A DNA stretch of 64,000 bases, from NCBI RefSeq assembly GCF_024298765.1, contig NZ_CP101210.1. The stretch is one strand, 5' to 3'. Below the pieces are notes generated by a model. That model did no database searches. It was not told the DNA's origin and was given only the letters and a program-made list of their open reading frames with translations. This document shows, in pieces, positions 1-64,000 of the stretch. The position numbers and the translations under genes were made by a program. Positions within the stretch are counted from its first letter, which is position 1. Each line of letters starts with the position of its first letter. Source of the stretch: Escherichia coli (lineage in GTDB: Bacteria; Pseudomonadota; Gammaproteobacteria; Enterobacterales; Enterobacteriaceae).

Positions 1-209
1 CTAATGCTGGGGCGTTAAAAGCCGGGGGTATGGTGGCTTCAATGGATCAGGGCGGTTCTCCCATTACCTGGTTACTGATTCAGGTTTTCTCCCCGCAAAA
101 TATTCCCGGTTTCATTATTATCGGTGCAATTTATCTGACCGGTATTTTCATGACCTGGCGTAGAGCGCGTGGCTTTATTAAACAAGAGAAAGTCGTTCTC
201 GCAGAATAA
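1..209 (+). CDS. gatC: PTS galactitol-specific EIIC component, 3' end (partial, runs off window start)
   Basis: In-frame translation ...GALKAGGMVASMDQGGSPITWLLIQVFSPQNIPGFIIIGAIYLTGIFMTWRRARGFIKQEKVVLAE, stop TAA at 207-209; directly upstream of gatD as in the gat operon. Confidence 0.8.
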   Translation, partial: NAGALKAGGMVASMDQGGSPITWLLIQVFSPQNIPGFIIIGAIYLTGIFMTWRRARGFIKQEKVVLAE

Positions 210-256
210 TTTTTACCTGAGGGGGAGGTTATCCCCCTTAACAATCAGGAGTTTTT

Positions 257-1297
257 ATGAAATCAGTGGTGAATGATACTGATGGTATCGTGCGCGTTGC
301 AGAAAGCGTCATTCCTGAAATTAAACATCAGGATGAGGTGCGGGTAAAAATTGCCAGCTCGGGCTTATGTGGTTCCGATTTACCCAGGATATTTAAAAAT
401 GGTGCACATTATTATCCAATAACGTTAGGCCATGAATTTAGCGGCTATATTGATGCGGTGGGATCCGGTGTTGATGATTTACACCCTGGCGATGCGGTTG
501 CCTGTGTGCCGTTATTACCCTGTTTTACTTGTCCAGAGTGTCTGAAAGGGTTTTATTCCCAGTGCGCAAAATATGATTTTATTGGCTCGCGGCGTGATGG
601 TGGATTTGCTGAATATATTGTCGTTAAGCGAAAAAATGTCTTTGCTCTACCCACGGATATGCCTATTGAGGATGGGGCTTTTATTGAGCCGATTACCGTT
701 GGTCTGCATGCTTTTCATTTAGCGCAAGGTTGTGAGAATAAAAACGTTATTATTATTGGTGCCGGAACCATTGGCCTGCTGGCCATTCAGTGCGCTGTCG
801 CGCTGGGAGCAAAGAGTGTGACGGCGATCGACATTAGTTCAGAAAAACTGGCACTGGCAAAATCTTTCGGTGCGATGCAAACATTTAACAGTAGCGAAAT
901 GAGCGCGCCGCAAATGCAGAGCGTTTTACGCGAACTGCGCTTTAATCAGCTTATCCTCGAGACGGCTGGCGTACCGCAAACTGTCGAACTGGCGGTAGAG
1001 ATTGCCGGTCCTCATGCCCAACTGGCGCTGGTGGGCACGTTGCATCAGGATCTGCATTTAACATCGGCAACGTTTGGCAAAATATTGCGTAAAGAGCTGA
1101 CGGTTATCGGCAGTTGGATGAACTACTCCAGCCCTTGGCCGGGGCAGGAGTGGGAAACGGCGAGCCGGTTGCTGACAGAACGTAAGTTAAGCCTGGAGCC
1201 ATTAATCGCTCACCGTGGAAGCTTTGAAAGCTTCGCCCAGGCGGTGCGTGACATCGCTCGTAATGCTATGCCGGGCAAAGTGTTGCTCATTCCCTGA
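257..1297 (+). CDS. gatD: galactitol-1-phosphate 5-dehydrogenase (Zn-dependent alcohol dehydrogenase family)
   Basis: 346 aa ORF; MDR/Zn-ADH motifs (GHEFSG, cysteine cluster CxxCxxC, Rossmann GAGTIGL); gat operon context. Confidence 0.9.
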   Translation: MKSVVNDTDGIVRVAESVIPEIKHQDEVRVKIASSGLCGSDLPRIFKNGAHYYPITLGHEFSGYIDAVGSGVDDLHPGDAVACVPLLPCFTCPECLKGFYSQCAKYDFIGSRRDGGFAEYIVVKRKNVFALPTDMPIEDGAFIEPITVGLHAFHLAQGCENKNVIIIGAGTIGLLAIQCAVALGAKSVTAIDISSEKLALAKSFGAMQTFNSSEMSAPQMQSVLRELRFNQLILETAGVPQTVELAVEIAGPHAQLALVGTLHQDLHLTSATFGKILRKELTVIGSWMNYSSPWPGQEWETASRLLTERKLSLEPLIAHRGSFESFAQAVRDIARNAMPGKVLLIP

Positions 1298-1396
1298 AAC
1301 CGCGGGCCAGCGTGATGCTGGCCCGGTATTGTGCAAAACAGATCATTCACCAATGGTCCCCCTTCGTTTACACTAGCCACAATTGAATATGGGTAA

Positions 1397-2176
1397 ATGA
1401 CGATGAATTCATTCGAGCGAAGGAATAAGATCATCCAATTAGTGAATGAACAGGGAACCGTGCTTGTTCAGGATCTGGCGGGAGTATTTGCTGCCTCGGA
1501 AGCGACAATCCGTGCCGATTTGCGCTTTCTCGAACAAAAAGGCGTGGTTACGCGCTTTCATGGCGGTGCGGCGAAAATAATGTCTGGTAATAGTGAAACC
1601 GAGACCCAGGAAGTCGGGTTTAAAGAGCGATTTCAGCTCGCCAGCGCGCCAAAAAACAGAATAGCGCAGGCGGCAGTCAAAATGATCCACGAAGGGATGA
1701 CCGTTATTCTCGACAGCGGAAGTACGACAATGCTTATCGCCGAAGGATTAATGACCGCCAAAAATATCACGGTGATTACCAACAGTCTCCCGGCAGCGTT
1801 TGCCCTTTCCGAAAATAAAGACATTACTCTGGTCGTCTGTGGTGGCACGGTCCGCCATAAAACGCGCTCGATGCATGGTTCCATTGCCGAGCGTTCATTA
1901 CAGGATATTAATGCCGATTTAATGTTTGTCGGTGCTGATGGTATTGATGCGGTTAATGGTATTACGACCTTTAATGAAGGTTATTCTATTAGCGGTGCGA
2001 TGGTCACAGCCGCTAATAAAGTGATTGCCGTTCTCGATTCATCGAAATTTAACCGTCGCGGTTTTAATCAGGTACTACCAATCGAAAAAATTGACATTAT
2101 TATTACCGATGATGCTGTGTCAGAGGTGGATAAACTGGCATTGCAGAAGACGCGGGTAAAATTAATTACGGTGTAG
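1397..2176 (+). CDS. gatR: DeoR-family transcriptional repressor of the galactitol operon (intact)
   Basis: 259 aa ORF with N-terminal HTH and DeoR sugar-binding C-terminal domain; position after gatD. Confidence 0.85.
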   Translation: MTMNSFERRNKIIQLVNEQGTVLVQDLAGVFAASEATIRADLRFLEQKGVVTRFHGGAAKIMSGNSETETQEVGFKERFQLASAPKNRIAQAAVKMIHEGMTVILDSGSTTMLIAEGLMTAKNITVITNSLPAAFALSENKDITLVVCGGTVRHKTRSMHGSIAERSLQDINADLMFVGADGIDAVNGITTFNEGYSISGAMVTAANKVIAVLDSSKFNRRGFNQVLPIEKIDIIITDDAVSEVDKLALQKTRVKLITV

Positions 2177-2257
2177 TATTGTTCTGTATGCCGGATAAGG
2201 TGTTTACACCGCATCCGGCATTACGGATTCTCCCTGGTTCAAGAGAGAATAGTTTGA

Positions 2258-3157
2258 TTAACGCAACAGTGGACAATCTGGTGGTAATCGACAACGCAAC
2301 GCTGCCGGAAGTATTTCAATATGAAAATTTTGCCCACTCAACGGTTCGCCATCAAGATTAAAGGTGATGTCGTGTGGTGCCTGAATATCAAACCACGACG
2401 AAGCGCCTTCGATAATATTCGGGTTATCTTCGTCAGATTTTAAGGTTGATACGAGAGCCGGAAGTATTTCATCGCCGGTAAAAATGCGCAGTTGCAGCAA
2501 GCCATCGTTAATTAACGCGTTCGGACACAATTGCTGACCGCCACCGGCCTGACGCCCGTTACCAATACCAATGACCAGGGCGTCACCTTGCCAGTGAAAG
2601 TTTTCACCGCGGATTTCACAACGGTCCGGTTGCAGAGTATCCATACGCATTAAGCCATGAATGATGTAAGAGACGCTACCCAGCGCGGCTTTTAATTTTT
2701 CCGGCGTTTCTGTGGTAATACGCGTCCCAAATCCGCCTGTCGCCATATTAATAAAACAGGTTTGTTTGTTGACCTGCGCCATATCTATCGCAATGGCGTC
2801 ACCGGCAATTGCCAGTTTCAGCGCCTTATCCAGTGCCTCAGGAATCCCTACACTGGTGGCAAAATCATTGGCGGTTCCTAATGGCAAAATTCCCAGCGCG
2901 GGTATGTCATCCCCCTCACACTGAATCAACGCCGTAGAAACTTCATTAATGGTGCCATCGCCACCACCGGCAATCACCGTTGCGACGCCCAACTTCCGGG
3001 CCTCCTCTACATATCGTGCGGCATCGCCTTTCTCCCAGGTGACCCGCACATGGATCGTCATTCCTTCCTCACGCAACAGCATAATTGCTTCGCGCAAGGG
3101 TAGATTGTCAGTACTTTTGCCATTAAGAATCAGTAAGCTGGCGGGAAATTCTGCCAT
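2258..3157 (-). CDS. yegS: lipid kinase YegS (diacylglycerol kinase catalytic domain family)
   Basis: 299 aa; GGDGT motif ([13 protein letters not shown]); matches recalled YegS sequence. Confidence 0.9.
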
Positions 3158-3562
3158 GATCGTATGTGCCTTTATGATTGGTCTGTAGATAGTGTAGAGC
3201 AGAAAACAAAAGGTGGAGTCAGAACAGGATGAAAGTCGGAGGATAAAAAGTCAGTTCAAGTATGGAGGATTCAGTGGTTACCACCAGGAGCTTGCAATGG
3301 GGACAGCGAATACTAACGGCTGCCACCGATAAATTTCAAAAAAGAGCATATACCTAATATTCAACTAAACAGTGGCATCTTCAATATAATATATTAAAGC
3401 CCCCATGGAGTTACCCTGAAGGGCCTCAATGTCCGTAATTCCTACTTATGTAGGAAATGTTGTACAGAACATTTATTATAATCCTATTCAATTATAATAA
3501 TCATGCCATTATTATATTTAAACACTAGAGAGTGTCGTTGGTATTTAATGGGGGAAGGTGAG

Positions 3563-3880
3563 ATGAAAAAGATAGCTGCTATATCATTAATTAGTATTTT
3601 TATTATGTCTGGTTGTGCTGTGCATAATGATGAGACAAGTATCGGTAAATTTGGTCTTGCATATAAAAGTAATATTCAGCGTAAACTTGATAACCAATAC
3701 TACACCGAAGCCGAAGCTTCTTTAGCCAGGGGTAGAATATCTGGTGCAGAAAATATAGTAAAAAATGATGCAACTCATTTCTGTGTTACTCAGGGCAAAA
3801 AAATGCAAATAGTTGAGCTGAAGACAGAAGGTGTAGGATTACATGGTGTCGCTCGTCTGACATTCAAATGTGGAGAGTGA
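3563..3880 (+). CDS. yegR: small lipoprotein YegR (105 aa)
   Basis: Internal ATG at 3563 gives MKKIAAISLISIFIMSGC signal peptide with lipobox; AT-rich; the ORF-track start at 3503 is an upstream extension. Confidence 0.75.
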   Translation: MKKIAAISLISIFIMSGCAVHNDETSIGKFGLAYKSNIQRKLDNQYYTEAEASLARGRISGAENIVKNDATHFCVTQGKKMQIVELKTEGVGLHGVARLTFKCGE

Positions 3881-4037
3881 GAATATTTTTTGGTAAGCGT
3901 CAAATATGCGCGTTCTGGCTGTGCGTAGCCGGAACCTGTGGGAGCACGATGCCGATAAGTGAAAGGCATCGTGCTATGAAGGAGGATTCTATCGATGTGG
4001 TCAATGGAAGACGGTTACCAGAGATAGGGCTTATGCA

Positions 4038-4073
4038 TAAAAAAATAAGCCCGTGTAAGGGAGATTACACAGG
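4038..4073 (-). terminator. putative Rho-independent terminator downstream of yegQ
   Basis: Inverted repeat ccgtgtaa...ttacacagg (4050-4073) followed on the minus strand by a T-rich run (plus strand aaaaaaataag). Confidence 0.4.
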
Positions 4074-4210
4074 CTAAGGAGGTGGTTCCTGGTACAGCTA
4101 GCATTTTATGGGTTATGTTTTTCAGCGAAACGGATGATAACCTTAATAAATGCAGCTGTATGTGATCGGTTTCTAAGAATTTTCCATCCGGGAAAAATAA
4201 TCGAAATTAA

Positions 4211-5572
4211 TCACTTACCGTGTGGGTTACGCGTGGTTTCCCCGGAGAAATTACGCATCAGCAGAGCGTAATTGAGCTCAAGATCCTGCGGGACCGGGAG
4301 CCACACAGTATAACCATCGCCTGGTGCGACCGGCATCGCTTCACCTTTGGCGTTTTCCATGTGCTCAAGGGTAAAGTTAATGTTGCCTTGCGGCGTCATC
4401 AGCTCAAGGCTGTCGCCAACGGAGAATTTATTTTTCACCGCTACCGCCGCGAGGTCCCCCTTGCGCTCACCGGTAAACTCACCAACAAACTGCTGGCGGT
4501 CAGAAACTGAATAACCGTATTCGTAGTTCTGATAATCGTCGTGAGTATGACGACGCAGGAAACCTTCGGTATAGCCACGATGCGCCAGACCTTCCAGAGT
4601 TTCCAGCAGGCTGGTATCGAACGGTTTGCCCGCAGCGGCGTCATCGATAGCTTTACGGTAAACCTGTGCGGTGCGTGCGCAATAGTAGAAAGATTTAGTA
4701 CGGCCTTCGATTTTCAGCGAATGCACGCCCATTTTGGTCAGGCGTTCTACATGGGCGATGGCGCGCAGATCTTTCGAGTTCATGATGTAAGTGCCGTGCT
4801 CATCTTCAAACGCGGTCATATACTCGCCCGGACGCTGGGCTTCTTCGATCATAAACACTTTGTCGGTTGGCGCGCCGATACCCAGCGTCGGCTCAACATT
4901 TTGCACCGGAATCGGCTCGTACTTGTGTACGATGTTGCCAACGTCATCTTCTTTCCCTTCCTGGACGTTGTACTCCCAGCGGCAGGCGTTGGTGCAGGTA
5001 CCCTGGTTCGGATCGCGCTTGTTGATATAGCCAGAGAGCAGGCAGCGACCGGAGTAGGCCATGCACAGTGCGCCGTGAACGAAGATCTCGATCTCCATAT
5101 CCGGCACCTGATTGCGGATCTCTTCAATCTCTTCCAGCGACAGCTCGCGAGAGAGGATCACGCGGGTCAGGCCCATTTGCTGCCAGAATTTCACCGTCGC
5201 CCAGTTTACGGCGTTAGCCTGCACCGAGAGGTGGATCGGCATTTCAGGGAAGTGCTCACGCACCAGCATAATCAGCCCTGGATCGGACATAATCAGCGCA
5301 TCCGGCCCCATTTCCACCACCGGTTTCAGGTCACGGATAAAGGTTTTCAGCTTGGCGTTGTGCGGTGCAATGTTGACCACGACATAAAACTTTTTCCCCA
5401 GCGCGTGGGCTTCATTGATGCCGAGCTGAAGATTTTCGTGGTTGAATTCGTTGTTGCGCACACGCAGGGAGTAACGCGGCTGGCCCGCATAAACAGCATC
5501 TGCGCCATAAGCGAAAGCGTAACGCATATTTTTCAGCGTTCCCGCCGGGGAAAGGAGTTCCGGTTTAAACAT
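4211..5572 (-). CDS. yegQ: peptidase U32 family protein YegQ
   Basis: 453 aa ORF; matches recalled YegQ (collagenase-like U32 peptidase family). Confidence 0.85.
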   Translation of the reverse strand: MFKPELLSPAGTLKNMRYAFAYGADAVYAGQPRYSLRVRNNEFNHENLQLGINEAHALGKKFYVVVNIAPHNAKLKTFIRDLKPVVEMGPDALIMSDPGLIMLVREHFPEMPIHLSVQANAVNWATVKFWQQMGLTRVILSRELSLEEIEEIRNQVPDMEIEIFVHGALCMAYSGRCLLSGYINKRDPNQGTCTNACRWEYNVQEGKEDDVGNIVHKYEPIPVQNVEPTLGIGAPTDKVFMIEEAQRPGEYMTAFEDEHGTYIMNSKDLRAIAHVERLTKMGVHSLKIEGRTKSFYYCARTAQVYRKAIDDAAAGKPFDTSLLETLEGLAHRGYTEGFLRRHTHDDYQNYEYGYSVSDRQQFVGEFTGERKGDLAAVAVKNKFSVGDSLELMTPQGNINFTLEHMENAKGEAMPVAPGDGYTVWLPVPQDLELNYALLMRNFSGETTRNPHGK

Positions 5573-5718
5573 AATTCTCTCGTTCTGATGACAGGTCAGA
5601 TCCGCTTCACCTGATGAAGCGGTTAGGGGAGTGCCCCCACTTTAAGGGCGGGCATTGTAGCGCTGTGGGGGGATCTGGTAAAGCGCCGGACGCCAACAAC
5701 CCACGCCCGGCATCGTAA

Positions 5719-6051
5719 TTACGTATTGTCTTTCACCGTCTGGCTTGTGCCATTGGCTTTAACGGAGGCAATCCCGGTTTCACGAGATTGCGCGGTGGCG
5801 TACATCTGGCTGGAGCCGATAATTTGATGATTAGCGGCTTTCAGATTGAAATAGAATTTGCCGTTACTTGCCGTTTTTTTCTCATAGCGTTCTTCTTGCG
5901 GGCTGTTGCTACGCACCGACGCGATGCCCTTTTCCGCAGAGGCTTTTGAGGTATAAAGCTCGCTGGTGAGGATAGTCTCACCATTGCCCGCTTTTAGCAC
6001 AAACCGGAACTGATTATCACTGCTCTTACTGAGTTCAAACCAACCAGCCAT
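5719..6051 (-). CDS. yegP: UPF0339 family protein YegP (tandem DUF1508 repeats)
   Basis: Two internal repeats (KAGNGETILTSELYTSKASAEKGIASV / KAANHQIIGSSQMYATAQSRETGIASV); 110 aa from the internal Met. Confidence 0.75.
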   Translation of the reverse strand: MAGWFELSKSSDNQFRFVLKAGNGETILTSELYTSKASAEKGIASVRSNSPQEERYEKKTASNGKFYFNLKAANHQIIGSSQMYATAQSRETGIASVKANGTSQTVKDNT

Positions 6052-6241
6052 AATGACTCCTTGATTGAAATTGTGTATCGAAAACAGCATCTAAAGGTGC
6101 TGTTTACCGATTAAAGTATGAGCGATTTTCTGATGCCTGCCAGGGCGGAGAGATAATGTCAGTTTGCTGACCATGCGTGGGATAATGTTGCCGGATCTGG
6201 TCTGAACGCCATCTCCGGCTAACAAAATAATGTCGCTAAAA

Positions 6242-6964
6242 CTAAACGATGCGGCAGGCGTCGGCTTCCCAGCGGTAACCGACGCCATAAACGGCGCGGA
6301 TAAATGACTGTTCGGCGTCGAGAGATTCCAGCTTGCGGCGCAGGTTTTTAATGTGGCTGTCGATGGTGCGGTCGGTTACTACGCGGTAGTCGTCATAAAG
6401 ATGATTGAGCAATTGCTCGCGGGAGAACACTTTTCCTGGTTCGTGAGAGAGCGTTTTCAGCAGACGAAATTCCGCAGGCGTCAGGTCAAGCATTTTACCG
6501 CGCCATGAAGCCTGAAAACGACCTTCGTCGATAATCAACGGGCTTTCAGCATCCTGTTGCTGCAACTCGCGCTGCGGTTTGCAACGGCGCAAAATGGTTT
6601 TGACGCGCGCTACCACTTCCCGTGGGCTGTACGGCTTACAGATATAATCATCTGCGCCAATCTCCAGCCCCAGCAGGCGATCGATCTCTTCGATTTTTGC
6701 CGTCACCATCACGATCGGAATGTCAGAAAAACGACGAATTTCCCGGCACAGCGTCAGGCCATCGGTGCCAGGGAGCATCAGATCTAACAGGATCAGATCC
6801 GGTGGTGTCTGGCGCACATACGGCAGTACCTGATCGCCGTGGCTGATAAGCGTCGGCGCATAGCTCGCAGCACGCAGATAATCAATGAGCAACTGCCCCA
6901 GCTTCGGTTCATCTTCCACGATCAAAATACGCGGTGTGTTTTCGTCGATTGGTAACTCGGTCAT
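6242..6964 (-). CDS. baeR: two-component response regulator BaeR (OmpR family)
   Basis: 240 aa; receiver domain (ILIVEDEP...[11 protein letters not shown]) plus winged-helix C-terminus; overlaps baeS stop. Confidence 0.9.
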
Positions 6965-8364
6965 ACTTCTCTCTGTAAATCCCGTTCCAGCGGTAACTCT
7001 ACTGTAATGCTTACCCCGCCAAAAGGCGAATGGGCAGCAATAATGCGACCATTATGTGCTTCAACAATGTTCAGGCAAATCGCCAGCCCCAGCCCGGAAC
7101 CGCCGCTGGCACGGTTGCGGGAACCTTCGGTGCGATAAAAACGTTCAAACAATTTTTGTAGCTGATCGTCACTGACACCTGGCGCACTGTCGGCAAAGGT
7201 CAGTCGCACCGTTTTGTCGCGCTGCCCGGCAGAGATTTGCAGGCTGCCGCCGCTGTCAGTGTAGCGCAGGCTGTTTTCCAGTAAGTTATTGAATAACTGC
7301 ATTAAACGGTCGCGATCGCCAAATACGGTAATACTGTCTGGCAGGGAAAATTGCAGTTTCAGGCCACGACTGGCGAATCGTTCGCGAAATGCGCCGCCCG
7401 CCACTTCCAGCAGTGGGATCAAATCTACCGGTGCTTTTTGATAGGCGAGAGCGCCTTCATCAGACATCGACAACTGATGGAGATCGTCAACCAGTTTGGT
7501 CAGTGTACCGACCTCCGCCTGTAAAGACGCCACCGTCTCCGGCGTGAATTTACGCACGCCATCCTGAATGGCTTCCAGTTCACCGCGCAGCACCGCTAAT
7601 GGCGTACGCAGTTCGTGAGAAATATCGGCCATAAAATCGCGCCGCATTTGCTGGTTTTTCTCCAGTGTGCTGGCAAGCTGGTTGAAGTCTTGCGCCAGTT
7701 TGCCCAGTTCATCTTCACTGGTGGGCGTTACGCGGGTAGTGAAATCGCCCGCCGCCAGTTTGTGCGTGCCATCGACAAGTCGTTTTACCGGTGCCAGTAA
7801 ACCGCGCGCCAGCAGAAAAGTGGCAAGTGCCGCGAGTAACGTTGCCAGGGCGACAATCAACCAGCTGGTTTGCCGCTGTTGTTTATCGAAATTGATATCA
7901 GTATTGCGCGTTAACCGCTCAACGGGGGAGGCGATCACCGCGCCCACTTCCGCACCGTTGACCAGAATGGGTCGCCGTGTACCGTCAGGTGGAATCGGCG
8001 CTCGTGGACCAACCAGCACTTTGTTGTTTTGATCAACCACCCAGAACTGGGTACGCCAGCCGTGCGGTGGCATACCCGGGCCGGGTTTATCTTCCGAATT
8101 ATCGTGTTCAAATGAACGCAGGATCTGAAAGACAAAGCGATCATTGTTGCGCAGGAAGCGCCAGTTGCCATGCTGCGCATACTGCTCGCCAAGCGCATCA
8201 CTTAACAGTTGTAATCGCTGTTCATTACCATGCTTGATGTAATCAATAAAGCCACGCTCAAAACTGATACGCACCGCCCAGTGCATACTGATCAGCAAGA
8301 CAATGCAGGTGGCGAAAATCGCCAGAAACAGTTTGCCGGTAATACCAGGTCGCCAGAACTTCAT
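6961..8364 (-). CDS. baeS: envelope-stress sensor histidine kinase BaeS
   Basis: 467 aa; two TM segments, HAMP, H-box ([11 protein letters not shown]), ATPase G-boxes. Confidence 0.9.
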
Positions 8365-9776
8365 TGCGCGCTCCTTTTTCGCCGCGAAATAGCTACATTT
8401 TGATGCGTATCGTTCGGCACTCTGGCAAAGATGAACGCCGGAAGGGCGATGATAAACGCCATGCTAAGCCAGGTGTACATAAAGACGGTTTGTGTGGTGC
8501 CGCTGTCGACGCTGACATGCTGCGAACCAAAAAGTCCCAGCAACAGCCCGGCGATGGTGACGCCGATACTCATCGACAATTGCATAATCATCGACAGCAG
8601 GCTGTTTCCGCTGCTCGCCAGATTGTCCGGGAGATCTTTCAGCGTCAGGGTGTTCATGGAGGAGAAACGCGTCGAGTTGACCATCCCTTGTAAAAACAGG
8701 ACGAACGGCAAAACGTAGTACCAGCCCAGCAGAGCGGTAGTCATAAACAACAGGGTGACCAGCGACAGACCCAGCGTGGTCGCTACCAGTACCCGACGAT
8801 AACCAAAGCGATTCACCACCTGTACCACAATTCGCTTCATTCCCATGCTGCCAAGCACCATCGGGATCATCATCAGTCCGGCATGAAACGGCGAGAAACC
8901 GAGGCCAATTTGCAGGAAAACCGGTGTCATAAAGGGCAACATGCCACTGCCAATACGTCCGGCAAAGCTCCCCGCCAGGCCCAGCGAAAAGGTACGAGTA
9001 CGGAACAGTTTCAGACTGAACAGGGCACGGTTGTTATTTCTGGCGTGCAGCAGATAAAGCACCAGTGCCACCACGCCAACTGCGACCAGGCCTGCAATCG
9101 TCAGCGGCGATAAACCTGTACCTTTACTGCCGTCCAGCGCCAGGGTTAATACCGCCATGCCAACCGCCAGCAATAAAAATCCGGAGAGATCAAAGCGCCG
9201 CGTCTGCATGGTGTAGTTTGGCATTAACAGCAATGTGGCGATCGCACCGATAATCCCCACCGGAATGTTGATCAAAAAGATACAGTGCCACGATGCGTAC
9301 TCCACCAGCAGACCGCCGAGCGCCGGACCGAGCAGCGGACCGACCTGACCGGGTAACGTGACAAAGGTCATCGCCGCCATATATTGCTCGCGCGGTACGA
9401 TTTTCATCACCGTCAATCTGCCGACCGGCACCATCATCGCGCCGCCAACGCCCTGTAACGCGCGTGCCAGCAACAGTTCGTTCAGCGTGCCGGAAAGCGC
9501 GCAAAACAGTGAACCGAGAGTAAACAGCACGATGGCGGTAAAGAAAATATTGCGCACGCCGACTTTGTCCGCCAGCCAGCCGCTGGCGGGCAGCATCACC
9601 GCCACGGTCAGCACATAAGAGACAATGACCATGTGCATATGCAACGGACTTTCCCCGAGGCTTTGCGCCATTGAGGGAAGGGCGGTGTTTACGATGGTGG
9701 TGTCCAGCGACTGCATAAAGAAGCCGAAAGCCACAATCCACAATTGCCAACGGGTGCTGTCGGGAAGATCTGTCAT
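8361..9776 (-). CDS. mdtD: MFS transporter MdtD
   Basis: 471 aa, 14-TM MFS-like; position between mdtC and baeS. Confidence 0.9.
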
Positions 9777-12700
9777 TTACTCGGTTACCGTTTGTTTAGG
9801 TTTACGCGAAAAACGCAGCCGCAGACGGTCGAAAAAGAGATACACCACCGGCGTGGTATACAGCGTAAGGAGCTGGCTCATTACCAGTCCGCCGACAATG
9901 GTGATCCCCAGGGGTTGCCGCAGCTCCGAGCCGTCGCCGCCCGACAATACCAGCGGCAGCGCACCAAACAGCGCCGCCAGGGTAGTCATCATAATCGGGC
10001 GAAAACGCAGCAGACAGGCCTGGAAAATAGCTTCCTGCGGCGTCAGGTTACCGTGCCGTTGGGCTTCAAGCGCAAAATCGACCATCATAATGGCGTTTTT
10101 CTTCACGATGCCGATTAATAGCATGATCCCTATCAGGGCGATTAGGCTGAACGGGGCATTGAACAGCTCCAGCGCCAACAGCGCTCCAACGCCCGCCGAG
10201 GGCAGGGTGGAGAGAATCGTCAGCGGATGTACGTAACTCTCGTAAAGGATACCCAGCACGATATACACCGTGGCGATGGCGGCGATAATCAGGATCACCT
10301 GCGAGTTCATCGTCTCCTGGAACACCTGCGCCGTGCCGGCAAAACTGCCGCGCACCGTCGAAGGCACACCAAGCTGGGTCATTGCGCGATCGATCGCCGC
10401 ACTGGCGTCCGAGAGCGATTTTCCGGTCGGCAGGTTAAACGAAATGGTCGAGGCCGCCGATAATCCCTGATGATTCACCGATAGTGGGGCATTCGCCGGT
10501 TGCCATTTAGCGAAATACGACAGCGGGATCGCTTTGCCTTCGTTATTGATAACGAACATTTTTTCCAGCGCACTGATGTCCTGGGTATAGCGCGGATCCA
10601 CTTCCATCACCACTTTATACTGGTTCATCGGCTGGTAAATGGTCGAGATTTGCCGCTGACCGAAGGCGTTATTTAACAGACTGTTGGCGGCTTGTACGTC
10701 GATTCCCAGCCGTGCCATGGTGTCGCGGTCGTAAACCAGATTCATCTCCGCGCCGTTATCCTGCTGATCGGAGTTCACGTCCGCCAGTTCCGGCAACGTC
10801 GCCAGTTTTTTGCGGATTTTCGGCTCCCATTCTCGCAGTGCCGCCAGGTCGTCGGATAACAACGTGTACTGGTAGCTGGCGTTCGACTGACGCCCACCAA
10901 CGCGAATATCCTGTACCGCCATCAGGAACAGATTCGCCCCCGGTTCTTTCGCCAGTTTTACGCGCAGACGGTCGATAATTTGCTGCGCCGTTTCGCTGCG
11001 TTCGTCGCGTGGCTTGAGGGTGATAAACATCATCCCGCTGTTCACTCGCGAACCGCCTGTAAAGCCGGTGACATTATCCACTGCCGGATCGTCACGGATA
11101 ATTTTCATGAAATCCTGCAACTTGCCGCGCATCGCCTGAAACGAAATACTCTGATCCGCCTGTATCCCGCCCATCAACACGCCGGTGTCCTGCTCCGGGA
11201 AGAAGGTTTTCGGGATCGAGATATATAGCCAGATATTCAAAGCAATGGTGCCAAGCAGCACCACGCCCACCAGACGGGTATGATTGAGCACCCATTTCAG
11301 TGACTTACCATAGCCTTGTTGCAGGGCTACCAACATGCGACCAAAACCACGCAGTCGCTTTTGCTCGCGCGGCTTGCTGGCTTTCAGCATCCAGCCACAC
11401 ATCATTGGCGTTAATGTCAGAGAAACCAGCAACGAAATACCAATGGCGACAGAAAGCGTCACGGCAAACTCGCGTAACAGTCGGCCCGGCAATCCGCCCA
11501 TCAACAGCAGCGGCAGGAACACCGCCACCAGTGACAGACTCATCGACAGCACCGTAAAGCCGACTTCGCGAGTACCTTGCAGTGCGGCTTGCAACGGTTT
11601 CATTCCCGCTTCCAGATGACGTGCAATGTTTTCCAGCACCACGATGGCGTCATCCACCACGAAACCAGTAGCAATGGTGAGCGCCATCAGCGAAAGATTA
11701 TTGAGACTGAATCCGCAAAGGTACATCGCCGCAAACGTACCAATCAGCGAAACCGGCACCGCAACGGCGGGAATAATAGTGGCGCGACCCGAGCGCAGGA
11801 ATAAAAAGACCACCAGAATCACCAGCGCCACCGAGATAATCAGCGTTTGTTCGACTTCCTCCAGCGAGGCGCGAATGGTGGGGGAGCGATCCTGGGCAAT
11901 TTGCAGATCAATCGCCGCCGGAATGGTCTCCTGCAACTCCGGTAATTTTGCCCGGATGCTGTCTACCGTCTGGATAATATTGGCTTCCGGCAGCTTGCGG
12001 ATCATCAGCAAAATAGCCGGTTTGGCGTTGGTCATCCCGGCGTTGCGCACATCCTGCACTGAGTCGGTCACCGTCGCCACATCGCCCAGACGAACCGCGC
12101 CGCCGTTGTTGTAGTGAATAATCAGCGGCTGATATTCAGCGGCGGTTTTCAGTTCATCGTTGGTCTGGATCTGCCAGCGGTGAGTGCCATCTTCCAGCGC
12201 CCCCTGCGGTTTACGCACGTTGGCATTGCTGATGGCAGTGCGTACGTCGTCCAGCGACACGCCCTGATTAAACAGCGCCTGCGGGTTCAGCCCGACGCGC
12301 ACGGCGGGCAGCGAGCTGCCGCCGACATCGACATCACCGACACCGTCGATTTGCGAAATCGTCGGAGCCAGCTGCGTCGAGGCGAAATCGTACAGTTCAC
12401 CCTGCGAATAAGTATCGGATGTCAGCGTGAGGATCATAATTGGCGCATCCGACGGGTTCGCTTTGCGATAGGTCGGGCGGCTGGGCATCCCACTGGGCAG
12501 CAAACTTTGTGCAGCGTTGATCGCCGCCTGCACATCACGCGCTGCGCCGTTGATATCCCGGTCAAAATCAAACTGCAAAATAATACGCGTGCTGCCGAGC
12601 GAACTGCTGGAGGTCATTTCACTGACTCCGGCAATGCGCCCAAGTGAGCGCTCCAGCGGCGTGGCAACGGAAGACGCCATTGTTTCTGGTGACGCACCGG

Positions 12701-12854
12701 GCAGCGAGGCGCTGACCATAATCACCGGAAAATCGACCTGCGGCAGCGGGGCGACCGGCAGCATACGGAAGCCCAGTATGCCGCACAGGGTAATGGCAAC
12801 CGACAGTAAAATCGTCGCCACCGGACGGTAAATGAAGAGGGCAAAAAACTTCAC
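9777..12854 (-). CDS. mdtC: RND multidrug efflux pump subunit MdtC
   Basis: 1025 aa RND permease; operon position. Confidence 0.9.
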
Positions 12855-15800
12855 TTACGCCTCCTCTTCATGACGGGCAAAGCGGCTTTTGGTCCACAAT
12901 GCCAGGCGGTCGAACAGCAGATAAATCACCGGCGTGGTGAACAGCGTCAGCACCTGGCTGACAATCAGGCCGCCGACCATGCCGATACCTAACGGACGAC
13001 GCAGTTCCGCGCCGACCCCGGTACTCAACATCAGCGGCAGCGCGCCAAGCAGAGCCGCCAGGGTGGTCATCAGGATCGGACGAAAACGCAACAGACAAGC
13101 CTGGTAGATTGCATCGCGCGGCGACATGCCTTGCTCGCGCTCAGCAGCCAGCGCGAAGTCGATCATCATGATGGCGTTCTTCTTCACGATACCGATCAGC
13201 AAAATAATGCCGATAATCGCAATCACATCCAGTTCGCTACCGGCAATCATTAACGCCAGCAGGGCGCCAACACCTGCCGTGGGTAGCGTCGAGAGAATGG
13301 TGATCGGGTGAATAAAGCTCTCGTACAGAATGCCGAGCACGATATACATCGCCACCACCGCCGCGACAATCAGCCAGACAGTGCTGCCCAGCGCCGACTG
13401 GAAGGCGAGGGTGCTGCCCTGGAACTGCGTGGTGATATCCACCGGCAGATTCAGCGTCTTTTCGGTGTCCATAATCGCCTGCACCGCATCGCCCAGCGAA
13501 TAGTTATCTGGCACGTTAAAAGAGATGGTCGTTACCGGGAACTGATCCAGATGGTTGATGGAAAGCGGCGCAAAACGCTGTTCAACTTTGGCAATTGAGC
13601 TTAACGGCACCACGCCGCCGTCGCTGCTGGTCAGGCGAATGGTATCTAGCGCCGCAAGCCCTGGGGTATTTTCGGTGTTGTGCTCCAGCACCACGCGATA
13701 CTGGTTGGCCTGAGTATAAATAGTGGAAATCAGCCGCTGACCAAACGCGTTGTACAGGGCGTTATCGACATCCGCCATGCTGATCCCCAGACGGCTGGCG
13801 CTGTCGCGATCAACATTGACATACGCCACCAGCCCTTTGTCCTGCCAGTCGCTGGAGACATCAGAAAGCTGTGGCAGTTGCTGGAGTTTTTCCATCAACT
13901 GTGGCACCCAGGTACTGAGCGCATCCAGTGACGTGGCCTGCAAGGTAAACTGGTACTGGGTGCGGCTGACCTGAGTATCAATAGTCAGATCCTGCGTTGG
14001 TTGCAGGAAGAGATCGACGCCCGGCACTTTATCTACCGCCGTTTGCAGACGGGCGATGACTTTTTGCACCCGATCATCACGTTCATCCAACGGTTTGAGG
14101 TTGATTTGTAAACGTGCACTGTTCAGCGACGGGTTAGTGCCATCAACGCCAACAAATGAGGTCAGGCTTTGCACTGCCGGATCCTGCAAAATCACGTCCG
14201 CGACCTGGCGTTGTCGCTGGGCCATATTGGCAAAGGAGCTGGATTGCGGTGCCTGCAAAGTGCCCTGAATAATGCCATTGTCCTGTACCGGGAAGAAACC
14301 TTTCGGAATGAACACCCACAGCAGCACGCTAAGCAGCAGCGTGCTGAGTGCCACGCTTAAGGTCAGCCACGGATGATTCAGCACTTTCGCCAGTCCACGA
14401 CCATAGGCGGCGATTATCCTGTCGAACATTTTTTCCGAGGCACGGGAGAAGCGGTTCTGTTTACGCAACGACTCCTGGCTGAGCATCCGCGCGCACATCA
14501 TCGGTGTCAGGGTCAGCGACACCACCGCTGAGATCAAAATCGCTACCGCCAGGGTAATAGCAAATTCGCGGAACAGCCGCCCGACGATATCGCCCATAAA
14601 CAGCAGTGGGATCAACACCGCAATCAGTGAGAAGGTCAGCGAGATAATGGTAAAGCCGATTTCACCTGCGCCCTTGAGCGCCGCCGCCAACGGTTTTTCG
14701 CCTTTTTCGATATAGCGGGAAATGTTTTCGATCACCACGATGGCGTCATCGACCACGAATCCGGTGGCGATAGTTAACGCCATCAGTGTCAGGTTATTGA
14801 TTGAAAAATCGAGAAACACCATAACCGCGAAAGTGCCGATTAACGACAGCGGTACAGCAACACCGGGAATGATGGTCGCCGGAATATTGCGCAAAAACAG
14901 GTAGATAATCATGACTACCAGCGCGATAGCCATCATCAATTCAAACTGAGTATCATCGACGGATGCGCGGATATTGGTGGTGCGATCGGAAAGCACTGTC
15001 ACCTTCACCGATTTCGGCAGACTCTCGGTGAGCTGTGGCAGCATCTGCCGGATGCTGTCGGCGGTGGAGATAATGTTAGCACCGGGCTGGCGCTGAACAT
15101 TCATCACAATGGCCTGTTCTTTGTTCGCCCACGCGCCGAGCCAGCTGTTTTCTGCACCTTGCTCTACAGTTGCGACATCGCCCAGACGAATTGGCGCGCC
15201 GTTCTGGTAGGCGATGATTAGCTGGCGATACTCTTCGGCGGATTGCATCTGGTCGTTCGCGGAAAGCGTGACCGCACGGGAAGGGCCGTCGAGGCTACCT
15301 TTTGCCGAGTTAACGTTAGCGCCGGTAATGGCGGTGCGCACGGTTTCGCTGGTCAGGCCGAGGGCGGCAATCGCCTGAGCGTTAAGTTTGACGCGAACAG
15401 CCGGACGCTGACCGCCGGAAAGCGTCACCAGGCCGACGCCGGAAATCTGCGAGATTTTCTGCGCGACGCGGGTTTCCACCATATCTTCCACTTGCGTCAT
15501 CGGCATGGCGGTTGAGGTGACGGCGAGCGTCATGATCGGCGGATCTGCCGGGTTCACTTTGCTGTAAACCGGCGGGTTAGGCAGATCGCTCGGCAACAAG
15601 TTGGTCGCAGCGTTAATCGCGGCCTGCACTTCCTGCTCGGCGACATCGAGCGGTAATGTTAGCTGGAACTGCAAAGTGATAACTGACGCACCGCCGGAAC
15701 TTTGCGACGACATCTGTTTCAGGCCAGACATCTGCCCGAACTGGCGTTCTAGCGGCGCGGTAACGGCAGAGGTCATGACATCCGGGCTGGCACCTGGGTA

Positions 15801-15977
15801 GAGCGTGACCACCTGAATGGTCGGATAGTCCACTTCCGGCAGCGCCGAAACGGGCAGGGCGCGATAACCGATAATCCCGGCGAGTAAGATCGCCACCATC
15901 AGCAGCGTGGTGGCCACAGGACGCATAATAAACAGGCGCGACGGGCCGCCTGTGCTGCTCGGGGGTAACACCTGCAT
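12855..15977 (-). CDS. mdtB: RND multidrug efflux pump subunit MdtB
   Basis: 1040 aa RND permease; start overlaps mdtA stop. Confidence 0.9.
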
Positions 15978-17224
15978 CAGGAGAGTGCTCCTTTTTTCGC
16001 GTATTCGCGGCTGGTGGCTTTCTCTTCCGGAGTAGTGGCGCTCTGGGCTTCCACCACTTCCACTTTCGCCCCTTCGGTCAGGCGATCAATGCCGTCTGTC
16101 ACCACGCGATCGCCCGCAGAAATACCTGCACGGATCACCACTTTCTGACTGTCCTGAATGCCCGGCGTCACCAGATGTTTGCTGACCTTGTTTTCGCTAT
16201 TCAGCACCCAGACAAAATGGCCTTCATTGCCCATTTGCAGGGCGGCTGTTGGGATCACTACGGCGTTTTGTTCGGTGTCGACTAACATGCGCGCGTTAAC
16301 AAACTGATTGGGAAACAGCGCATCATCCTGATTATTAAAGCGTGCTTTCACTTTAATCGTACCGGTAGTGGCATCGATTTGGTTATCTAGACTTAACAGC
16401 GTGCCTTCACTTAATTTCTTCGAGTTGGTGCGATCCCAGGCTTCTACCACCAGCGGTTTTCCGGCTTTCTGCGCCTGCACTACGGTAGCGATATCGCTTT
16501 CCGGCAGGGTAAAGACTAAATCGATAGGATGCGTCTGGGTGATCACCACGATCCCGGTGGTATCACCACTGGAGATTTGGTTACCAACATCAACCTGCTT
16601 GAGACCAACGCGACCATCGACTGGTGCGGTAATCCGGCTCCAGTCGAGTTGCAGCTGCGCGCTGGCAACGCTTGCTTCATCAGCCTTAATGGTGCCTTCG
16701 GTTTCACTGACCAGCGCCTGTTGGGCATCCAGCTCCTGGCGGGAAACGAGATTGGTTTTTGCCAGTTGTTGATAACGCGCCAGGTCACGGCGGGCGTTGG
16801 CAAGCGTGGCTTTATCTTTTGCCAGTTGGCCCTGGGCTTGTGCTAATGCAACTTTGAACTGGCTGGGGTCAATTTCTGCCAGTAAATCGCCTGCTTTGAC
16901 CTGCTGGCCTTCCTGGAAATGTAACGCTATCAGTTGGCCGTCCACGCGGCTGCGCACCGTAACGGTATTAGCGGCGGTAATGGTGCCAAGCCCGGTGAGG
17001 TAACGCGGAACTGCCTGTTCTACGGCGGTCGCCGCCTGAACCGGGGCTAATGGGCCGGAACGCATACCACGTCGACCACCCGCTGGCGATTGCTGCGCTT
17101 GTTTCGTCGCCCCTGGGGCTGCACTCCGGGAGTCATTGCGGCCTTGCCAGAACCAGAATGCGGCGATGGCGGCGATAACCACCACGATTACGATTACCCA
17201 ACGGGATTTATAACTACCTTTCAT
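15977..17224 (-). CDS. mdtA: RND efflux membrane-fusion (periplasmic adaptor) protein MdtA
   Basis: 415 aa from internal Met ([16 protein letters not shown]...); the ORF-track start at 17371 is an upstream extension. Confidence 0.85.
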
Positions 17225-17277
17225 CGTTAAGAGTTTCTCTTCCTGAAACGTTTCGCGGAATGATACTAGTGTAGCCA

Positions 17278-17295
17278 GCCAATAAGGGAGAAAAA
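17278..17295 (-). promoter_or_regulatory. putative BaeR-binding box upstream of mdtA
   Basis: Minus-strand sequence TTTTTCTCCCTTATTGGC resembles the recalled BaeR consensus TTTTTCTCCATDATTGGC; about 55 bp upstream of the mdtA start. Confidence 0.5.
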
Positions 17296-17454
17296 TGGAG
17301 GAATTATGAAACACTGTCGGGAATCGTCTGAATGACGGGCACATTTGCGAGCACGCATCCAGTAATAACACAGGAAACTATTTTATCTACGCGTTAGCGA
17401 TAGACTGCTTGCATGGCGAAAGGAGGTAAGCCGCAGATTTCAGCCGGATGCTGA

Positions 17455-17600
17455 AACGGGAAAGCCCCTCCCGAGGAAGGGGCCTTAAATAAGGAAAGGG
17501 TCATGATGAAGCTACTCATCATCGTGGTGCTCTTAGTCATAAGCTTCCCCGCTTACTAAGACTACCAGGGCGGGGGAAACCCCGCTCTACCCTCACTCCT
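17455..17600 (-). ncRNA. putative Sib-type antisense sRNA (antitoxin of the ibs type I TA pair), copy 1; ends approximate
   Basis: Overlaps the small ibs ORF on the opposite strand; minus-strand hairpin GCCCCTTCCTCGGGAGGGGC (17464-17483) followed by a T-rich tract; part of a ~326-bp tandem repeat. Confidence 0.45.
17503..17559 (+). CDS. Ibs-family type I toxin, 18 aa hydrophobic peptide (MMKLLIIVVLLVISFPAY)
   Basis: Short ORF with RBS (aaggaaaggg) read directly from the sequence; absent from the ORF track; matches the Ibs toxin family. Confidence 0.7.
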   Translation: MMKLLIIVVLLVISFPAY

Positions 17601-17847
17601 GAAAGTATGCCTTCACGATAAGATTGTCAATCCGCAGGCTTTGTAGTCTGCGATCCTGCCAGCAAATATTCTTTGCGAGTCGTTACGCAATAATCACAGA
17701 GGAAACTATTTTATTCACGCGTTAGCGATAGACTGCATTCAGGGCGAAAGGAGGTAAGCCGATGATTTCAGCGGGACGCTGAAACGGGAAAGCCTCTCCC
17801 TGTACTGCACCCATTTTGTTGGACGATGAAATGGAATAGCCCCTAAT

Positions 17848-18369
17848 ATGTCAAAGCCAAAATACCCTTTTGAAAAGCGCCTTGAAGTCGTGAATCACTA
17901 CTTCACAACTGATGATGGTTACAGGATCATCTCGGCACGTTTTGGTGTCCCCCGAACCCAGGTCAGGACATGGGTTGCCCTCTATGAAAAACATGGAGAA
18001 AAAGGTTTAATTCCCAAACCTAAAGGCGTTAGTGCTGATCCAGAGTTGCGTATTAAGGTCGTGAAAGCTGTGATCGAGCAGCACATGTCCCTTAATCAGG
18101 CTGCTGCTCACTTTATGCTTGCTGGTAGTGGTTCTGTAGCCAGGTGGCTGAAGGTCTATGAAGAGCGCGGAGAAGCTGGTTTACGCGCGCTCAAGATTGG
18201 CACCAAAAGAAACATTGCAATATCAGTTGATCCAGAAAAAGCGGCATCAGCATTGGAGCTGTCAAAAGACCGACGCATTGAGGATCTTGAAAGGCAAGTT
18301 CGATTTCTTGAAACGCGGCTTGTGTATCTAAAAAAGCTGAAAGCCTTAGCTCATCCCACGAAAAAGTGA
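17848..18369 (+). CDS. insJ: IS150 OrfA (HTH transposase N-terminal protein, 173 aa)
   Basis: 173 aa with HTH; ends at slippery A AAA AAG (18359-18364), the -1 frameshift site to orfB. Confidence 0.85.
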   Translation: MSKPKYPFEKRLEVVNHYFTTDDGYRIISARFGVPRTQVRTWVALYEKHGEKGLIPKPKGVSADPELRIKVVKAVIEQHMSLNQAAAHFMLAGSGSVARWLKVYEERGEAGLRALKIGTKRNIAISVDPEKAASALELSKDRRIEDLERQVRFLETRLVYLKKLKALAHPTKK

Positions 18370-19217
18370 AAGTACTCAACGAGCTAAGGCAGTTTTATCC
18401 TCTTGATGAGCTTCTCAGGGCTGCGGAGATACCGCGCAGTACGTTTTATTACCATCTAAAGGCTCTCAGCAAGCCTGACAAGTATGCGGACGTTAAAAAG
18501 CGTATTGGTGAGATTTATCATGAGAATAGAGGCCGATACGGATACCGTAGGGTAACGCTGTCTCTTCATCGAGAAGGGAAACAGATTAACCATAAAGCTG
18601 TTCAGCGCCTGATGGGAATCCTCTCACTGAAGGCAGCGATTAAGGTCAAGCGATACCGCTCTTACAGAGGAGAGGTAGGGCAAACCGCCCCCAATGTTCT
18701 CCAAAGAGATTTCAAGGCTACGCGGCCAAACGAGAAGTGGGTTACCGATGTTACTGAATTTGCAGTCAATGGGCGCAAGCTGTATTTGTCTCCAGTAATA
18801 GATCTCTTCAACAACGAAGTTATTTCTTACAGCCTTTCGGAAAGACCAGTGATGAACATGGTCGAGAATATGCTCGATCAGGCATTCAAAAAGCTTAATC
18901 CTCACGAGCATCCTGTTCTGCACTCTGACCAGGGATGGCAGTATCGTATGAGAAGATATCAAAATATCCTTAAAGAACATGGTATTAAACAAAGCATGTC
19001 CAGAAAAGGCAATTGTCTGGATAATGCTGTGGTGGAGTGTTTCTTTGGAACCTTAAAGTCGGAGTGTTTTTATCTTGATGAGTTCAGTAATATAAGCGAG
19101 CTGAAGGATGCTGTTACGGAATATATTGAATACTACAACAGCAGAAGAATTAGCCTGAAATTAAAAGGTCTGACTCCAATTGAATATCGGAATCAGACCT
19201 ATATGCCTCGTGTTTAA
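18366..19217 (+). CDS. insK: IS150 OrfB (DDE transposase catalytic domain, 283 aa)
   Basis: 283 aa with DDE integrase-core motifs ([25 protein letters not shown]). Confidence 0.85.
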
Positions 19218-19277
19218 CTGTCCAACTTTTTGGGGTCAGTACACCCGGAGAAGAGGGCTTTTAATAAGGAAAGGGTT

Positions 19278-19337
19278 ATGATGAAGCACGTCATCATACT
19301 GGTGATACTCTTAGTGATTAGCTTCCAGGCTTACTAA
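19278..19337 (+). CDS. Ibs-family type I toxin, 19 aa (MMKHVIILVILLVISFQAY), copy 2
   Basis: Short ORF with RBS immediately past the IS150 right end; paralogue of the peptide at 17503. Confidence 0.65.
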   Translation: MMKHVIILVILLVISFQAY

Positions 19338-19557
19338 GAACACCAGGGGGAGGGGGAAACCTCTCCCTAACCCTCACTCCTGAAATTATGTCACTCCGCC
19401 CTTAGTGTCAATCGACGGCTCTCCGTTCTTGCGAGGCGAATAGCAAAATTTTCTGCGCCGCCGGGCCTAATTCTGAAAGTTTCTTCGTTTGTTCTTATTT
19501 CATTATTGCAGTCGGTATGATACCGGACCTCAATAATTCTCTAAGAAAGGATTTCTT

Positions 19558-20217
19558 ATGAGCGAACAAATCACGTTTGCCACCAGCGATTTTGCCAGTA
19601 ACCCGGAACCACGTTGCCCCTGCATTTTGCTGCTGGATGTTTCTGGCTCGATGAGCGGCAGACCTATTAATGAACTTAACGCCGGATTGGTGACCTTTCG
19701 TGATGAACTGCTTGCCGATCCGCTGGCTTTAAAAAGAGTGGAACTCGGCATTGTGACGTTCGGCCCGGTGCATGTGGAACAACCCTTTACCAGCGCCGCT
19801 AACTTTTTCCCGCCCATCCTGTTTGCCCAGGGGGATACGCCAATGGGGGCCGCCATTACCAAAGCCCTGGATATGGTTGAAGAGAGGAAACGTGAGTACC
19901 GCGCAAATGGTATTTCGTATTATCGCCCGTGGATTTTCCTGATCACCGATGGCGCTCCAACCGATGAGTGGCAGGCTGCCGCCAACAAAGTGTTTCAGGG
20001 GGAAGAAGATAAGAAGTTTGCCTTCTTTTCCATCGGTGTTCAGGGGGCGGATATGAAGACGCTGGCACAAATCAGCGTTCGTCAGCCTTTGCCTCTGCAA
20101 GGATTACAATTCCGTGAACTGTTTAGCTGGTTATCCAGTTCGCTGCGTTCGGTTTCCCGCTCCACGCCGGGAACGGAAGTTGTGCTGGAAGCGCCAAAAG
20201 GCTGGACGTCAGTGTGA
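19558..20217 (+). CDS. yegL: von Willebrand factor A (vWA) domain protein YegL (TerY-like)
   Basis: 219 aa; MIDAS motif DVSGSMSG (DxSxS) and later ITDGAPTD. Confidence 0.85.
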
Positions 20218-20975
20218 GCTGGCGTCTGGTTTATGCATCCGCTGTTGGAACGTCGCACATTAGCGCTGATTTACCTTGTCAGGATGCCTGCCAGATGCAG
20301 GTTGCCTGGTTAAACGATCAGCAACCATTACTGGTGATGTTTCTTGCTGATGGTGCAGGCAGCGTCTCGCAGGGTGGCGAAGGCGCGATGCTCGCCGTCA
20401 ATGAAGCGATGGCTTATATGTCGCAAAAAGTGCAGGGTGGGGAATTGGGGCTTAATGATATCCTCGCCACGGATATTGTGCTGACTATTCGTCAGCGACT
20501 TTTTGCCGAGGCAGAGGCCAAAGAATTAGCGGTTCGCGATTTTGCCTGCACGTTTATGGGATTGATTTCATCGGCTAATGGCACCTTGATTATGCAGATT
20601 GGCGATGGCGGCGTGGTGGTAGATTTCGGTCATGGTCTGCAATTGCCGCTTACGCCGATGGTGGGTGAATATGCCAATATGACGCACTTCATTACCGATG
20701 AAGATGCCGTTTCCAGACTGGAAACTTTCACCAGCACTGAGCGTGTGCATAAAGTTGCAGCATTTACGGATGGTATCCAGCGACTGGCGTTAAATATGTT
20801 GGATAATTCTCCACATGTGCCTTTCTTTACCCCGTTTTTCAATGGACTGGCGTCAGCAACGCAGGAACAACTCGATTTATTACCTGAATTGTTAAAGCAG
20901 TTTTTGTCCAGCCCAGCGGTAAACGAGCGTACCGATGATGATAAAACGTTAGCACTGGCGCTGTGGGCAGAGTGA
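20214..20975 (+). CDS. yegK: PP2C-family Ser/Thr protein phosphatase (YegK/PphC)
   Basis: 253 aa; PP2C-like metal-binding motifs ([12 protein letters not shown]); start overlaps yegL stop (ATGA-type coupling). Confidence 0.8.
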
Positions 20976-21039
20976 GTTTCTCATGGCGGTTGAAGACAAC
21001 AATTCAACCGCCAGTTTAAACAATAAATATAACGGCTGA

Positions 21040-21501
21040 TTAGCGAACTAATTTTGCTCTAAGCTCGTCGGCTTCTTCTTTTGGATAGGTGACCAATAAA
21101 GGATCAATGGTATAACCGCCGTAAATTTTATCCCCGCGCGTATACATCCAGTCTGAAATATCTTCTTTCTTGATTTTCCACTCCTGGCCATATTCTACGT
21201 TTGTAACAATACCAGGGTCATTGCTGATTACGCCAATAAACATGCCGTTAGAATAAGTGACATCCGTGAGCCAGAAATGCTCGGTTCTTCCGTGATCGGT
21301 TATCGGGGCTTTGACTGCGAAAGTATCGGCATCTTTTTTATTCATAACCTCGATGAATTTATCGGTTTCTTTCCGCGCATGTTTAATCGCGTCAGACATC
21401 GCTTGTTTATCATAACCTTCTGTCACTAACGTATCCGAAACTTCACTAAAGCCCGCGGTAGTAAAAAATAGCAGGCTCAACATGAGTAATATCTTTTTCA
21501 T
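21040..21501 (-). CDS. yegJ: secreted/periplasmic protein YegJ (DUF2314-like)
   Basis: 153 aa with N-terminal signal peptide MKKILLMLSLLFFTTAGFS. Confidence 0.75.
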   Translation of the reverse strand: MKKILLMLSLLFFTTAGFSEVSDTLVTEGYDKQAMSDAIKHARKETDKFIEVMNKKDADTFAVKAPITDHGRTEHFWLTDVTYSNGMFIGVISNDPGIVTNVEYGQEWKIKKEDISDWMYTRGDKIYGGYTIDPLLVTYPKEEADELRAKLVR

Positions 21502-21535
21502 TTTTTCTCCAGAATCTCTGTGTAGTAAAAGTTAG

Positions 21536-22730
<1,195 letters not shown>

Positions 22731-22897
22731 TTAGCAAAACCTGTGGAAGTGAATCATTATCAGGTTGGAATTGAATTGTATCCTGATGAAATTACATTAT
22801 CATTTTTATTCTTGAGTGGGCTCTTCCCATATAGAAATAATTATAATGGGCAGTGTTATTATTCATTGAAATATAATATTGCTGCCCTTGAAACATT

Positions 22898-34336: not shown

Positions 34337-35920
34337 TCACACCTCGTACTCCAACTCGCCATCCTTATGCAGCGGAATAATCTGCACCTTCTGCACGCGA
34401 TGGCTTTCCACCTGCAACGTTTTAAGCAAATAATCCCCCACCTGAACTTCTTCGCCAGGTTTTGGAATACGCTGTAAATATTCCATCAACAGCCCGGCAA
34501 TGGTGTGATATTCACGTTTTTCATCCAGCGGCAGCGGCACATATTGCACCAGATCTTCCAGCGGCATATGACCATTCGCCGTCCAGGAACCGTCCGCATT
34601 CTTCTGAATATCATGGCGGGCGTCGATCTCTTCCACTTCGTTCGGTAAGTTACCGGCAATGGTTTCAGTGACGTCACTTAATGTCACAATCCCTTCCACC
34701 GAGCCAAACTCATCCACCACAAAAGCAAAGTGCGTGCGGGCATTACGGAACTGCTCCAGGGCAGGTAACAACGGCAAGGTTTCCGGGAACACCAGCGGCT
34801 GGCGAATCAACACCCGCAGGTTGAGCGGTTCGCCACGCAGTGACTGTTGTAGCAGGTCGATAACGTGAACAACACCGAGCAAATCTTCTGCGTCATCACC
34901 GTCGGTAACCACCAGCCGCGTATGCTGATTTCGCTCCAGCAACTGGCGGATCTCGTCTTCCGGCGCGTTGAGATCGATATGCTCAATATCGTGGCGCGAC
35001 GTCATAATGCTGCTGACAGTACGCTGGTTAAGATTAAGTACCCGCTCAATCATCCGCCGTTCCTGCGGATTAAAGATCTGCTGGTTACCATGATCCACCA
35101 GCATGGACGCGGTTTCGGCGTCCAGTTCCGCATCTTCTTTTTGCCCGCTAAGCAGGCGCATTACCGCTTCGGTAGTCCGCTGGCGTAGCGTCTGGTTAGC
35201 GGAAAGAAAACGTCGCCGGTTAAAGATAGCCAACTGATTGAGCGCCTCGATCATCACCGAGAAACCAATGGCAGCGTACAGGTAGCCTTTCGGAATGACG
35301 AAGCCGAAACCTTCTGCCACCAGGCTAAAGCCAATCATCAACAGGAAGCTTAAGCAGAGAATAACGATGGTCGGGTGACTGTTAACAAATTGCGTTAACG
35401 GCTTGCTGGCCATCAACATCAGGCTGATAGCGATAACCACGGCGGCCATCATGACCAGTAAATGGTCGACCATCCCGACGGCGGTAATCACTGAGTCGAG
35501 TGAGAAGATGGCGTCCAGTACCACAATTTGTGTCACCACCCCCCAGAACTTCGCACCTTTGCGTTGTGTGGGATTATTGCTGTCTTTCCCTTCCAGCCGT
35601 TCGTTCAGCTCCATCGTGGCTTTGAACAACAGGAAGAAACCACCAAACAGCATGATTAAGTCGCGGGCGCTAAAGGTAAACGAGCGGAAGCTGAACAGCG
35701 GTTGCGTCAGGGTGACCAGCCAGGAGATTGACGCCAGCAGTAACAGGCGCATTAACATCGCCAGCAGCAGCCCGGTAACCCGTGCGCGGTCGCGCTGCTT
35801 CGGCGGTAGTTTTTCGGCGAGGATGGCAATAAAGACCAGGTTATCAATGCCGAGGACCAGTTCGATCACAATCAGCGTGATTAACCCGGCCCAGATAGAC
35901 GGATCGGCAATCCATTCCAT
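34337..35920 (-). CDS. yegH: TerC-family membrane protein with CBS pair and CorC/HlyC C-terminal domain (YegH)
   Basis: 527 aa from internal Met [10 protein letters not shown]; the ORF-track start at 35986 is an upstream extension. Confidence 0.85.
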
Positions 35921-36360
35921 AGTAAGTACAAAACCTATTCGTTGTATGACAAATGTCACAATTCGATCATGGATAAATCGGGGCAAAAATGCAATGTTGC
36001 AGCACTATTTATCTCATATTATTTGAGGGTAATAACCTCACATTATCCCTGAATTAAAAGTGGTAATAATAAAACATTATTTAAGAAATATCGCATGTGG
36101 AGGCGCAATATTAAATATTGTCAACCTAAAGAAACTCCTAAAAACCATATTGAATGACACTTAATATAATTCTTAAAAATAGCCAATTGCCGAATTGTTA
36201 CCTTGCCTGCTATTCCGTTAGCTGTAACACTTCCTCCTGCATTATTGGAGAGCCAATATTCAATTACCATAATGTCACCTTATATTCGGAAGTTAATTTC
36301 CGCAATAACCCTTTCTCATCAACGATTGTATGCAGAGAGGGTTTGAAAAATTAAGCTAAA

Positions 36361-36399
36361 TCAGTGTATTGGTAGCTAAAAAGCCAGGGGCGGTAGCGT
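36361..36399 (+). promoter_or_regulatory. JUMPstart element with ops (RfaH-recruiting) site in the wza leader
   Basis: 39-bp cagtgtattggtagctaaaaagccaggggcggtagcgtg; ops GGCGGTAGCGTG at 36388-36399. Confidence 0.85.
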
Positions 36400-36578
36400 G
36401 TCTGGATGCCTGAAAGACCAGTCTGAATTATTCTGTCAATAGCCTGCGGATGAAATCAATTTTTTTAGGACTGATGCCAGTTAAATTTGTATTCAATTAA
36501 CTGCAAGGTAAATGTGCATGGCGACATTGCTATTAATAGTGCACAGGATAATTACTCTGCCAAAGTGATAAATAAACA

Positions 36579-37718
36579 ATGATGAAATCCAAAATGAAAT
36601 TGATGCCATTATTGGTGTCAGTAACCTTGATAAGCGGTTGCACAGTACTTCCGGGCAGCAATATGTCGACGATGGGCAAAGACGTCATCAAACAGCAGGA
36701 CGCTGATTTCGATCTCGACAAAATGGTGAATGTTTATCCGCTGACCCCGCGCCTGATTGACCAATTACGCCCACGCCCGAATGTAGCGCGCCCCAATATG
36801 ACGCTGGAAAGTGAGATCGCGAATTACCAGTATCGCGTCGGGCCGGGCGACGTTCTGAATGTCACCGTCTGGGATCACCCGGAACTCACCACGCCAGCCG
36901 GTCAGTACCGCAGCTCCAGCGACACCGGCAACTGGGTACAGCCTGACGGCACTATGTTTTACCCGTATATCGGCAAGGTCCACGTAGTCGGGAAAACGCT
37001 CGCTGAAATCCGCAGTGATATTACCGGGCGCTTAGCGACGTACATCGCTGACCCGCAGGTGGATGTTAATATCGCCGCCTTCCGCTCGCAAAAGGCCTAT
37101 ATCTCAGGTCAGGTGAATAAATCCGGTCAACAGGCGATCACCAACGTACCACTGACCATTCTCGACGCCATCAACGCCGCAGGTGGCCTGACCGACACCG
37201 CTGACTGGCGCAACGTGGTGCTAACACACAATGGTCGTGAAGAACGCATTTCTTTGCAGGCGCTGATGCAAAACGGCGACCTCAATCAGAACCGACTGCT
37301 TTACCCCGGCGATATTCTCTACGTGCCGCGTAATGATGATCTGAAAGTGTTTGTGATGGGTGAAGTGAAGAAACAGAGCACCCTGAAAATGGACTTTAGC
37401 GGCATGACCCTGACTGAAGCCCTGGGCAATGCCGAAGGTATCGACATGACCACCTCCAACGCCAGCGGCATCTTTGTCATTCGTCCGCTGAAAGGCGAGG
37501 GCGGGCGTAACGGCAAGATTGCCAATATCTACCAGCTGGATATGTCCGATGCCACGTCGCTGGTGATGGCGACAGAATTCCGCCTGCAACCTTATGACGT
37601 GGTGTATGTCACCACCGCCCCGGTTTCCCGCTGGAACCGTCTGATCAATCAGTTGCTGCCAACTATTAGCGGTGTCCGTTACATGACGGATACAGCCAGC
37701 GACATTCATAACTGGTAA
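36579..37718 (+). CDS. wza: outer membrane polysaccharide export lipoprotein Wza
   Basis: 379 aa; lipoprotein signal (LISGC); colanic acid cluster. Confidence 0.9.
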
Positions 37719-37723
37719 TCGTC

Positions 37724-38167
37724 ATGTTTAACAACATCTTAGTTGTCTGTGTCGGCAATATTTGCCGTTCCCCGACGGCGGAACGCTTACTGCAACGTTA
37801 TCACCCGGAGCTGAAAGTGGAGTCCGCTGGACTCGGCGCGCTGGTCGGTAAGGGCGCTGATCCTACCGCTATCAGCGTCGCCGCAGAACATCAACTGTCT
37901 CTGGAAGGTCACTGTGCCCGTCAAATCAGCCGCCGTCTGTGTCGCAACTACGACCTGATTTTGACCATGGAAAAGCGCCATATCGAACGCTTATGCAAGA
38001 TGGCACCCGAGATGCGCGGCAAAGTGATGCTGTTTGGTCACTGGGATAACGAATGTGAAATCCCCGATCCGTATCGCAAAAGCCGGGAAACGTTTGCAGC
38101 GGTGTACACATTACTTGAACGGTCTGCCCGCCAGTGGGCGCAGGCATTGAACGCAGAGCAGGTATAA
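37724..38167 (+). CDS. wzb: low-molecular-weight protein-tyrosine phosphatase Wzb
   Basis: 147 aa; CVGNICRSP active-site motif. Confidence 0.9.
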   Translation: MFNNILVVCVGNICRSPTAERLLQRYHPELKVESAGLGALVGKGADPTAISVAAEHQLSLEGHCARQISRRLCRNYDLILTMEKRHIERLCKMAPEMRGKVMLFGHWDNECEIPDPYRKSRETFAAVYTLLERSARQWAQALNAEQV

Positions 38168-38169
38168 GA

Positions 38170-40332
38170 ATGACAGAAAAAGTAAAACAACATGCCGCTC
38201 CGGTAACGGGCAGTGATGAAATCGATATTGGTCGCCTGGTCGGCACCGTCATTGAAGCGCGCTGGTGGGTGATTGGCATCACCGCTGTATTTGCCCTCTG
38301 TGCCGTGGTTTACACCTTCTTCGCCACGCCGATTTATAGTGCCGACGCACTGGTACAAATCGAGCAAAACAGCGGCAATTCGTTAGTGCAGGATATCGGA
38401 TCGGCGTTAGCCAACAAACCGCCTGCATCGGACGCCGAGATCCAGTTGATTCGTTCGCGTCTGGTGCTTGGTAAAACGGTGGACGATCTCGACCTCGATA
38501 TTGCAGTGAGCAAAAACACGTTCCCGATTTTCGGTGCGGGCTGGGATCGCCTGATGGGACGTCAGAACGAGACGGTGAAAGTGACCACCTTTAACCGCCC
38601 GAAAGAGATGGCGGATCAGGTGTTTACGCTTAATGTGCTGGACGATAAAAACTACACCCTGAGCAGCGACGGCGGCTTTAGCGCCCGTGGGCAAGCGGGC
38701 CAGATGCTGAAAAAAGAAGGCGTCACGCTGATGGTTGAAGCCATTCACGCCCGCCCGGGCAGTGAGTTTACCGTCACCAAATACTCCACGTTGGGGATGA
38801 TCAACCAACTGCAAAACAGCCTGACGGTAACGGAGAACGGCAAAGACGCAGGCGTACTGAGCCTGACTTATACCGGTGAAGATCGCGAACAGATCCGCGA
38901 CATTCTTAACAGCATCGCCCGTAACTATCAGGAACAAAATATTGAGCGCAAATCGGCGGAAGCGTCGAAAAGCCTCGCTTTCCTCGCGCAACAGTTACCG
39001 GAAGTACGTAGCCGCCTCGATGTTGCCGAAAACAAACTGAATGCCTTCCGTCAGGATAAAGATTCTGTTGATCTGCCGCTGGAAGCGAAAGCGGTGCTCG
39101 ATTCGATGGTGAACATCGACGCGCAGTTGAACGAACTGACCTTTAAAGAGGCGGAAATCTCCAAGCTGTACACCAAAGTTCACCCGGCGTACCGCACGCT
39201 GCTGGAGAAACGTCAGGCGCTGGAAGAAGAGAAAGCCAAACTTAACGGTCGCGTAACGGCGATGCCGAAAACCCAGCAGGAGATTGTGCGCCTGACCCGC
39301 GATGTCGAGTCTGGTCAGCAGGTCTATATGCAACTGCTGAATAAAGAGCAGGAGCTGAAAATCACCGAAGCCAGCACCGTCGGCGATGTGCGCATTGTTG
39401 ACCCGGCAATCACCCAGCCTGGCGTGCTGAAACCGAAGAAAGGGCTGATTATCCTCGGCGCGATTATCCTTGGCCTGATGCTTTCTATCGTGGGTGTGCT
39501 GCTGCGCTCGTTGTTTAATCGCGGCATCGAAAGCCCGCAGGTGCTGGAAGAACACGGTATCAGCGTCTATGCCAGCATCCCGCTGTCGGAATGGCAGAAA
39601 GCGCGCGATAGCGTCAAAACCATCAAAGGGATTAAACGCTATAAACAGAGCCAGCTACTGGCGATGGGGAATCCAACCGATCTGGCGATTGAAGCCATCC
39701 GCAGTCTGCGTACCAGTTTGCACTTCGCGATGATGCAGGCACAGAACAATGTGTTGATGATGACCGGGGTTAGCCCGTCAATCGGTAAAACCTTTGTCTG
39801 CGCCAACCTGGCGGCGGTGATCAGCCAGACCAATAAACGGGTGTTGTTGATCGACTGCGATATGCGCAAAGGCTACACCCACGAGCTGCTGGGCACTAAT
39901 AACGTTAATGGCCTGTCGGAAATTCTGATTGGTCAGGGCGATATTACTACCGCTGCTAAACCGACCTCTATTGCCAAATTTGACCTGATCCCGCGCGGTC
40001 AGGTGCCGCCAAATCCTTCTGAACTGTTGATGAGCGAACGCTTTGCCGAACTGGTGAACTGGGCGAGTAAAAACTATGACCTGGTGTTGATTGATACGCC
40101 GCCGATTCTGGCAGTGACCGATGCGGCAATTGTTGGTCGTCATGTCGGAACCACATTAATGGTGGCGCGTTATGCGGTCAACACATTGAAAGAAGTGGAA
40201 ACCAGTCTGAGCCGCTTTGAGCAAAACGGTATTCCGGTGAAAGGGGTGATTCTGAACTCCATCTTCCGCCGCGCCAGCGCGTATCAGGATTATGGCTATT
40301 ACGAATACGAATATAAGTCGGATGCGAAATAA
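38170..40332 (+). CDS. wzc: tyrosine autokinase / polysaccharide co-polymerase Wzc
   Basis: 720 aa from internal Met MTEKVKQ; Walker A (GVSPSIGKT), C-terminal Tyr-rich tail (YQDYGYYEYEY). Confidence 0.9.
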   Translation: MTEKVKQHAAPVTGSDEIDIGRLVGTVIEARWWVIGITAVFALCAVVYTFFATPIYSADALVQIEQNSGNSLVQDIGSALANKPPASDAEIQLIRSRLVLGKTVDDLDLDIAVSKNTFPIFGAGWDRLMGRQNETVKVTTFNRPKEMADQVFTLNVLDDKNYTLSSDGGFSARGQAGQMLKKEGVTLMVEAIHARPGSEFTVTKYSTLGMINQLQNSLTVTENGKDAGVLSLTYTGEDREQIRDILNSIARNYQEQNIERKSAEASKSLAFLAQQLPEVRSRLDVAENKLNAFRQDKDSVDLPLEAKAVLDSMVNIDAQLNELTFKEAEISKLYTKVHPAYRTLLEKRQALEEEKAKLNGRVTAMPKTQQEIVRLTRDVESGQQVYMQLLNKEQELKITEASTVGDVRIVDPAITQPGVLKPKKGLIILGAIILGLMLSIVGVLLRSLFNRGIESPQVLEEHGISVYASIPLSEWQKARDSVKTIKGIKRYKQSQLLAMGNPTDLAIEAIRSLRTSLHFAMMQAQNNVLMMTGVSPSIGKTFVCANLAAVISQTNKRVLLIDCDMRKGYTHELLGTNNVNGLSEILIGQGDITTAAKPTSIAKFDLIPRGQVPPNPSELLMSERFAELVNWASKNYDLVLIDTPPILAVTDAAIVGRHVGTTLMVARYAVNTLKEVETSLSRFEQNGIPVKGVILNSIFRRASAYQDYGYYEYEYKSDAK

Positions 40333-40424
40333 CGACGCCTGCATTCGCACCGCCCCGTAGGCCGGATAAGGCGCTCACGCCGCATCCGGCAAGCAAACCA
40401 GCTCATAAGCCGGGAGAACAACCT

Positions 40425-41264
40425 ATGAAAGACAATCCGCTGATCTCAATCTATATGCCGACCTGGAACCGCCAACAACTGGCGATTCGGGCGATAAAAT
40501 CGGTCTTGCGCCAGGACTACAGCAACTGGGAGATGATCATCGTGGATGATTGCTCCACCTCCTGGGAACAGCTTCAGCAGTACGTCACCGCCCTCAACGA
40601 TCCGCGTATTACCTACATTCACAACGACATTAACAGCGGGGCGTGCGCGGTACGTAACCAGGCGATTATGCTGGCGCAAGGGGAATACATCACCGGGATC
40701 GATGATGATGATGAATGGACGCCCAACCGCCTGAGCGTCTTCCTCGCCCATAAACAGCAACTGGTCACCCACGCCTTTTTGTACGCTAACGACTACGTTT
40801 GTCAGGGCGAAGTCTATTCCCAACCGGCAAGTTTGCCGCTGTATCCCAAATCGCCGTATTCACGCCGCCTGTTCTACAAACGCAATATCATTGGCAATCA
40901 GGTCTTTACCTGGGCGTGGCGTTTCAAAGAGTGTTTGTTCGATACCGAACTGAAAGCGGCACAGGATTACGACATCTTCCTGCGGATGGTGGTGGAGTAT
41001 GGCGAACCGTGGAAAGTGGAAGAAGCGACGCAGATCCTGCATATCAATCACGGTGAAATGCAGATCACCTCGTCACCGAAAAAATTCTCCGGATACTTCC
41101 ACTTTTACCGCAAGCACAAAGACAAATTCGACCGGGCCAGCAAAAAATATCAGCTGTTTACCCTCTACCAGATCCGCAATAAACGTATGACCTGGCGCAC
41201 TTTGCTGACGCTGCTGTCGGTGCGTAACGGCAAACGTCTGGCTGATGGTATTCGGGGGCGCTAA
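40425..41264 (+). CDS. wcaA: colanic acid glycosyltransferase WcaA (GT2)
   Basis: 279 aa; GT2 DxD motifs. Confidence 0.9.
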   Translation: MKDNPLISIYMPTWNRQQLAIRAIKSVLRQDYSNWEMIIVDDCSTSWEQLQQYVTALNDPRITYIHNDINSGACAVRNQAIMLAQGEYITGIDDDDEWTPNRLSVFLAHKQQLVTHAFLYANDYVCQGEVYSQPASLPLYPKSPYSRRLFYKRNIIGNQVFTWAWRFKECLFDTELKAAQDYDIFLRMVVEYGEPWKVEEATQILHINHGEMQITSSPKKFSGYFHFYRKHKDKFDRASKKYQLFTLYQIRNKRMTWRTLLTLLSVRNGKRLADGIRGR

Positions 41265-41266
41265 AG

Positions 41267-41755
41267 ATGCTGGAAGATCTGCGCGCCAACAGCTGGAGTT
41301 TACGCCCGTGCTGCATGGTTCTTGCCTATCGCGTTGCTCATTTTTGTTCGGTGTGGCGCAAAAAGAACGTCCTCAACAATCTGTGGGCGGCCCCGCTGCT
41401 GGTGCTGTATCGCATTATCACCGAATGCTTTTTCGGTTATGAAATCCAGGCCGCCGCGACCATTGGCCGCCGCTTTACTATCCATCACGGTTACGCCGTA
41501 GTGATCAATAAAAACGTGGTAGCGGGGGATGATTTCACCATTCGCCACGGCGTCACTATCGGCAATCGTGGTGCCGATAACATGGCATGTCCACACATTG
41601 GCAACGGCGTCGAACTCGGAGCCAACGTCATTATTCTTGGTGATATCACGCTTGGTAACAACGTCACCGTGGGCGCGGGCAGCGTGGTGCTCGACTCTGT
41701 CCCGGACAACGCGCTGGTGGTGGGAGAAAAAGCGCGAGTGAAGGTAATTAAATGA
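41267..41755 (+). CDS. wcaB: colanic acid acetyltransferase WcaB (hexapeptide-repeat)
   Basis: 162 aa; left-handed beta-helix hexapeptide repeats. Confidence 0.9.
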   Translation: MLEDLRANSWSLRPCCMVLAYRVAHFCSVWRKKNVLNNLWAAPLLVLYRIITECFFGYEIQAAATIGRRFTIHHGYAVVINKNVVAGDDFTIRHGVTIGNRGADNMACPHIGNGVELGANVIILGDITLGNNVTVGAGSVVLDSVPDNALVVGEKARVKVIK

Positions 41756-42969
41756 ATATTCTGCAATTTAATGTGCGACTGGCGGAAGGCGGGGCAGCAG
41801 GTGTGGCGTTAGATCTCCACCAGCGTGCGCTGCAACAGGGGCTGGCGTCACATTTTGTCTACGGTTACGGCAAAGGCGGCAAAGAGAGCGTCAGCCATCA
41901 GAACTATCCGCAGGTCATCAAACATACGCCGCGGATGACCGCAATGGCGAATATTGCACTGTTTCGTCTGTTTAATCGCGATCTGTTTGGCAATTTCAAT
42001 GAGTTATATCGCACCATTACTCGCACACCGGGTCCGGTGGTCCTGCATTTTCATGTGCTGCACAGCTACTGGCTAAATCTTAAGAGCGTGGTGCGCTTTT
42101 GCGAAAAGGTGAAAAACCACAAACCGGATGTCACTCTGGTCTGGACGCTGCATGACCACTGGAGCGTTACCGGGCGCTGCGCCTTTACCGACGGTTGTGA
42201 AGGCTGGAAAACGGGCTGCCAGAAATGCCCGACCTTAAATAACTATCCGCCGGTGAAGATTGATCGGGCGCACCAGCTGGTGGCGGGCAAACGCCAGTTA
42301 TTCCGCGAGATGCTGGCGCTGGGCTGTCAGTTTATTTCCCCCAGCCAGCATGTGGCTGACGCTTTCAATAGTCTGTACGGGCCAGGGCGTTGCCGGATTA
42401 TCAATAATGGTATTGATATGGCAACCGAAGCAATTCTGGCGGACTTGCCTCCGGTGCGCGAAACCCAGGGCAAGCCGAAAATCGCGGTGGTGGCGCATGA
42501 TCTGCGTTACGACGGCAAAACTAACCAGCAACTGGTACGCGAGATGATGGCGCTGGGCGACAAAATCGAACTGCATACCTTTGGTAAGTTTTCGCCGTTC
42601 ACCGCTGGCAACGTGGTTAATCACGGCTTTGAAACCGACAAACGTAAGCTGATGAGCGCGCTCAATCAGATGGATGCGCTGGTGTTCAGTTCTCGTGTCG
42701 ATAACTACCCGCTGATTTTGTGTGAGGCGTTATCAATTGGCGTGCCGGTGATTGCCACCCATAGCGACGCGGCGCGTGAAGTGTTGCAAAAATCCGGCGG
42801 TAAAACCGTCAGCGAAGAAGACGTGCTGCAACTGGTCCAGTTAAGCAAACCGGAAATCGCGCAGGCGATATTTGGTACCACGCTGGCTGAGTTCAGCCAA
42901 CGCAGCCGCGCCGCCTACAGTGGACAACAGATGCTGGAGGAGTATGTCAACTTCTATCAGAATCTGTAG
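41752..42969 (+). CDS. wcaC: colanic acid glycosyltransferase WcaC (GT4)
   Basis: 405 aa; operon position. Confidence 0.9.
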   Translation: MNILQFNVRLAEGGAAGVALDLHQRALQQGLASHFVYGYGKGGKESVSHQNYPQVIKHTPRMTAMANIALFRLFNRDLFGNFNELYRTITRTPGPVVLHFHVLHSYWLNLKSVVRFCEKVKNHKPDVTLVWTLHDHWSVTGRCAFTDGCEGWKTGCQKCPTLNNYPPVKIDRAHQLVAGKRQLFREMLALGCQFISPSQHVADAFNSLYGPGRCRIINNGIDMATEAILADLPPVRETQGKPKIAVVAHDLRYDGKTNQQLVREMMALGDKIELHTFGKFSPFTAGNVVNHGFETDKRKLMSALNQMDALVFSSRVDNYPLILCEALSIGVPVIATHSDAAREVLQKSGGKTVSEEDVLQLVQLSKPEIAQAIFGTTLAEFSQRSRAAYSGQQMLEEYVNFYQNL

Positions 42970-44161
42970 CTACCTGTTGTTGCCGCTGATTTATCTGCTG
43001 GTTAACGTCAAAATCGCCCAGCTTGGCGAAAGTTTCCCCATCACCATCGTCACTTTTTTACCTGTCTTGTTACTGCTGTTTTTAGAACGCATCAGCGTTA
43101 AAAAATTGATGATTGCCTTAGGGATTGGCGCGGGACTCACGGCGTTTAACTATCTGTTTGGTCAGTCGCTGGATGCCAGTAAATACGTCACTTCAACTAT
43201 GCTGTTTGTCTATATTGTGATCATTATTGGCATGGTGTGGAGTATTCGTTTTAAAACAATTTCGCCACACAACCATCGCAAGATATTACGTTTCTTTTAT
43301 CTGGTGGTCGGGCTGGTGGTGGCGCTGGCGGCGGTGGAGATGGCACAAATTATCCTCACCGGTGGCAGCAGTATTATGGAGTCGATTTCGAAATATCTGA
43401 TTTACAGCAACAGCTATGTGCTGAATTTCATTAAATTCGGCGGCAAGCGCACGACAGCACTTTATTTCGAACCGGCATTTTTCGCTCTGGCATTAATCTC
43501 AATTTGGCTCAGCATCAAACAGTTTGGTATCAAAACGCCTAAAACCGATGCTATGATTCTCGCAGGGATAATATTATCCGGATCGTTTTCAGGGGTTATG
43601 ACCTTTATCCTGTTTTATTTGCTGGAGTGGGCATTTCAATATCTGAATAAAGAGGCGATTAAGAAAAAGTTACCGTTAGCATTGATTTCTCTGGCTGTAT
43701 TCCTGGTTGGTGTGGTAATTGCATTTCCTTATATTTCCACCCGTCTGGGCGATTTAGGTACGGAAGGATCGTCATCGTATTATCGTATTGTCGGTCCGCT
43801 GGTGATGGTCGGTTATTCTTTGACCCATATTGACGGTGTAGTCAGATTTGGCTCACTTTATGAATATGTCGCATCATTCGGAATATTTAACGGTGCGGAT
43901 GTCGGAAAAACCATAGACAATGGTTTGTATCTGCTGATTATTTATTTTTCCTGGTTCGCAGTGTTTTTATCGCTGTGGTACATGGGGAAAGTGATAAAAA
44001 TGATGATCAACGCTTTTGGTGATAACCGCAATTTTCGCGTGCAATTATATCTTTTTACTCCGGTGTCGCTGTTTTTTACCGGTTCGATATTTAGCCCGGA
44101 ATATGCATTTTTAATCGTCTGTCCGTTTATTTTGCGAAAAGCGTTAAATATTACGAGGTAA
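42944..44161 (+). CDS. wcaD: colanic acid polymerase WcaD (Wzy-like)
   Basis: 405 aa polytopic membrane protein from internal Met [15 protein letters not shown]; the ORF-track start at 42872 is an upstream extension. Confidence 0.85.
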
Positions 44162-44171
44162 GAATAAGAAC

Positions 44172-44918
44172 ATGTTGCTTAGCATAATCACTGTCGCGTT
44201 TCGTAACCTCGAAGGGATAGTCAAAACACATGCCTCGCTGGCGCATCTGGCGCAGGCGGAAGATATCAGCTTCGAATGGATTGTTGTCGATGGCGGTTCC
44301 AATGACGGCACCCGTGAGTATCTGGAAAATCTCAATGGTATCTATAACCTACGCTTTGTCAGCGAGCCAGATAACGGTATCTACGACGCCATGAACAAAG
44401 GCATTACGATAGCACAAGGCAAGTTCGCGTTGTTTCTCAATTCGGGCGATATTTTTCATCAGGATGCCGCAAATTTTGTCCGTAAGTTAAAAATGCAAAA
44501 AGATAACATGATGATCACCGGCGATGCGCTGCTGGATTTTGGCGACGGGCATAAAATTAAACGTAGCGCCAAACCGGGCTGGTATATTTATCACAGCCTG
44601 CCCGCCAGTCATCAGGCGATATTTTTCCCTGTATCCGGCTTGAAAAAATGGCGTTATGACCTGGAATATAAAGTTTCTTCCGACTACGCGCTGGCAGCCA
44701 AAATGTATAAAGCCGGTTATGCATTTAAAAAACTCAATGGCCTGGTGTCTGAATTTTCCATGGGTGGGGTATCTACCACCAATAATATGGAATTGTGTGC
44801 TGACGCGAAAAAAGTCCAACGACAAATATTACATGTACCTGGCTTTTGGGCTGAATTATCCTGGCATTTACGCCAACGTACTACCTCAAAGACGAAAGCC
44901 TTATATAACAAAGTCTGA
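44172..44918 (+). CDS. wcaE: colanic acid glycosyltransferase WcaE (GT2)
   Basis: 248 aa. Confidence 0.9.
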
Positions 44919-44933
44919 ATATAAGGAGAACCA

Positions 44934-45482
44934 ATGCAAGATTTAAGCGGTTTCTCGGTGCCGAAAGGGTTCCGGGGCGGCAACGCTATTAAAGTGCAAT
45001 TATGGTGGGCAGTACAGGCAACAATATTTGCCTGGTCGCCACAAGTATTGTATCGCTGGCGGGCATTTTTATTACGTTTATTCGGCGCAAAAATAGGAAA
45101 AAACGTAGTTATTCGTCCGTCAGTAAAAATTACCTATCCGTGGAAATTAACCTTAGGTGATTACGCGTGGGTCGGCGATGACGTCAATTTATATACCCTC
45201 GGTGAAATAACCATTGGCGCACATTCGGTGATATCGCAAAAAAGTTATTTATGCACCGGTAGCCACGACCATGCAAGTCAACATTTCACCATTAATGCTA
45301 CGCCTATTGTGATTGGCGAGAAATGCTGGCTGGCAACCGATGTTTTTGTTGCCCCTGGCGTCACGATTGGCGACGGCACCGTCGTGGGTGCACGAAGCAG
45401 TGTTTTTAAAACGCTTCCGGCAAATGTGGTTTGCCGGGGGAATCCCGCAGTGGTGATACGCGAACGCGTTGAAACTGAATAA
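44934..45482 (+). CDS. wcaF: colanic acid acetyltransferase WcaF (hexapeptide-repeat)
   Basis: 182 aa; hexapeptide repeats. Confidence 0.9.
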   Translation: MQDLSGFSVPKGFRGGNAIKVQLWWAVQATIFAWSPQVLYRWRAFLLRLFGAKIGKNVVIRPSVKITYPWKLTLGDYAWVGDDVNLYTLGEITIGAHSVISQKSYLCTGSHDHASQHFTINATPIVIGEKCWLATDVFVAPGVTIGDGTVVGARSSVFKTLPANVVCRGNPAVVIRERVETE

Positions 45483-45508
45483 ATTCAAAAAATACAGAGG
45501 AATAAGAC

Positions 45509-46630
45509 ATGTCAAAAGTCGCTCTCATCACCGGTGTAACCGGACAAGACGGTTCTTACCTGGCAGAGTTTCTGCTGGAAAAAGGTTACGAGGTGCATGG
45601 TATTAAGCGTCGTGCATCGTCATTCAACACCGAGCGCGTGGATCACATTTATCAGGATCCGCACACCTGCAACCCGAAATTCCATCTGCATTATGGCGAC
45701 CTGAGTGATACCTCCAACCTGACACGCATTTTGCGTGAAGTGCAGCCGGATGAAGTTTACAACCTGGGCGCAATGAGCCACGTTGCGGTTTCTTTTGAGT
45801 CACCGGAATATACCGCAGACGTCGATGCGATGGGTACGCTGCGCCTGCTCGAGGCGATCCGCTTCCTCGGTCTGGAAAAGAAAACCCGTTTCTATCAGGC
45901 TTCCACCTCTGAACTGTATGGTCTGGTGCAGGAAATTCCGCAGAAAGAAACCACGCCGTTCTACCCACGCTCTCCGTATGCTGTCGCCAAACTGTACGCC
46001 TACTGGATCACCGTTAACTACCGCGAATCCTACGGCATGTACGCCTGTAACGGTATTCTCTTCAACCATGAATCCCCGCGCCGCGGCGAAACCTTCGTTA
46101 CCCGCAAAATCACCCGCGCAATCGCCAATATCGCCCAGGGGCTGGAGTCGTGCCTGTACCTCGGCAATATGGATTCCCTGCGTGACTGGGGCCACGCCAA
46201 AGACTACGTAAAAATGCAGTGGATGATGCTGCAACAGGAACAGCCGGAAGATTTCGTTATCGCGACCGGCGTTCAGTACTCCGTGCGTCAGTTCGTGGAA
46301 ATGGCAGCGGCACAGCTGGGCATCAAACTGCGCTTTGAAGGCACGGGTGTTGAAGAGAAGGGCATTGTGGTTTCCGTCACCGGGCATGACGCGCCGGGCG
46401 TTAAACCGGGTGATGTGATTATCGCCGTTGATCCGCGTTACTTCCGTCCGGCTGAAGTTGAAACGCTGCTCGGCGACCCGACCAAAGCGCACGAAAAACT
46501 GGGCTGGAAACCGGAAATCACCCTCAGAGAGATGGTGTCTGAAATGGTGGCTAATGACCTCGAAGCGGCGAAAAAACACTCTCTGCTGAAATCTCACGGC
46601 TACGACGTGGCGATCGCGCTGGAGTCATAA
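45509..46630 (+). CDS. gmd: GDP-mannose 4,6-dehydratase
   Basis: 373 aa; SDR GxxGxxG ([10 protein letters not shown]) and YxxxK. Confidence 0.95.
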
Positions 46631-46632
46631 GC

Positions 46633-47598
46633 ATGAGTAAACAACGCATTTTTATCGCTGGCCATCGTGGGATGGTCGGTTCTGCCATCAGGCGGCAGCT
46701 CAAACAGCGCGGTGATGTGGAACTGGTATTACGCACCCGCGACGAGCTGAACCTGCTGGACAGCCGCGCGGTGCATGATTTCTTTGCCAGCGAACGCATT
46801 GACCAGGTCTATCTGGCGGCGGCGAAAGTGGGCGGCATTGTTGCCAACAACACCTATCCGGCGGATTTCATCTACCAGAACATGATGATTGAGAGCAACA
46901 TCATTCACGCCGCGCATCAGAACGACGTGAACAAACTGCTGTTTCTCGGATCGTCCTGTATCTACCCGAAACTGGCAAAACAGCCGATGGCAGAAAGCGA
47001 GTTATTGCAGGGCACGCTGGAGCCGACCAACGAGCCTTACGCCATTGCCAAAATCGCCGGGATCAAACTGTGCGAATCTTACAACCGCCAGTATGGACGC
47101 GATTACCGCTCAGTCATGCCGACCAACCTGTACGGGCCGCACGACAACTTCCACCCGAGTAACTCGCACGTGATCCCTGCATTGCTGCGTCGCTTCCACG
47201 AGGCGACGGCACAGAATGCGCCGGACGTGGTGGTGTGGGGCAGCGGTACACCGATGCGCGAATTTCTGCACGTTGATGATATGGCAGCGGCGAGCATTCA
47301 TGTGATGGAGCTGGCGCACGAAGTCTGGCAGGAGAACACCCGGCCGATGCTGTCGCACATTAACGTCGGCACGGGCGTTGACTGCACTATCCGTGAGCTG
47401 GCGCAAACCATCGCCAAAGTGGTGGGTTACAAAGGTCGGGTGGTTTTTGATGCCAGCAAACCGGATGGTACGCCGCGCAAACTGCTGGATGTGACGCGCC
47501 TGCATCAGCTTGGCTGGTATCACGAAATCTCACTGGAAGCGGGGCTTGCCAGCACTTACCTGTGGTTCCTTGAGAATCAAGACCGCTTTCGGGGGTAA
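46633..47598 (+). CDS. fcl: GDP-L-fucose synthase (GDP-4-keto-6-deoxymannose 3,5-epimerase/4-reductase)
   Basis: 321 aa; SDR fold ([10 protein letters not shown]). Confidence 0.95.
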
Positions 47599-48080
47599 TG
47601 ATGTTTTTACGTCAGGAAGACTTTGCCACGGTAGTGCGCTCCACCCCGCTTGTCTCCCTCGACTTTATTGTTGAGAACAGTCGCGGCGAGTTTCTGCTTG
47701 GCAAAAGAACCAACCGCCCGGCGCAGGGTTACTGGTTTGTGCCGGGAGGGCGCGTGCAGAAAGACGAAACGCTGGAAGCCGCATTTGAGCGGCTGACGAT
47801 GGCGGAACTGGGGCTGCGTCTGCCGATAACAGCAGGCCAGTTTTACGGTGTCTGGCAGCACTTTTATGACGATAACTTCTCCGGCACGGATTTCACCACT
47901 CACTATGTGGTGCTCGGTTTTCGCTTCAGAGTAGCGGAAGAAGAACTGTTACTGCCGGATGAGCAGCATGACGATTACCGCTGGCTGACGCCGGACGCAC
48001 TGCTCGCCAGTGACAATGTTCACGCTAACAGCCGCGCCTATTTTCTCGCTGAGAAGCGTGCCGGAGTACCCGGATTATGA
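47598..48080 (+). CDS. gmm: GDP-mannose mannosyl hydrolase (Nudix)
   Basis: 160 aa; Nudix-like; start overlaps fcl stop. Confidence 0.9.
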
Positions 48081-49300
48081 AAATACTGGTCTACGGCATT
48101 AACTACTCGCCGGAGTTAACCGGCATCGGCAAATACACCGGAGAAATGGTGGAATGGCTGGCGGCGCAAGGTCATGAGGTGCGGGTTATTACCGCACCGC
48201 CTTACTACCCGCAGTGGCAGGTGGGCGAGAACTATTCCGCCTGGCGCTACAAACGAGAAGAGGGGGCCGCCACGGTGTGGCGCTGCCCGCTGTACGTGCC
48301 AAAACAGCCGAGCACCCTGAAACGCCTGTTGCATCTCGGCAGTTTTGCCGTCAGCAGTTTTTTCCCGTTGATGGCGCAACGTCGCTGGAAGCCGGTTCGC
48401 ATTATCGGCGTGGTGCCAACGCTGTTTTGCACGCCGGGAATGCGCCTGCTGGCGAAACTCTCTGGTGCGCGTACCGTGCTGCATATTCAGGATTACGAAG
48501 TGGACGCCATGCTGGGGCTGGGCCTTGCCGGAAAAGGCAAAGGCGGCAAAGTGGCACAGCTGGCAACGGCGTTCGAACGTAGCGGACTGCATAACGTCGA
48601 TAACGTCTCCACGATTTCGCGTTCGATGATGAATAAAGCCATCGAAAAAGGCGTGGCGGCGGAAAACGTCATCTTCTTCCCCAACTGGTCGGAAATCGCC
48701 CGTTTTCAGCATGTTGCAGACACCGATGTTGATGCCCTTCGTAACCAGCTTGGCCTGCCGGATAACAAAAAAATCATTCTTTACTCCGGCAATATTGGTG
48801 AAAAGCAGGGGCTGGAAAACGTTATTGAAGCTGCCGATCGTCTGCGCGATGAACCGCTGATTTTTGCCATTGTCGGGCAGGGCGGCGGCAAAGCGCGGCT
48901 GGAAAAAATGGCGCAGCAGCGTGGACTGCGCAACATGCAATTTTTCCCGCTGCAATCGTATGACGCTTTACCCGCACTGCTGAAGATGGGCGATTGCCAT
49001 CTGGTGGTGCAAAAACGCGGCGCGGCAGATGCCGTATTGCCGTCGAAACTGACCAATATTCTGGCGGTAGGCGGTAACGCGGTGATTACCGCAGAAGCCC
49101 ACACAGAACTGGGACAGCTTTGCGAAACCTTTCCGGGCATTGCGGTTTGCGTGGAACCGGAATCGGTCGAGGCGCTGGTGGCGGGGATCCGTCAGGCGCT
49201 CCTGCTGCCCAAACACAACACGGTGGCACGTGAATATGCCGAACGCACACTCGATAAAGAGAACGTGTTACGTCAATTTATAAATGATATTCGGGGATAA
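48077..49300 (+). CDS. wcaI: colanic acid glycosyltransferase WcaI (GT4)
   Basis: 407 aa. Confidence 0.9.
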
Positions 49301-49302
49301 TT

Positions 49303-50739
49303 ATGGCGCAGTCGAAACTCTATCCAGTTGTGATGGCAGGTGGCTCCGGTAGCCGCTTATGGCCGCTTTCCCGCGTACTTTACCCCAAGCAGTTTTTATG
49401 CCTGAAAGGCGATCTCACCATGCTGCAAACCACCATCTGCCGCCTGAACGGCGTGGAGTGCGAAAGCCCGGTGGTGATTTGCAATGAGCAGCACCGCTTT
49501 ATTGTCGCGGAACAGCTGCGTCAACTGAACAAACTCACCGAGAACATTATTCTCGAACCGGCAGGGCGTAACACTGCACCTGCCATTGCACTGGCGGCGC
49601 TGGCGGCAAAACGTCATAGCCCGGAGAGCGACCCGTTAATGCTGGTGCTGGCGGCGGATCATGTGATTGCCGATGAAGACGCGTTCCGTGCCGCCGTGCG
49701 TAATGCCATGCCGTATGCCGAAGCGGGCAAGCTGGTGACCTTCGGCATTGTGCCGGATCTACCTGAAACCGGATATGGCTATATTCGTCGCGGTGAAGTG
49801 TCGGCGGGTGAGCAGGATACGGTGGCCTTTGAAGTGGCGCAGTTTGTCGAAAAACCGAATCTGGAAACCGCCCAGGCCTATGTGGCAAGCGGCGAATATT
49901 ACTGGAACAGCGGCATGTTCCTGTTCCGCGCCGGACGCTATCTCGAAGAACTGAAAAAATATCGCCCGGATATTCTCGACGCCTGTGAACAAGCGATGAG
50001 CGCCGTCGATCCGGATCTCGATTTTATTCGCGTGGATGAAGAAGCGTTTCTGGCCTGCCCGGAAGAGTCGGTGGATTACGCGGTCATGGAACGTACGGCA
50101 GATGCCGTTGTGGTGCCGATGGATGCGGGCTGGAGCGATGTCGGTTCCTGGTCTTCATTATGGGAGATCAGCGCCCACACCGCCGAGGGCAACGTTTGCC
50201 ACGGTGATGTGATTAATCACAAAACTGAAAACAGCTATGTGTACGCCGAATCTGGCCTGGTCACCACCGTCGGGGTGAAAGATCTGGTAGTGGTGCAGAC
50301 CAAAGATGCGGTGCTGATTGCCGACCGTAACGCGGTGCAGGATGTGAAAAAAGTGGTCGAGCAGATCAAAGCCGATGGTCGCCATGAGCATCGGGTGCAT
50401 CGCGAAGTGTATCGTCCGTGGGGCAAATATGACTCTATCGACGCGGGCGACCGCTACCAGGTGAAACGCATCACCGTGAAACCGGGCGAGGGCTTGTCGG
50501 TACAGATGCACCATCACCGCGCGGAACACTGGGTAGTGGTCGCGGGAACGGCAAAAGTCACCATTGATGGTGATATCAAACTGCTTGGTGAAAACGAGTC
50601 CATTTATATTCCGCTGGGGGCGACGCACTGCCTGGAAAACCCGGGGAAAATTCCGCTCGATTTAATTGAAGTGCGCTCCGGCTCTTATCTCGAAGAGGAT
50701 GATGTGGTGCGCTTCGCGGATCGCTACGGACGGGTGTAA
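49303..50739 (+). CDS. cpsB: mannose-1-phosphate guanylyltransferase (ManC/CpsB)
   Basis: 478 aa; nucleotidyltransferase N-terminus and cupin C-terminus. Confidence 0.95.
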
Positions 50740-50743
50740 ACGT

Positions 50744-50842
<99 letters not shown>

Positions 50843-50931
50843 ATGAATGCGAAACCGAGATGTAAATAACGACAAAAACAAAATTGGCCGTTTCGGTCAG
50901 GGCCAACTATTGCCTGAAAAAGGGTAACGAC

Positions 50932-52302
50932 ATGAAAAAATTAACCTGCTTTAAAGCCTATGATATTCGCGGGAAATTAGGCGAAGAACTGAATGAAGAT
51001 ATCGCCTGGCGCATTGGTCGCGCCTATGGCGAATTTCTCAAACCGAAAACCATTGTGTTAGGCGGTGATGTCCGTCTCACCAGCCAAACCTTAAAACTGG
51101 CGCTGGCAAAAGGTTTACAGGATGCGGGCGTTGACGTGCTGGATATTGGTATGTCCGGCACCGAAGAGATCTATTTCGCCACGTTCCATCTCGGCGTGGA
51201 TGGCGGCATTGAAGTTACCGCCAGCCATAATCCGATGGATTATAACGGCATGAAGCTGGTTCGCGAGGGGGCTCGCCCGATCAGCGGAGATACCGGACTG
51301 CGCGACGTCCAGCGTCTGGCTGAAGCCAACGACTTTCCTCCCGTCGATGAAACCAAACGCGGTCGCTATCAGCAAATCAACCTGCGTGACGCTTACGTTG
51401 ATCACCTGTTCGGTTATATCAATGTCAAAAACCTCACGCCGCTCAAGCTGGTGATTAACTCCGGGAATGGCGCAGCGGGTCCGGTGGTGGACGCCATTGA
51501 AGCCCGCTTTAAAGCCCTTGGCGCACCCGTGGAATTAATCAAAGTGCACAACACGCCGAACGGCAATTTCCCCAACGGTATTCCTAACCCGCTACTGCCG
51601 GAATGCCGCGACGACACCCGCAATGCGGTCATCAAACACGGCGCGGATATGGGCATTGCCTTTGATGGCGATTTTGACCGCTGCTTCCTGTTTGACGAAA
51701 AAGGGCAGTTTATCGAAGGCTACTACATTGTCGGCCTGCTGGCAGAAGCGTTCCTCGAAAAAAATCCCGGCGCGAAGATCATCCACGATCCACGTCTCTC
51801 CTGGAATACCGTTGATGTGGTGACTGCCGCTGGCGGCACGCCGGTGATGTCGAAAACCGGACACGCCTTTATTAAAGAACGTATGCGCAAGGAAGACGCC
51901 ATCTACGGTGGCGAAATGAGCGCCCACCATTACTTCCGTGATTTCGCTTACTGCGACAGCGGCATGATCCCGTGGCTGCTGGTCGCCGAACTGGTGTGCC
52001 TGAAAGATAAAACGCTGGGCGAACTGGTACGCGACCGGATGGCGGCGTTTCCGGCAAGCGGTGAGATCAACAGCAAACTGGCGCAACCCGTTGAGGCGAT
52101 TAACCGCGTGGAACAGCATTTTAGCCGTGAGGCGCTGGCGGTGGATCGCACCGATGGCATCAGCATGACCTTTGCCGACTGGCGCTTTAACCTGCGCACC
52201 TCCAATACCGAACCGGTGGTGCGCCTGAATGTGGAATCGCGCGGTGATGTGCCGCTGATGGAAGCGCGAACGCGAACTCTGCTGACGTTGCTGAACGAGT
52301 AA
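50932..52302 (+). CDS. cpsG: phosphomannomutase (ManB/CpsG)
   Basis: 456 aa from internal Met [14 protein letters not shown]; active-site TASHNP; the ORF-track start at 50884 is an upstream extension. Confidence 0.95.
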
Positions 52303-52312
52303 TGTCATTACT

Positions 52313-52416
52313 TTCCCCCTCACCCTGACGCTCTACTGCCTGCGGAGAGAAGTGAGCACGGAACTTTCTTCTCCCCCTCGCCCCTTTGGGGAGAGGGCCG
52401 GGGTGAGGGGCGAGGC
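52313..52416. repeat. GC-rich nested palindrome (boxC-like repeat) between cpsG and wcaJ
   Basis: ccccctcaccc (52315-52325) pairs with gggtgagggg (52401-52410); cctcgcccc (52376-52384) pairs with ggggcgagg (52407-52415). Confidence 0.5.
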
Positions 52417-52437
52417 GACAATAGAACAGGAACAACG

Positions 52438-53832
52438 ATGACAAATCTAAAAAAGCGCGAGCGAGCGAAAACCAATGCATCGTTAATCTCTATGGTGCAA
52501 CGCTTTTCAGATATCACCATCATGTTTGCCGGACTATGGCTGGTTTGCGAAGTCAGCGGACTGTCATTCCTCTACATGCACCTGTTGGTGGCGCTGATTA
52601 CGCTGGTGGTGTTCCAGATGCTGGGCGGCATCACCGATTTTTATCGCTCATGGCGCGGTGTTCGGGCAGCGACAGAATTTGCCCTGTTGCTACAAAACTG
52701 GACCTTAAGCGTGATTTTCAGCGCCGGACTGGTGGCGTTCAACAATGATTTCGACACGCAACTGAAAATCTGGCTGGCGTGGTATGGGCTGACCAGTATC
52801 GGACTGGTGGTTTGCCGTTCATGTATTCGTATTGGGGCGGGCTGGCTGCGTAATCATGGCTATAACAAGCGCATGGTCGCCGTAGCGGGGGATTTAGCCG
52901 CCGGACAAATGCTGATGGAGAGCTTCCGTAATCAGCCGTGGTTAGGGTTTGAAGTGGTGGGGGTTTACCACGACCCGAAACCGGGCGGCGTTTCTAACGA
53001 CTGGGCGGGCAATCTTCAACAGCTGGTCGAGGACGCGAAAGCGGGCAAGATTCATAACGTCTATATCGCGATGCAAATGTGCGACGGCGCGCGAGTGAAA
53101 AAACTGGTCCATCAATTGGCGGACACCACCTGTTCGGTGTTGCTGATCCCCGATGTCTTTACCTTCAACATTCTCCATTCACGTCTTGAAGAGATGAACG
53201 GCGTTCCGGTGGTGCCGCTTTACGACACGCCGCTTTCCGGGGTTAACCGCCTGCTCAAACGTGCGGAAGACATTGTGCTGGCGACGCTTATTCTGCTGCT
53301 GATCTCCCCGGTGCTGTGCTGTATTGCGCTGGCGGTGAAACTCAGTTCACCAGGGCCGGTTATTTTCCGCCAGACTCGCTATGGCATGGATGGCAAACCG
53401 ATCAAAGTGTGGAAGTTCCGTTCGATGAAAGTGATGGAGAACGACAAAGTGGTGACTCAGGCGACGCAGAACGATCCGCGCGTCACCAAAGTGGGGAACT
53501 TTCTGCGCCGCACCTCGCTGGATGAACTGCCGCAGTTTATCAATGTGCTGACCGGGGGGATGTCGATTGTGGGGCCACGTCCGCACGCAGTAGCGCATAA
53601 CGAACAGTATCGCCAGCTCATTGAAGGCTACATGCTGCGCCATAAAGTGAAACCGGGCATTACTGGCTGGGCGCAGATTAACGGCTGGCGCGGCGAAACC
53701 GACACGCTGGAGAAAATGGAAAAACGCGTCGAGTTCGACCTTGAGTACATCCGCGAATGGAGCGTCTGGTTCGATATCAAAATCGTTTTCCTGACGGTGT
53801 TCAAAGGTTTCGTTAACAAAGCGGCATATTGA
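52438..53832 (+). CDS. wcaJ: UDP-glucose:undecaprenyl-phosphate glucose-1-phosphate transferase WcaJ
   Basis: 464 aa; polyisoprenyl-phosphate hexose-1-phosphate transferase C-terminal domain. Confidence 0.9.
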   Translation: MTNLKKRERAKTNASLISMVQRFSDITIMFAGLWLVCEVSGLSFLYMHLLVALITLVVFQMLGGITDFYRSWRGVRAATEFALLLQNWTLSVIFSAGLVAFNNDFDTQLKIWLAWYGLTSIGLVVCRSCIRIGAGWLRNHGYNKRMVAVAGDLAAGQMLMESFRNQPWLGFEVVGVYHDPKPGGVSNDWAGNLQQLVEDAKAGKIHNVYIAMQMCDGARVKKLVHQLADTTCSVLLIPDVFTFNILHSRLEEMNGVPVVPLYDTPLSGVNRLLKRAEDIVLATLILLLISPVLCCIALAVKLSSPGPVIFRQTRYGMDGKPIKVWKFRSMKVMENDKVVTQATQNDPRVTKVGNFLRRTSLDELPQFINVLTGGMSIVGPRPHAVAHNEQYRQLIEGYMLRHKVKPGITGWAQINGWRGETDTLEKMEKRVEFDLEYIREWSVWFDIKIVFLTVFKGFVNKAAY

Positions 53833-53833
53833 T

Positions 53834-55312
53834 ATGAGCTTACGTGAAAAAACCATCAGCGGCGCGAAGTGGTCGGCGATTGCCACGGTGATCATCATCG
53901 GCCTCGGGCTGGTGCAGATGACCGTGCTGGCGCGGATTATCGACAACCACCAGTTCGGCCTGCTGACTGTGTCGCTGGTGATTATCGCGCTGGCAGATAC
54001 GCTTTCTGACTTTGGTATCGCTAACTCGATTATTCAGCGAAAAGAAATCAGTCACCTTGAACTCACCACGTTGTACTGGCTGAACGTCGGGCTGGGGATC
54101 GTGGTGTGCGTGGCGGTGTTTTTGTTGAGTGATCTCATCGGCGACGTGCTGAATAACCCGGACCTGGCACCGTTGATTAAAACATTGTCGCTGGCGTTTG
54201 TGGTGATCCCCCACGGGCAACAGTTCCGCGCGTTGATGCAGAAGGAGCTGGAGTTCAACAAAATCGGCATGATCGAAACCAGCGCGGTACTGGCGGGCTT
54301 CACTTTTACGGTGGTTAGCGCCCATTTCTGGCCGCTGGCGATGACCGCGATCCTCGGTTATCTGGTCAATAGTGCGGTAAGAACGCTGCTGTTTGGCTAC
54401 TTTGGTCGCAAAATTTATCGCCCCGGTCTGCATTTCTCGCTGGCGTCGGTGGCACCGAACTTACGCTTTGGTGCCTGGCTGACGGCGGACAGCATCATCA
54501 ACTATCTCAATACCAACCTTTCAACGCTGGTGCTGGCGCGTATTCTCGGCGCGGGCGTGGCAGGGGGATACAACCTGGCGTACAACGTGGCCGTTGTGCC
54601 ACCGATGAAGCTGAACCCAATCATCACCCGCGTGTTGTTTCCGGCATTCGCCAAAATTCAGGACGATACCGAAAAGCTGCGCGTTAACTTCTACAAGCTG
54701 CTGTCGGTAGTGGGGATTATCAACTTTCCGGCGCTGCTGGGGCTGATGGTGGTGTCGAATAACTTTGTACCGCTGGTCTTTGGTGAGAAGTGGAACAGCA
54801 TTATTCCGGTGCTGCAATTGCTGTGTGTGGTGGGTCTGCTGCGTTCCGTAGGTAACCCGATTGGTTCGCTGCTGATGGCGAAAGCGCGGGTCGATATCAG
54901 CTTTAAATTCAACGTATTCAAAACCTTTCTGTTTATTCCGGCGATTGTTATTGGTGGGCAGATGGCGGGCGCAATTGGCGTCACGCTCGGCTTCCTGTTG
55001 GTACAGATTATCAACACCATTCTGAGTTACTTCGTGATGATTAAACCGGTTCTTGGTTCCAGTTATCGCCAGTACATCCTGAGTTTGTGGCTGCCGTTTT
55101 ATCTCTCGTTGCCGACGCTGGTGGTCAGTTATGCGCTGGGCATTGTGCTGAAAGGGCAACTGGCGCTGGGGATGCTGCTGGCGGTGCAAATAGCCGCGGG
55201 CGTGCTGGCGTTTGTGGTGATGATTGTGCTGTCGCGCCATCCGCTGGTGGTGGAAGTGAAGCGTCAGTTTTGTCGCAGCGAAAAAATGAAAATGCTTTTA
55301 CGGGCGGGGTGA
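53834..55312 (+). CDS. wzxC: colanic acid repeat-unit flippase WzxC
   Basis: 492 aa polytopic membrane protein. Confidence 0.9.
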   Translation: MSLREKTISGAKWSAIATVIIIGLGLVQMTVLARIIDNHQFGLLTVSLVIIALADTLSDFGIANSIIQRKEISHLELTTLYWLNVGLGIVVCVAVFLLSDLIGDVLNNPDLAPLIKTLSLAFVVIPHGQQFRALMQKELEFNKIGMIETSAVLAGFTFTVVSAHFWPLAMTAILGYLVNSAVRTLLFGYFGRKIYRPGLHFSLASVAPNLRFGAWLTADSIINYLNTNLSTLVLARILGAGVAGGYNLAYNVAVVPPMKLNPIITRVLFPAFAKIQDDTEKLRVNFYKLLSVVGIINFPALLGLMVVSNNFVPLVFGEKWNSIIPVLQLLCVVGLLRSVGNPIGSLLMAKARVDISFKFNVFKTFLFIPAIVIGGQMAGAIGVTLGFLLVQIINTILSYFVMIKPVLGSSYRQYILSLWLPFYLSLPTLVVSYALGIVLKGQLALGMLLAVQIAAGVLAFVVMIVLSRHPLVVEVKRQFCRSEKMKMLLRAG

Positions 55313-55340
55313 GTTGCTGTTTTCGGTTCCGACAACGGTT

Positions 55341-55526
55341 GCCGGATGCGGCGTAAAACGCCTTATCCATCCTACGGTTCCGTGCTCGGGACCTGTAGGC
55401 CTGATAAGACGCGTCAGCGTCGCATCAGGCACTGAATGCCGGATGCGGCGTGAACGCCTTATCCGGCCTACGGTTCTGTGCTCGGGTCTTGTAGGCCTGA
55501 TAAGACGCGTCAGCGTCGCATCAGGC
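55341..55526. repeat. tandem BIME/REP cluster (two ~95-bp units)
   Basis: Two near-identical units each holding gccggatgcggcgt(g/a)aacgccttatcc and tgtaggcctgataagacgcgtcagcgtcgcatcaggc. Confidence 0.8.
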
Positions 55527-55586
55527 AAAAAGCGGCAACGAACAAAACAAACACAGCCCACCTGGCATCAAATTTATGAGGAAAAA

Positions 55587-56867
55587 ATGAAATTACTTAT
55601 TCTGGGCAACCACACTTGCGGCAATCGTGGCGACAGCGCCATCCTGCGCGGCTTACTTGATGCCATCAACATCCTCAATCCACACGCCGAAGTGGACGTG
55701 ATGAGCCGCTATCCGGTCAGTTCTTCCTGGCTGCTCAACCGCCCGGTAATGGGCGATCCGCTGTTCCTGCAAATGAAACAACACAACAGCGCGGCGGGCG
55801 TTGTCGGGCGCGTTAAAAAAGTCCTCCGTCGCCGCTACCAGCATCAGGTATTGCTCTCACGCGTCACCGACACTGGCAAGCTGCGTAATATCGCCATCGC
55901 CCAGGGATTCACCGACTTCGTGCGCCTGCTGTCAGATTACGACGCCATTATTCAGGTCGGCGGATCGTTTTTTGTCGATCTCTACGGCGTGCCGCAGTTT
56001 GAACATGCACTTTGCACGTTTATGGCGAAAAAGCCGCTGTTTATGATTGGTCACAGCGTCGGTCCCTTCCAGGATGAGCAATTTAACCAACTGGCGAACT
56101 ACGTTTTTGGTCACTGCGACGCGCTGATCCTGCGCGAATCGGTCAGCCTTGATCTGATGAAACGCAGCAATATCACTACCGCAAAAGTGGAACATGGCGT
56201 CGATACCGCGTGGCTGGTCGATCACCACACAGAAGAATTCACCGCCAGCTATGCCGTTCAACACTGGCTGGACGTTGCCGCACAACAGAAAACGGTGGCA
56301 ATTACCCTGCGCGAACTGGCACCGTTCGACAAACGTCTCGGCACCACTCAACAAGCGTATGAAAAAGCCTTTGCCGGGGTGGTCAATCGCATTCTCGACG
56401 AAGGCTATCAGGTTATTGCGCTCTCCACCTGTACGGGCATCGACAGCTATAATAAAGACGACCGCATGGTGGCGCTCAATCTTCGCCAGCACATCAGCGA
56501 TCCTGCCCGTTACCACGTGGTGATGGATGAACTCAACGATCTGGAAATGGGCAAAATTCTCGGAGCCTGTCAACTCACCGTCGGTACGCGTCTGCACTCA
56601 GCCATTATCTCGATGAATTTCTCCACTCCGGCAATTGCCATCAACTACGAACATAAATCCGCCGGGATTATGCAGCAGCTGGGGCTGCCAGAGATGGCGA
56701 TCGATATCCGTCATTTATTAGATGGCAGCCTGCAAGCGATGGTTGCGGATACCTTAGGCCAGCTTCCGGCGCTGAACGCACGACTTAGCGAAGCCGTCAG
56801 TCGCGAACGTCAGACGGGAATGCAGATGGTGCAATCTGTGCTTGAGCGCATCGGGGAGGTGAAATGA
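55587..56867 (+). CDS. wcaK: colanic acid pyruvyl transferase WcaK
   Basis: 426 aa from internal Met MKLLILGNHTCGNRGD with RBS (gaggaaaaa); the 517-aa ORF-track extension reads through the REP array. Confidence 0.9.
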   Translation: MKLLILGNHTCGNRGDSAILRGLLDAINILNPHAEVDVMSRYPVSSSWLLNRPVMGDPLFLQMKQHNSAAGVVGRVKKVLRRRYQHQVLLSRVTDTGKLRNIAIAQGFTDFVRLLSDYDAIIQVGGSFFVDLYGVPQFEHALCTFMAKKPLFMIGHSVGPFQDEQFNQLANYVFGHCDALILRESVSLDLMKRSNITTAKVEHGVDTAWLVDHHTEEFTASYAVQHWLDVAAQQKTVAITLRELAPFDKRLGTTQQAYEKAFAGVVNRILDEGYQVIALSTCTGIDSYNKDDRMVALNLRQHISDPARYHVVMDELNDLEMGKILGACQLTVGTRLHSAIISMNFSTPAIAINYEHKSAGIMQQLGLPEMAIDIRHLLDGSLQAMVADTLGQLPALNARLSEAVSRERQTGMQMVQSVLERIGEVK

Positions 56868-58084
56868 AGGTCGGTTTCTTCTTATTGAAATTTCCGCTGT
56901 CGTCAGAAACCTTCGTTCTTAACCAAATCACTGCGTTTATTGATATGGGCTTTGAAGTGGAGATTGTCGCGTTGCAAAAAGGCGATACAGAGAACACCCA
57001 CGCGGCTTGGACGAAATACAACCTTGCTGCCAGAACCCGCTGGTTACAGGACGAACCTACGGGCAAAGTGGCGAAACTGCGCCACCGCGCCAGCCAGACC
57101 TTACGCGGCATTCATCGTAAAAATACCTGGCAGGCGCTCAACCTCAAACGCTATGGTGCCGAGTCGCGGAACCTGATTTTGTCTGCCATTTGCGGCCAGG
57201 TCGCAACCCCGTTTCATGCCGATGTGTTCATCGCTCATTTTGGACCTGCGGGGGTAACCGCAGCAAAACTACGGGAACTGGGTGTCATTCGCGGCAAAAT
57301 TGCCACCATTTTCCACGGCATTGATATCTCCAGTCGGGAAGTGCTCAACCGCTACACCCCCGAATATCAACAACTGTTTCGCCGTGGCGACCTGATGCTA
57401 CCGATAAGCGATCTGTGGGCCGGAAGGCTGCAAAAAATGGGCTGCCCGAGGGAAAAAATCGCCGTATCGCGTATGGGTGTGGACATGACGCGCTTTAGCC
57501 CGCGTCCGGTGAAAGCGCCTGCAACGCCGCTGGAAATCATTTCCGTCGCACGCTTAACCGAGAAAAAAGGCCTGCATGTGGCGATCGAAGCCTGCCGTCA
57601 GTTGAAAGAGCAGGGTGTGGCATTTCGCTATCGCATCCTCGGCATTGGCCCGTGGGAACGACGCTTGCGCACGCTCATCGAACAATATCAACTGGAAGAT
57701 GTGGTGGAGATGCCGGGCTTTAAACCGAGCCATGAAGTGAAGGCGATGCTCGACGACGCGGATGTCTTCCTCCTGCCATCGGTAACGGGCGCGGACGGTG
57801 ATATGGAAGGTATTCCGGTGGCGCTGATGGAAGCGATGGCGGTCGGCATTCCGGTGGTTTCTACTCTGCATAGCGGAATACCAGAGCTGGTCGAGGCCGA
57901 TAAATCCGGCTGGCTGGTGCCTGAGAACGATGCTCGCGCACTGGCGCAACGACTGGCGGCGTTTAGCCAACTGGACACTGACGAACTGGCTCCGGTTATC
58001 AAACGTGCTCGCGAAAAAGTCGAACACGATTTTAACCAGCAGGTGATCAATCGAGAACTCGCCAGCTTGCTGCAAGCTTTATAG
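56864..58084 (+). CDS. wcaL: colanic acid glycosyltransferase WcaL (GT4)
   Basis: 406 aa; start overlaps wcaK stop. Confidence 0.9.
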
Positions 58085-58094
58085 AGGAGAACGC

Positions 58095-59489
58095 ATGCCA
58101 TTTAAAACACTCTCCCGACGCACCTTCCTGACGGCAAGCTCGGCGCTTGCCTTCCTCCATACCCCTTTCGCTCGCGCACTTCCCGCCCGACAAAGCGTTA
58201 ACATTAACGACTACAACCCACACGACTGGATCGCCTCATTTAAACAAGCCTTCAGCGAAGGGCGAACGGTCGTCGTGCCTGCCGGATTGGTTTGTGACAA
58301 TATCAACACCGGCATCTTCATTCCTCCCGGCAAAACGTTACACATCCTTGGAAGCCTGCGCGGCAATGGCAGAGGGCGATTTGTCTTACAGGACGGCAGC
58401 CAGGTGACAGGGGAGGAGGGCGGCAGTATGCATAACATCACCCTGGATGTGCGTGGCTCTGACTGCACCATCAAAGGGCTGACGATGAGCGGCTTTGGTC
58501 CGGTAACGCAGATTTATATCGGCGGCAAAAACAAACGAGTAATGCGTAACCTCTCCATCGATAACCTGACCGTTAGCCACGCTAATTACGCCATCTTACG
58601 CCAGGGATTTCATAACCAGATTATCGGTGCCAACATCACCAACTGTAAATTTAGTGATTTACAGGGCGACGCCATTGAATGGAACGTGGCGATTAACGAC
58701 CGTGATATTTTGATATCTGACCATGTCATCGAGCGCATCAACTGTACCAACGGCAAAATCAACTGGGGTATCGGCATAGGCCTTGCGGGAAGTACCTACG
58801 ATAATAACTACCCGGAAGACCAGGCAGTGAAAAACTTTGTCGTGGCGAATATCACGGGATCGGATTGTCGGCAGTTGATCCATGTTGAAAATGGTAAACA
58901 TTTTGTTATTCGTAATATCAAAGCCCGCAATATCACGCCGGATTTCAGTAAGAAAGCAGGTATTGATAACGCGACGGTCGCTATTTACGGTTGTGACAAT
59001 TTCGTGATTGATAATATTGAAATGATTAATAGCGCCGGAATGTTAATCGGCTATGGGGTAATTAAAGGCACATATCTCTCGATACCGCAAAATTTCCGAG
59101 TGAATAATATTCAACTGGATAATACCCACCTTGCTTACAAATTGCGCGGCATCCAAATCTCTGCCGGGAATGCCGTCTCCTTTGTGGCACTGACTAACAT
59201 TGAGATGAAGCGTGCGTCGCTGGAGTTACACAACAAACCGCAACATCTTTTTATGCGAAATATCAAGGTGATGCAGGAATCCTCAGTTGGACCCGCATTG
59301 AGCATGAACTTTGACATGCGCAAAGACGTTCGCGGCGTATTTATGGCGAAAAAAGAAACACTACTGTCTCTTGCAAATGTTCATGCGGTGAATGAAAAAG
59401 GGCAAAGCTCCGTCGATATCGACAGGATTAATCACCATATTGTTAATGTGGAAAAGATTAACTTTAGATTGCCGGAACGGAGGGAGTAG
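58095..59489 (+). CDS. wcaM: colanic acid biosynthesis protein WcaM (secreted, beta-helix-like)
   Basis: 464 aa; Tat-like signal ([14 protein letters not shown]). Confidence 0.85.
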
Positions 59490-59646
59490 ATTTGCGACCA
59501 TTCATAAACTTACTGGATATAATGTTCTAAAAGATTATAATCCTCACACTAACTGTTAAAGCTGGGGCTGGGCAGCATTGACTACTCAGGGAAGGTACTC
59601 ATCTTTATCTTGTGTTTCTTACGTAACAACCAGACTAAAGTGATTT

Positions 59647-60642
59647 ATGAACGATAACGTTTTGCTCATAGGAGCTTCCGGATTCGTAGGAACCCGACTA
59701 CTTGAAACGGCAATTGCTGACTTTAATATCAAGAACCTGGACAAACAGCAGAGCCACTTTTATCCAGAAATCACACAGATTGGCGATGTTCGCGATCAAC
59801 AGGCACTCGACCAGGCATTAGTTGGTTTTGACACTGTTGTACTACTGGCAGCGGAACACCGCGATGACGTCAGCCCTACTTCTCTCTATTATGATGTCAA
59901 CGTTCAGGGTACCCGCAATGTGCTGGCGGCCATGGAAAAAAATGGCGTTAAAAATATCATCTTTACCAGTTCCGTTGCTGTTTATGGTTTGAACAAACAT
60001 AACCCTGACGAAAACCATCCACACGACCCTTTCAACCACTACGGCAAAAGTAAGTGGCAGGCAGAGGAAGTGCTGCGTGAATGGTATAACAAAGCACCAA
60101 CAGAACGTTCATTAACCATCATCCGTCCTACCGTTATCTTCGGTGAACGCAACCGCGGTAACGTCTATAACTTGCTGAAACAGATCGCTGGCGGCAAGTT
60201 TATGATGGTGGGCGCAGGGACTAACTATAAGTCCATGGCTTATGTTGGAAACATTGTTGAGTTTATCAAGTACAAACTGAAGAATGTTGCCGCAGGTTAT
60301 GAGGTTTATAACTACGTTGATAAGCCAGACCTGAACATGAACCAGTTGGTTGCTGAAGTTGAACAAAGTCTGAACAAAAAGATCCCTTCTATGCACTTGC
60401 CTTACCCACTAGGAATGCTGGGTGGATATTGCTTTGATATCCTGAGCAAAATTACGGGCAAAAAATACGCTGTCAGCTCTGTGCGCGTGAAAAAGTTCTG
60501 CGCAACTACACAGTTTGACGCAACGAAAGTGCATTCGTCAGGTTTTGTTGCACCGTATACGCTGTCGCAAGGTCTGGATCGAACTCTGCAGTATGAATTC
60601 GTCCATGCCAAAAAAGACGACATAACGTTTGTTTCTGAGTAA
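59647..60642 (+). CDS. NAD-dependent epimerase/dehydratase-family protein, Gnu/Z3206-like (GlcNAc-P-P-undecaprenol 4-epimerase-like)
   Basis: 331 aa; extended-SDR motifs (LLIGASGFVG, YGKSK); sits between wcaM and galF as I recall for Z3206 in O157-type loci. Confidence 0.65.
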   Translation: MNDNVLLIGASGFVGTRLLETAIADFNIKNLDKQQSHFYPEITQIGDVRDQQALDQALVGFDTVVLLAAEHRDDVSPTSLYYDVNVQGTRNVLAAMEKNGVKNIIFTSSVAVYGLNKHNPDENHPHDPFNHYGKSKWQAEEVLREWYNKAPTERSLTIIRPTVIFGERNRGNVYNLLKQIAGGKFMMVGAGTNYKSMAYVGNIVEFIKYKLKNVAAGYEVYNYVDKPDLNMNQLVAEVEQSLNKKIPSMHLPYPLGMLGGYCFDILSKITGKKYAVSSVRVKKFCATTQFDATKVHSSGFVAPYTLSQGLDRTLQYEFVHAKKDDITFVSE

Positions 60643-60884
60643 TGCAGACGAGTCAGAGAAAAAAGGACTAGGTTGGACTACGATTATTCGGAAAGAGGTA
60701 CTGATTAAATTATCAGTATGTGGATTTCCGAGTAATCCGAGTAACCCAGATGCTGATGGTGTGTAGTGTTATCGTAAGGTTTAAGCAAAGTTATGCGGAA
60801 CTAAGCTTTGGTATATAGCCATAACGTTTGGCTAACCTATGGCAATAATTTACGCACTATCAGCCACTTAGAGGTAGGAAAAGA

Positions 60885-61778
60885 ATGACGAATTTAAAAG
60901 CAGTTATACCGGTAGCAGGTCTTGGGATGCATATGTTGCCTGCCACTAAGGCGATTCCCAAAGAGATGCTACCGATCGTCGACAAGCCAATGATTCAGTA
61001 CATTGTTGACGAGATTGTGGCTGCAGGGATCAAAGAAATCCTCCTGGTAACTCATGCGTCCAAGAACGCGGTCGAAAACCACTTCGACACCTCTTATGAA
61101 TTAGAATCTCTCCTTGAACAGCGCGTGAAGCGTCAGCTGCTGGCGGAAGTGCAGTCCATCTGTCCGCCTGGCGTGACCATTATGAACGTGCGTCAGGGTG
61201 AACCTTTAGGTTTGGGCCACTCCATTTTATGTGCACGACCCGCCATTGGTGACAACCCATTTGTCGTGGTGCTGCCAGACGTTGTGATCGATGACGCCAG
61301 CGCCGACCCGCTGCGCTACAACCTTGCTGCCATGATTGCGCGCTTCAACGAAACGGGCCGCAGCCAGGTGCTGGCAAAACGTATGCCGGGTGACCTCTCT
61401 GAATACTCCGTCATTCAGACCAAAGAACCGCTGGACCGTGAAGGCAAAGTCAGCCGCATTGTTGAATTTATCGAAAAACCGGATCAGCCGCAGACGCTGG
61501 ACTCAGACATCATGGCCGTAGGTCGTTATGTGCTTTCTGCTGATATTTGGCCGGAACTGGAACGTACTCAGCCTGGTGCATGGGGGCGTATTCAGCTTAC
61601 TGATGCTATTGCCGAACTGGCGAAAAAACAGTCCGTTGATGCCATGCTGATGACTGGAGACAGCTACGACTGCGGTAAAAAAATGGGCTATATGCAGGCG
61701 TTTGTGAAGTATGGGCTGCGCAACCTGAAAGAAGGGGCGAAGTTCCGCAAAGGTATTGAGAAGGTGTTAAGTGAATAA
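60885..61778 (+). CDS. galF: UTP-glucose-1-phosphate uridylyltransferase subunit GalF
   Basis: 297 aa; matches recalled GalF ([43 protein letters not shown]...). Confidence 0.95.
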
Positions 61779-62011
61779 AAATTGATCATCCATATATGGT
61801 GGATTGAATAAAAATAGAACTGCAGTGAACATTCAAAAGAAAAGATGATTACGTTATAAGAATGTTCCTGTCTTTTATTGAAAGTATTTAATAACAATAA
61901 GTTACAGCATGTATCGCTCGTACATAGATTTTCCTTGTATTTGACTTCGTTTGATTAGACTATTGGAAAATAGTGAAAAGTATTAAATAATTAGTACCTA
62001 TGATTCATTTT

Positions 62012-62050
62012 CAGTGAGTTGGTAACTGTTAAGCCAAGGGCGGTAGCGTG
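62012..62050 (+). promoter_or_regulatory. JUMPstart element with ops site (O-antigen operon leader)
   Basis: 39-bp cagtgagttggtaactgttaagccaagggcggtagcgtg; ops GGCGGTAGCGTG at 62039-62050. Confidence 0.85.
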
Positions 62051-62085
62051 TGTTTTGATCCTACCCACGTAATATGGACACAGGC

Positions 62086-62841
62086 CTAAGCGAGGTTCTG
62101 GTTTTCAAATTGTTCCGGACTGAGGCCGCCACACCAACTGTGCCGCCGCCACCGATTGTAATCACATTCGATATAATTAAACACCGTTGCCCGCATTATT
62201 TCCCGGCTGATAAAGTGTTCTCCATGGATACATTCCACTTTCAGCGAATGAAAGAAGCTTTCCACGCAGGCATTATCGTAGCAGCAACCTTTTGCGCTCA
62301 TACTTCCACGCAGATTATGCCGCTTCAGTTGCGCCGTCATGCGTGGCGACATTGACCAGCCAATAACGGCACGTGACCACAGGTCAATGACCACTGCCAG
62401 ATACAGCCAGCCTTCATCTGTACGTAAGTACGTGATGTCTCCTGCCCACTTCTGGTTCGGGCCACTGGCGTAAAAATCCTGCTCCAACAGATTTTCTGAC
62501 ACAGGCAGGCCGTGTGCGCGGTAGCTGACCGGGCTGAACTTCCGGGAGGCCTTTGCCCTCAGTCCCTGACGGCGCAGGCTTGCCGCCACGGTTTTTACGT
62601 TAAAGGGGTAACCCTGAGCACGCAGTTCATCCGTCAGGCGTGGGGCACCGTAACGCTGTTTTGACCGGGTAAAAGCCGCGAGGACAACGCTGTCGCAGTG
62701 TTGGCGGAACTGCTGACGCGTGCTTATCCTTGTCCGCCGCTGACACCACGTATACCAGCCGCTGCGGGCCACCCGGAGCACGCGGCACATTGCTTTGATG
62801 CTGAACTCAGCCTGATGTTTTTCAATAAAGACATACTTCAT
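62086..62841 (-). pseudogene. insF: IS3 OrfB transposase with ~37-aa internal deletion
   Basis: 251 aa against ~288 expected; reads ...[20 protein letters not shown]..., missing the block that I recall contains HTDRGGQY. Confidence 0.65.
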
Positions 62842-63137
62842 TTCAGGCGCTTCGCGAAGTATGTCGCGGCCTTTTGGAGGATAGCCAGCTCTTCATCCCG
62901 TTCTGCCAGCTGGCGTTTGAGACGTGCAATCTCGGTAGACATCTCCAGTTCACGTTCAGAAGACGTCTGCTGATTTTGCTGTTTACTGCGCCAGTTGTAG
63001 AGCTGTGATTCATACAGGCTGAGTTCACGGGCTGCGGCAGTAACACCGATGCGTTCAGCAAGCTTCAGGGCTTCACTGCGAAATTCAGGCGAATGCTGTT
63101 TACGGGGTTTTTTACTGGTTGATACTGTTTTTGTCAT
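62838..63137 (-). CDS. insE: IS3 OrfA (HTH protein, 99 aa)
   Basis: [32 protein letters not shown]... matches recalled IS3 OrfA. Confidence 0.85.
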
Positions 63138-63237
63138 GTGAGTCACCTCTGACTGAGAGTTTACTCACTTAGCCGCGTGTCCACTATTGCTGGGTAAGAT
63201 CATTTTTCTCTCAATCCTCATGATAAAGGAGGTTTAT

Positions 63238-64000
63238 ATGGTGATTTTCGTAACAGGCGGTGCAGGATATATTGGATCCCATACCATACTTGAGTTACTT
63301 AATAATGGTCATGATGCCGTTTCGATAGATAATTTTGCCAATTCCTCTATAGAATCATTAAAAAGAGTAGAGCAAATAACTAATAAGAAAATTATTTCTT
63401 ATCAAGGTGATATCCGTGATAAAAATCTACTTGATGAGATTTTTTCAAGACATCATATCGATGCTGTAATTCATTTTGCATCGTTAAAATCTGTAGGTGA
63501 GTCAAAGTTAAAGCCCTTAGAGTATTATTCTAATAATGTTGGTGGAACTTTAGTATTACTTGAATGCATGAAGAGATATAACATTAATAAAATGATATTT
63601 AGCTCTTCTGCTACTGTTTATGGGAATAACAGTATCCCTCCCCATACGGAAGATAGACGAATTGGTGAAACTACAAACCCATATGGGACATCGAAGTTTA
63701 TAATAGAAATGATTTTGAGTGATTATTGTGATAGCGATAATAATAAATCAGTAATTGCACTACGTTATTTTAATCCAATCGGAGCACATAAGTCCGGGAT
63801 GATTGGTGAAAATCCTAACGGGATTCCTAATAATCTGGTTCCTTATATATCTAAAGTTGCACAAAATCAACTTCCTGTATTAAATATTTATGGCAACGAT
63901 TATCCAACTAAAGATGGTACAGGAGTAAGAGACTATATACATGTCTGTGATTTGGCTAAAGGGCATGTTAAAGCATTAGAATATATGTTTTTAAATGATG
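63238..64000 (+). CDS. gne: UDP-sugar 4-epimerase (GalE/Gne family), first gene of an AT-rich O-antigen cluster; 3' end beyond the window
   Basis: Translation MVIFVTGGAGYIGSHTILELL...YGTSK...; GxxGxxG and YxxxK SDR motifs; RBS aaaggagg; visibly AT-rich. Confidence 0.8.
   Translation, partial: MVIFVTGGAGYIGSHTILELLNNGHDAVSIDNFANSSIESLKRVEQITNKKIISYQGDIRDKNLLDEIFSRHHIDAVIHFASLKSVGESKLKPLEYYSNNVGGTLVLLECMKRYNINKMIFSSSATVYGNNSIPPHTEDRRIGETTNPYGTSKFIIEMILSDYCDSDNNKSVIALRYFNPIGAHKSGMIGENPNGIPNNLVPYISKVAQNQLPVLNIYGNDYPTKDGTGVRDYIHVCDLAKGHVKALEYMFLND

Follow-up and report, generated by a model that had tools for sequence, protein, structure and literature searches.

A defective IS3 element between the JUMPstart/ops leader and the first gene of an O128-type O-antigen operon in Escherichia coli

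The window analysed here, a 64,000-bp stretch of Escherichia coli DNA (GCF_024298765.1 NZ_CP101210.1), ends inside the first gene of an O-antigen cluster. On the plus strand galF, the conserved gene 5' of the cluster, occupies 60885-61778 as a 297-aa ORF, and it is annotated as galF in the records of LHM10-1 and CP52E, two complete genomes described below. A candidate sigma-70 promoter for the O-antigen operon (61963-61991, plus strand; TTGGAA-17-AATAAT) follows and ends ~20 bp 5' of the JUMPstart element (62012-62050, plus strand). JUMPstart matches Rfam RF01707 over model positions 1-38 of 38 with 52.5 bits (gathering score 35) and, since this score equals that of the uninterrupted site in strain S1, we regard the element as complete. 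It includes the operon polarity suppressor ops (GGCGGTAGCGTG, 62039-62050, plus strand), the loading and pause site of RfaH, which agrees with the consensus GGCGGTAGnnTG at 12/12 positions; the 12-mer has two matches in the whole window, where 0.08 would be expected by chance. Bases 3-8 of ops are needed for RfaH recruitment and T11 and G12 for pausing (PMC5995543), and every base needed for RfaH binding and pausing is present in the window; the window does not contain rfaH. JUMPstart/ops lies between galF and gne, likewise in relatives with an empty site, and the promoter there is a consensus match only. Five bases (TGTTT, 62051-62055) separate ops from an IS3 copy, leaving the sequence downstream of ops unaltered for six bases. 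At the other side, 35 bases (63203-63237) lie between the end of IS3 and the ATG of gne at 63238, including a Shine-Dalgarno sequence read as AGGAGG (63227-63232, plus strand) 5 nt 5' of the ATG. The O-antigen cluster opens with gne (galE in PGAP), of which the window contains the 5' part (63238-64000, plus strand). The initial annotation, itself a reading of the sequence, had placed JUMPstart, ops (62039-62050), IS3 (62056-63202) and gne (63238) in this arrangement, with IS3 between JUMPstart/ops and the first O-antigen gene and its own genes on the minus strand; every coordinate holds and the structure is correct.

The inserted element is an IS3 copy of 1147 bp in minus orientation (62056-63202) with an internal deletion of 111 bp. 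Thousands of E. coli genomes contain annotated IS3 copies that match it at 99.4-100% identity, the annotation on those copies being 'IS3-like element IS3 family transposase'. Public annotations already label the element itself as IS3. Its ends are imperfect inverted repeats of 39 nt that begin with 5'-TG, as is characteristic of the IS3 group (~39 bp, 5'-TG). The right inverted repeat (IRR; 62056-62094, minus strand) adjoins ops, and the left inverted repeat (IRL; 63164-63202, minus strand), an exact match with 0 expected by chance, adjoins gne. A TTT lies on either side (62053-62055 and 63203-63205), which is the 3-bp target-site duplication of IS3. Reading on the minus strand, orfA (62838-63137) encodes 99 aa with an HTH_Tnp_1 domain and overlaps a shortened orfB (62086-62841) for the transposase catalytic domain, with an A4G programmed -1 frameshift motif (62871-62875, minus strand; motif name from PMC8860574) serving the two frames, an organization that is again that of the IS3 group. 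Thus orfA, the frameshift motif and both ends are intact in this copy, and a search of the whole window for a second IS3 found none.

The deletion, a point missed in the initial annotation, accounts for the length of 1147 bp as compared with 1258 bp for full-length IS3. Full-length IS3 contains two copies of the 10-bp repeat CAGTTGCGCC that lie 111 bp apart, start to start, and the sole remaining copy in the window marks the deletion junction (62326-62335). The 111 bp lost between the repeats are in-frame within orfB, leaving an OrfB of 251 aa instead of 288. In the full-length protein D135, D195 and E231 show DD(35)E spacing; residues 173-209 are gone from the window copy, among them D195 (the second catalytic Asp, in the HTDRG motif), and D135 and E231 are kept. 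An autonomous IS3 has the complete DD(35)E triad and 1258 bp, neither of which this copy retains. Because the second catalytic Asp is deleted, the element cannot transpose or excise by its own enzyme, and it is a defective, non-autonomous IS3 derivative. LHM10-1 and CP52E match window positions 61700-64000 at 99.9%, each being 111 bp longer, and apart from the deletion the window IS3 is identical both to the full-length copies at the same site and to standard IS3. Among complete RefSeq E. coli genomes the deleted copy is absent from this site. The deletion between the 10-bp repeats arose in one branch of the insertion lineage, the branch to which the window belongs.

The comparison with related genomes that the initial annotation had proposed recovers the uninterrupted site. 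We rebuilt an empty site of 1151 bp from both flanks and a single TTT, and 110 complete genomes gave gap-free alignments with it. O90/O127 strains such as S1 match best (99.6% identical), and the uninterrupted site of the typed O128:H27 strain 90-9281 is 97.9% identical to the rebuilt one. Both S1 and 90-9281 read gcgtgtgTTTTTctctcaatcc at the empty site, with five T, one fewer than the six T that the initial annotation had written. IS3 is multicopy in E. coli, with matches in 4916/5426 complete genomes, and short-read assemblies are often broken at IS3 (contigs L024-L026 and L036), which could favour a misplacement of the IS by misassembly at a repeat, a caveat raised by the initial annotation, or a shared site produced by independent insertions at a hotspot. 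Either form of artefact is hardly credible. Two closed genomes, together with several long contigs, read through both junctions in identical form, the same junctions recur in these two complete genomes and at least 10 further assemblies, the duplication is a proper 3 bp and the rebuilt empty site is exact. As for a hotspot, the flanks of the carriers differ from one another by at most 1 mismatch per 1151 bp and from any empty site by at least 5, and the only other IS found in the region, IS1 in CH4796, is at a different position. This IS1, between galF and the glycosyltransferase gene, lies inside gne and hence is a separate case. The hotspot hypothesis was rejected on the flanking haplotype common to the carriers: because carrier flanks are closer to each other than to empty sites, the comparison argues for a single insertion of IS3 that was then inherited. 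IS3 entered the leader of an O128-type operon by transposition, in antisense orientation, and generated the TTT duplication.

LHM10-1 (pig, China) and CP52E (human, Thailand) are complete genomes with a full-length IS3 at the same junctions, and the ops-IS3-gne junctions, with IS3 either full-length or deleted, recur unchanged in 12 or more independent assemblies. LHM10-1, CP52E and the contigs L009, L010 and L017-L023 agree in the position and orientation of the IS and in its duplication. Carrier assemblies include GCA_036697505.1, GCA_036697495.1, GCA_033695855.1, GCA_958314575.1, GCA_974490335.1, GCA_044153765.1, GCA_033802325.1, GCA_019367625.1, GCA_041094695.1 and GCA_023334805.1. An exact look-up of the truncated OrfB led to the same locus in the draft GCA_050027535.1, which is 100% identical to the window across 11.9 kb on a contig ending in gmd, and in run DRR388483. 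The linked gne protein, looked up exactly, is listed in 152 index blocks. Among the ten gne matches listed, all seven that extend upstream have IS3 at the same junctions (7/7), and the remaining three start within the IS with an identical IRL junction; L036, reached by a wzx look-up, is a fourth contig that breaks inside the IS with the same IRL junction. The O128 wzx is present in 22 complete genomes, 2/22 of which have the IS3 insertion.

Three left-flank haplotypes carry the insertion: that of the window, a second type with a deleted IS, and the LHM10-1 type with a full-length IS. Across most of 5.7-59.5 kb the window diverges from LHM10-1 by 2-4%, and in the sequence that they share within 60750-64000 the two differ by three bases only. 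Recombination has therefore transferred the 5' end of the cluster, with the insertion, between backgrounds, and the insertion has reached at least three upstream backgrounds in this way. The genealogy of the inserted IS3 among carriers comprises two SNPs and the deletion.

Downstream of the insertion lies an O128 cluster. Contig L009, of the lineage of the window, extends 1.4 kb beyond the window end, and from the end of the IS to the end of this contig (2221 bp) it is 100% identical to the O128 cluster of LHM10-1. The latter differs from the typed O128:H27 cluster by 29 substitutions and 0 gaps in 14686 bp. The insertion is intergenic, with the gne start intact 35 bp downstream, and it neither interrupts nor deletes an O-antigen gene. 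In the IS3-bearing clusters of L033-L035, 14/14 ORFs are full length, and every gene has its full length in each examined IS3-bearing O128 cluster that extends to the distal end. In several O128 clusters without IS3 the first glycosyltransferase gene is split. That the downstream genes are intact says little about function, the carrier haplotypes being very young (zero to a few substitutions per kb). Rough strains occur commonly in nature, and for this reason the spread of the allele is no proof of expression either.

How the operon might be transcribed depends on the signals in and around the IS. We found no terminator-like hairpins on either strand between 61700 and 63400, and a consensus scan found no plus-strand promoter-like sites inside the IS, at the IS-flank junction or in the 35-bp flank. 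Inspected by eye, the last 100 bp of the IS and the 35-bp flank offer hexamers matching at only 2-4 of 6 positions with poor spacing. A promoter within the IS, or a hybrid one formed by IRL and the flank, that drives gne independently of the native promoter and RfaH is quite improbable in this setting. IS3 is called a mobile promoter in a statement of PMC8860574 that cites Charlier et al. 1982, and its outward promoter P3R is strong and co-directional with the transposase (PMC8860574, Fig. 1B legend). Because the transposase is on the minus strand and the right end adjoins ops, P3R reads leftwards to galF in the window, away from gne, and is therefore unable to compensate polarity; activation of the adjacent gene by P3R does not apply to the O128 case. 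Proto-promoters are abundant at the ends of IS3-family elements, and at the IS3 left end the strand that faces outward contains two hotspots at which one mutation gives a -10 box (PMC12095673, Table 1). The wild-type 150-bp ends of IS3, however, had no detectable promoter activity on either strand, and promoters more than 150 bp inside the IS3-family backbone gave no reporter signal (PMC12095673). The window IS3 is without a promoter-creating mutation, being identical to standard IS3 apart from the deletion. C63190T, the one IRL variant seen in relatives, which we considered as a new -10 box, creates a minus-strand site that faces inward, not outward. Moreover, a transcript initiated 3' of ops would be made without RfaH and should be subject to polarity over the ~15 kb of the operon. 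Replacement of the native promoter by one in the IS is thus unlikely.

IS insertions are classically polar, and the initial annotation had expected the insertion to be polar on O-antigen expression and the LPS to be rough unless an outward-reading promoter compensated. This is the main rival to attenuated expression, and a plausible one, if somewhat short of probable: native transcripts would stop inside the IS and the O128 genes would be effectively silent, either by Rho acting on untranslated RNA, by collision with transposase transcription or by OrfA bound at the ends. With the native promoter 5' of JUMPstart as the only evident one, transcripts of the O-antigen genes have to run through 1147 nt antisense to IS3. 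The anti-Rho effect of RfaH is owed partly to translation coupling, and the 1147 nt added by the IS have no gene on the transcribed (plus) strand. Over the first ~400 nt of the plus-strand RNA of the IS, C exceeds G, and between 62110 and 62470 the C/G ratio is 1.05-1.85, above 1.2 in most of the intervals scored, which is rut-like. The transposase promoter and P3R are oriented against the operon, so that transcription from them converges on it. Consistent with a polar block are also the absence of a plus-strand promoter-like site from the IS and its junction and the silence of both the 150-bp IS3 ends and the deeper promoters (>150 bp) of the IS3-family backbone in the reporter work (PMC12095673). 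Against it stands the position of ops. RfaH stays on RNA polymerase from ops to the end of the operon and excludes NusG; it essentially abrogates Rho-mediated polarity and raises rfb expression about 300-fold (PMC5449661). Because an intact ops lies upstream of the IS, the polymerase should have acquired RfaH by the time it reaches the IS. Further points against a complete block are the lack of intrinsic terminators between 61700 and 63400, the continued transcription on hly plasmids with an IS between ops and the operon (PMC2918590), and the occurrence of the allele on three backgrounds and in at least 12 assemblies with O128 ORFs intact, in contrast to some IS3-free clusters in which a glycosyltransferase gene is split. 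The polar, rough-LPS conclusion overlooks the position of ops, the spread of the allele and the direction of P3R, and we consider it overstated.

We propose instead that the native promoter upstream of JUMPstart would initiate O-antigen transcription and that RfaH would be loaded at the intact JUMPstart/ops, rendering the polymerase Rho-resistant as it enters the IS. With no intrinsic terminator in the IS, transcription would be expected to read through into gne. O128 expression would then be lowered, not lost, and would depend on RfaH more strictly than at uninterrupted sites. We give even chances to O128 expression being attenuated rather than abolished in the carriers. A further reading, which we put forward tentatively, is that IS3 is tolerated because RfaH, loaded 5 bp upstream, keeps the polymerase moving across over 1.1 kb of foreign DNA without a gene on the transcribed strand; this widespread allele would then demonstrate, in a natural chromosomal setting, that ops/RfaH anti-polarity extends across an IS. 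On this reading the insertion might in addition be a built-in attenuator, lowering O128 expression or raising its dependence on RfaH. If the IS is tolerated in this manner, the 111-bp deletion would have fixed IS3 in place.

The closest relative of the O128 allele is the hlyR(ops)-IS2-hlyC arrangement (pHly152, pEO11 and pEO12, and pEO853 with IS1 + IS2). Transcription of hlyA persists on hly plasmids in which ops and hlyC are separated by IS2 or by IS1 + IS2, in a study that did not distinguish read-through from IS-borne promoters (PMC2918590). In the hly plasmids an IS of about 1.3 kb is placed between ops and the gene that opens an RfaH-dependent operon; it is inherited as a natural allele, and IS-free versions also exist, features that the O128 case shares. 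The hly system, in contrast, is a toxin operon on plasmids in which IS2 is several hundred bp from ops and for which expression has been measured, whereas the O128 case is chromosomal and has IS3 5 bp after ops.

O-antigen inactivation in laboratory E. coli involves IS5 in wbbL of K-12 (rfb-50) and IS1 in the B strain, and O-rough O157 isolates have IS629 in gne. The O128 leader resembles these in having an IS in the galF-gnd O-antigen region and a possible loss of O-antigen. The K-12, B and O157 insertions, however, interrupt or delete coding sequence and are proven rough, while the IS of the O128 case is in the untranslated leader with the ORFs intact. The parallel with laboratory strains drawn in the initial annotation is therefore a loose one: an IS is indeed in the region, but no coding sequence is interrupted at the O128 leader. 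The IS1 inside gne of CH4796 is the direct analogue of the coding-sequence type. With the mobile promoter activity of IS3 (P3R) the O128 case shares the same element immediately upstream of a gene, in the opposite orientation. IS elements in O-antigen clusters have been described as agents of both inactivation and diversification (PMC7685785, PMC4732683, PMC4384082). The O62 and O68 clusters differ only by an IS, and serological consequences have been discussed (PMC4384082, PMC4732683); the O128 clusters with and without IS3 are likewise near-identical clusters distinguished by one IS. O128 (GenBank AY217096) and OX38 (KJ739599) are listed as a near-identical pair (PMC4732683). Our searches of the literature on O128 with IS3 and on JUMPstart with insertion sequences found no description of the allele, and a search for the phenotype of LHM10-1 likewise returned nothing.

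The insertion has practical consequences for the handling of this locus. Amplicons obtained with JUMPstart primers are lengthened by 1.15-1.26 kb, and short-read assemblies break at the IS just 5' of gne, with many contigs of 2-5 kb beginning inside the IS. If O128 is not made by the carriers, a sizeable set of isolates typed as O128 in silico would actually be rough, with consequences for genome-based serotype prediction. Should the carriers still make O128, the allele would offer a natural test of the range over which RfaH protects transcription across inserted DNA that is geneless on the transcribed strand, and it would caution against calling strains rough from an IS near the O-antigen cluster. 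Overall, the insertion is an ordinary kind of event, valuable chiefly because it offers a natural test of RfaH anti-polarity and a caveat for genome-based O128 calls.

We compared the window with LHM10-1, a complete E. coli genome that carries a full-length IS3 at the same site of the O128 leader. This comparison places a recombination boundary upstream of galF, at about 59500-60750, where the two differ by about 4% across wcaK-wcaM and by about 0.1% once galF is reached. Two further loci with IS3 in the O128 leader (L017 and L022) represent a third haplotype, which differs in 60312-60669. The window also holds two more insertion sequences that LHM10-1 is without: an IS150-like element (17848-19217) flanked by two Sib RNA genes (17488-17630 and 19263-19411), and an IS5-like transposase ORF (21604-22584) adjoining an ORF of 153 aa (21040-21501) whose N-terminus is hydrophobic. 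Another JUMPstart, also full length and including ops, is found at 36362-36400 (57.3 bits) and is uninterrupted; synteny with LHM10-1 places it in the colanic acid cluster, upstream of wza.

Split O-antigen genes were seen at other loci. The first glycosyltransferase is split into 217 and 118 (or 105) aa in several IS3-free O128 clusters (L028, L029 and L031, at about 2992-4007 in each), and it is whole, at 338 aa, in the IS3-bearing O128 clusters. In strain CH4796 (locus L016, 1888-3684), gne of a related cluster is split by an IS1 within the gene, a classical case of IS damage to a coding sequence; this insertion differs in position from the IS3 of the window. The O128 cluster in locus L001 has a galE/gne-type epimerase gene at either end (16650-17669 and 30239-31258), and the OX38 and O128 reference clusters (KJ739599 and AY217096) are reported to be 98-99.9% identical (PMC4732683).

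In two carrier assemblies (L024/L035 and L026), the left inverted repeat of IS3 has T in place of C at the equivalent of window position 63190, which creates a hybrid promoter-like site in which TTGAGA of the flank is followed after 17 nt by AACAAT. We considered this variant as an outward promoter into gne and rejected it, since the site lies on the minus strand and is directed into the transposase.

The defective form of IS3 is not confined to the O128 leader. Exact matches to the truncated 251-aa OrfB, and thus the same 111-bp deletion, also occur at unrelated sites (loci L006, L007, L008, L011, L012, L013, L014 and L015), where the neighbours include hlyCA, fec genes, traT and an autotransporter. 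Several of them match the copy in the window (62056-63202) at 100% DNA identity, and the copy in L013 has its own GTC duplication. The presence of the deleted IS3 at these sites would reflect either recurrent slippage between the 10-bp repeats or mobilisation in trans and spread of a defective IS3.

Follow-up and report, generated by a model that had tools for sequence, protein, structure and literature searches.

The IS3 copy located between galF and the first O-antigen gene in the window, i.e., the 64,000-nucleotide stretch of Escherichia coli DNA analyzed here, is most probably a non-autonomous relic that derives from a full-length IS3 insertion through the later loss, in place, of 111 bp via a 10-bp direct repeat. 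According to this scenario, a full-length IS3 would have landed between galF and gne/galE, the first gene of an O128-family O-antigen cluster, at a point 5 bp past the JUMPstart/ops leader, with duplication of a TTT target, and this insertion would be common by descent to no fewer than two further E. coli genomes. In the lineage leading to the window, the two copies of GGCGCAACTG would subsequently have misaligned and 111 bp would have been lost in place, either by replication slippage or by RecA-independent short-homology recombination. As 111 bp amount to 37 whole codons, the frame is preserved, and both OrfB and the OrfAB frameshift fusion, which is the transposase, end up devoid of OrfB residues 173-209. 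This stretch carries D195, in VHTDRGGQY, together with, as judged by homology to integrase-fold enzymes, the beta strand that holds it. The remaining element thus keeps both ends, orfA and the frameshift site, and would be unable to catalyze its own transposition.

Anatomy of the Element

The element lies on the minus strand at 62056-63202, with its left inverted repeat (IRL) at the high-coordinate end, beside orfA. Both terminal inverted repeats are intact when compared with other copies (five of them in the case of IRL): on the minus strand, IRL (63164-63202) starts TGATCTTACCCAGC... and IRR (62056-62094) ends ...GTGGGTAGGATCA. These repeats are 39 nt long, imperfect (72% complementary) and bounded by TG...CA ends, and match the repeats of full-length IS3 copies exactly. 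The empty site of strain S1 reads GGCGGTAGCGTGTG-TTTTT-CTCTC, whereas the window shows three T residues before IS3 and five after it; this excess of three indicates a 3-bp TTT target-site duplication, with one copy by IRR (62053-62055) and the other by IRL (63203-63205), their exact placement within the T run being ambiguous. The InsE-like orfA (62838-63137, minus strand) is intact and encodes, from an ATG, 99 aa whose translation equals that of K-12 InsE1 and which match the N-terminal part of the curated IS3 transposase model NF033516. It overlaps by 4 nt with orfB (62086-62841, minus strand), the gene that carries the deletion. The orfA/orfB overlap region also holds an intact predicted programmed -1 frameshift site, C CAA AAG (62871-62877, minus strand), read from the sequence, in agreement with the listing of C_CA(A) as an IS3 shift-site type (PMC5009743).

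Comparison with full-length copies defines what is missing. Full-length IS3 measures 1258 bp in LHM10-1, EC2001 (L002), CP52E and OkiPb01717, as opposed to 1147 bp in the window, and K-12 MG1655 IS3A encodes a 99-aa InsE1 and a 288-aa InsF1, as opposed to the 251-aa OrfB of the window. A previous sequence-only reading of this DNA had given canonical lengths for both the element and OrfB and proposed an alignment to a reference IS3, and this alignment bears it out: the reference OrfB has 288 aa rather than about 251. That reading had also put the in-frame internal loss in orfB at some 37 aa. Relative to EC2001, every aligned base of the window copy is identical and exactly 111 bp (37 codons, in frame) are missing, corresponding to OrfB residues 173-209 and to IS3 positions 878-988 (equivalently, 868-978). 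The K-12 IS3A differs from the window copy at two further positions besides the deletion, and residue 285 of OrfB is Q in the window and K in K-12, a conservative allele difference. The opposite polarity, in which the 111 bp would be an insertion in the so-called full-length IS3, was considered and rejected, given that the segment encodes a conserved catalytic aspartate and half of the rve core and that thousands of copies have it. As a side observation, the K-12 IS3A (L009, 1730-2984) aligns only from position 4 of the 1258-bp element, as the first three bases of its left end (TGA) are absent, and its record annotates 1255 bp.

IS3 belongs to the IS3 group of the IS3 family, with K-12 copies IS3A-E and genes insE/insF. 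The window copy has in common with IS3 the inverted repeats, the 3-bp duplication, the 99-aa OrfA, the C CAA AAG motif and an rve-type OrfB core. The family features TG...CA inverted repeats, 3-bp duplication and orfA/orfB with a predicted frameshift site are thus all present, whereas the DD(35)E triad is incomplete in OrfB. Judged by these features, the element is an IS3 by descent and not a functional autonomous member.

Loss of the Second Catalytic Aspartate

In the full-length OrfB, the catalytic triad consists of D135 (in WAGDITY), D195 (in VHTDRGGQY) and E231 (in CVESFF), with exactly 35 residues between D195 and E231, i.e., DD(35)E. The HTDRGGQY block is among the 37 residues absent from the window copy, as the sequence-only reading had supposed: D135 and the glutamate (E231 in full-length numbering) are kept and D195 is lost. 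Correspondingly, the match to the Pfam rve domain runs from 2 to 100 of the 102 model positions in the full-length OrfB (96.4 bits) and only from 2 to 51 in the 251-aa OrfB (45.5 bits), so that about half of the core is gone. In a phmmer comparison with solved structures, OrfB residues 128-207 align with the deltaretroviral integrase 7ouf (E = 0.007, 80 residues), WAGDITY corresponding to QGDITH and HTDRGGQY to NTDNGPAY, the two catalytic aspartate motifs of retroviral integrases, whose core is of the D,D(35)E kind with an HTDNG-type motif; this likeness is distant and serves only to tell which OrfB residues are catalytic.

Within the IS3 family, the second aspartate is placed on beta strand 4 of the RNase-H-like catalytic core, and substitutions adjoining it in IS2 abolish both DNA binding and transposition (PMC3219604). 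The window OrfB thus very probably lacks a central strand of its catalytic sheet. With D195 deleted from the catalytic triad, along with about half of the rve core, homology across the DDE triad argues that this copy has lost its activity, and it is very probably catalytically dead and unable to transpose with its own protein.

A Repeat-Bounded Junction

The deletion junction (62326-62335) consists of a single kept copy of the 10-bp direct repeat CAGTTGCGCC, which reads GGCGCAACTG on the IS3 coding strand, is GC-rich and is found twice in the full-length IS3, at positions 868-877 and 979-988. A prefix/suffix comparison with LHM10-1 returned a 10-bp overlap at the junction, and the same outcome was obtained when the comparison was repeated at a second locus. 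The breakpoint can accordingly be placed anywhere from 62325/62326 to 62335/62336, which gives eleven equivalent positions, and the junction given previously, 62325/62326, is a valid one among them. IS3 contains only three pairs of 10-bp exact direct repeats, the longest present, and the deletion pair is one of them. When folded as DNA, the 121-nt inter-repeat segment gave -25.5 kcal/mol, an uncontrolled value that is not taken as a sign of a slippage-promoting hairpin.

IS copies with internal deletions are well known, as is slippage between short repeats. Like other internally deleted non-autonomous IS copies, the window element has intact ends, damaged coding capacity and one kept copy of a direct repeat; unlike other slippage-deleted copies, its deletion is in frame. 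The retention of one repeat copy at a repeat-bounded junction points to replication slippage or short-homology recombination, and deletions are known to arise by slippage where GC-rich repeats lie close together (PMC4948707). Slippage, which we infer from the repeat-bounded junction alone, makes the decay of this IS3 a routine event, ordinary for mobile elements.

History of the Insertion

Two complete genomes, LHM10-1 (from a pig, China) and CP52E (from a human, Thailand), have a full-length IS3 inserted at this very base, likewise oriented and flanked by the same TTT duplication, and the site is uninterrupted in 110 complete genomes. The flanks in the window are 99.9% identical to those of the genomes bearing the full-length element (3 mismatches in about 3.2 kb). 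Because a full-length IS3 occupies the same site in two complete genomes, the ancestral state at this site is to be read as a full-length IS3, and the deletion as having arisen in place. The deletion was also found in a separate public contig, GCA_050027535.1, which is 100% identical to the window over 59086-64000.

The window is near-identical to LHM10-1 from about 60.78 kb on and diverges from it by 2-4% upstream. As near-identity is restricted to the downstream part, the galF/O-antigen block seems to have passed from one background to another with IS3 already inside it. The recombination boundary falls at about 59500-60800 of the window.

Recurrence of the Deletion and Sister Deletions

The same deletion exists at other sites. 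A 44-bp junction probe, designed to find no seed in full-length IS3, detected the identical junction at two other sites in 7 of the 5426 complete E. coli genomes; the carriers were three OkiPb chromosomes and a group of four related plasmids, each of about 130 kb. Each of the complete E. coli genomes holds at most one copy of the deleted IS3, as would be expected if the element does not multiply. Of the 479 genomes with IS3 at the OkiPb chromosomal site, three have a 1147-bp element, and the others among the matches listed have 1258 bp. There, the deleted and the full-length forms share identical flanks and the same 10-bp repeat is kept, the OkiPb deletion being a second, independent occurrence in place. 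Additionally, IS3 position 1214 of the deleted copies is C in the window (Q285) and A in L003 and L004 (K285, as in K-12), so that the deletion sits on two allelic backgrounds.

The exact 251-aa OrfB was found at several loci in public assemblies, the contigs numbering at least 15 and coming from different projects. The 44-bp junction had no match in PLSDB plasmids, in GTDB (one genome per species) or in JGI metagenome contigs; to judge by these three collections, the deleted form is rare and does not extend beyond E. coli-type genomes. For the remaining two 10-bp repeat pairs of IS3, the predicted deletions were found as well: a 44-bp deletion (repeats 1001/1045, L002 coordinates) is present in 530 of the 5426 complete E. 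coli genomes, with up to four copies each, and a 117-bp deletion (repeats 100/217, L002 coordinates) in four genomes, on plasmids only. Nothing suggests that in-frame products are favored, because the commonest of the three deletions, that of 44 bp, is out of frame.

Further observations concern individual deleted copies. The copy at 1655-2801 of L014, which is 100% identical to that of the window, lies on a plasmid-like contig, adjacent to traT, and is flanked by a 3-bp duplication of its own, GTC; hence, some deleted copies may have moved by means of transposase supplied in trans instead of arising in place. A full-length IS3 at the exact L014 site was not found in PLSDB. The only full-coverage plasmid match, E. 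albertii p1, was considered as a parent and discarded, since its IS3 lies on the other side of traT and represents a different insertion. A mosaic IS3 occupies 2643-3786 of L011: it differs from the window copy at 53 positions, all within element positions 67-356, which span the IRL-proximal region and orfA, and its orfB encodes the identical 251-aa deleted protein, a pattern that points to recombination between IS3 variants. The deleted copies of L003, L004, L011 and L012 are devoid of a matching 3-bp duplication. At the L004 site, a truncated amylase-like gene adjoins the element, and the flanks are shared by the full-length IS3 copies that occupy this site. These features suggest older IS3-mediated rearrangements at the sites concerned.

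Alternative Origins of the Deleted Copy

Three other accounts of the 1147-bp element can be weighed against deletion in place. It is unlikely that the deletion was born elsewhere and reached this site by gene conversion, i.e., that the full-length IS3 was overwritten from a deleted IS3 in the same genome. IS copies of one genome do recombine, the L011 mosaic joins a divergent orfA part to an identical deleted orfB, and the deleted orfB is present at several loci in public assemblies. Against this reading, all seven complete carriers (7/7) hold a single copy of the junction, no second IS3 copy is present in the 64 kb of the window, and at the OkiPb locus the deletion must have occurred in place, as that locus lacks any donor.

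It is very improbable, moreover, that the element arrived already deleted, mobilized in trans by a full-length IS3 transposase acting on its intact ends. Both inverted repeats of the window copy would allow such an event, and the identical copy next to traT in L014 does carry a target duplication of its own; however, the near-identical flanks and the shared base, orientation and TTT of the full-length IS3 in LHM10-1 and CP52E would then require two insertions at one position, which is far less parsimonious than an insertion followed by a deletion. Besides, the transposase of the related IS911 is about 200-fold more effective when acting in cis than when acting in trans (PMC5009743). Least probable of all is an artefact of sequencing or assembly in which the true locus measures 1258 bp. 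IS elements, being repeats, are often misassembled, and 111 bp could have been dropped in assembling one of them, yet the GCA_050027535.1 contig is 100% identical over the element and 3 kb of flank, seven closed genomes share the junction, as do at least 15 contigs that come from different projects, and the junction itself is that of a clean repeat-bounded deletion in an otherwise unchanged element. Insertion of a full-length IS3 followed by deletion in place thus remains by far the most probable history.

Consequences for Mobility

The sequence-only reading had proposed that the deletion would fix the element at the O-antigen leader. This part of it was not supported. IS3-family transposition follows a copy-out-paste-in pathway that regenerates the donor site (10.1101/2023.06.07.543989), so that a donor IS3 stays put with or without a working transposase. 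In line with this, the intact full-length element persists at the same site in LHM10-1 and CP52E. What the window copy would have lost is the capacity to seed new copies and to take part in transposase-dependent events such as IEE-stimulated excision. As both of its ends are intact, mobilization in trans by the OrfAB of another copy is possible in principle.

A more elaborate role can be envisaged in which the deleted OrfAB, which keeps the DNA-binding and multimerization parts along with the first aspartate and the glutamate, is produced and exerts a trans-dominant inhibition on the remaining IS3 copies of the cell by binding their ends and poisoning transpososomes. We regard this as very doubtful. 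Were it true, the deleted copy would be retained, or recur, for that reason and would not be a neutral relic.

Annotation and Significance

With its frame preserved, the gene passes as intact in annotation pipelines. The deleted OrfB still scores 265.2 bits against NCBI's NF033516, in two stretches and above the cut-off of 160, as compared with 339.2 bits in one stretch for the full-length protein. Likewise, the PGAP label of both L003 2278-3329 and L004 2278-3329 is 'IS3 family transposase, programmed frameshift', and neither is flagged as a pseudogene. Since the 251-aa OrfB and the fused product are labeled as ordinary transposase in this way, annotation-based counts of 'active' IS3 copies are slightly inflated. 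The deletion also provides a clean derived marker that separates the O128-family O-antigen block of this lineage from that of LHM10-1 and CP52E. Its biological weight is small: yet another IS copy has decayed along a mutational route that is well understood.

The O-Antigen Context

The possible effect of the insertion on the O-antigen operon is of greater interest than the deletion and independent of it. The leader of this operon is intact, with a JUMPstart RNA (62012-62050, plus strand; Rfam RF01707, complete model, 52.5 bits, E = 1e-10) that includes the ops element GGCGGTAGCGTG (62039-62050). IS3 begins 5 bp downstream of JUMPstart/ops and is oriented antisense to the operon. Upstream of it lies galF (60885-61778, plus strand), and the first O-antigen gene, a galE/gne-type epimerase gene on the plus strand, starts at 63239, about 35 bp beyond IS3. 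The corresponding galF/O-antigen block of LHM10-1 encodes O128-family Wzx and Wzy. A simple scan of the window IS3 returned no terminator-like site. The insertion may affect RfaH-dependent O-antigen expression, and any such effect would come from the insertion and not from the deletion. A search of the literature for IS3 insertions between galF and the O-antigen genes found nothing specific; the ShigaPass paper was considered as a precedent and set aside, as its mentions of IS3 concern other genes.

A further gene of the region lies between wcaM and galF: an NAD-dependent epimerase gene (59647-60642, plus strand) that encodes 331 aa and whose counterpart in LHM10-1 is annotated as GlcNAc-diphospho-undecaprenol 4-epimerase. 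Two epimerase genes thus flank galF, this one and the galE/gne-type gene beyond IS3.
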